Of a stretch of 32,000 nt of DNA, positions 1-32,000 are shown in pieces. A program made the translations under genes and the position numbers. The DNA is from Fastidiosibacter lacustris. Lineage in GTDB: Bacteria > Pseudomonadota > Gammaproteobacteria > Francisellales > Francisellaceae. The stretch spans positions 41,748 to 73,747 of the forward strand of contig NZ_QLIR01000010.1 in NCBI RefSeq assembly GCF_003428155.1. Reading direction: 5' to 3'. How positions within the stretch are numbered: position 1 is the first letter of the stretch; every line of letters begins with the position of its first letter. The notes beneath the pieces were generated by a model, which ran no database searches, was not told the origin of the DNA, and saw nothing but the letters and a program-made list of their open reading frames with translations.

Positions 1-444
1 AACGATTGCTAAGTCAACTTTTCCTGTTTTTAATAAATCATGTCTATTTTCAATATCTTGAATTTGTAAGTGAAAGCGAAGTTGTGGATAAGCTTTGGCA
101 ATTTTTGCAACAGGCTCAACAATACGCGTTTTCATAAGTGTGGAGGACGATACGATTTTAATCGGAATAATATTTTCACTCTGGTGCATATTTAGACTAC
201 GTAAATAAGTATTCTCAAGCTTTTGGATATCATGACAATAACGTAATAATATTTGCCCCTCTGATGTCAATTGCATGCCTTTGCGTGAACGAACAAAAAG
301 TGACACATTAAGCTTTTCTTCTAATGACTTTATACGTTGAGTAACCGCTGTTTGTGTCAAGTGTAATACATCTGCTGCACTATGCACCGTACCAGCTTTT
401 TCAACAGCAATAAATGCCTGTAATAACGGGCTTAAATTGATCAT
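1..444 (-). CDS. LysR-family transcriptional regulator, N-terminal 148 codons (partial; gene continues past the left window edge)
   Basis: Hand translation of the minus strand from the ATG at 444-442 gives MINLSPLLQAFIAVEKAGTVHSAADVLHLTQTAVTQRIKSLEEKLNVSLFVRSRKGMQLTSEGQILLRYCHD... This is a typical LysR wHTH (..S.AA..L..TQ.AV.Q.I..LE..L...LF.R). The frame is open to base 1. It is absent from the ORF track because it runs off the edge. AAGAGAG lies upstream of the ATG. Confidence 0.75.
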   Translation of the reverse strand, partial: MINLSPLLQAFIAVEKAGTVHSAADVLHLTQTAVTQRIKSLEEKLNVSLFVRSRKGMQLTSEGQILLRYCHDIQKLENTYLRSLNMHQSENIIPIKIVSSSTLMKTRIVEPVAKIAKAYPQLRFHLQIQDIENRHDLLKTGKVDLAIV

Positions 445-523
445 TAATCTCTCTTCTTAATTATTTATATTGAATTTAAGTTTCAGCAGTTTGCTATAAA
501 AAACATCGTCTTTAACAAGCAAT

Positions 524-1456
524 TTAAGAGTATTTAATATTACCTTTAGATGCAAAGTAAATACCAATAATAAGCATAATACTCCACACTACAAATGAGT
601 GCTCAACATGAGTGATATTAAAGATTACACTGAAAATACCTGCCCAAAAGATAAAGCTTGCATTAAACGTTGTTCCCAAGCTTGCTCCAATGCGTTTGAT
701 CGCATGATAATATGCCAAATAAGAGCTAGAAGCTGACAACACACAACCAATCATAAGTAATGGTAAAAATAAATGACTCATCACTTGCCACGTCTGTACA
801 TAGTCCACAATCAATAATATGATCAAAATCAATAAATAACTTAAAGCAGAAGTACTTTGACGAATGGCTAACAACCAGGAAACATCTTGAGTTGAGGATT
901 TTTGTGCAATTGAAAATAAGATTGATTCCATACCCCAACCAATCATCGCACAACTTGCAAAGATTAAACCAATTAGGATGTGCTCTGCACCTGAGCGTAC
1001 ACCTGTAATTGAGATAAACATGACAGCAATGACAGATAAAATAATACCAACGACTTTTACTTTGGTTGGTTTTTCACGTAATAAAATCATGGCAAATAAT
1101 AAGGCGATAACAGGGTAACAAGATGTGACCACACCAGCGTAAACAGGTCCTGCATATGCTATACCCATAATACCCGCGACCATTCCTAAGGGTCCTGCAC
1201 ACATTGCTGCAATCACAAGTGGCCAAAAGTTTTGCAATGTTGTTTTACGCCAATTTTTTATTAAGCTACCACGTATATGATGATAAACAAAAATACCCAA
1301 ACAAGAAAAACTATCTTGCATAAGCGACAACGCTAATGCAAAAACTAAAACTGCAAAAGTAGCTGTACTAAACAAAGCTTGCTCTGAGTAAATATTGGTT
1401 AAAACATCATTTAACCCCCAAAGCATACCTGAAATAATTCCTATAATAATTCCCAA
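524..1456 (-). CDS. Polytopic inner-membrane permease, DMT/EamA-like (about 10 TM); substrate unknown
   Basis: 310-aa ORF that is almost entirely hydrophobic helices in two similar halves. The TTG start lies 15 nt after the ruvB stop, behind a G-rich SD (GGGGGGAGG). The family call rests on general architecture only. Confidence 0.55.
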   Translation of the reverse strand: MGIIIGIISGMLWGLNDVLTNIYSEQALFSTATFAVLVFALALSLMQDSFSCLGIFVYHHIRGSLIKNWRKTTLQNFWPLVIAAMCAGPLGMVAGIMGIAYAGPVYAGVVTSCYPVIALLFAMILLREKPTKVKVVGIILSVIAVMFISITGVRSGAEHILIGLIFASCAMIGWGMESILFSIAQKSSTQDVSWLLAIRQSTSALSYLLILIILLIVDYVQTWQVMSHLFLPLLMIGCVLSASSSYLAYYHAIKRIGASLGTTFNASFIFWAGIFSVIFNITHVEHSFVVWSIMLIIGIYFASKGNIKYS

Positions 1457-1471
1457 AACCTCCCCCCTAGA

Positions 1472-2518
1472 TTAACCTTCATCGTTGCCAGGTAAACGTT
1501 GATAATCTTCTAATTTATCTGGCATTTCAATGTCAAAATGACGATAAGCGTGCAAAGTTGCTACACGCCCTCTTGCAGTACGCATAATATAACCCTGTTG
1601 AATCAAATAAGGCTCAATCACATCTTCTATGGTTCCTCGCTCTTCAGATATAGATGCTGCAATGGTGTCTAAACCTACTGGTCCTCCTGAAAACTTGTCA
1701 ATTAATGCTAATAAATAACGCCTATCCATTTGATCAAAGCCAACAGGGTCAACATTAATAAGTAATAAAGCTTTATCGGCAACTTTATGGTCAACAACTC
1801 CATGCGCTTTCACTTCTGCATAGTCTCGAACTCGACGTAAAAGCCTATTAGCAATTCTTGGTGTGCCACGCGCACGTTTCGCAATTTCTTTAGCTCCTGT
1901 TATTTTGATGCTTATTTGCATAAGTTTGGCTGATCGCATAATAATTTCAGTTAAATCATCAACTGAGTAAAACTCTAAGCGTTGTACAATCCCAAAGCGA
2001 TCCCTTAAGGGTGATGTCAAAAGTCCTGCCCTTGTTGTTGCACCAACCAAAGTAAAAGGTGGAAGGTCAATTTTAATGGAACGTGCTGCTGGTCCTTCTC
2101 CGATCATGATATCCAGTTGATAATCTTCCATTGCAGGATAGAGCACTTCTTCAATCACAGGACTTAAACGATGAATTTCATCAATAAAAAGAACATCGTT
2201 TGCTTCTAAGTTCGTTAACAGTGCCGCCAAATCACCTGCTTTCTCCAACACAGGACCTGAGGTTTGTTTGAGTGAAACGTTCATTTCATTGGCAATAATA
2301 TGTGAGAGTGTTGTCTTGCCCAAGCCAGGAGGACCAAAAATCAATACATGATCTAACGCTTCTTTGCGCTTTTTAGCAGCAGCAATAAATATCTCCATTT
2401 GTTCTTTAACAACAGGTTGACCGTGATAATCTGGTAATGTTTTTGGTCTTATTGCACGATCTATTTGATTATCTTCCATTTGCTTATTACCAGAGATAAT
2501 ACGATCTGTTTCTATCAT
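1472..2518 (-). CDS. ruvB: Holliday junction branch-migration ATPase RuvB
   Basis: 348 aa. Walker [10 protein letters not shown], Walker [10 protein letters not shown], and the RuvB-typical [15 protein letters not shown] and [15 protein letters not shown] segments. Confidence 0.95.
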
Positions 2519-2661
2519 ATTTCTACATCATACTTAATATTGACTATATAAACAGAAGCCTAACACGTTTTAAAGACAAAAACGACGTGATTTTTAGCTT
2601 GTCTTATTTCACATTAGCTATCTGACATTAATAAACGCCTGTTCAAAACTATTTACTATAA

Positions 2662-3807
2662 TCACGCTCTGAAAACTTGCTTTACTTGAAACGACTTATC
2701 CAGCACAACAAGATCCGCATCCATGCCAACTTGAATGTCGCCTTTCCGTTTATCAAAATTTAAACTTTTTGCTGCATTAAAACTCGACATCTTAACAAGC
2801 TCTTGCAAACTGCATGCACTAAACTTTAACATATTTTTTAAAGCGATATTCATAGTTAGTACACTCCCCGCAAGCACCCCATTCTCCAAACGAGCTTCAC
2901 CATTTTTAACAATGACTTTTTGTCCCCCAAGTTCAAAAATACCTTCACCATATCCCTGGGCAGACATGGCATCGGTAACTAAAATAATTCCCTCTGCCTC
3001 TTTAATACAAAATGTCATCTTGACAATTTCAGGTGCTAAATGTACTCCGTCAACAATAAGCTCAGCAATCACTTTATTTGACATCAAAATCGCAGTTGCA
3101 GCACCTGGTTGCCGATGATCCACTCCACTCATTGCATTAAATAAATGAGTTGCTTGAGTAACGCCTTTGTCAATAGCATCAAGCGCACATGCAACACTAC
3201 AATTAGTATGTCCAATTGAAGCAATCACACCATGTGTGTTACACCAGTCAATAATGTTGTTGGCACCTTCAACTTCAGGTGCGAGTGTAACCTTACGAAT
3301 CGCATTTCGTGATAAGTTTTGCCAATGATTTAATTTTTCTAATGAGGCTTGTTGTAAATATACGGGATTTTGTGCTCCAATTTTTAAAGCTGAGATAAAT
3401 GGTCCTTCTAAATGCACCCCCAGAACATTAGCAAAGTGGTGCTCATGTGAATATTGATAACCAAAATCAGCTACATTCGATAACGCATTTTCAATAGCTT
3501 CTTCAGTTTGTGTCATCGTAGTTGCCAAAAAACTTGTCACACCTTGACGATAAAGTGATGAACTTATGACTTTAAGTGCTTCTATTTCAGCATCCATTAC
3601 ATCACAACCATTTGAGCCATGAATATGGATATCGATAAAACCTGGCATGATTATATCACTTGCATGGTAATTAACTTTTGGTAAATATTTAAATCGTGTA
3701 TTTATTTCCCCGAATGATACGATTTTACCATACTCAACAACGAGCTCACCTTCAATGATTTCAGATTTAGTGACAATTTTTGCACCACTTATTCGATAAC
3801 TTTGCAT
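2662..3807 (-). CDS. nagA: N-acetylglucosamine-6-phosphate deacetylase
   Basis: 381 aa. Amidohydrolase metal motifs PGFIDIHIHG, HLEGPFIS, THLFNAM and ILVTDAM, with length and order as in NagA. Confidence 0.9.
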   Translation of the reverse strand: MQSYRISGAKIVTKSEIIEGELVVEYGKIVSFGEINTRFKYLPKVNYHASDIIMPGFIDIHIHGSNGCDVMDAEIEALKVISSSLYRQGVTSFLATTMTQTEEAIENALSNVADFGYQYSHEHHFANVLGVHLEGPFISALKIGAQNPVYLQQASLEKLNHWQNLSRNAIRKVTLAPEVEGANNIIDWCNTHGVIASIGHTNCSVACALDAIDKGVTQATHLFNAMSGVDHRQPGAATAILMSNKVIAELIVDGVHLAPEIVKMTFCIKEAEGIILVTDAMSAQGYGEGIFELGGQKVIVKNGEARLENGVLAGSVLTMNIALKNMLKFSACSLQELVKMSSFNAAKSLNFDKRKGDIQVGMDADLVVLDKSFQVKQVFRA

Positions 3808-4157
3808 ATCTGCCCCATAAGTGTCATTTCTTGTAAAATTGCATCACCATATCCACATCTACTAACGTAAACGTCTTGCTTATATTGTAATGTCTTTATT
3901 GTAACTTTTTTATCAGACATGTACTAGTCTCTTAGTTAGATGTGAAAGTTCATTTTAACAATTTGATTTATAGCAGCAATCATTTGATATAAAAAACCTC
4001 TGTATACAATGAAAAATAAATTACCTTACTAGTTTACGATTTAGCACTTCTTTTAAAACTAAAGAGAATAAAGTTTAATTTAGCAGGCTATACTGTCGAC
4101 TAATTCTATTTAAAATTCAATAATGACAATATATATAACTTATCTTTATTTAAGCAC

Positions 4158-4721
4158 ATGCAAACTTCTATCCGTAAAGTGTTACGTCAGATCAGAAAAT
4201 CTATTCCAAGTATACAAAAAAATCACTTGGCATTAGCGCTTGCCAAGCAGTTTGAAATATACTTCCCAAAGCTTACAAACAAAAACATCGCAAGCTATTT
4301 TGCCACAGACGAAGAGATTTCGCCTTATTATATTAATCAGAGGCTTAAGGCTAAAAATAACCTACTTTACTACCCTATCCTTCACTCGTTTCATACTCGT
4401 CACTTATGGTTTAGTGTGGATACACAAAAATATGCAAGAAATAAATATCAACTATTAGAGCCTATTTTTTATGCTAACAACATACTTGCACCTTGGGAAC
4501 TTGATATTATTATTATTCCTTTGGTTGGCTTTAATAAACACAAACAACGTATTGGAATGGGTGGCGGTTTTTATGACACAACACTACGCTACTGTAAAAA
4601 ATTCAATAATGTTCAATTTATTGGTATTGCATTTGATGAACAACAGCATGATAGTGTTGCAATGAATTCTTGGGATATTACAATGGATGCTATTATTACT
4701 CCAACTAAAATTATCAATTGA
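4158..4721 (+). CDS. ygfA: 5-formyltetrahydrofolate cyclo-ligase
   Basis: 187 aa. C-terminal GMGGGFYD motif and PLVGF..... segment typical of the MTHFS family. Its stop overlaps the next ATG (ATGA). Confidence 0.85.
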   Translation: MQTSIRKVLRQIRKSIPSIQKNHLALALAKQFEIYFPKLTNKNIASYFATDEEISPYYINQRLKAKNNLLYYPILHSFHTRHLWFSVDTQKYARNKYQLLEPIFYANNILAPWELDIIIIPLVGFNKHKQRIGMGGGFYDTTLRYCKKFNNVQFIGIAFDEQQHDSVAMNSWDITMDAIITPTKIIN

Positions 4722-4990
4722 TGAACACTAATTCTAACTTACAAAAGCTCATCATCGACAGACTTACCAAAGCATTTGACCCTTCTATACTTGAACTGAT
4801 TGATGAAACGCACAAACACCAAAAACACAAACACTTTCAAAGCGGAAAATTTCATTTTAAACTACGGATAGCTAGCCTAAAATTTGTTACACTTAGCACC
4901 ATTAAAGCACACCAGGAAATCTACACTTGTTTAGGAGATCTGATGAAAGATCAAATCCATGCCTTATCCATTCATATTGAAAATAACTGA
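4718..4990 (+). CDS. BolA/IbaG-family protein
   Basis: 90 aa. LIIDRLTKAFDPSILELIDETHKH... parallels the E. coli BolA N-terminus ([23 protein letters not shown]). FHFKLRIAS...HQEIY...IHALSIH matches the BolA fold signature. Confidence 0.8.
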   Translation: MMNTNSNLQKLIIDRLTKAFDPSILELIDETHKHQKHKHFQSGKFHFKLRIASLKFVTLSTIKAHQEIYTCLGDLMKDQIHALSIHIENN

Positions 4991-5015
4991 ATAAACTGAA
5001 TAAGAAGAGAAAATA

Positions 5016-6140
5016 ATGCAAAAAATATCTGCTTTTATCAAAGCTGAATACGGAGTTGTGCTACCGATTATTCTTTTTATTTTGATCAATTTTATTTTTA
5101 CAACGTTCAATCCACAAAATATTAGTCACTTTGTAACTGCAGTTACAACGTTTACTATATTTTGTGTAATGCTAATTTGTGCATTTAACGTCGTTAAACA
5201 TGCTGATCGACTTGCTCATAAATTTGGTGAGCCTTATGGAACGATTATTCTGACGCTTTCGGTCATCTCAATTGAAGTAGCGCTTATTATTACAATGATG
5301 CTCATAGGAAAAGGAGATTCTACACTTGCAAGGGATACGATGTTTGCTGTTATCATGATTGCCGTCAATGGGTTTGCAGGCTTAAGTCTACTAACTGGAG
5401 GAATCAAACACAACACTCAAATGTATAATATTGAAGGTGCAAGTATCTATATATCTTTATTAATTTTACTGCTTAGCATTTGTCTAATTTTACCCAATTA
5501 TACTGTTGCTACAGATGCAGGCACCTTCAATTTAAGTCAATCCATTATTGTCATTGTGGTATGTGTTATTTTGTACGCTAATTTTTTGGTGATGCAAACG
5601 ATTACTCACAGTGATTATTTTCAATTTTCGCTTGATCATAAAAGTCAACAAGGTGAGCAGCATAGCTCGATGAGATCGGTATGTTATCACGTTACTTTAC
5701 TTTTGATCGGTCTTATTGTGATGATTGCACTATCTAAAAATCTTGGAACTTTTTTAGAATATAGCATTCAAGAAGCAGGTCTCCCTAGTAAACTTGGTGG
5801 TTTTATCATCGCTCTTTTAGTGTTGACACCAGAAGGTGTCAGTGCCATTCAAGCTGCCTACAAGAATCAACTACAACGCTCGATTAACCTGTGTATGGGT
5901 TCAGCTGTTGCAACTATTTGCTTAACTGTGCCATCTGTAATTGTCATAAATTTAATTCTAGGGCACCCACTTATATTAGGTTTAAATAGTACATCCATCG
6001 TTATCTTAATGTTAACTTTTTTTATTAGCCTTATCACTTTTACCTCAAGGAGAACAAGTGTATTTAACGGCGTGGTACTATTAACTGTATTTGCCATTTA
6101 TTTTGCTTTAATTTTTGATACCGCTCAACCCTTTGCTTAA
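5016..6140 (+). CDS. chaA: Ca2+/H+ antiporter, CaCA family (ChaA-like)
   Basis: 374 aa, about 11 TM. Two alpha-repeat signatures (GTIILTLSVISIEVALI and ALLVLTPEGVSAIQAA) as in ChaA. Confidence 0.8.
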   Translation: MQKISAFIKAEYGVVLPIILFILINFIFTTFNPQNISHFVTAVTTFTIFCVMLICAFNVVKHADRLAHKFGEPYGTIILTLSVISIEVALIITMMLIGKGDSTLARDTMFAVIMIAVNGFAGLSLLTGGIKHNTQMYNIEGASIYISLLILLLSICLILPNYTVATDAGTFNLSQSIIVIVVCVILYANFLVMQTITHSDYFQFSLDHKSQQGEQHSSMRSVCYHVTLLLIGLIVMIALSKNLGTFLEYSIQEAGLPSKLGGFIIALLVLTPEGVSAIQAAYKNQLQRSINLCMGSAVATICLTVPSVIVINLILGHPLILGLNSTSIVILMLTFFISLITFTSRRTSVFNGVVLLTVFAIYFALIFDTAQPFA

Positions 6141-6244
6141 ACTATATACGCTTTACTTTGATTGGAGTATTTCAGCTATTCATGTCAAACGTATCAGTAT
6201 ATACTAACGTACGAATAAGCAACTATTTCTTAATAATGGTTATA

Positions 6245-6871
6245 ATGTCAAAAAATAAACATAGTAAAAGTAGTAAACGTTGGCTGGATGAACATCATAA
6301 CGATTATTATGTCAGCCAGTCCAAAAAAGAAGGTTTTCGCTCACGTGCAGCATACAAACTTATTGAATTACAAGAAAAGGATAAACTTTTTAAATTAGGT
6401 ATGCAAATTGTTGACCTAGGTGCAGCACCAGGAGGCTGGTCACAGGTATTAACAAGCTTTGTCGGTGAAAAAGGGAAAGTATTTGCACTTGATATTTTGG
6501 AAATGGACCCTTTACCAGATGTAGTGTTTATTCAAGGAGACTTCACCCAAGATGAGTCATACGAAGAACTTATGAACTTAATTAAAGGGCAAACTGTCGA
6601 TTGGGTGGTTTCAGATATGGCACCTAATATGAGTGGTAATCGAAGTACCGATCAAGCTAATGCTATGTATTTGGTTGAACTTGCATTAGATTTTGCACAA
6701 AGTGTATTAAAACCCAAAGGTAACTTTCTAGCTAAAGTCTTTCAAGGTGAGGGTTTTGAAATGTTTGTCAAAAACGTCCAACAACAATACCAAAAAGTTG
6801 TCATTCGTAAACCAGATGCTTCACGGACTCGCTCGCGTGAAGTTTATGTAATTGGATTTAATAAATGTTAA
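6245..6871 (+). CDS. rlmE: 23S rRNA (uridine-2'-O)-methyltransferase RlmE/FtsJ
   Basis: SAM motif VDLGAAPGGWSQV. The N-terminus MSKNKHSKSSKRWLDEHHNDYYV...GFRSRAAYKL is typical of RlmE. I start at the ATG at 6245 (209 aa, canonical length), not the track start at 6158, whose extra 29 residues look like non-coding read-through. Confidence 0.9.
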   Translation: MSKNKHSKSSKRWLDEHHNDYYVSQSKKEGFRSRAAYKLIELQEKDKLFKLGMQIVDLGAAPGGWSQVLTSFVGEKGKVFALDILEMDPLPDVVFIQGDFTQDESYEELMNLIKGQTVDWVVSDMAPNMSGNRSTDQANAMYLVELALDFAQSVLKPKGNFLAKVFQGEGFEMFVKNVQQQYQKVVIRKPDASRTRSREVYVIGFNKC

Positions 6872-6882
6872 GAGAAATATAG

Positions 6883-7497
6883 ATGGGTTACAGACTTTCA
6901 AAAATCTATACCAAAACAGGTGACAAAGGAAAAACCGCTTTATCAGATAATAAGCGGATTGATAAATGTACACCTATTATTGAAGTAATTGGTCAACTAG
7001 ATGAACTAAATGCCGCTATTGGTGTTGTGGTATCCTTCTCTCATCACAACGATATCAATATACAATTACAAAACATTCAACATCAGCTTTTTAATATTGG
7101 TGGTGAGTTATCACATCCTCAATTTAGCCAATTAGCGGCTGAGAATATAACAATACTTGAACACTACATAGATAACTTTAACAGCCATCTCACACCACTT
7201 AAAGAGTTTATCCTACCAGGTGGCTCTAAGGCTTCTGCACTTTGTCATCAAGCACGAACTATTGCCAGAAGAGTAGAGCGTTGTTATGTTGCACTTAGTA
7301 GAAATGAACCTAAATTTACAAATCCATTGATTTTACAATTTTTAAACCGCCTATCGGATTATTTATTTGTACTTGCACGTTTTCTTAACCTTAAGGATAA
7401 TCACAACGAAATACTATGGCAAAGTCATAGAAGTCAACCACAAGTAGATAATGAAATTATGTTAATTCCACAATCAAACGTCAAAAAGGACAAATAA
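6883..7497 (+). CDS. ATP:cob(I)alamin adenosyltransferase, PduO type
   Basis: 204 aa. The N-terminal KIYTKTGDKGKT ATP-binding motif and the ...LPGG...CHQARTIARRVER helix bundle are typical of the PduO/MMAB family. Confidence 0.85.
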   Translation: MGYRLSKIYTKTGDKGKTALSDNKRIDKCTPIIEVIGQLDELNAAIGVVVSFSHHNDINIQLQNIQHQLFNIGGELSHPQFSQLAAENITILEHYIDNFNSHLTPLKEFILPGGSKASALCHQARTIARRVERCYVALSRNEPKFTNPLILQFLNRLSDYLFVLARFLNLKDNHNEILWQSHRSQPQVDNEIMLIPQSNVKKDK

Positions 7498-8870
7498 TGA
7501 AAATCATTATTTTAGGTGCAGGACAAGTCGGAAGCTCTCTAGCAAAAAACTTACAAAAAGATCACAATATCAGTGTGGTTGATGATAGACCTGAGCGCTT
7601 ACGCCACATCCAAAACCATTTTGATGTTAAAACCGTATGCGGCTCTGCCTCTCATCCTAACGTCCTTGAAGAGGCAGGTGCTAATGATGCAGATATGATT
7701 ATTGCTGTCACCAATAATGATGAAGTTAATATTGTAGCTTGCCAAATTGCATATAGCTTATTTAAAATTCCAACGAAAATCGCACGTCTTCGCAATAAAA
7801 ACTATGCACGTTATCCGCAAATTTTCAATAATGATAATATTCCTATAGATATGATCATCAATCCTTCTGAGCTCGTTACTCAACGCTTAGTACGTTTAGT
7901 GGAACACCCTGGAAGCTTCCAGATCGTTGACTTTGCCAATGGGCGCATACAACTTGCAGGTAGTGAAATCTCTGAAGACTCCCCTTTGCATGGTATGAGT
8001 ATTAAAGAATTTCGTCAAGAACTGCCAGATATTGACGCACGTATTGTTGCCATTTATCGCAAAAAACAGAATATTCTCATTTCAGCTGATACTATATTAC
8101 AGAAGTATGATGACGTTTTCTTCATTGCTGAACGTATTAACATTCCTGCAATTTTGCGTGAGTTTCAACCACACCAAACTGCCTGCCGCAAGCTGTTTAT
8201 TGCAGGAGGTGGAAACATTGGTATGGGACTTGCAAAAAAACTAGAAAATGATTATTTAGTTAAAATTATTGAAAACAATTATGAAAAATGCCATCTTGCT
8301 GCCGAGACTTTAAATAATACAACCGTTTTAGCAGGAGATGCTTCTGACGCTGAACTTTTAAATGCCGAAAGCATTGATGATACTGACTTGTTTTGTGCTG
8401 TTACCAATGATGATGAAGCAAATATTATGTCTGCAATGTTGGCAAAAAAAATGGGAGCTAAAAGCACAATTGCATTAGTCAATAGCCTAAGTTATGCTGA
8501 ATTGGTTGATGAAACACAGACGATTGATCGAGCCATCTCGCCCCAGCGCATCACTATTGGTGTTATTCAAACTTATTTGCGTAAAGGAGACATGCTCAAT
8601 ATTTACTCACTTTATGGCGGTCAAGCTGAAGCAATGGAAATCGTTGTTCATGGTACAGTAGATAGCTCACCAATTGTTGGCAAAGCTATTAATGAACTGA
8701 ACTTACCAAAGTCGATTATTATTGGTGGAATTGTGCGTGAGGATAATATCCTGATTGCCCATGACCATTATGTAATCAAATCAGGTGATCATGTGGTTGT
8801 GATCATCACAGATATGGATCATATCCGCACTATTGAAAAACTCTTTCAGGTGTTACCTGTTTTTCTATAA
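7497..8870 (+). CDS. trkA: Trk potassium uptake system NAD-binding subunit TrkA
   Basis: 457 aa. Two Rossmann repeats (MKIIILGAGQVGSSLA and LFIAGGGNIGMGLA), each followed by an RCK_C-like segment. TAATG overlap with the upstream gene. Confidence 0.92.
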   Translation: MKIIILGAGQVGSSLAKNLQKDHNISVVDDRPERLRHIQNHFDVKTVCGSASHPNVLEEAGANDADMIIAVTNNDEVNIVACQIAYSLFKIPTKIARLRNKNYARYPQIFNNDNIPIDMIINPSELVTQRLVRLVEHPGSFQIVDFANGRIQLAGSEISEDSPLHGMSIKEFRQELPDIDARIVAIYRKKQNILISADTILQKYDDVFFIAERINIPAILREFQPHQTACRKLFIAGGGNIGMGLAKKLENDYLVKIIENNYEKCHLAAETLNNTTVLAGDASDAELLNAESIDDTDLFCAVTNDDEANIMSAMLAKKMGAKSTIALVNSLSYAELVDETQTIDRAISPQRITIGVIQTYLRKGDMLNIYSLYGGQAEAMEIVVHGTVDSSPIVGKAINELNLPKSIIIGGIVREDNILIAHDHYVIKSGDHVVVIITDMDHIRTIEKLFQVLPVFL

Positions 8871-8933
8871 GTGCCATTAATCATTTTAACCATTAGGTAT
8901 AAGCAAGCTTCCAATAATAGAGCATTCCAAAAT

Positions 8934-8965
8934 GGAAAGTTAATAGACTTTCTTCTGCTTTTTTT
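8934..8965 (+). terminator. Candidate rho-independent terminator after trkA
   Basis: GGAAAGT-TAATAG-ACTTTCT hairpin (6 bp plus a G.T pair), followed after 5 nt by a T7 run at 8959-8965. The stem is AT-rich and weak. Confidence 0.35.
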
Positions 8966-9054
8966 ATATGATGTGCACTAGATTATTTTATGAACGTTTA
9001 TGTCTTTATAGCTTAAACTTCAAGCAACCAAAATTGAAAGAAAAATAGATTCTT

Positions 9055-10959
9055 ATGATGTTTTATCCACACACTTTTGATGTCATCGTCGTTGGTGGCG
9101 GACATGCAGGAACGGAAGCTGCTGCTGCTGCTGCTCGTATGGGAGCAACTACTTTATTGCTAACGCATAATATTGAAACACTAGGGCAAATGTCCTGTAA
9201 TCCTGCAATTGGGGGCATTGGGAAAGGACATCTTGTCAAAGAAATCGATGCTTTAGGCGGTATCATGGCTAAAGCAATTGACAAATCTGGTATTCAATTT
9301 CGTACCTTAAATGCCCGTAAAGGTCCTGCTGTGCGTGCAACACGTGCTCAAGCTGATAGAACACTTTATAAGTTAGCCATACGCAACATCCTTGAAAATC
9401 AAAAAAACCTATCCATTTTCCAACAACCTGTTGATGACCTAATCATAGAAAATGATCAAGTGACAGGTGTTGTTACCCAAATGGGATTAAGCTTTCGAGC
9501 CAAAACTGTTATTCTAACTGTTGGTACGTTTTTAGGTGGAAAGATCCATATTGGATTTAATAATTACCAAGGTGGACGCGCTGGTGACCAACCAGCTAAC
9601 GCATTAGCACAAAAATTGCGTGCTTTAACGTTTAATGTTGCGCGTCTTAAAACAGGCACCCCTCCTAGAATTGATAAGCGCACAGTTGATTTTTCTGTTA
9701 TGGCGATTCAAGCTGGAGATGATCCTATTCCATATTTTTCATTTTTTAGTAAAGGTGATGAACACCCCATACAGGTGCCTTGTCATATCACCTACACTAA
9801 CCTTAAAACGCATGACATTATTCTTAAAAACCTAGATCGCTCCGCAATGTATGGTGGAATGATCGATGGGATAGGACCCCGTTATTGCCCTTCTATTGAG
9901 GATAAGGTGGTGCGCTTTGCTGATAAAGATCGACATCAAATCTTTGTTGAGCCAGAAGGCTTAGACAGTATTGAGCTCTATCCAAACGGAATGTCAACGT
10001 CGTTACCATTTGATGTGCAACTTGAGTTTATCCGAAGTATTAAAGGCTTTGAGAACGCTTATATCACGCGTCCAGGTTATGCTATTGAATATGATTTTTT
10101 TGATCCTCGTGGACTCCTACCAAGTTTGGAAACCAAACGTGTTGAAAATTTATTTTTCGCAGGACAAATTAATGGCACAACAGGTTATGAAGAAGCTGCT
10201 GCTCAAGGCGTAATCGCAGGATTAAATGCTGCATTAAAAGTCCAAAAAAAACCAAGCTGGTCACCAAAAAGAAATGATGCCTATATAGGTGTGCTAATTG
10301 ATGATTTAATAACAAAAGGGACACAAGAACCTTATCGCATGTTTACTTCACGTGCCGAGTATCGCTTGGTTTTGCGTGAGGATAATGCAGATGCACGTTT
10401 ATGTCTAAAAGCCATTGAGCTTGGTTTATTAAGTGAAGAAGACAAGCGTAATTTTTTAGCCAAGTTACAAACAATTGAAGTAGAAACTGCACGCTTAAAG
10501 TCGGTATGGATTTCGCCTAAGAGTACTAAAGCAGAAAAACTAGAAGTGTTATTAGGTAAGCCAATGAGTAAAGAAAGTAATTTATTTGACTTATTAAAGC
10601 GTCCTGAACTTGACTATCAAAGTCTTACTAATATTACCGAGTTAGGTGAGTTTATAGATCACACCCAAGCAATTGAGCAAATTGAAATTTCAGCTAAATA
10701 CGCAGGCTATATTGATAGACAAAATGAAGAAATTCTAGTAATGCAAGCACTAGAAAACGCACATATTCCAAAAGATTTCGACTACCAAAAAGTTTCAAGT
10801 CTATCTAATGAAGTCAGGCAAAAGCTAGACAATCAACGCCCATCCACTTTAGGAGAAGCATCTCGTATTCAAGGTATAACGCCAGCCGCAATTTCACTGT
10901 TAACGATTTACATGAAAAAACTTGGTTTCATAAAAAAACAAGACATACCAACTATCTAG
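9055..10959 (+). CDS. mnmG: tRNA uridine 5-carboxymethylaminomethyl modification enzyme MnmG (GidA)
   Basis: 634 aa. FAD motif [15 protein letters not shown], plus [23 protein letters not shown] and [11 protein letters not shown]. Full-length GidA architecture. Confidence 0.95.
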
Positions 10960-10968
10960 GGAGAAACA

Positions 10969-11388
10969 ATGATCTGGCAAAACATAAAACTCAGTATCAA
11001 AAGTATTCTTGTTGCCAGTATGATTTTACTTATTATAGGCTGTGCTACAACTGCAAAATACAGGGCCATTTTAGATCAATGGCATGAACAGTCTATTGAT
11101 GATTTTGTTCACATGTGGGGTTATCCAAATAATACACTTAAACTTGAGGATAATAAGACAGCTTATGTCTATAGTGACAAACAAATTGTCAGTACCCCTC
11201 TTAACCAAATGCCAACAAATATTACAACTGTTCAAAATGGAAATAATACAACCATAATTTCAACACCTGGTGCGATTATTGGAGGTCAAACCTATTCCTT
11301 ATCCTGTACAACGTGGATTGTATTTGATAACAAAACAAAAAAAATTGTCAATACAACCTTTCGAGGTAATAACTGTATTGCTTATTAA
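10969..11388 (+). CDS. Hypothetical lipoprotein
   Basis: 139 aa. Signal peptide with lipobox LLIIG|C (MIWQNIKLSIKSILVASMILLIIGCATT). Asn/Thr-rich mature part with two C-terminal Cys. No family recognised. Confidence 0.6.
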   Translation: MIWQNIKLSIKSILVASMILLIIGCATTAKYRAILDQWHEQSIDDFVHMWGYPNNTLKLEDNKTAYVYSDKQIVSTPLNQMPTNITTVQNGNNTTIISTPGAIIGGQTYSLSCTTWIVFDNKTKKIVNTTFRGNNCIAY

Positions 11389-11666
11389 TTCTATCTTTAA
11401 TTTTTAAATAAAATTTAAACGCTTTAATTTCATCCTAATTTTAAAGGCTACAAAATGGATTGCCAAAATAAGAAAACATCGACTTATTAATTTCATTAAA
11501 GCTAAAATATAGAATTAATTACCATTTTTTATGATAAATATGTTTTTAGCATGGAAATACTGCAACTTTTTAAATATAATCGGCTTTAAAGTGATCATTA
11601 AGCATTTATGAAATTGCTTTGTGATTTTTTGGGAGAACCATTAATAAACGGTGATGAGAGAGAAAA

Positions 11667-12452
11667 ATGAAAGAAGACAATGTTATTTTATTAGTTAGTA
11701 CAAATCAAGATGATATAATAGCGCTAGAAAATTTACTTCAACGTTATTTGTTCCAAACAATAGCATGCTCATCGGGCGCTAATGCCCTAGAAATCTTGAG
11801 CACTCACAAAAATATTAAACTTGTTATATTGGACGTCTTATTACCAGATATGTATGGTATCGAAGTTTGCAAAAACATTCGTGAACGCAATCCTAATATG
11901 GCTATTATTTTTGTTTCAAAAATAACAGATGCTACAGAAGTTGTTTTATGCTTTGAAGCAGGAGCTGATGACTATATTGAAACTCCTTATAATCAGCATA
12001 TACTTATGGCACGCATTAAATCAAAACTCCGTGACCGCAATACACATCATACACCTTATGCAATCACTGGTTCTGTCAAAATTGATGAGCTTAACATTAA
12101 TGATTATATGCAAATTCAATTTGGTAAATGGGCTTACTATCCGCGTAAATCTTTGGTAACCCATCCAGATCAAGATGAAATTTACTTAACTGATAAAGAA
12201 GGTGCTCTGCTTAAGTTATTACTTTCTGATCCAAGCAAAACTTTTATGCGCGAAGAAATTGCCAAATATTTGAACCTTAACATAAAAGAAAGCATGATAC
12301 GTGATGTTAATATCCACGTTCATCGTTTACGTAATAAACTGACTCAAGGACACAACTCAAGCTCACCGATTAAGGCTGTGCGTTCTCAAGGTTATACACT
12401 TGATTCTTATTTAACTTATATCTATGACGGCAAAGAGGTTTCCTGCTTATAA
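11667..12452 (+). CDS. Atypical OmpR/PhoB-class response regulator (degenerate receiver + winged-helix DNA-binding domain); orphan
   Basis: 261 aa. REC-like N-terminus with the phospho-acceptor context KLVILDVLLPDMYG and FVSK. The conserved Lys is replaced (GADDYIETPY versus consensus DDYLTKPF) and the acidic pair is displaced (LLVSTNQDD). The C-terminal wHTH is LTDKEGALLKLLL....FMREEI....DVNIHVHRLRNKL....KAVRSQGYTL. GAGAGAG lies upstream of the ATG. Confidence 0.8.
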   Translation: MKEDNVILLVSTNQDDIIALENLLQRYLFQTIACSSGANALEILSTHKNIKLVILDVLLPDMYGIEVCKNIRERNPNMAIIFVSKITDATEVVLCFEAGADDYIETPYNQHILMARIKSKLRDRNTHHTPYAITGSVKIDELNINDYMQIQFGKWAYYPRKSLVTHPDQDEIYLTDKEGALLKLLLSDPSKTFMREEIAKYLNLNIKESMIRDVNIHVHRLRNKLTQGHNSSSPIKAVRSQGYTLDSYLTYIYDGKEVSCL

Positions 12453-12514
12453 TCTTTGGTTTTTTTAATGAGGGAGCTCTGTCTTCGTGTACAGAGTAGC
12501 TTAACATATGACTG

Positions 12515-12523
12515 TGTTATAAT
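12515..12523 (+). promoter_or_regulatory. Perfect extended -10 element (TGTTATAAT) in a convergent intergenic region
   Basis: TG-T-TATAAT read directly at 12515-12523. No good -35 and no annotated downstream gene. Chance occurrence in AT-rich DNA is plausible. Confidence 0.2.
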
Positions 12524-12802
12524 TTATAGTTGTAACGTATTTGTCACATATTTTATAAAATGTACAAACTATCAAATCAGAAATGAACTTGCTGTGGAAA
12601 TTGGTTATTGTAAAAAAAGTCATTTAAACAATAACGTATCTGCCGCCCTGTCCAATCCTTTACTCGCACTCAGACACGTTTTTAAGTACGCCCCTATTCA
12701 ATTAAAAGCACTTGAATTTTAACGTATAGACAACCTGTTTTTATTGAGCAAGAAAACTAGAGAACGAGATAAAATAAGACTAATCCCATCGTGGTGATTC
12801 TC

Positions 12803-14986
12803 TTAAAACCCACTTTCTTTGACCCATAAAATAAGGATTTGTTGCCATAAACTTGCAGCTAAAGACTTTCTTGCAATATTAATAAAGACTTTACCTCGAA
12901 TGACGTGGGACAAATTATATTGAGGTGAAGCCGTTGGCTTTAATAATAAAAGGAAAATGCTTTCCTGAGGAGTCAGTTTTCCTTCATTGTCAGGCTTTAC
13001 TGCAATGCTACCACCAAAGATTGAAGCGTGATATGTGCTAAGAGGAACTGCTTTATGAATATAGCTAAGGTTAGCCTTATTTTGATTTTGTGACAGTAAT
13101 AGACTTGCATGGGAGCTTATGATTTGCGTAATAATCACAGGAGTTTTAGTAAAATCGATGTTTTCAGGTACGAAATATCCGCTTTGATTATTGGTGAGTT
13201 TATCGTATTTTTTGGTATCGATATAAGCATGAAGTTGAATTTGATCTTTATTGACAAGCATCATTAGTGCTTGTTTGGCTTTTAGCCATGCTCCAATTTG
13301 TAAATCTTCAGATAATGACTCTACAACCCCATCGAATGGTGCATAAAAGTACAATTTTTCCTGTTCTTTTTGTAATTGATTAAGCTCTGTTTGAGTTTGA
13401 CTGATTTGAGTCATAAGAACTTGTTGTTGTTCAAGCTGAGTTTGAAAATGGACGATATTACGTTGTTGCCACTTAAGTTGTATAAGCTTTTGTTTAGTTT
13501 GTACAATTTTAAAATTTAACTTATCAGATTCTAGAACTGCTAAAAGCTCACCTTTCTTGATTGTTTGTCCTTTTTTAACGTATATATTGACGACTTTTGC
13601 ACCTATCTCAGTGTAGAGGGTTTGTGTTTGATATGACATGGTAGCAGGTAAGGAAATTTGGCTTTGCCAAGGGGTGAAAAAAATCAATATGAGTAACAAT
13701 AGGATAGAAGTTAAAATAATAGTATGCTTATTAAGTTTAATTCTGCTTTTAATGGTCCACCAAACCTTTAATTCACGATAAATAGGATGTAAGATAAAAT
13801 AAATGATTTCAATTGCAAAAAGGATAATCCCTAGTGCTTTAAAAAATAGGTGATAAACCATTAAAGCAATACCAAAAAATAGAAAAAAACGATAAATCCA
13901 ATTTAGAATTGCATAAGTGATGAGGATGTGTTGCCTAGAGATATTAAAATATTCTGGCATCGGTGCATTTAGTCCAAAGAGTATTTCTCTGATTTTCCAT
14001 CTTGTTAGAGCAAAACTTCTGGTTTGAAGGTTTCGCATACTCAAAATATCAGATAGAACATGATAGCCATCAAACCTTAAAAAAGGACTGATATTGATCA
14101 AATAGGTTGTCATTAAGCTATATGTTGCAAGAAAGAAACAGATACTTTTAAGTGCGCCTTCTGGAAATAGAAGCCATGCCCACAAAGCAAAAATAGCTAT
14201 ATAAGTTTCTGTAATAACGCCAGCTAGTGCAATCGTAATACGTTCTTTCGGGTCGTTGACTTTCCAGCTTTCCCCTGTGTCAGTGTAAAGCATAGGGAAC
14301 ATAACAAGAAAGGCAACTCCCATTACAGGCACGTTAAGAGCAAATTTTTTACACATTAAAGCATGACCTAGTTCATGGCAGCTTTTGGCAAAAATTAACG
14401 CAATGGCATAAAGTAAAATATATTCAATTGAAAATAAAGCAAAAAAAGTATTGGTAAACTGATCCCATTCGCGCAAAGTAAAGATAAGTGCAAATATTCC
14501 AAGAAATGTCATGATAAAAGCAAACGTTTTACCAAGCATAAAGCGAAAATAAGGATAGATTCTATCTAAAAACTTATTAGGTTTAACAAGTGGAACTCGA
14601 AAGAATAAATAATTTTTAACAAGCCATAAAAACCAGTTACTCTTTTTAAGAGATTGAATTTTATTGATACTTTTTAATATGGGGTAGTTTTGCTCAATTA
14701 GGCAGTTTTGTGATAAAAACTTAAGCATTTGACTTAAATCTTCTTCAGAAATTTGTGCTAAGGATTTACTTTTTATATCTTTAATAAACTCAGCAGGTGG
14801 GACGCTTTGCCAATAGTGTAAAATTTCATGTTCTTTCCAACCTAAATGAAAAAAGCGATTATTTAATGTGTCTTGAACAATCCAAGTTGGGCTGTTATTA
14901 AAATCCATACCTCCTTTCTCTAAGGTAACTCCTAAGCGAAGGGGTGGAAGTATTTCTGGTAGTTCTGTCATATTTTGCATTTGCAT
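12803..14986 (-). CDS. Fusion protein: PqqD/RRE-like N-terminal domain + site-2 protease (peptidase M50) membrane core + C-terminal HlyD-type membrane-fusion (periplasmic adaptor) domain
   Basis: Residue numbers follow the 732-aa track ORF. HELGH is at residues 209-213 (nt 14363-14377, verified as CAT GAA CTA GGT CAT). The second S2P motif NISPFLRFDG is at 303-312. About 8-9 TM helices. After the last TM comes a lipoyl-like/coiled-coil adaptor pattern (EIGAKVVNIYVKKGQTIKKGELLAVLES...coiled coil...YFYAPFDGVV). The track start at 15001 is TTG; I prefer the ATG at 14986, which lies 4 nt after the upstream stop and behind GGGTGG. Confidence 0.85.
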   Translation of the reverse strand: MQMQNMTELPEILPPLRLGVTLEKGGMDFNNSPTWIVQDTLNNRFFHLGWKEHEILHYWQSVPPAEFIKDIKSKSLAQISEEDLSQMLKFLSQNCLIEQNYPILKSINKIQSLKKSNWFLWLVKNYLFFRVPLVKPNKFLDRIYPYFRFMLGKTFAFIMTFLGIFALIFTLREWDQFTNTFFALFSIEYILLYAIALIFAKSCHELGHALMCKKFALNVPVMGVAFLVMFPMLYTDTGESWKVNDPKERITIALAGVITETYIAIFALWAWLLFPEGALKSICFFLATYSLMTTYLINISPFLRFDGYHVLSDILSMRNLQTRSFALTRWKIREILFGLNAPMPEYFNISRQHILITYAILNWIYRFFLFFGIALMVYHLFFKALGIILFAIEIIYFILHPIYRELKVWWTIKSRIKLNKHTIILTSILLLLILIFFTPWQSQISLPATMSYQTQTLYTEIGAKVVNIYVKKGQTIKKGELLAVLESDKLNFKIVQTKQKLIQLKWQQRNIVHFQTQLEQQQVLMTQISQTQTELNQLQKEQEKLYFYAPFDGVVESLSEDLQIGAWLKAKQALMMLVNKDQIQLHAYIDTKKYDKLTNNQSGYFVPENIDFTKTPVIITQIISSHASLLLSQNQNKANLSYIHKAVPLSTYHASIFGGSIAVKPDNEGKLTPQESIFLLLLKPTASPQYNLSHVIRGKVFINIARKSLAASLWQQILILWVKESGF

Positions 14987-14990
14987 AGTG

Positions 14991-16331
14991 TTACCACCCA
15001 AAGAATTGTCTTAGCGTTGTGATCGGTTTTCTAAATAAGTAATAGAATAAACTTACATTTTCCCCCATCAACTTGGCGGTTCCTTGACTACCAATTTTAG
15101 GAAGTGATTGATTGGAATCAAGGTAAGCAATGACTTGATAAGCAAGCACTTGAGAAGGTGTAATAGTAGCTTCGAAACTTGAATATTCAATTATGCCATA
15201 AACAGGGTTAAGTGGATCAGCATTTAAAAATAGCTTAACTTTATCACCCTTTTGAAAGTTAATTGCATCAGATACAGGTAACCAAATTTCGATTTCGATT
15301 TGATTAGGAATAGCAACTTGCATAACGTTTTCACCCGTGACAACTGGTTTACCAATCCATTGATTGGGAGTGTCAATAATAGCGATACCATCTATTGTGC
15401 TTCTTACATAAGATTCTTCAATCAAATGACGCGTATAATTAACCTCTAATGCTTTTTCTTGCATTTGAGCTTGTAAAACTTGAATTTCAGCACGTTTTTC
15501 TATGTCCTGGTAACTACTTTGAACAGCTGTTTTGTATTTTGCTGTTGCAGTGGCAAGTTCTTTTTGAGCAAGCTCATTAGCATTGACTAAATCACGCTTA
15601 TCCATATCAAACAAAATTTCGCCTCTACGCACATATTGCTCAGGCATGACAGCAATATTTTCAATTACGCCTTCCATTGGTACAGTAATAATTGCAGGAT
15701 CCTTGGCAATAATAGAAGCAGGTGCTAAAACGCTTTGTGGTACACGAATGAACATAGCACTCAGAATGATAACAATGAACAACCAAACAAGGCGTCTTCG
15801 TTTGCTTTTGAAGTAATATTTAATTCTGCCCAACAAGCCATTTGGTTTGCTTAAGTGTGACCATGCTTGATTGTATGAAAGAGAAATCCAATCGAATTGT
15901 TTTAGTTCATTTTCATTTAACATATCTGGGTTTAATAGAATGACCCCACCAATAATATCTTTATTAAGGTTGCGAAAGAAATAGATATGAGCATACTTTG
16001 CAAGTGGTTCAAGCCATCTTGTTGCAACAGCTTCTGCTACATCATCAATATTTAGAATCAGTAGATCTTTACTTTGATCATAATGGGTAATAATTTTGCT
16101 AATAAATTGATTAGCTGAAATTTGATAAGGACTGGTACCGTTGAGTTGGGTGATACCTGAGACACTCAAAATTTTTATGTTTTTATTTTGCCAAGAACTC
16201 CACACAATAGCACGTTGATATTCAGCAACAAGTTTGGTTTGGTGCGCGATAAAAAAAGCAAGTTCATTTAAAGTGTGGATTTCACGCATTTCTTGTTGTA
16301 AAGAGAGTAAATTAGCTAATACATCTTTCAT
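14991..16331 (-). CDS. HlyD-family membrane-fusion protein with an N-terminal cytoplasmic GAF-like domain
   Basis: 446 aa. About 165 N-terminal soluble residues end in a GAF-like tail (IIGGVILLNPDMLNENELKQFDWISLSYNQAWSHL). One TM (LVWLFIVIILSAMFI). Then an adaptor pattern (VPMEGVIENIAVMPEQYVRRGEILFDMD..coiled coil..VRSTIDGIAI). The ATG lies 2 nt after the upstream stop, with GAGGG as SD. Confidence 0.8.
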   Translation of the reverse strand: MKDVLANLLSLQQEMREIHTLNELAFFIAHQTKLVAEYQRAIVWSSWQNKNIKILSVSGITQLNGTSPYQISANQFISKIITHYDQSKDLLILNIDDVAEAVATRWLEPLAKYAHIYFFRNLNKDIIGGVILLNPDMLNENELKQFDWISLSYNQAWSHLSKPNGLLGRIKYYFKSKRRRLVWLFIVIILSAMFIRVPQSVLAPASIIAKDPAIITVPMEGVIENIAVMPEQYVRRGEILFDMDKRDLVNANELAQKELATATAKYKTAVQSSYQDIEKRAEIQVLQAQMQEKALEVNYTRHLIEESYVRSTIDGIAIIDTPNQWIGKPVVTGENVMQVAIPNQIEIEIWLPVSDAINFQKGDKVKLFLNADPLNPVYGIIEYSSFEATITPSQVLAYQVIAYLDSNQSLPKIGSQGTAKLMGENVSLFYYLFRKPITTLRQFFGW

Positions 16332-16333
16332 TT

Positions 16334-17131
16334 TTAACCCTCTTTTCTATCAGTCACTTTATTTATTTTAAAATGAGCAATTCCACTCATACCTGAGAAA
16401 AGCATATCCGTGTTGAGAGTGGATGATTCATCATTTTTAACAAGTTTGCCATAAACTAAAATTGATTGGCTTGCTGGATCTATTTGACTAACAATTTTAA
16501 TAACTTGACCAGTAAGTTTTATATTAGGTAGCTCCTCTAACATTAAACTAAAGTTCGTCCCAATATGAATTTTGCTTAACCATGAAGACGGTATGTACAT
16601 TTTGACTTCAAGCTCTCGATTATCAACGATTTCAAGCAATGGATCATCTGTTTTAACCATTTCATTTTCTTGAGCGGATTGATGAACGACTTCACCGTTA
16701 TAAGGTGCAATAATTTGGCATTGACGTTGCTGGAATAAAATGATATCGAGGTCGGCTTTAGCAATCTCAGACTGACTTTTTGCTTTTGCCAAATCCATTT
16801 TACTGGCTGAGTTTAGACGCATAAGTTCAGTTGTACTTTGTAATAAAGCATCAGCCGCCTCAAGCTCAGCGCGAGCACGTAGCATTTTGAGGTCAATTTC
16901 TTCACAATCAAATTGTAAAAGTACCTCTCCTTTTTTAAAGACATCTCCTGGTCGAAAATAAATTTTTTGAATAGTCCCTGTCATTGGACTAGAAAGAGAA
17001 GCTTTGTTAATTGGGAAAACAGAGGCATATGTGCTTTGTTCGCCGGCATCGGTAAGTTGTTGAAAAGGGGTTATGCCATAAGAAAAACTAAGCAACATAA
17101 ACAAGGAGATAAATAAACTGCATGATTTCAT
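16334..17131 (-). CDS. Exported HlyD-type membrane-fusion / biotin-lipoyl-like adaptor protein
   Basis: 265 aa. N-terminal signal or anchor MKSCSLFISLFMLLSFSYG. SPMTGTIQKIYFRPGDVFKKGEVLLQFD, then a coiled-coil hairpin, then IIAPYNGEVV, the canonical MFP order. Good SD (AGGAAG) 8 nt upstream. Confidence 0.8.
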   Translation of the reverse strand: MKSCSLFISLFMLLSFSYGITPFQQLTDAGEQSTYASVFPINKASLSSPMTGTIQKIYFRPGDVFKKGEVLLQFDCEEIDLKMLRARAELEAADALLQSTTELMRLNSASKMDLAKAKSQSEIAKADLDIILFQQRQCQIIAPYNGEVVHQSAQENEMVKTDDPLLEIVDNRELEVKMYIPSSWLSKIHIGTNFSLMLEELPNIKLTGQVIKIVSQIDPASQSILVYGKLVKNDESSTLNTDMLFSGMSGIAHFKINKVTDRKEG

Positions 17132-17175
17132 AATCGTGACTTCCTTTTATTTGAGGCAGTTTTAATATGATTATT

Positions 17176-17204
17176 AGTTTAGATCAGCGTTTTTATTTGT
17201 ACAA
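17176..17204 (-). promoter_or_regulatory. Candidate sigma70 promoter for the three-gene adaptor/protease operon
   Basis: The minus strand reads TTGTAC-17 nt-TAAACT about 45 nt upstream of the 17131 start. The -35 sits inside a palindrome, TTGTACAA. Sequence match only. Confidence 0.2.
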
Positions 17205-17342
17205 TAGAAAATAACTTTTTGTTATGTAAGTATTTAGCGATAATCATACATATAGGCGCATATTTAATACGTTTTTCTCTTAAGATGGAGTATGCTAGTA
17301 TGAGTTCTAACAAATGTCGATAATGCAAAATAAGGATAAATA

Positions 17343-17786
17343 ATGCAAGTTAAAGGTTTCAGTTTAGCAACACGTGTCATTCATATGATTGGCTTTGAAA
17401 TATTTGCTATTGTTATTTTCGCACCTTTAGCTGCTTTTATATTAGATAAGGGAATAATAGAAATAGGTGCTTTAGGCATATTCACTTCGCTTATTGCTAT
17501 GTTTTGGAACTTTATTTATAACTGGGTGTTTGACGTTTGGGAAGTGCGACTTGGCAAGGATAGGTTTAACCGTAGCGTGATAACAAGATGTATACATGTA
17601 TTATTGTTTGAATTAGGTCTTTTTATTGTCACCATTCCACTTGTTGCATTTTGGTTAGATATGACACTTTTGCAAGCGTTTTTAATTGATATTGCTTTTG
17701 TGGCTTTCTTTTTAATCTATGCTTTTGTTTATAACTGGATATTCGATCTTCTATACTTAAAACTTGTACGCAAAGTAAGCATTTAA
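17343..17786 (+). CDS. PACE-family (AceI-like, tandem bacterial transmembrane pair) efflux transporter
   Basis: 147 aa, 4 TM in two repeats. RVIHMIGFEIFAIVIF with the TM1 Glu, FWNFIYNWVFD, RCIHVLLFELGLFIV and FVYNWIFD closely parallel the AceI repeat motifs. SD AAGGA upstream. Confidence 0.8.
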   Translation: MQVKGFSLATRVIHMIGFEIFAIVIFAPLAAFILDKGIIEIGALGIFTSLIAMFWNFIYNWVFDVWEVRLGKDRFNRSVITRCIHVLLFELGLFIVTIPLVAFWLDMTLLQAFLIDIAFVAFFLIYAFVYNWIFDLLYLKLVRKVSI

Positions 17787-17863
17787 ATTTGTATAAAATA
17801 ATCATTATTTAGCACCTTTAGTGTTACCATCTTACGATTATCAAAAACCTATCAGTAGGAAAA

Positions 17864-18532
17864 ATGATGCGAATTTTAGTTGTAGAAGACGATATTATGT
17901 TAGGTGAAGGAATAGTTGAAGGCTTAAAGCAGCATAACTACGCTGTAGATTTGATGCAAGATGGGAAAATGGCAGAAATGGCATTAGATACTGAACCGTA
18001 TGATGCAGTTGTTATGGATATTGGCTTACCTTTTAAAGATGGCATTTCGATTGTAAAAAGCATACGTGCTAAGGGAAACTCAGTTCCAGTTTTACTATTA
18101 ACCGCGCGTGATGCAATCGATGATCGTGTGCGTGGATTAGATTCAGGCGCTGATGATTATTTAACAAAACCCTTTGATTTATCAGAGCTTTTAGCAAGAA
18201 TGCGTGCATTGGTACGTCGTTCAGCTGGACGGAGCGATCCTAAAATTAAGTTTGAAGAGTTAGAGCTTGATCCTGCAGCACAAACTGTAACAGTAAGCGG
18301 TGAGTTTGTAAAACTTTCAAGAAGAGAATTTGCGTTACTTGAATGCTTGTTAGAAAATACAGGAAAGGTGGTTTCTAAAACGAAGTTGCTTGAAAAATTA
18401 TATGGTTGGGATGAAGAAGTAGATTCTAATACCCTAGAAGTACATATTCATAATGTACGTAAGAAAATTCAGAATAAATATATAAAAACGTTACGAGGCG
18501 TTGGTTATATTGTACAAAAACCAACAGCATAA
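17864..18532 (+). CDS. Canonical OmpR-family response regulator (QseB/PmrA/BasR-like); no adjacent histidine kinase
   Basis: 222 aa. All receiver signatures are present (VVEDD, AVVMDIGLP, LLLTAR, ADDYLTKPF), with a wHTH (LSRREFALLECLL...LEVHIHNVRKKI...TLRGVGYIV). The start could be the second ATG at 17867. Confidence 0.9.
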   Translation: MMRILVVEDDIMLGEGIVEGLKQHNYAVDLMQDGKMAEMALDTEPYDAVVMDIGLPFKDGISIVKSIRAKGNSVPVLLLTARDAIDDRVRGLDSGADDYLTKPFDLSELLARMRALVRRSAGRSDPKIKFEELELDPAAQTVTVSGEFVKLSRREFALLECLLENTGKVVSKTKLLEKLYGWDEEVDSNTLEVHIHNVRKKIQNKYIKTLRGVGYIVQKPTA

Positions 18533-18585
18533 GCAATAAACCAAGTAAATCAGTGGACTTTAGACATAAAATCATTGAAGATAAC

Positions 18586-18614
18586 CACCATTGATTTGAT
18601 GGTGTTTATTCTTT
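18586..18614 (+). terminator. Hairpin plus T-rich tail between the response regulator and tex (possible terminator/attenuator)
   Basis: CACCAT-TGATTTG-ATGGTG followed by TTTATTCTTT. It ends only 5 nt before the tex ATG, so its function is uncertain. Confidence 0.25.
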
Positions 18615-18619
18615 AGGTT

Positions 18620-20722
18620 ATGAACTTACAACTGCTGACTCAAAAGGGTGCACTGAGCTTAAGTGCAGTTAATAATATTATTAAGCTTCTTGATGAAGGT
18701 GCAACGATTCCGTTTATTGCACGTTATCGCAAAGAAGCAACCGATGGTATAACGGATGCCCAGCTTCGTGATTTTTATGCGCAATATCAATATTTACAAA
18801 AACTCGATGTGCGTAGAGAAGAAATTATCAATATTTTACAAGAGCGTGAACTTTACAATAATGAGTTACAAACTGTATTACACAATGCGCAAACCTTGAC
18901 TGATCTTGAAGATATTTACCAACCTTTTAAGCAAAAGCGTAATACTCGCGCTCAGCTAGCTATTGATAAAGGGCTACAAGCATTAGCTGACCGACTTATG
19001 AAAGCTTATGATAGTATTGATGATTTTTATGAGCAAGCGGCACGGTTTGTAAAAGAAAAAGTGACTACTGTTGAAGAAGCTATTCAAGGTGCTATGGATA
19101 TTGCAGCAGAATACTATGCGGATAATCCTAAAGAACGTGCCTTTGTTCGCGATCAAGTGTCACAATTTGGTCAAATGCAGATTAAAATAACAAGAAGCTG
19201 TGATAAGAATGGTAACTTTTTCCAATTTGATCAATATCAGTCAAATATTAATAAGATTCCAGCTCATAGATTATTGGCGATTTTTAGAGGCGTTACTGAA
19301 AAAGAATTAAGCCTTAAGATTGAAATTGATCATGAACGTTACAAAGAAAATATGGAGCGTCATAAACTACCTAAAAATGCAGCTGGTGTATCTTCAATTT
19401 TGCTTGATGCCTATTATGATGGTTATAAGCGTTTGTTGTATCCTGCTATTGAGCGCGAGATCATAAATGATTTAAAAGAAAAAGCCGAAAGTTCAGCGAT
19501 GAATGTTTTTGCTGGAAATTTAGCTCAGTTATTAATGACTCCAGCTGTTCAATCACAAGCGATTTTAGGTGTTGATCCTGGTTTTAAAACAGGCGCTAAG
19601 CTTGCGGTGATTAACCAAGAAGGAATGTATCTTGATCATGCAGTTATTTATCCTGTGGCACCTTTTAATAAGGTTCAAGAGGCAAATGCTGTTGTTACTA
19701 AATTAGTCAATAAATATAAAATTGATACCGTTGCGATAGGTAATGGGACAGCTTCAAGAGAATTACAAGACTTTTTTGCTCAGTATAATAAAGCGCTAAA
19801 AGTGGGACTTCGTTATACAGTGGTATCAGAAGCAGGTGCTTCAGTTTATTCAGCTTCAAAGCTTGCAGAAGAGGAATATCCAGATTTAGATGTAACAATC
19901 AGGGGTGCTATTTCTATTGCTCAACGTTTACAAAACCCAATGGCAACACTTGTTAAGATTGACCCTAAGTCCTTAGGTATTGGTCAATATCAGCACGATG
20001 TTGATCAAAAAAAATTAGCACAAAAGTTACATGATATCACTGAAGCCGTGGTAAATAATGTGGGTGTCAATCTGAATACGGCCTCTTATGTTTTATTGTC
20101 GTATGTATCAGGTATAAATACACGTTTGGCAAAAGAAATTGTCAGTTATCGTAATAAATATGGTGCTTTTACAAGTGTTGAAGAATTAAAAAAAATCAAA
20201 GGATTGGGCGACAAAACATTTGAACAATGTTCAGGTTTTATGCGTATCCCAAATGCCAAAAACATATTAGATAACACTGGTGTTCATCCTGAAAATTATA
20301 GTGTTGCAACAGCGGTTCTTAAAGAGATATCAAATGGGAAGTTTGAGCAAATAAACATTGTAAGTTTTGCTAAGCGATATAATATTGGCGAAGAGACTTT
20401 AAAGGATATTATTAAAGAACTTAAAAAGCCAGGATTTGATCCTCGTAATGAACTACCAGCTGTGAGCTTTAGTGCGAATGTACTGACGATTGAAAATTTA
20501 CAAGTTGGGACATCTGTATCAGGTGTAGTACGCAATATCACAGACTTTGGGGTTTTTGTGGATATTGGTTTAAAAAATGATGGGATGATCCACATTTCTG
20601 AATTAAGCCAAAAGCGTGTTAATCATCCTACAGAAATCGTAAGCTTAAATGAGCAATTATCAGGAGTTAAAGTGATTTTTGTTGATGTTGAGCGCCAACG
20701 TGTGGGGTTAAGTTTAAAATAA
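18620..20722 (+). CDS. tex: Transcription accessory protein Tex (S1 RNA-binding domain protein)
   Basis: 700 aa. LDEGATIPFIARYRKEATDG, a YqgF-like core (GVDPGFKTGAKLAVI...AIGNGTASRE), IDPKSLGIGQYQHDV, HhH, and a C-terminal S1 domain (GVVRNITDFGVFVDIG...DGMIHISEL). Confidence 0.92.
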   Translation: MNLQLLTQKGALSLSAVNNIIKLLDEGATIPFIARYRKEATDGITDAQLRDFYAQYQYLQKLDVRREEIINILQERELYNNELQTVLHNAQTLTDLEDIYQPFKQKRNTRAQLAIDKGLQALADRLMKAYDSIDDFYEQAARFVKEKVTTVEEAIQGAMDIAAEYYADNPKERAFVRDQVSQFGQMQIKITRSCDKNGNFFQFDQYQSNINKIPAHRLLAIFRGVTEKELSLKIEIDHERYKENMERHKLPKNAAGVSSILLDAYYDGYKRLLYPAIEREIINDLKEKAESSAMNVFAGNLAQLLMTPAVQSQAILGVDPGFKTGAKLAVINQEGMYLDHAVIYPVAPFNKVQEANAVVTKLVNKYKIDTVAIGNGTASRELQDFFAQYNKALKVGLRYTVVSEAGASVYSASKLAEEEYPDLDVTIRGAISIAQRLQNPMATLVKIDPKSLGIGQYQHDVDQKKLAQKLHDITEAVVNNVGVNLNTASYVLLSYVSGINTRLAKEIVSYRNKYGAFTSVEELKKIKGLGDKTFEQCSGFMRIPNAKNILDNTGVHPENYSVATAVLKEISNGKFEQINIVSFAKRYNIGEETLKDIIKELKKPGFDPRNELPAVSFSANVLTIENLQVGTSVSGVVRNITDFGVFVDIGLKNDGMIHISELSQKRVNHPTEIVSLNEQLSGVKVIFVDVERQRVGLSLK

Positions 20723-20795
20723 GGTAAGTTTAGATATTATGACCCTTTTCTTATTGATATAACAACAACTAATTATTGTAAGTAGCAAAAAAAAG

Positions 20796-21980
20796 ATGAA
20801 TAGAATAACGCGTTTACTACACCTTGAAAATAACGATGCTTATCAAGCTATGAGCATGCCTATTTATCAAGTTAGCACTTTTAATCAACATAATACAGAT
20901 ACATTTGAATATTCTCGTATCCAAAATCCAACTCGTCGCTATCTGGAAGCACAACTGGCGATTTTAGATGAAGCAGATGGTGCTTTTGCCTTGAGTAGTG
21001 GATTATCTGCACTTAATGTGACCTTAGGTTTACTTAAAGTAGGGGATGAGATCATTGTAGGTTGTGATTTTTATGCAGGAATTTCATTTATTCTCGAAGA
21101 GATGTGCCTAACACGCGGAATTAAGGTAAAGCAATTGGATTTACAAAATCCAGAATCCTTAGAAAAAAATATTAACGAACACACCAAAATGGTCTTATGC
21201 GAAACGGTTTCTAATCCTTTACAGAGAGTTACACCTATTTCTGATATTGCGCATATTACTAATCGATATAACATTTGTTTAGTCGTAGACAATTCGTTGA
21301 TGTCTTCTTATGGATTTATGCCGCTTAACTTTGGTGCAGACATTGCTATACAATCTTCAACCAAGTATTTAGTGGGGCATGCAGATATGACTTCAGGTGT
21401 ATTGGCTACCAGTCAAAAATACACAGATAAAGTCGTAAAAATTATTCGCCAGACAGGCTATGCTTTGGATCCTTTCCAGTCTTGGTTATTATCTAGAAGC
21501 TTAAAAACAATTCATTTACGCATGGATAAGATTCATTATAATACTCAAGTAATTTATCAATATTTAAAAAATACAGGTTTATTTAAAGCAATTTATTATT
21601 GTGGTGATGAAAGTCAAAAATATGCCACTTGGCTTATTAATAACAGTATTACTTTAGGTGGCTTGATTGGCGTTGAATGCCACGACCAAGTTCAATTTGA
21701 TCATTTGTATGAAAAGCTTAAAGCATATTTTCCCAAAACGGTAAGCTTTGGTGCTGTACATAGTTCATTAAGCCATCCAGCTACCATGTCACATAAAGAG
21801 ACACATAAATTGCAACAAATTCGCTTACAAGTTTCACCATGGTTGTTAAGATTATCTATCGGTTGTGAAGCAGTAGAAGATACACTTACGGTATTTCAGG
21901 AATTTATGAATGAAAATAAAAGCAGTCAACAAGCTAAAAGAAGTAAGCAACCTAAGCAAAGTGAAAAAGTTAATAGTTAA
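20796..21980 (+). CDS. PLP-dependent Cys/Met-metabolism enzyme (cystathionine beta-lyase / gamma-synthase family)
   Basis: 394 aa. YSRIQNPT, ETVSNP, VVDNS and the PLP-lysine motif QSSTKYLVGHADMTSG. It carries a Lys/Gln-rich C-terminal tail that overlaps the next gene. Confidence 0.85.
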   Translation: MNRITRLLHLENNDAYQAMSMPIYQVSTFNQHNTDTFEYSRIQNPTRRYLEAQLAILDEADGAFALSSGLSALNVTLGLLKVGDEIIVGCDFYAGISFILEEMCLTRGIKVKQLDLQNPESLEKNINEHTKMVLCETVSNPLQRVTPISDIAHITNRYNICLVVDNSLMSSYGFMPLNFGADIAIQSSTKYLVGHADMTSGVLATSQKYTDKVVKIIRQTGYALDPFQSWLLSRSLKTIHLRMDKIHYNTQVIYQYLKNTGLFKAIYYCGDESQKYATWLINNSITLGGLIGVECHDQVQFDHLYEKLKAYFPKTVSFGAVHSSLSHPATMSHKETHKLQQIRLQVSPWLLRLSIGCEAVEDTLTVFQEFMNENKSSQQAKRSKQPKQSEKVNS

Positions 21981-22605
21981 TGTAGCTAGCTTAAGTATTT
22001 TAATGAACATGCTTAGTGCATGTGCACCTGTTATTATTGCAGGGGCGGGGGCTGCAATTGTAGGTGCGAATGTAGTAGGTAGTAGCGTAGATAGCAAAAC
22101 GAATGTATCAGATAAGAGCATTCAATTTAAAGCGATCTCATTATTAAATGATTACCCTGAGCTTACAGGGAATTCAAACGTTGAACCAGTTGTGTTTAAT
22201 CATATTTTATTGCTGATTGGTCAGGTCTTGACAGAAAGTTTGAAAGCTGAGCTTGCTAATAGAATGGCTAAGATTCCTGGTGTGAAGGTAGTTTATAACC
22301 AACTAACTATCGGGGAGACGGTTGGTATTGGTGGTTATCTTTCTGATAGCTGGATCACCTCAAAAGTAATTTCAGCATTGATTTCAAGCGGTGTTAACAG
22401 CTTAAAGTTTAAAGTGGTAACAGAAAAAGGTGTTGTCTATATATTGGGTGTGGTTACAAAAGCTGAAGGTGCTCGTGCATCAGCAATTGCTACAAATGTA
22501 CCAGGTGTGCAAAAAGTCATTGAAGTTTATGACTATGTATTAGCGCCACAACCTGAGCCAACAAGTGATATAGAATACTCAACAATAGAGAAAGGGGCAG
22601 CATAA
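21961..22605 (+). CDS. dolP: Dual-BON-domain outer-membrane lipoprotein DolP (YraP)
   Basis: Lipobox LSA|C followed by a Gly/Ala-rich linker (APVIIAGAGAAIVGANVVG) and two BON-like repeats (...VVFNHILLLIGQV...GVKVVYNQL; ...VTEKGVVYILGVV...GVQKVIEV), as in E. coli YraP. I prefer the GTG at 21961, which gives (M)KKLIVNVASLSILMNMLSAC. The track's ATG at 21910 would add 17 residues before the signal peptide. Confidence 0.7.
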   Translation: MKKLIVNVASLSILMNMLSACAPVIIAGAGAAIVGANVVGSSVDSKTNVSDKSIQFKAISLLNDYPELTGNSNVEPVVFNHILLLIGQVLTESLKAELANRMAKIPGVKVVYNQLTIGETVGIGGYLSDSWITSKVISALISSGVNSLKFKVVTEKGVVYILGVVTKAEGARASAIATNVPGVQKVIEVYDYVLAPQPEPTSDIEYSTIEKGAA

Positions 22606-23651
22606 TGCAATATTCGTGTGCTGTGTTTATTGGGCGCTTTCAACCTTTTCATATAGGTCATTTGCATAACATACAATATGCACTTAAAATTGCACAAAAA
22701 CTTATTATTGTTGTTGGTTCCGCATTTAGAGCGCCAAGTATTAAAAATCCATTCTCTTATGAATTACGTAGAAAAATGATCTTATCAGATCTTATTGCTG
22801 TGGGTATTGATATATCACGTATTACCATTGTACCAGTGAGTGACTGGTTTTATGATGAAAATGGTTGGAAAAATGAAGTGACATCCTCAGTATATAATCA
22901 TGTAAGAGCAACTGAAAGTATTGCAATTGTAGGCCATGAAAAAGATGTCAGTAGCTATTACCTTAAATGTTTTCCTAAGTGGTATTATATTAATGTAAAC
23001 AATTTTAATGGATTTAATGCAACTGATTTTCGGATGAAATTCTTTGGTAAACATAATTTAGATGAGACTTATTTAGTCAATAATTTAGCATTAGATGGTA
23101 CACGTGAAGCTTTGCGTCAATATATACAAACACCTCTATACCAAGACCTTTGTGATGAATTTGATTACATACAGAGTTATCAACATGCATGGCAAGATGC
23201 GCCATATAAACCTATTTTTGTGACAACTGATGCGATGGTGCTGTGCAATAAGCATGTGTTGCTCATTCAACGCAAGCTTGTACCTGGGAGAAATCTATGG
23301 GCGTTCCCTGGTGGTTTTTTGGATCAGGATGAACGTATAGTGGATGGGATGTTACGCGAGCTTGAAGAAGAAACCAGTATAGACATCAAAAGTTATGAAT
23401 TTAGTCAAAAACTTATTGCACAAGAGGTATTTGATTATCCTGAACGTTCATTAAAAGGTAGAGTGATTACTCACTTAGGCTTATTTATATTACAAACCGA
23501 CTCTTTACCAAAATTGCAAGCTCAAGACGATGCAAAATCGGCAAAATGGATAAAGCTTACTAAAGTAATTGAGAAAATGTCTGATTGTTTAATCGATGAT
23601 CACTACCAAATCATTCGCTTTATGCTTACAAAGTATAAGCTAACGGATTAA
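22605..23651 (+). CDS. nadM: Bifunctional NMN adenylyltransferase / Nudix (ADP-ribose) pyrophosphatase, NadM-Nudix type
   Basis: 348 aa. The N-terminal nucleotidyltransferase motif is GRFQPFHIGH. The C-terminal Nudix box is GGFLDQDERIVDGMLRELEEETSI (GX5EX7REUXEEXGU). TAATG overlap with dolP. Confidence 0.85.
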   Translation: MQYSCAVFIGRFQPFHIGHLHNIQYALKIAQKLIIVVGSAFRAPSIKNPFSYELRRKMILSDLIAVGIDISRITIVPVSDWFYDENGWKNEVTSSVYNHVRATESIAIVGHEKDVSSYYLKCFPKWYYINVNNFNGFNATDFRMKFFGKHNLDETYLVNNLALDGTREALRQYIQTPLYQDLCDEFDYIQSYQHAWQDAPYKPIFVTTDAMVLCNKHVLLIQRKLVPGRNLWAFPGGFLDQDERIVDGMLRELEEETSIDIKSYEFSQKLIAQEVFDYPERSLKGRVITHLGLFILQTDSLPKLQAQDDAKSAKWIKLTKVIEKMSDCLIDDHYQIIRFMLTKYKLTD

Positions 23652-23767
23652 TCAACATAGGGAAATTACGTTTTTTTTATTATTTTTTATTGATAGTATA
23701 CTAATTTAAATGATCTGCGCTAGACTCAAAAACAGATAAAGTGTGTTGAACCTAAAAGGAGATTATT

Positions 23768-23947
23768 ATGAAAAAACTACTATCACTTATCGTTATGGCC
23801 ATATTTTTAAGCGGTAATATTGTATGGGCAGAAAATAACGATTTTGTGGCAAATTCAACAATGACTAAAAATGTGCAGTATAATCACTTTAAAGCGGCAT
23901 CAGTTGAAAGTCGTAATGCAAAAGTATATTTTCAGGATTTAAATTAA
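23768..23947 (+). CDS. Small secreted protein (59 aa), not in the supplied ORF track
   Basis: Hand translation gives MKKLLSLIVMAIFLSGNIVWAENNDFVANSTMTKNVQYNHFKAASVESRNAKVYFQDLN*. A strong SD (AAAGGAG) lies 7 nt upstream of the ATG. Classic Sec signal with VWA|E cleavage context. Confidence 0.5.
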   Translation: MKKLLSLIVMAIFLSGNIVWAENNDFVANSTMTKNVQYNHFKAASVESRNAKVYFQDLN

Positions 23948-23965
23948 ATCAAGGATGATTGCCAA

Positions 23966-24421
23966 TTAATTGGATGTTTCTTTTTGTTTTTCCACTTTTT
24001 GCTGATAAATTGTATCAAAGTTAACGGGCGCTAAACAAAGTTGCGGGAACCCTCCTTTTGCGACTAAATCAGAAATGACTTCACGTGCATAAGGATACAG
24101 GATATTTGGACAAAATGCGTATTGGGCATGATCAAGTTGCTTATCTTCCATATTGGCGATTACAAAAATACCAGCTTGTTGTACTTCAGCTGAAAAAGCA
24201 TCAGTTGTGCCAGATTTTACCTCTGCTTCAACTGTAAGCACCACTTCATACATGTTATCTTCTGGTAAATTGTTAACTTTAGTATTAAGTGAAACAGTTA
24301 GTTCAGGTTTCCATTCTTGTTTGAAAGCATTAGCACCTTTAGGAATCTCAAAAGATACATCCTTTGTGTAAATTTTTTGAATTTGAAATTGAATCTCAGT
24401 GTTAGGTGTCTCAGTAGTCAT
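23966..24421 (-). CDS. secB: Protein-export chaperone SecB
   Basis: 151 aa. FQIQKIYTKDVSFE..P and ...CPNILYPYAREVISDLVAKGGFPQLCLAPVNFD match SecB. Conserved grxC-secB synteny. Confidence 0.93.
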   Translation of the reverse strand: MTTETPNTEIQFQIQKIYTKDVSFEIPKGANAFKQEWKPELTVSLNTKVNNLPEDNMYEVVLTVEAEVKSGTTDAFSAEVQQAGIFVIANMEDKQLDHAQYAFCPNILYPYAREVISDLVAKGGFPQLCLAPVNFDTIYQQKVEKQKETSN

Positions 24422-24441
24422 TTCTTTTCCTTAATTTGTGG

Positions 24442-24702
24442 TTAATTAATATTACTCAAAAGCGCATCAAGTTTATGTTGACGTTCTAGTGCATATAAAT
24501 CATCACAACCACCAATATGTTGATTATTGATAAATATTTGTGGTACGGTTGTACGTCCAGATGCACGATCAATCATTTTATGACGAAGCTCAGGTCGAGC
24601 GTTTATGTCATATTCTATAAAGTCAACGCGTTTTTGCGTTAGTAACGCTTTAGCATCAATGCAATAAGGGCAAGTTGGTTTGGTATAAATTTCAATCATC
24701 AA
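24442..24702 (-). CDS. grxC: Glutaredoxin 3
   Basis: 86 aa. IEIYTKPTCPYCIDAKALL and GRTTVPQIFINNQHIGGCDDLYAL are near-collinear with E. coli GrxC. Confidence 0.92.
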   Translation of the reverse strand: MMIEIYTKPTCPYCIDAKALLTQKRVDFIEYDINARPELRHKMIDRASGRTTVPQIFINNQHIGGCDDLYALERQHKLDALLSNIN

Positions 24703-25181
24703 CTTGCTCCTATTTTTTTTGCTTTGCTTAGTTTGCTAGCAACTTCATGTTCATCCTCTTTTTTATCAATTGGGAGATTATTATTCAACCATTGCTTAAA
24801 GCCACCTTTTAAAACGTAGACTTTATCAAACCCATCTTTTTTGAGCATTTTATAAACGACAGTGCTACGAGTACCTGTGTCACAATAAATAACAATAGGT
24901 AAACTTTTATATTTATTCAAAAACTTAGTGCTTGATTTAAGATTGGCAATTGCACTGTTTATGGCACCAATAATATGACCTTGATTGTAATCTTTACCAT
25001 CACGAATATCTAAGAAAATACCTTTTTCACGATTATTAAGCTTAATAGCATCTTGAGCAGAGAGACTAAAACGTTGATATTTAGTTTGACGAAGTTCAAA
25101 AACAATATAAACCAGGATCGCAAAGATAAAAACAAGACATAAAAGTATATTTTGTGAAATAAAATGACTTAAGTTCGACAT
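24699..25181 (-). CDS. Membrane-anchored rhodanese-domain protein (YibN-like)
   Basis: N-terminal TM helix followed by a rhodanese domain with the active-site loop YCDTGTRS. I start at the ATG at 25181, which has a strong SD (AGGAAGG). The track start at 25250 would overlap the oxyR 3' end. The ATGA stop/start overlap with grxC matches the E. coli yibN-grxC-secB order. Confidence 0.8.
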   Translation of the reverse strand: MSNLSHFISQNILLCLVFIFAILVYIVFELRQTKYQRFSLSAQDAIKLNNREKGIFLDIRDGKDYNQGHIIGAINSAIANLKSSTKFLNKYKSLPIVIYCDTGTRSTVVYKMLKKDGFDKVYVLKGGFKQWLNNNLPIDKKEDEHEVASKLSKAKKIGAS

Positions 25182-25246
25182 AACCTTCCTAAGTTGTAAA
25201 GTGGTATTGAATTGGAATCTAGAGCGAATTATAGCGGGTTTGAAAA

Positions 25247-26143
25247 TCAATGAGAAGTTAAACTTACCAAGGTTTTCTTCACTATCTGTTGCAATGGTTT
25301 AATCCAGTGATTAATAACCGAACTTTTACGATAAATAAGACCAATTTCTCTATAAGGGATGGGTTCTATAAAATCGATATAGTGAATACCTTTATATGGA
25401 CTAAAAACTGTTGCAATTTCAGGAATGATTGTAATGCCAAGTTTAGCAATTACCATTTGACGAAGAGTTTCTAAACCAGTTGCATTACACTGTATGCTTT
25501 GAGCGGGATTTAAATCTAGTGCTAATATTTGATCGCGTAGACAATGACCTTTTTCTAGAAAAAGCATGGCTTCGTCATTAAGTTTTGTAATATCAACTTT
25601 TTTTTGCTTGCTAAGGGGGTGACCATCGTAGACAGCAAGTTTAAATTTGTCTTTAAATAAAGGAATAAAATCCATACCTTGTGGTAAGGATGTTTTAGCA
25701 ATAAATGCAGCATCAATTTGACCATTTTGTAGCATCTGAATTAAAGTGTCTGTCTTTTCCTCGATTGGATAGATGTTGACTGTGCTTTTTTCTTGTTGAC
25801 TTATACGAATCAATCCTGGTAGTAAATATTGTGCTAATGTCGGAAATAAACCAACTTTAAAAAGCTTAGCTTCCTCTTTGTTATACAAATTAGCCGCACG
25901 TTTAATATCTTGTGCCAAGGTTAATAACCCTTGTGCTTTTGCAATGATCTCCTCACCTATAGGTGTAACAAAAATACTTTTTTGAAAACGTTCAAAGATT
26001 GCTACACCTAACTCTTCCTCTAATTTTTTAACTTGCATACTAAGTGCAGGTTGACTGACAAAACAAATCTGTGCTGCTTTGTTAAAATTTTTATATTTAG
26101 CTATTGCAACAATATACTCAAGATCTCGAATATTCATAGTCAA
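25247..26143 (-). CDS. oxyR: LysR-family peroxide-sensing regulator OxyR
   Basis: MNIRDLEYIVAIAKYKNFNKAAQICFVSQPALSMQVKKLEEELGV is near-collinear with the E. coli OxyR N-terminus. The redox motif GHCLRDQ is present, as is ATGLETLRQMV. The start may be the third codon (ATG at 26137). Confidence 0.85.
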   Translation of the reverse strand: MTMNIRDLEYIVAIAKYKNFNKAAQICFVSQPALSMQVKKLEEELGVAIFERFQKSIFVTPIGEEIIAKAQGLLTLAQDIKRAANLYNKEEAKLFKVGLFPTLAQYLLPGLIRISQQEKSTVNIYPIEEKTDTLIQMLQNGQIDAAFIAKTSLPQGMDFIPLFKDKFKLAVYDGHPLSKQKKVDITKLNDEAMLFLEKGHCLRDQILALDLNPAQSIQCNATGLETLRQMVIAKLGITIIPEIATVFSPYKGIHYIDFIEPIPYREIGLIYRKSSVINHWIKPLQQIVKKTLVSLTSH

Positions 26144-26241
26144 TTCAAACTTACGCAGGTTAAAGCTATCATTTAGATTTAAGCTTACTGTATTTTATGC
26201 CAAAATAAACATCAAAATTAAAACAATAAAGATTTATTTAG

Positions 26242-28134
<1,893 letters not shown>

Positions 28135-28206
28135 TTTTACTTTTTTAGTGTTAACTTTTAAAACACGTGCAGTATCGCGAATACCACTCTACCATTGCTA
28201 AACATA

Positions 28207-29487
28207 TCAAACACTACCAATAAAACGTGTAAATAGACTCAACGTTTTCTCTATATCTCTATCGCTATGTACACTTGAGATAAAACCAGCTTCAAATGCA
28301 GAAGGCGCAAAATACACTCCATGCTCTAACATAAAATGAAAAAAGCGACTAAATGTTTCAAGACTACAAGTTTTTACTTCATCAAAAGTACGCATATCTT
28401 TAGCTTTTGTGAAGAAAAGCCCAAACATACTGCCAATTGACTTTGCCATAAATGGGAACTTATGTACCTGTGCAATACGATTTAGACCTTGCACTAAAGT
28501 CTTTGTTTTTTCTGTTAAGCATTCATAAAATCCAGGCTGGCTAATTTTAGTTAGGGTAATTAAACCTGCTATCATTGCCACAGGATTACCTGATAAAGTA
28601 CCTGCTTGATAAACGGCACCAGAAGGCGCCACCATCTGCATAATTTCTTTTTTACCACCAAATGCACCAACAGGCATACCGCCACCTATAATTTTGCCAA
28701 AAGTTGTCAAATCCGGTGTTATCCCATACAACCCTTGTGCACCTGTTAAGGCTACTCTAAAACCTGTCATTACCTCATCAAATATCAGTAAAGCTTGATT
28801 TTGATCACAAAGCTTACGTAATTGACTTAGAAATAAGGGGTCAGGTTCAATTAAATTCATGTTTCCTGCAATGGGCTCCAAAATGATACAAGCAATTTCG
28901 TTAGGGTATTTTTCAAATAACGCTTCAACACTCTTAATATCATTAAAAGACGCTGTAAGTGTGTCTTTGACCGTGTTTTTAGGTACTCCTGGTGAGTTTG
29001 GTACACCAAACGTTAGTGCGCCAGAGCCTGCTGCTACTAAAAATTGATCAGCATGACCATGATAACAACCTGCAAACTTAATAAGTCTATCGCGCTTAGT
29101 AAAACCACGCGCCAAGCGTACAGCACTCATTGTAGCTTCAGTGCCTGAGCTTACAAAGCGTACCATATCAATGCTTTCAATCAACCCACAAATTTTCTGC
29201 GCTAGCTTTACTTCCAACTCACATGGAGCACCATAACTTAAGCCAAACTCGACTTGTTGTTGTACCGCTTTGATGACATCATCGTCAGCATGCCCTAAAA
29301 TCATTGGTCCCCATGAACCAACATAATCAATATATTGATTACCCTCGACGTCATATACATAAGCACCTTTTGCTTTTGCAATAAACCGTGGTATGCCACC
29401 CACTCCTTTAAAAGCACGCACAGGAGAATTCACTCCCCCTGGTATGACTTTTTGAGCTTGATCAAATAAATTTTGTGAGTTCATCAT
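28207..29487 (-). CDS. hemL: Glutamate-1-semialdehyde 2,1-aminomutase
   Basis: 426 aa. [46 protein letters not shown], and [16 protein letters not shown] (PLP Lys). Confidence 0.95.
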
Positions 29488-29489
29488 TT

Positions 29490-30455
29490 TTATTTCTTTG
29501 ATTTCCTATTAATTATTCTATCTTCAACCACATCCATCAATATGTCAGTAGCATTAACACCAGTTTCATTATAAATCTGTTGGGTCATTGTTGGACTCGT
29601 GATATTGATTTCAGTCAAGGTGTTACCGATGACATCAATACCTGCAAATAATACACCATTCGCTTGTAAATCACGACCAACGATATGTGCAATTTCATAC
29701 TCTTCGGCATTAATCTTTCGAATTGAAGTAGAGGCACCGCGTGCTAAATTACCACGACTATCTTCACCACTTGGAATACGTGCCACTAAATATTCTAAAG
29801 GCTCACCATCAACGATGAGAATTCGCTTATCTCCATCTTTAATCGCAGGTTGATATTGCTGCACCATGATAAACTTAGATTCATATTGAGTGATGGTTTC
29901 TAAAATAACATTTTTGTTTGAATCGTTCGGTTGAATACGAAATATCGATTCTCCGCCCATACCATCTAAAGGCTTCACTACCACATCTTTATATTTTTCA
30001 ATAAAGGTTTTTATATGCTTAAAGCTACGACTAACCATTGTCTTGGGTGAAAGCTGAGGATAGTTGTTAATTGAAAATTTTTCATTAGCATCACGTAAAG
30101 TTCGTGGCTTATTAACAACCAAAGCACCTTGTTTTTCTGCTAATTCCAAAATATAAGTGGCATAAATAAACTCCATGTTAAAAGGTGGGTCTTTACGCAT
30201 AAAAATCACATCAAACTCACCTAATCTCATCTTATCACCAGGTATAAGTTGATACCACTTATTATGCTCTTTAGAACCCGTCAGCATTAACTCATAACCT
30301 ATCCCATAGGCAACACCATCCTCAACGAAAATGTCATTAAGCTCAAAAACATATTGTTGCCAATCCTTTCTAGCAACAGATAACATCATCATATACGCAG
30401 TATCTTTTTTAATATTAAATGTATGTAAAGGGTCGATAATAAACGCAACTTTCAT
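29490..30455 (-). CDS. gshB: Glutathione synthetase
   Basis: 321 aa, collinear with E. coli GshB ([58 protein letters not shown]). Its stop is 2 nt from the hemL start. Confidence 0.93.
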
Positions 30456-30566
30456 TTTTCTTCCTTAATTTTAATAAAGTAAGATGATACAAGTTTTAAG
30501 GGTGGACTTTAGACCTTATCAAACAATACTTATGTTCAGTTTTATTGTTCAAATACTTCCTTTATT

Positions 30567-31400
30567 TTATAAAGTATCCTCAAGCAACACTTGTGACTTT
30601 ACCGCTTCATCAATTTGTTTTAACTGCATTAATAATGGTTTCATCTTCTGAATTGGCCAAGCATTTGGACCATCGCTTAACGCCTTTTCTGGATTGGGAT
30701 GGGTTTCCATAAATATACCAGAAATTCCGGCGGCAACTGCTGCTCTTGCTAAAACGGGTACGAACTCACGCTGCCCCCCTGATGAGCTCCCCTGCCCTCC
30801 AGGTAATTGCACAGAATGCGTTGCATCATATACAACGGGAGATCTTGTTTCACGCATAACTGCCAATGAGCGCATATCAGAAACTAAATTGTTATAACCA
30901 AAACTCACTCCTCGCTCACAGACCATCAGTTGTTTGTTGCCTGTTGTTTTAGCTTTTTCCATCACCTGTTTCATATCCCAGGGTGCTAGAAATTGTCCTT
31001 TCTTAATATTGACAGGCAAACCTTGTTCACATACACGAACAATAAAGTTTGTCTGACGACATAAAAATGCTGGTGTTTGTAACACATCAACAACAGCTAA
31101 TACTTCATCTAAAGGCGTATCTTCATGGACATCTGTCAATACAGGAACCTGTATTTCCTTTTTAACTTTTTCTAAAATTGCTAAACCTTTCTCAATGCCA
31201 AGCCCTCGAAAGCTGCTTATAGATGAACGATTAGCCTTATCAAACGACGACTTATAAATAAATGGGATATTAAGTTTTACTGTAAGTTCTTTTAGATAAC
31301 CTGCCGTCTCAAGTGCCAGTGTTTCAGACTCAATCACACAAGGACCTGCAATAAGGAAAAAAGGCTTATTTAAGCCAACTTCAAAATCTAATAATTTCAT
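30567..31400 (-). CDS. kdsA: 2-dehydro-3-deoxyphosphooctonate aldolase (KDO-8-P synthase)
   Basis: [40 protein letters not shown], and [10 protein letters not shown] are KdsA signatures. I start at the ATG at 31400. The track start at 31424 is TTG and adds 8 non-conserved residues. Confidence 0.93.
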
Positions 31401-31478
31401 ACGTAACTCTATTGCTATCAACAAATAGCAATAGTGTAATATCGTGATCTATAAATAGAAAGGAATTTCAAAGTATAA

Positions 31479-31625
31479 AACTTAACGTTAGCAACTAACC
31501 CGAACATCATCGATGAGCTTGCGCCTATGCTTGAAGCTGCGTCTAAAAGCTATCAGGTGTGTAAGGCGAGGATTGATGCTGCTGAGAAATTTGTGGCTGA
31601 GTTTGAGAAATCTAGTAATGACTAA
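31479..31625 (+). pseudogene. Start-less 3' ORF fragment (48 codons), unidentified
   Basis: The frame is open from a TAA at 31476 to a TAA at 31623: NLTLATNPNIIDELAPMLEAASKSYQVCKARIDAAEKFVAEFEKSSND*. The only in-frame ATG is internal (29 aa). It is visibly more GC-rich than its flanks. No family recognised. Confidence 0.25.
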
Positions 31626-31721
31626 AACACAAAAAATCAAAGTATTCCTAGCATACCTCATCCTTTACACCATCAATTGATCTTCACGCAAAAACTGATG
31701 ATAAAGTCAATAAATGAACCA

Positions 31722-31904
31722 TCATTTAATTAGTACTGGTTGAAACTTGGTGCCTTTACCATCGTCTTCAACTTTACGAAACGGTAAGGTAAACGAAAAT
31801 CTTGGTCCTTCAAATAAGGAATCATTTAATTCTTCACCATCACAGAGCAAGTCAGCATAATACTTCGCTAAGGTGTATAAGTTTAGACTTGACCTGACAG
31901 TTGC
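31722..31904 (-). pseudogene. Start-less 3' ORF fragment (60 codons), unidentified
   Basis: The minus-strand frame reads ATVRSSLNLYTLAKYYADLLCDGEELNDSLFEGPRFSFTLPFRKVEDDGKGTKFQPVLIK*, bounded upstream by an in-frame TAG with no ATG/GTG at its head. Another minus-strand frame enters from the right edge and stops at 31928 (..TPIATFTDGKTHWQEKVELLNHI*). This is consistent with a frameshifted or decayed gene. Confidence 0.25.
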
Positions 31905-32000
31905 CTATTTTTCAAACGCGATTTTTGTCAGATATGGTTGAGCAATTCAACCTTCTCTTGCCAGTGCGTTTTCCCATCAGTAAAAGTTGCTATTGGTGTT

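Follow-up and report, generated by a model that had tools for sequence, protein, structure and literature searches.

A conserved three-gene envelope operon of HlyD-type adaptors and a site-2 protease, with a proposed role in the export of giant LEPR-XLL adhesins

Several described systems resemble the operon analysed here, whose three genes we call A, B and C. Like the type I secretion systems (HlyBD-TolC, LapBCE, PCAT), A-B-C encodes HlyD-type adaptors, and relatives of the locus add a TolC-family channel beside a giant repeat adhesin. B shares with HlyD a cytoplasmic N-terminal domain ahead of a transmembrane (TM) helix, and C recalls PCAT, where the inner-membrane component itself contains the protease that cuts the leader. 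In contrast to type I secretion, the operon includes no ABC transporter or other known pump and has three different adaptor paralogues instead of one, while C combines an RRE-like domain with an M50 intramembrane metalloprotease in place of a C39 cysteine peptidase. The giant proteins also differ from classical type I substrates, carrying their conserved LEPR-XLL motif at the N-terminus, whereas the classical signal is C-terminal. A second comparison is with MacAB-TolC, EmrAB-TolC and RND pumps, as MacA, EmrA and MexA are the best structural matches to the periplasmic regions of B and C; however, a MacB, EmrB or RND partner is neither present nor conserved, and two of the A-B-C adaptors are fusions, one with a protease and the other with a GAF-like domain.

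The LapA/LapG/LapD system, like the A-B-C loci, combines a giant repeat adhesin bearing a conserved N-terminal module with a TolC-like channel and a protease, and includes an inner-membrane protein with a cytoplasmic domain of sensor type, which in B is putative. In the Lap system the protease, LapG, is a cysteine enzyme of the periplasm, LapD serves as a receptor for c-di-GMP, and export of the adhesin depends on an ABC transporter; the LapG and LapD families were not seen in the A-B-C loci. Lastly, MpaP is an RRE-dependent intramembrane peptidase that removes a daptide leader with a conserved N-terminal motif (bioRxiv 10.1101/2023.03.08.531785). Peptidases of the MpaP/YydH type share with C an M50 core that contains the HExxH and NxxPxxxxDG motifs and, ahead of it, an apparent RRE/PqqD-type domain at the N-terminus, but C differs from them in its extra TM helix and periplasmic adaptor of roughly 290 aa, in being unlinked to RiPP-modifying enzymes, and in its candidate substrates of 2,000–10,000 aa. 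Our literature search found no publication on the A-B-C system and no experiment on any of its members.

Domain architecture of the operon

An initial annotation of this DNA had described three tightly coupled minus-strand ORFs, each with a HlyD-type adaptor, together with a GAF-like module in the second product and an intact M50 protease, marked by HELGH and NISPFLRFDG, in the third. It had also anticipated that automated pipelines would label such proteins only generically. Within the window, by which we mean the whole 32-kb stretch of DNA that was analysed, the positions of the ORFs and both junctions read as it had described:

17132–17342, no strand assigned: divergent intergenic region between gene A and a PACE gene, carrying the AAGGAAG ribosome-binding site of A
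16334–17131, minus strand: gene A, 265 aa, a short adaptor of the periplasm whose residues 3–21 form a hydrophobic N-terminal signal or anchor (ORF, hydropathy)
16329–16336, minus strand: A/B junction TAA-AA-ATG, reading GAGGGT TAA AA ATG, with GAGGG 7 nt 5' of the ATG
14991–16331, minus strand: gene B, 446 aa, an adaptor preceded by a single TM helix and, N-terminal to that, a cytoplasmic alpha/beta (GAF-like) domain
14984–14993, minus strand: B/C junction TAA-CACT-ATG, reading TGG TAA CACT ATG
12803–14986, minus strand: gene C, 727 aa, in which a putative RRE/PqqD-like domain and an M50 site-2 protease core are fused to a single TM helix and an adaptor

The ORF of gene C (12803–15001) would encode 732 aa if started at an in-frame TTG, and the residue numbers H209 and E210 used in the initial annotation agree with that frame. 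A database protein 100% identical to C begins at the ATG at 14986, giving the 727 aa used here. The operon promoter presumably lies within the divergent region 17132–17342, where a promoter scan returned sites no more frequent than chance, and no promoter was assigned. The genes flanking the operon include two OmpR-family response regulators, near which no kinase gene was found.

All three products match the Pfam adaptor families HlyD_3 and HlyD_D23 above cut-offs, at 63.6 and 58.4 bits for A, 38.4 and 38.3 bits for B, and 34.3 and 37 bits for C. A additionally matches TIGR01730 RND_mfp (112.5 bits vs a cut-off of 94.9) and has no lipobox. AlphaFold2 (AF2) models of B (pLDDT 88) and C (pLDDT 85), in both of which the hairpin helices are visible, match MacA, EmrA and MexA with Foldseek E-values of 1e-13 to 1e-17, the adaptor of C matching MacA at 1.2e-13. 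According to Pfam, A, B and C all have an adaptor built from lipoyl, alpha-hairpin and beta-barrel domains, and Foldseek and AF2 agree for B and C. The assignment of three HlyD-type adaptors stands. The labels carried by these proteins are generic as anticipated, namely 'HlyD family efflux transporter periplasmic adaptor subunit' and 'putative peptide zinc metalloprotease'.

The remaining domains of B and C are placed as follows:

15837–16331, minus strand: divergent GAF-like cytoplasmic domain, B residues 1–165 (homologue matches and AF2)
15726–15803, minus strand: TM anchor of B, KRRRLVWLFIVIILSAMFIRVPQSVL, with basic residues on its N-terminal side
14702–14944, minus strand: putative RRE/PqqD-like leader-binding domain, predicted cytoplasmic, C residues 15–95 (AF2 topology and remote homology)
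13754–14635, minus strand: polytopic M50 (site-2 protease) membrane core, C residues 118–411 (PF02163, hydropathy, AF2 helices)
14363–14377, minus strand: HELGH zinc-binding/catalytic motif, H204, E205 and H208 in the 727-aa numbering
14066–14095, minus strand: NISPFLRFDG, second M50 motif, N298, P301, D306 and G307
12806–13729, minus strand: TM anchor (residues 420–440) and periplasmic adaptor of C, residues 420–727 together (HlyD_D23, HlyD_3, Foldseek match to MacA, hydropathy)

Support for the GAF-like module of B comes only from its homologues. Pfam GAF, GAF_2 and GAF_3 gave no significant match to the B sequence of the window, and a PDB profile search with the domain returned a weak match to a phytochrome GAF domain (E 2.4). 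Pfam GAF does match six of 36 B homologues and GAF_2 three of 36 (best E 4.7e-6), a B protein of a sister subfamily contains a clear GAF domain (PF01590, E 5e-13), and the AF2 order of helices and strands in residues 1–165 is compatible with a GAF fold. The basic residues N-terminal to the TM helix place this domain in the cytoplasm.

Judged by its motifs and Pfam score, C is an intact M50 site-2 protease, as had been claimed. It scores 31.0 bits against Peptidase_M50 (PF02163; cut-off 27.2), and its HELGH motif (residues 204–208) follows directly after a TM segment predicted from hydropathy at 181–199, while the NxxPxxxxDG motif, which holds the third zinc ligand, is present as NISPFLRFDG. 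H204, E205 and H208 are invariant among 50 homologues of C, N298, D306 and G307 are invariant in alignments of both 16 and 50 homologues, and P301 is invariant among the 16.

The N-terminus of C contains a domain absent from the initial annotation. In the AF2 model, three strands (residues 20–27, 33–39 and 44–48) are followed by three helices (50–57, 64–74 and 81–93). The closest curated relative of this half of the protein is the daptide RRE-S2P leader peptidase NF041824, which matches residues 36–400 (E 7.6e-39). We considered C as a member of this equivalog family and rejected it, because the 133.9 bits obtained are far under the cut-off of 300, making C a homologue and not a member. Plasmid matches to C carry the annotation mpaP. 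A sister-subfamily homologue, which aligns from C residue 35, matches PqqD (PF05402) at residues 37–101 with 28.7 bits vs 23.4. A direct test of the C domain by hhalign recovered the same register at a non-significant E of 0.009, Pfam PqqD matches one of 20 C homologues (E 0.15), and a PDB profile search with the domain gave no match. Predicted topology and remote or transitive homology together suggest a putative RRE.

Conserved neighbours of the trio

At 50% identity the family of C falls into 5,749 clusters (E<=1e-30), and A-B-C synteny extends over Pseudomonadota, Nitrospirota, Desulfobacterota and Planctomycetota (80 loci, at least four phyla). A homologue of A is encoded in 68 of these 80 loci, directly 5' of B in 59, and B adjoins C in 73. 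When the count is restricted to the 38 well-flanked loci, those that have 9 kb or more of sequence on each side, B adjoins C in 35. A gene for a TolC-like outer-membrane efflux protein (OEP) stands beside the trio in 54/80 loci overall and in 28/38 well-flanked ones, and a giant or LEPR gene is found in 34 of the 38. The cassette is present in Pseudomonas, Chromobacterium, Azospirillum, Cupriavidus, Nitrospira and SAR11-type Pelagibacteraceae, and also on IncF plasmids of E. coli and Citrobacter; the E. coli IncF plasmids encode the full set, including a giant of 4,459 aa.

The giants near the trio are repeat adhesins of 2,000–10,600 aa. Their N-terminal motif, ALEPRxMFDGAAxATA, follows a basic stretch, is extremely conserved among 28 sequences and matches the NCBIfam family NF012209 (LEPR-XLL), usually with DUF4347 next. 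In some loci (L049, L059) the giant gene is located between A and B. The presence of a TolC-like gene and an LEPR-XLL/DUF4347 giant in most homologous loci suggests that the usual substrate is the giant and that the system includes a channel in the outer membrane, although proximity of the genes is no proof that the protease acts on the giant.

Four operons of the sister subfamily encode a DUF3467 protein, a GAF-HlyD protein, a PqqD-M50-HlyD protein and a short adaptor. Three of the four include a SecA-like ATPase and two, in Methylosinus and Thalassospira, a TolC-family gene; RefSeq independently labels the giant neighbouring these operons 'LEPR-XLL domain-containing protein'.

The window itself presents a rare, reduced form of this arrangement, a three-gene layout that it has in common with Cysteiniphilum (L001). 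Pfam searches over all ORFs of the 32-kb window found no ABC, RND or MFS exporter, and searches with TolC-like queries and HMMs found no TolC-like gene, bearing out the earlier statement that neither a pump nor an outer-membrane factor is encoded there. Queries and HMMs likewise detected no LEPR/DUF4347 protein in the window, where the LEPR motif was sought in all frames, and no cargo gene, LEPR motif or TolC-like gene was found in the window or in the examined part of the contig on one side. The A-B-C core is under purifying selection in the window and Cysteiniphilum, between which dN/dS is 0.14 (A) and 0.10 (B). The channel and cargo in these two genomes must be encoded elsewhere or be different. 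In Fangia, which belongs to the same bacterial family as the window, the order is TolC-like gene, A, B, C and then an LEPR/DUF4347 giant, and a metagenome contig whose C is 61% identical to that of the window keeps the TolC-like gene.

A proposed export and processing system and its alternatives

On balance, we lean towards a conserved, TolC-dependent system that exports and processes proteins, usually a LEPR-XLL giant adhesin, and for which A-B-C would supply the core at the inner membrane and in the periplasm. In such a system, the RRE/PqqD-like domain of C would capture, in the cytoplasm, the leader at the N-terminus of the cargo, consisting of the basic stretch and the ALEPRxMFDGAAxATA motif, and the M50 active site would cut the leader at the membrane, in parallel to MpaP in daptide biosynthesis. 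The adaptor domains of A, B and C may assemble into a mixed MacA/HlyD-like ring in the periplasm, with the alpha-hairpins docking onto a TolC-family channel, and the GAF-like domain of B could act as a cytoplasmic sensor or gate. Energy might come from a SecA-type ATPase, such as the sister subfamily encodes in cis, or from the repeats as they fold outside the cell. More tentatively, and with rather less than even confidence, the operon might represent a new class of Gram-negative secretion, in which an adaptor/TolC duct placed on an RRE-guided site-2 protease, powered by SecA-type activity or folding, exports giants by means of a LEPR-XLL leader that the protease removes. We know of no M50 protease that serves as a protein conduit, and passage of a chain of 2,000–10,000 aa through the inner membrane is therefore unexplained by this scheme.

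The giants might instead be exported by other means, for example a distant type I system, with A-B-C and TolC holding the N-terminus and M50 cutting the LEPR region to release or mature the adhesin. This would be a functional analogue of the control of LapA by LapG/LapD, the GAF-like domain of B being the sensor. Such a role would fit the sensor-type cytoplasmic domain of B, the lack of a motor in loci of the window type, and the layout of the giants, whose N-terminal LEPR and DUF4347 regions and conserved C-terminal 'LxEQL' stretch recall a retention module and a secretion signal. Yet a type I ABC transporter is not conserved near the giants, and the three giants scanned with Pfam have no RTX repeats (HemolysinCabind). 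The predicted cytoplasmic location of the RRE-like domain would better fit capture of a leader before export than cleavage after it, and the dedicated SecA-like ATPase of the sister clade points to translocation. We regard retention and release as unlikely.

The initial annotation had raised cleavage and release or export of a peptide as one possibility, and the trio of the reduced lineage could indeed mature and export a small leader-bearing peptide resembling a RiPP or bacteriocin, with C as its leader peptidase in the manner of YydH and MpaP. The N-terminal half of C is most like RRE-S2P leader peptidases of RiPP pathways, and the giant cargo gene is missing from the window. However, C falls well short of the NF041824 cut-off, no modification enzyme or conserved small ORF lies beside the operon, neither daptide modification genes nor short precursor ORFs were found in the window or related loci, and a LEPR-like motif occurs in no frame of the window. 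Its close relatives, Fangia and the metagenome contig, retain the TolC-like gene, and Fangia the giant as well. With giant or LEPR genes in most well-flanked loci, the usual cargo appears to be a giant protein instead, and we consider a small peptide quite unlikely even for the reduced lineage.

The adaptors could also serve an ABC (MacB-type), RND or MFS pump encoded elsewhere, leaving the M50 domain incidental in a degenerate or split efflux operon; the similarity to MacA, EmrA and MexA and the RefSeq efflux labels would agree with this. The initial annotation had named homologues beside conventional pumps as the pattern that would speak against its own reading, but no conserved pump adjoins the trio in the 80 homologous loci, and an ABC-ATPase-like ORF occurs within 10 kb in only nine, mostly small and never at a conserved position. 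The genes that are conserved beside the trio encode a giant adhesin and a TolC-like protein, the M50 motif residues noted above are invariant in 50 homologues, and the fusion is kept in thousands of lineages. A degenerate or split efflux operon is very unlikely, and the neighbourhoods support the earlier picture, in which an intramembrane protease, not a transporter, forms the centre of a trans-envelope assembly.

M50 proteases such as RseP and SpoIVFB are classic components of regulated intramembrane proteolysis, the signalling role also raised in the initial annotation. That C cleaves a membrane regulator on envelope cues received via the adaptors and GAF-like domain, feeding the flanking kinase-less response regulators, is the least probable reading, as the neighbourhoods lend it no support: those regulators are not conserved beside the trio elsewhere, no sigma or anti-sigma factor gene is linked, and the adaptor hairpins and the relatives' linked TolC-like gene suggest a duct rather than a sensor.

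If export and processing of giants by A-B-C is correct, a very common cassette would constitute a distinct route for placing giant adhesins on the cell surface, one using TolC and adaptors without a known pump, and a site-2 protease as leader peptidase. It would widen the roles of M50 and RRE domains past signalling and RiPP maturation, would give a function to the orphan LEPR-XLL and DUF4347 signatures and to thousands of 'HlyD family' annotations, and would raise the question of how a giant chain crosses the inner membrane. In the window, the operon is a reduced core under selection whose partners are unlinked, and the copies on E. coli plasmids make the export model directly testable.

Domain anatomy of the coupled genes A, B and C

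The ORF listing places the three minus-strand genes, here A, B and C, where the initial annotation had put them, and both coupled junctions read in the sequence as it had described.

16334-17131, minus strand: gene A, 265 aa
14991-16331, minus strand: gene B, 446 aa
12803-15001, minus strand: gene C, ORF call including a TTG start, 732 aa
A/B junction, minus strand: GAGGGT-TAA-AA-ATG
B/C junction, minus strand: TGG-TAA-CACT-ATG

The 732-aa length first given for C holds for an ORF begun at an in-frame TTG, which overlaps the B stop codon, but the database protein identical to C has 727 aa and an ATG start at 14986. On the strength of this protein and the 4-nt TAA-CACT-ATG spacing, we favour the ATG at 14986 as the likely start. 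No small ORF adjoining the operon resembles a leader peptide, a scan of the window for promoters and terminators gave no excess of sites over chance, and Rfam returned zero matches for the window.

An adaptor module had been claimed for all three proteins, and each exceeds the Pfam cut-offs for HlyD_3 and HlyD_D23. In A, hydropathy shows an N-terminal hydrophobic signal or anchor as the sole element ahead of the adaptor. The structure model of B (mean pLDDT 88) comprises an alpha/beta domain (residues 1-160), one transmembrane helix with KRRR just before it, and an adaptor resembling MacA, EmrA and MexA in structure comparison (E as low as 3.6e-17). The GAF-like module proposed for B found no significant match in a Pfam search of the window protein itself, but emerged through its relatives: 6 of 36 B homologues match GAF and 3 of 36 GAF_2, and the counterpart of B in a sister subfamily matches GAF with E 5e-13. 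These matches support labelling the N-terminal domain of B as GAF-like, albeit divergent.

The model of C (pLDDT 85) has four parts, namely an N-terminal domain of three strands followed by three helices (residues 20-93), a polytopic M50 core, a transmembrane helix (residues 420-440) and an adaptor that is MacA-like in model comparison. The intact M50 protease of the initial annotation stands, since the PF02163 score of 31 bits exceeds the 27.2-bit cut-off and the HELGH and NISPFLRFDG motifs are each invariant in 50 homologues. The top curated match of C is NF041824, the daptide intramembrane metalloprotease (E 7.6e-39, residues 36-400), at a score far under the family cut-off. The daptide enzyme consists of an N-terminal RRE domain fused to a site-2 protease, and removes a leader peptide (bioRxiv 10.1101/2023.03.08.531785). 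Direct tests for PqqD on the N-terminal domain of C gave nothing significant, while a remote homologue that aligns with C from residue 35 carries Pfam PqqD above cut-off at its residues 37-101; for these reasons we consider an RRE-type domain in C probable.

Conserved neighbours of the trio

A word-indexed search with C gave >2,000 full-length matches, and at E<=1e-30 an exhaustive profile search returned representatives of 5,749 clusters, the best 150 of which are all full-length, at ~700-740 aa. Scanning one genome per species yielded at least 592 relatives of C; the 80 loci kept, with up to 10 kb on either side, are the best-scoring of these and hence biased to them. They span Alpha-, Beta-, Gamma- and Zetaproteobacteria, Nitrospirota, Desulfobacterota and Scalindua. 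In 73 of these 80 loci B is the gene immediately 5' of C, and 68 contain an A homologue, which is next to B in 59.

By the initial annotation's own account, its pump-less reading would fail if homologues almost always adjoined a conventional pump; they do not, and the outcome thus favours that reading. Clustering of flanking ORFs across the 80 loci gave no conserved pump, and an ABC-ATPase-like ORF occurs within 10 kb in only 9 of them, mostly small and without a conserved position. LivG-like ATPases, GNAT proteins, phage tail-collar proteins and an AAA protein were rejected as core parts, as each cluster occurs in few loci. Several loci from Enterobacteriaceae, Chromobacterium and Pseudomonas (L088 14128-16235 on a Kosakonia plasmid; cluster 6 in L048, L051, L052, L059, L067 and L071) have, beside the system, between one and three small genes annotated ‘tail fiber protein’, of phage tail-collar-like type.

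Two neighbours are conserved, a ~520-aa lipoprotein with Pfam OEP, that is, TolC-like, and a giant protein whose repeats are of Ig-like, cadherin or VCBS type. Among 38 well-flanked loci (>=9 kb on each side), the TolC-like gene is present in 28 and a giant or LEPR gene in 34, where giants that extend past the flank entered the tally on the basis of their length and cluster, their N-terminus not always being visible. The place of the giant gene varies: it may precede the TolC-like gene, follow C, or separate A from B. In the neighbourhood survey that the initial annotation had proposed, then, the trio is conserved and TolC-like and giant genes are frequent beside it, and no pump is conserved.

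At their N-termini, the giants share a short basic stretch and then …LLALEPRIMFDGAAVATAAE, a pattern shown by 28 sequences whose phyla are far apart. This motif matches NCBIfam NF012209 ‘LEPR-XLL’ (LEPR-8K) at 16.6 bits against a cut-off of 17 for a 24-position model, and Pfam DUF4347 usually comes next. Read by eye, the leader has no long hydrophobic core and is thus unlike a classical Sec signal. Near the other end, ~25-35 aa from the C-terminus, many giants have a conserved ‘LxEQL’ stretch (…G[RK]xxLxEQL[RK]…) in common, which might serve as an additional signal for targeting or anchoring. Examples among the loci surveyed are:

L049, 2499-8594: giant ORF with the C-terminal stretch
L059, 2196-8621: giant ORF with the C-terminal stretch
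L079, 1127-8584: giant ORF with the C-terminal stretch
L043, 804-7919: giant ORF with the C-terminal stretch

Complete gene sets are carried by plasmids. RefSeq annotates on a Kosakonia plasmid an Ig-like giant, a TolC family protein, an adaptor, an HlyD protein and a second HlyD protein that is the M50 fusion. IncF plasmids of E. coli and Citrobacter (C. freundii) hold the full set (L089 1-16082, NZ_CP146666.1, the E. coli MS 115-1 IncFIA/FIB plasmid; also L090), including a 4,459-aa giant, a TolC family protein, A, B and C. This giant, annotated ‘Ig-like domain-containing protein’, has the N-terminus MTTIKNRRLRPRAHRFALESRQLFDGAALAE… and then a DUF4347-like region. Among 5,426 complete E. coli genomes, 24 have the C gene at >=99% identity, in most cases on a plasmid. 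A DNA similarity search of the window operon against plasmids gave no match.

The sister subfamily is ~26% identical to C, and its operons in Methylosinus, Pontibrevibacter and Thalassospira encode DUF3467, GAF-HlyD, PqqD-M50-HlyD and short adaptor proteins together with a ‘LEPR-XLL domain-containing protein’ of 4,033 to 10,603 aa (Methylosinus N-terminus, …FDTLEPRVLLNADVLA). The small DUF3467 protein always follows the giant gene, and Methylosinus and Thalassospira also have an annotated TolC-family gene in the operon. The R. johnstonii record begins inside its locus, so only part of the gene set is visible. Three of four sister loci carry, directly 3' of the protease gene, a SecA-like gene (SecA_DEAD, E 1e-103; SecA_PP_bind; P-loop_SecA), annotated in RefSeq as ‘prepilin peptidase’, as ‘DEAD/DEAH box helicase’ or not at all:

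L091 (Methylosinus pMSC49a), 6114-8030: SecA-like ATPase gene
L093 (sister locus), 11022-13007: SecA-like ATPase gene
L095 (sister locus), 3579-5410: SecA-like ATPase gene

Together, the plasmid and sister gene sets link two diverged RRE-M50-adaptor clades to LEPR-XLL giants, A/B-type adaptors and TolC.

The reduced core in Fastidiosibacter and Cysteiniphilum

The nearest named relatives of the window are Cysteiniphilum, Facilibium and Fangia. Only A-B-C is retained in the window and in Cysteiniphilum (L001), both with a divergent PACE gene upstream; Fangia keeps the TolC-like gene, A, B, C and a LEPR/DUF4347 giant, and in family relatives both closer and more distant (L082, at 61% identity, L002 and L086) the TolC-like gene is likewise present. 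The Pfam scan takes in every sizeable window ORF. Besides housekeeping genes it shows PACE, an EamA transporter and two response regulators of the OmpR family; TolC-like genes and exporters of the ABC, RND or MFS type are absent. TolC-like and LEPR/DUF4347 queries and HMMs also found no match in the window, in agreement with the initial annotation, which saw neither pump nor outer-membrane factor there. Further contig sequence on one side of the window contains neither a TolC-like nor a giant gene, and a protein search aimed at a LEPR/DUF4347 protein in the window's own genome, begun from the Fangia N-terminus, returned only short, distant DUF4347 fragments.

We rejected the reading of the trio as a decaying remnant, since the genes are intact and comparison of the window with Cysteiniphilum gives dN/dS values of 0.14 (A) and 0.10 (B), with dS saturated for C. 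As judged from sequence, the trio is instead an intact functional core with its partners unlinked.

The PACE gene (17343-17786, plus strand) diverges from A, and that of Cysteiniphilum halobium (L001 7127-7555; 69% identity) also adjoins A. No other locus among the 80 has PACE beside the trio, so the pairing is lineage-specific and outside the system, and PACE was rejected as a partner.

Several other genes lie nearby. The two OmpR-family response regulators bracket the operon (11667-12452 and 17864-18532, both plus strand), of which one, at 261 aa, is atypical and the other resembles PmrA/QseB. The 32-kb window shows no recognisable gene for a histidine kinase, and neither regulator is conserved beside the trio in other genomes. 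Directly 3' of mnmG, 10969-11388 (plus strand) encodes a predicted 139-aa lipoprotein (…LLIIGCATT…) with no Pfam or NCBIfam match. In Cysteiniphilum halobium, a 1,483-aa RCC1-repeat protein (L001 1193-5644, minus strand) is encoded ~2 kb upstream of A-B-C on the opposite strand, and is probably unrelated to the system because the LEPR motif is absent.

A proposed export route for LEPR-XLL giants

Beyond domain content, conservation and synteny, we infer a route in which the LEPR-XLL leader would be captured by the RRE-like cytoplasmic domain of C and then cut off at the membrane by the M50 site of the same protein. Together, the three adaptor domains may build a mixed ring whose hairpins dock on the TolC-like channel, with the GAF-like domain of B sensing or gating. 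Given the SecA-like ATPase in the sister clade, a SecA-type motor could power inner-membrane passage, with housekeeping SecA serving where no copy is encoded in cis, and extracellular folding of calcium-binding repeats might contribute energy.

In its proposed working, this system is nearest to a type I or PCAT-style tripartite exporter, but differs in lacking a conserved ABC transporter, the defining component of that kind. Efflux pumps are defined by an RND, MFS or MacB partner, and no such partner lies in the window or is conserved beside A-B-C in the 80 loci. RiPP leader peptidases are homologous to the protease half of C, yet C falls outside their equivalog and the RiPP context is absent. 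LapA/LapG/LapD follow a similar logic, whereas A-B-C is built from unrelated parts.

As the initial annotation had supposed, annotation pipelines supply only generic names, and a characterised member with this layout did not surface: our literature search, including DUF4347, LEPR-XLL, site-2 protease with HlyD/TolC/adhesin and daptide angles, found no paper on the M50/HlyD-adaptor architecture. We rate the TolC/adaptor duct as known and the inner-membrane platform as new. That the system represents a distinct secretion-system class is a tentative proposal, a serious possibility that falls a little short of probable, and its copies on E. coli plasmids offer a tractable host for experiments.

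What the first reader, a model, noticed from the sequence alone, without database searches (positions are those of the whole stretch)
14690..14953. PqqD/RRE-like peptide-recognition domain at the cytoplasmic N-terminus of the M50 protease fusion
Residues about 17-104 of the 732-aa ORF read ILPPLRLGVTLEKGGMDFNNSPTWIVQDTLNNRFFHLGWKEHEILHYWQSVPPAEFIKDIKSKSLAQISEEDLSQMLKFLSQNCLIEQ. This follows the PqqD / RiPP-recognition-element pattern. It starts with a short beta segment (P.lr.gv.l). It continues with a turn into '..ln..a.eil..l.g...aeei...l......seeD...fl..L...gLi', comparable to Klebsiella PqqD ...KLNETAAAILELVDG....II..L......DDDVVEFLQ.... RRE domains bind leader peptides of ribosomally synthesised peptides. 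One fused directly to an intramembrane protease and a periplasmic adaptor would make a self-contained recognise-cleave-deliver device. That would be functionally analogous to peptidase-containing ABC exporters, but with an S2P in place of the C39 peptidase and no ATPase.
Basis: inference. Interest (0 to 1): 0.7.

Follow-up and report, generated by a model that had tools for sequence, protein, structure and literature searches.

The report
Leader-binding domain on a membrane protease
The first ~100 residues of this 732-residue membrane protease/adaptor fusion very probably form a divergent PqqD-type peptide-recognition (RRE) domain; this architecture is known from daptide antibiotic biosynthesis, but here it sits in a widespread, unstudied operon that in most related bacteria lies next to a giant surface-protein gene.

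Summary
Residues 17-104 of the minus-strand ORF 12803..15001 read exactly as quoted and form a conserved N-terminal domain.

- AlphaFold2 gives a confident three-strand, three-helix fold.
- The seven best PDB matches are all RiPP recognition elements (TbiB1, CteB, TfuB1).
- Direct searches against PqqD fail. Homology is reached through a sister subfamily with the same PqqD-M50-HlyD layout, whose N-domain passes Pfam's PqqD threshold (hhalign ours vs sister E 4e-7; sister vs PqqD E 3e-6).

An RRE fused to a site-2 protease is already published (daptide MpaP), so this is a new variant, not a new kind.

The context is new:
- The usual operon is TolC-like, short HlyD, ~450-aa HlyD and RRE-M50-HlyD.
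- 28 of 32 loci with full flanks have an adjacent gene of 900 aa or more.
- Where the N-terminus of that gene is visible it usually carries a LE(P/S)RxxFDGA leader (LEPR-XLL type) followed by DUF4347.

I propose that the RRE docks that leader for M50 cleavage and export. This window lacks both the giant gene and the TolC gene, so its substrate is unknown. Binding, cleavage and the energy source are untested.

The parts
14690..14953 (-). RRE-like (divergent PqqD-superfamily) domain, residues 17-104 of the 732-aa ORF. Elements in 732-aa numbering with window coordinates: LPPLR motif; b1 res 25-32 (14906-14929); b2 38-44 (14870-14890); b3 49-53 (14843-14857); a1 55-62 (14816-14839); a2 69-79 (14765-14797); a3 86-98 (14708-14746).
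   Evidence: AF2 secondary structure and pLDDT. Foldseek top hits are all RREs. hhalign chain through the sister PqqD domains. Conservation.
14603..14686 (-). Long linker helix (res 106-133). It leads into the conserved NYLFFRVPLVKPNKFL segment that joins the RRE to the membrane domain.
   Evidence: AF2 helix 101-128 in M6 numbering, pLDDT about 64-67. The motif is conserved in A2 (Y126, L127, F128, P132, P136 invariant). It is also present in the sister proteins and in MpaP.
13667..14602 (-). M50 / site-2-protease membrane domain. HELGH lies at 14363-14377 and NISPFLRFDG at 14066-14095. It has seven predicted TM segments plus a re-entrant loop.
   Evidence: Pfam PF02163 31 bits against cutoff 27.2. 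NF041824 daptide_HExxH E 7.6e-39 over res 36-400. H204, E205, H208, N298, D306 and G307 are invariant in 48 homologues. Hydropathy.
12806..13666 (-). C-terminal periplasmic HlyD-type adaptor part (biotin-lipoyl/barrel-sandwich plus coiled coil), res 446-732.
   Evidence: Pfam HlyD_D23 37 bits (cutoff 30), HlyD_3 34.3 bits (cutoff 22.2), Biotin_lipoyl 26.2 bits (cutoff 22.1).
14991..16331 (-). Upstream partner gene, 446 aa: a cytoplasmic N-domain, one TM segment and a HlyD-type periplasmic part. It overlaps the TTG start of the fusion by 11 nt.
   Evidence: Pfam HlyD_D23 and HlyD_3. Present directly upstream of the fusion in 73 of 80 species loci.
16334..17131 (-). First gene of the module, 265 aa: a short HlyD/RND-type periplasmic adaptor with an N-terminal signal or anchor.
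   Evidence: TIGR01730 112.5 bits against cutoff 94.9. Present in 65 of 80 loci.

Best explanation
Shown or strongly supported. Residues ~18-103 form a cytoplasmic, highly divergent member of the PqqD/RRE superfamily, with three strands followed by three helices. This domain is fused through a linker helix to a site-2 (M50) intramembrane zinc protease and then to a periplasmic HlyD-type adaptor.

Inferred. As in other RREs, the domain binds a short N-terminal leader of the client protein, by strand addition along b3 against helix a3. That holds the adjoining hydrophobic stretch at the cytoplasm-facing M50 active site for cleavage. The fusion would then act with the two other HlyD-type proteins of the operon and a TolC-like outer-membrane factor (adjacent in most relatives, unlinked here) to pass the client across the envelope.

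Client in relatives (inferred from adjacency). The client is most likely the neighbouring giant protein. Its N-terminus reads: basic stretch, h-h-A-L-E-(P/S)-R-x-(M/L)-F-D-G-A-A-V-A-T (the LEPR-XLL type leader), an acidic linker, then a DUF4347 domain.

This window and its closest relatives (Cysteiniphilum) have only the three inner-membrane/periplasmic genes. The client here is therefore encoded elsewhere or unknown.
For: RRE identity:
- AF2 model with pLDDT 93-96 over the core and b1-b2-b3-a1-a2-a3 order.
- Foldseek ranks 1-7 of 350,542 PDB chains are all RREs.
- hhalign A1 vs sister N-domains: Prob 92.8%, E 4e-7.
- Sister N-domains pass Pfam PqqD, match PqqD at E 3e-6 and match the MpaP N-terminus at E 1.3e-4.
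- The daptide protease MpaP is described as an RRE N-terminally fused to a site-2 protease (PMC10028931), and our ORF matches its NCBIfam model at E 7.6e-39.
- Family-wide conserved positions lie in b2/b3 (W..D, N.FF.IG) and a3 (FL..N.L). By established knowledge of RRE structures these are the canonical leader-binding elements.

Protease competence: HExxH and NxxPxxxxDG are invariant.

Topology: N-in, C-out.

System and client:
- The module is found in at least 599 species loci.
- The operon OEP / short HlyD / ~450 aa / fusion is conserved in 52, 65 and 73 of 80 loci respectively.
- 28 of 32 loci with at least 5 kb on both flanks have an adjacent ORF of 900 aa or more.
- 17 of 24 adjacent giant ORFs with a visible N-terminus carry the motif. 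All 21 hits of the leader HMM (my own model, built from these loci) are on the operon strand.
- The Fangia example passes NF012209 LEPR-XLL (18.2 bits against cutoff 17) and DUF4347 at 7.8e-52.
- The same arrangement occurs on E. coli IncF plasmids, where the giant protein starts ...FALESRQLFDGAA.
Against: - No direct sequence or profile hit of this N-domain to PqqD or any Pfam, NCBIfam or PDB entry.
- The N-domain alone does not hit the daptide model (protein 4), and A1 against a single MpaP sequence is not significant.
- Foldseek E-values are only 0.012-0.07, and the fold rests on a predicted model.
- The leader-RRE pairing is inferred from gene adjacency only. No binding or cleavage test was possible.
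- The window (32 kb) has no LEPR-type leader, no ORF above 732 aa and no candidate small-peptide precursor beside the operon. The window and about 46 kb of a ~99.8% identical contig show no giant gene and no OEP gene.
- No ATPase or other energy source is encoded in the operon, so export is speculative.
- The giant protein of the sister clade lacks the LEPR motif.
Confidence: 0.6

Rival explanations
1. The domain is an RRE, but its client is a small ribosomally made peptide (a RiPP or bacteriocin-like precursor) encoded elsewhere.
For: The only characterised RRE-S2P (MpaP) processes ~50-aa daptide precursors. Other M50 proteases (EpeP, TglG, TmoG) act on RiPPs (PMC10885120). This window has no giant gene nearby.
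Against: No plausible precursor ORF flanks the operon. No RiPP-modifying enzymes are present in the window. In 28 of 32 well-flanked relatives the conserved neighbour is a giant gene rather than short ORFs.
Confidence: 0.15
2. The N-domain has the RRE fold but acts as a gate or regulatory module, as the PDZ domains do in RseP or the CBS domain in SpoIVFB. It could also be an assembly interface for the 446-aa partner. Under this reading there is no sequence-specific leader recognition.
For: S2P proteases commonly carry accessory soluble domains that control substrate entry (established knowledge; PMC9401612 and PMC11486902 listed). Binding was not tested here.
Against: The strongest family-wide conservation lies in b2/b3 and a3, the RRE peptide groove. 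A conserved short leader motif exists on the adjacent putative clients. In MpaP the homologous domain is described as conferring RRE-dependent cleavage.
Confidence: 0.2
3. The resemblance is a generic winged-helix similarity. The domain would be unrelated to RREs, for example a DNA-binding or otherwise unrelated wHTH.
For: Direct PqqD profile comparisons fail, and Foldseek E-values are modest.
Against: No DNA-binding wHTH protein appears among the top Foldseek hits, while seven RREs do. The strand-first b3a3 order matches RREs. The transitive hhalign chain is significant and colinear over 114 columns. The domain is fused to a membrane protease, which is not a DNA-binding context.
Confidence: 0.05

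Closest known systems
MpaP, the daptide biosynthesis intramembrane metalloprotease (NCBIfam NF041824; Ren et al., PMC10028931)
   Same: An N-terminal RRE fused to an M50/site-2 protease with the same linker motif. Our ORF matches the model over res 36-400 at E 7.6e-39. The published role is RRE-dependent leader removal.
   Different: The score of 133.9 is far below the equivalog cutoff of 300. MpaP has no HlyD part, is found in Gram-positive hosts, sits in a BGC with precursor peptides, modifying enzymes and an ABC transporter, and has ~50-aa clients. The N-domains are not significantly similar by direct comparison.
PqqD (PF05402) and stand-alone lasso-peptide RREs (TbiB1 5V1V, TfuB1 6JX3); RRE domain of CteB (5WHY)
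   Same: The same predicted b3a3 fold and the best structural matches. Helix a3 aligns with PqqD's DDDVVEFLQ helix.
   Different: No Pfam PqqD hit and no significant direct profile match. Here the domain is fused to a protease and adaptor rather than being a free chaperone or part of a modifying enzyme.
PqqD-M50-HlyD proteins of alphaproteobacterial plasmids (e.g. WP_326913007.1 Rhizobium johnstonii, WP_165198722.1 Pseudohalocynthiibacter; named 'PqqD family' by PGAP)
   Same: The same three-domain layout and length (714-726 aa). The N-domains are homologous (hhalign E 4e-7). They lie next to a HlyD-type partner and a giant protein.
   Different: Their N-domain is recognisable as PqqD by Pfam. 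Their operon has a GAF-HlyD protein and a SecA paralogue instead of the short HlyD and OEP. Their giant neighbour lacks the LEPR motif.
Peptidase-containing ABC transporters (PCATs) and type I secretion systems
   Same: The logic is the same: recognise an N-terminal leader, cleave it, and pass the cargo to a HlyD/TolC conduit. Giant repetitive adhesins are typical T1SS cargo (established knowledge).
   Different: No ABC or ATPase component is present in the operon. The protease is M50 rather than C39. There are three different HlyD-type proteins. The signal is N-terminal rather than a C-terminal T1SS signal.
Other RiPP-associated M50 proteases (EpeP/YydH, TglG, TmoG)
   Same: They belong to the same protease family. 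JGI names many homologues 'putative peptide zinc metalloprotease protein'. EpeP is thought to both cleave and export (PMC10885120).
   Different: No RRE or HlyD fusion is reported for them in the text read. Their clients are small peptides.

Membership tests
PqqD family (Pfam PF05402) | Match to the PF05402 HMM at or above the gathering score (23.4 bits) | tested here: not met
   PF05402 is not among the families reported: none for the window N-domain at E<=1 and only PF09213 at E<=10, and it is absent from the 25 of 48 families listed for the 67 homologous N-domains. Sister-subfamily proteins do pass, at 28.9 and 27.3 bits.
PqqD/RRE superfamily (remote homology) | Significant profile-profile link to bona fide PqqD or RRE | tested here: inconclusive
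   Direct A1 vs PqqD: Prob 0.4%. The transitive route is significant: A1 vs A4 E 4e-7, A4 vs PqqD E 3e-6, A4 vs MpaP E 1.3e-4. The PqqD and sister profiles were thin (18 close sequences and 4 sequences).
RiPP recognition element (RRE) fold | Three-stranded antiparallel sheet followed by three helices (winged helix), structurally superposable on known RREs | tested here: met
   AF2 gives E20-27, E33-39, E44-48, H50-57, H64-74, H81-93 with core pLDDT 93-96. Foldseek ranks 1-7 are all RREs, with TM 0.62-0.66 to TbiB1 and TfuB1. This is a predicted model, not an experimental one.
RiPP recognition element (function) | Binds the leader region of a precursor peptide or protein | not testable with these tools
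   No binding assay or complex prediction was possible. The only evidence is adjacency to genes with a conserved N-terminal leader motif.
Daptide protease MpaP (NCBIfam NF041824, equivalog) | Score at or above 300 bits, and a daptide BGC context (precursors, MpaB/C/D/M) | tested here: not met
   133.9 bits against cutoff 300. The window contains no daptide genes. Compare the genuine BGC.
Peptidase M50 / site-2 protease | HExxH in a TM helix plus the NxxPxxxxDG zinc-ligand motif; Pfam PF02163 | tested here: met
   PF02163 31.0 bits against cutoff 27.2. HELGH and NISPFLRFDG are present and invariant in 48 homologues.
HlyD / membrane-fusion (periplasmic adaptor) family | Biotin-lipoyl and barrel-sandwich domains after a TM anchor | tested here: met
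   HlyD_D23 37 bits (cutoff 30), HlyD_3 34.3 bits (cutoff 22.2), Biotin_lipoyl 26.2 bits (cutoff 22.1) at res 447-610, after the last predicted TM.
Type I secretion system / PCAT | ABC transporter ATPase as the inner-membrane component (with a C39 peptidase domain in PCATs) | tested here: not met
   No ABC gene is found in the operon here or in 80 related loci.

The most novel reading that the evidence does not exclude
The RRE-M50-HlyD fusion, its two HlyD-type partners and a TolC-like protein form a previously undescribed, ABC-less pathway that processes and secretes giant surface proteins by way of an N-terminal leader. The RRE, a domain so far treated as a marker of RiPP biosynthesis, reads the LE(P/S)RxxFDGA ('LEPR-XLL') leader of multi-thousand-residue proteins that begin with a caspase-like DUF4347 domain. 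This would give the orphan LEPR-XLL signal its cognate machinery.
Probability: 0.4. Interest if true: 0.9.

Novelty: new variant of a known kind. Interest (0 to 1): 0.7.

Why it matters
For this locus, the result turns an unannotated N-terminus into a testable substrate-docking module.

More broadly, RRE domains are used as biomarkers for RiPP gene clusters. A large Gram-negative clade (at least 599 species loci, including Pectobacterium, Pseudomonas, Nitrospira, Pelagibacteraceae and E. coli IncF plasmids) in which the RRE-protease is wired to HlyD/TolC parts and sits beside giant LEPR-leader proteins would extend RRE biology from small peptides to protein secretion.

It would also suggest what the LEPR-XLL N-terminal signal is for. 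I found no paper on this in the held library.

The work also identifies tractable models for genetics: E. coli plasmids, Marinomonas and Pectobacterium.

Tried and rejected
- Direct family searches of the N-domain gave nothing relevant: Pfam, NCBIfam, and a PDB-sequence HMM built from 67 sequences.
- Direct hhalign to a PqqD alignment was not significant. That PqqD alignment was shallow because the homologue search returned only Enterobacterales PqqD at 75% identity or more.
- hhalign of our profile against a single MpaP sequence was not significant.
- I looked for precursor-peptide ORFs in the intergenic regions flanking the operon (12452-12803 and 17131-17343) and found nothing convincing.
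- I scanned the window with my own leader HMM (built from the adjacent giant genes) and found no hit.
- I searched for LEPR/DUF4347 relatives in the window's organism using the Fangia N-terminus. Only short metagenomic fragments were returned and none was attributable to this organism.
- I extended the view along a ~99.8% identical contig and found only housekeeping genes. The look-up from the other window end failed.
- Literature searches for M50-HlyD fusions, DUF4347 and LEPR-XLL returned nothing on this system.
- I considered the daptide protease as a membership and rejected it on score and context.
Full report
**Observation**

The minus-strand ORF 12803..15001 encodes 732 aa from a TTG that overlaps the upstream gene by 11 nt. 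Public annotation of a near-identical contig starts at the ATG at 14986, giving 727 aa (P0001).

The rest of the protein carries:
- Peptidase_M50 at 31 bits against a cutoff of 27.2;
- HlyD_D23, HlyD_3 and biotin-lipoyl hits at residues 447-610.

HELGH and NISPFLRFDG are invariant in 48 homologues. Hydropathy and the basic loop before the last TM segment fit a topology of N-terminus in, seven TM segments plus a re-entrant loop, and HlyD part out.

Two more HlyD-type genes precede it on the same strand: 16334..17131 (265 aa) and 14991..16331 (446 aa).

**Is the N-terminal segment a real domain?**

Yes.
- A search with residues 1-420 found 3380 relatives. The ~700-aa fusion and its N-terminal segment are conserved in all 120 that were listed.
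- An exhaustive phmmer of residues 1-135 against 1.8 billion representatives found 601 proteins at E<=1e-3. The match is almost always at the N-terminus of ~700-aa proteins.
- A 67-sequence alignment (A1) has consensus LPxLRxDLxL..G....DGxPxWxxxDPxxNxFFxIGWxxFExLxRW......FLxxNxL, with W35, D39, W59 and F90 invariant.

**Is it an RRE?**

Sequence-to-profile methods are silent. There are no Pfam or NCBIfam hits for the N-domain. No PqqD hit appears for the window N-domain, and PqqD is not among the 25 families listed for the 67 members even at E<=10. An A1 HMM finds nothing relevant among PDB sequences.

The long match to the daptide protease model NF041824 (res 36-400, E 7.6e-39) is carried by the protease part, because the N-domain alone gives no hit.

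Direct hhalign of A1 against a PqqD alignment is not significant. It aligns only helix a3 with PqqD's DDDVVEFLQ helix.

Structure prediction is clear. AlphaFold2 with A1 gives mean pLDDT 84.9, and 93-96 for the blocks covering residues 11-90. The order is b1 (20-27), b2 (33-39), b3 (44-48), a1 (50-57), a2 (64-74), a3 (81-93) in M6 numbering (counted from the ATG/Met-6 start at 14986), followed by a lower-confidence linker helix.

Foldseek against 350,542 PDB chains returns RREs or RRE-containing enzymes as ranks 1-7:
- TbiB1 with leader peptide (5v1v, 5v1u; E 0.012-0.016; target TM 0.62-0.66);
- the sactisynthase CteB (5why, 5wgg);
- TfuB1 (6jx3).

SuiB is at rank 14. Everything else in the list has low probability. 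That CteB and SuiB carry N-terminal RREs is established knowledge, not tested here.

**A bridge by homology**

tblastn of residues 6-420 against plasmids found a sister subfamily in Alphaproteobacteria. It has the same length (714-726 aa) and the same three-part layout.

In these proteins Pfam does recognise PqqD at residues 37-101. Scores are 28.9 and 27.3 bits against a cutoff of 23.4, and 19.9 bits in a third protein. PGAP names them 'PqqD family'.

The profile comparisons through this subfamily are:

| Comparison | Prob | E-value | Columns |
|---|---|---|---|
| A1 vs sister N-domains (A4) | 92.8% | 4e-7 | 114, colinear |
| A4 vs true PqqD | 88% | 3e-6 | 51 |
| A4 vs N-terminus of a Streptomyces MpaP | 54% | 1.3e-4 | 102 |
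| A1 vs MpaP | not significant | 0.1 | 83 |

The window domain is therefore best read as a strongly diverged PqqD-superfamily RRE, occupying the same position as recognisable PqqD domains in paralogous fusions.

**Prior knowledge**

[quoted passage not shown] An RRE-S2P fusion is thus a known architecture.

What is not described in the library I could search is the Gram-negative form with a C-terminal HlyD part.

**Context in relatives**

A scan of one genome per species found at least 599 loci. I examined the best 80. The closest named relatives are Cysteiniphilum at 73% identity.

The usual operon is a TolC-like OEP (~520 aa), a short HlyD (~265 aa), a ~450-aa HlyD-type protein, and the fusion. 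These partners are present in 52, 65 and 73 of 80 loci respectively.

Of 32 loci with at least 5 kb on both flanks, 28 have an adjacent ORF of 900 aa or more. It lies directly upstream of the OEP gene, directly downstream of the fusion gene, or (in a few loci) divergently upstream.

Where the N-terminus of that ORF is in view, 17 of 24 carry [LV]ExRxx[FYLM]D[GA] within the first 200 residues. A small HMM built from these finds 21 loci at E<0.2, all on the operon strand. It finds nothing elsewhere in the flanks.

The consensus leader is h-h-A-L-E-(P/S)-R-(I/M)-(M/L)-F-D-G-A-A-V-A-T, about 12-45 residues after the likely start. An acidic linker and DUF4347 follow it.

Specific examples:
- The Fangia example passes NCBIfam NF012209 'LEPR-XLL' (18.2 bits against 17) and DUF4347 at 7.8e-52.
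- E. coli IncF plasmids carry the same block behind a 4459-aa 'Ig-like' protein that starts MTTIKNRRLRPRAHRFALESRQLFDGAALAE.... The block is present in 24 of 5426 complete E. coli genomes.
- Aliarcobacter and Pseudohongiella show the same arrangement, with 2517-aa and 3578-aa neighbours.

**Mechanism proposed**

Shown:
- the fold class;
- the intact protease motifs;
- the topology prediction;
- the operon conservation;
- the adjacency to leader-bearing giant genes.

Inferred:
- the RRE binds the LEPR-type leader by strand addition at b3/a3, where the family's conserved residues lie;
- the following Ala/Val-rich stretch is presented to the cytoplasm-facing M50 site and cut;
- the three HlyD-type proteins and the OEP form the conduit.

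The energy source is unknown. The operon has no ATPase, whereas the sister clade encodes a SecA paralogue (SecA_DEAD 8.6e-91) and a GAF-HlyD protein next to an 8148-aa calcium-binding protein that lacks the LEPR motif.

**This window**

The window has the three inner-membrane/periplasmic genes only. The leader HMM finds no LEPR-type leader in it, and its largest ORF is 732 aa. No OEP homologue is found in the window. None is called on the neighbouring ~46 kb of a ~99.8% identical contig of GCA_024208055.1 either.

Its closest relatives (Cysteiniphilum, L007 and L008) share this reduced layout. The client here is therefore unlinked or unknown.

The small-peptide model cannot be excluded for this organism. 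However, no candidate precursor or modifying enzyme is nearby.

**Verdict**

- The RRE interpretation is supported, with about 0.85 confidence for fold and homology and about 0.6 for the full mechanism.
- Novelty is 'new variant of a known kind'.
- The system-level reading, an RRE-guided and ABC-less route for giant LEPR-leader proteins, is the most novel possibility left open by the evidence.

Noticed in passing
L005:12335-15973 and relatives; P0385-P0465; alignment A5: DUF4347 is the domain that follows the LEPR-type leader in the giant neighbours. It has an invariant His and a nearly invariant Cys in hhhhSHG...LLFYGC motifs. Its AF2 model (core pLDDT 92-98) matches caspases, legumain and CED-3, and best of all the T6SS effector Tce1 in 9qpe (E 3e-6). 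It is probably a clan-CD-like cysteine peptidase fold, which raises the possibility of self-processing.
   Followed up: partly
L092 (NZ_CP123586.1), L091, L088: The sister operon on Rhodobacterales plasmids consists of an 8148-aa calcium-binding protein, a GAF+HlyD protein (617 aa), a PqqD-M50-HlyD protein, and a full SecA paralogue (652 aa, SecA_DEAD 8.6e-91). This suggests a SecA-powered version of the same machinery.
   Followed up: partly
L095/L096 (E. coli MS 115-1 plasmid NZ_CP146666.1, 123597-143348): The complete block (a 4459-aa LESR-leader/DUF4347 'Ig-like' protein, TolC, two adaptors and the M50-HlyD fusion) is carried on IncF plasmids of E. coli, Citrobacter and Hafnia. It occurs in 24 of 5426 complete E. 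coli genomes, mostly on plasmids.
   Followed up: partly
P0385-P0465: Two flavours of the N-terminal leader occur among DUF4347 proteins. 'LEPRxMFDGA' is the type next to the M50-HlyD operons. The canonical 'ELEPRLLLSAD' is common in fragments named after Planctomycetes and delta-proteobacteria. Whether the second type has its own machinery was not examined.
   Followed up: no
window 11667..12452 (+) and 17864..18532 (+): Two OmpR-type response regulators (Response_reg + Trans_reg_C) flank the three-gene module, and no histidine kinase gene is adjacent. A BTP-domain membrane protein (17343..17786) lies between the module and one of them.
   Followed up: no
window 14986..15001; whole window vs L004/L097: The mechanical ORF start is a TTG at 15001 that overlaps the upstream stop. 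The annotated start is the ATG at 14986. The window is not identical to GCA_024208055.1: there are about 18 SNPs in 12.5 kb, including Pro20 here against Ser in P0001 within the LPPLR motif.
   Followed up: yes
window 14991..16331 (-), residues 1-175: The 446-aa partner has a ~175-residue cytoplasmic N-domain with no Pfam hit. The equivalent protein in the sister operon carries a GAF domain there. BLASTP links only the HlyD parts.
   Followed up: partly
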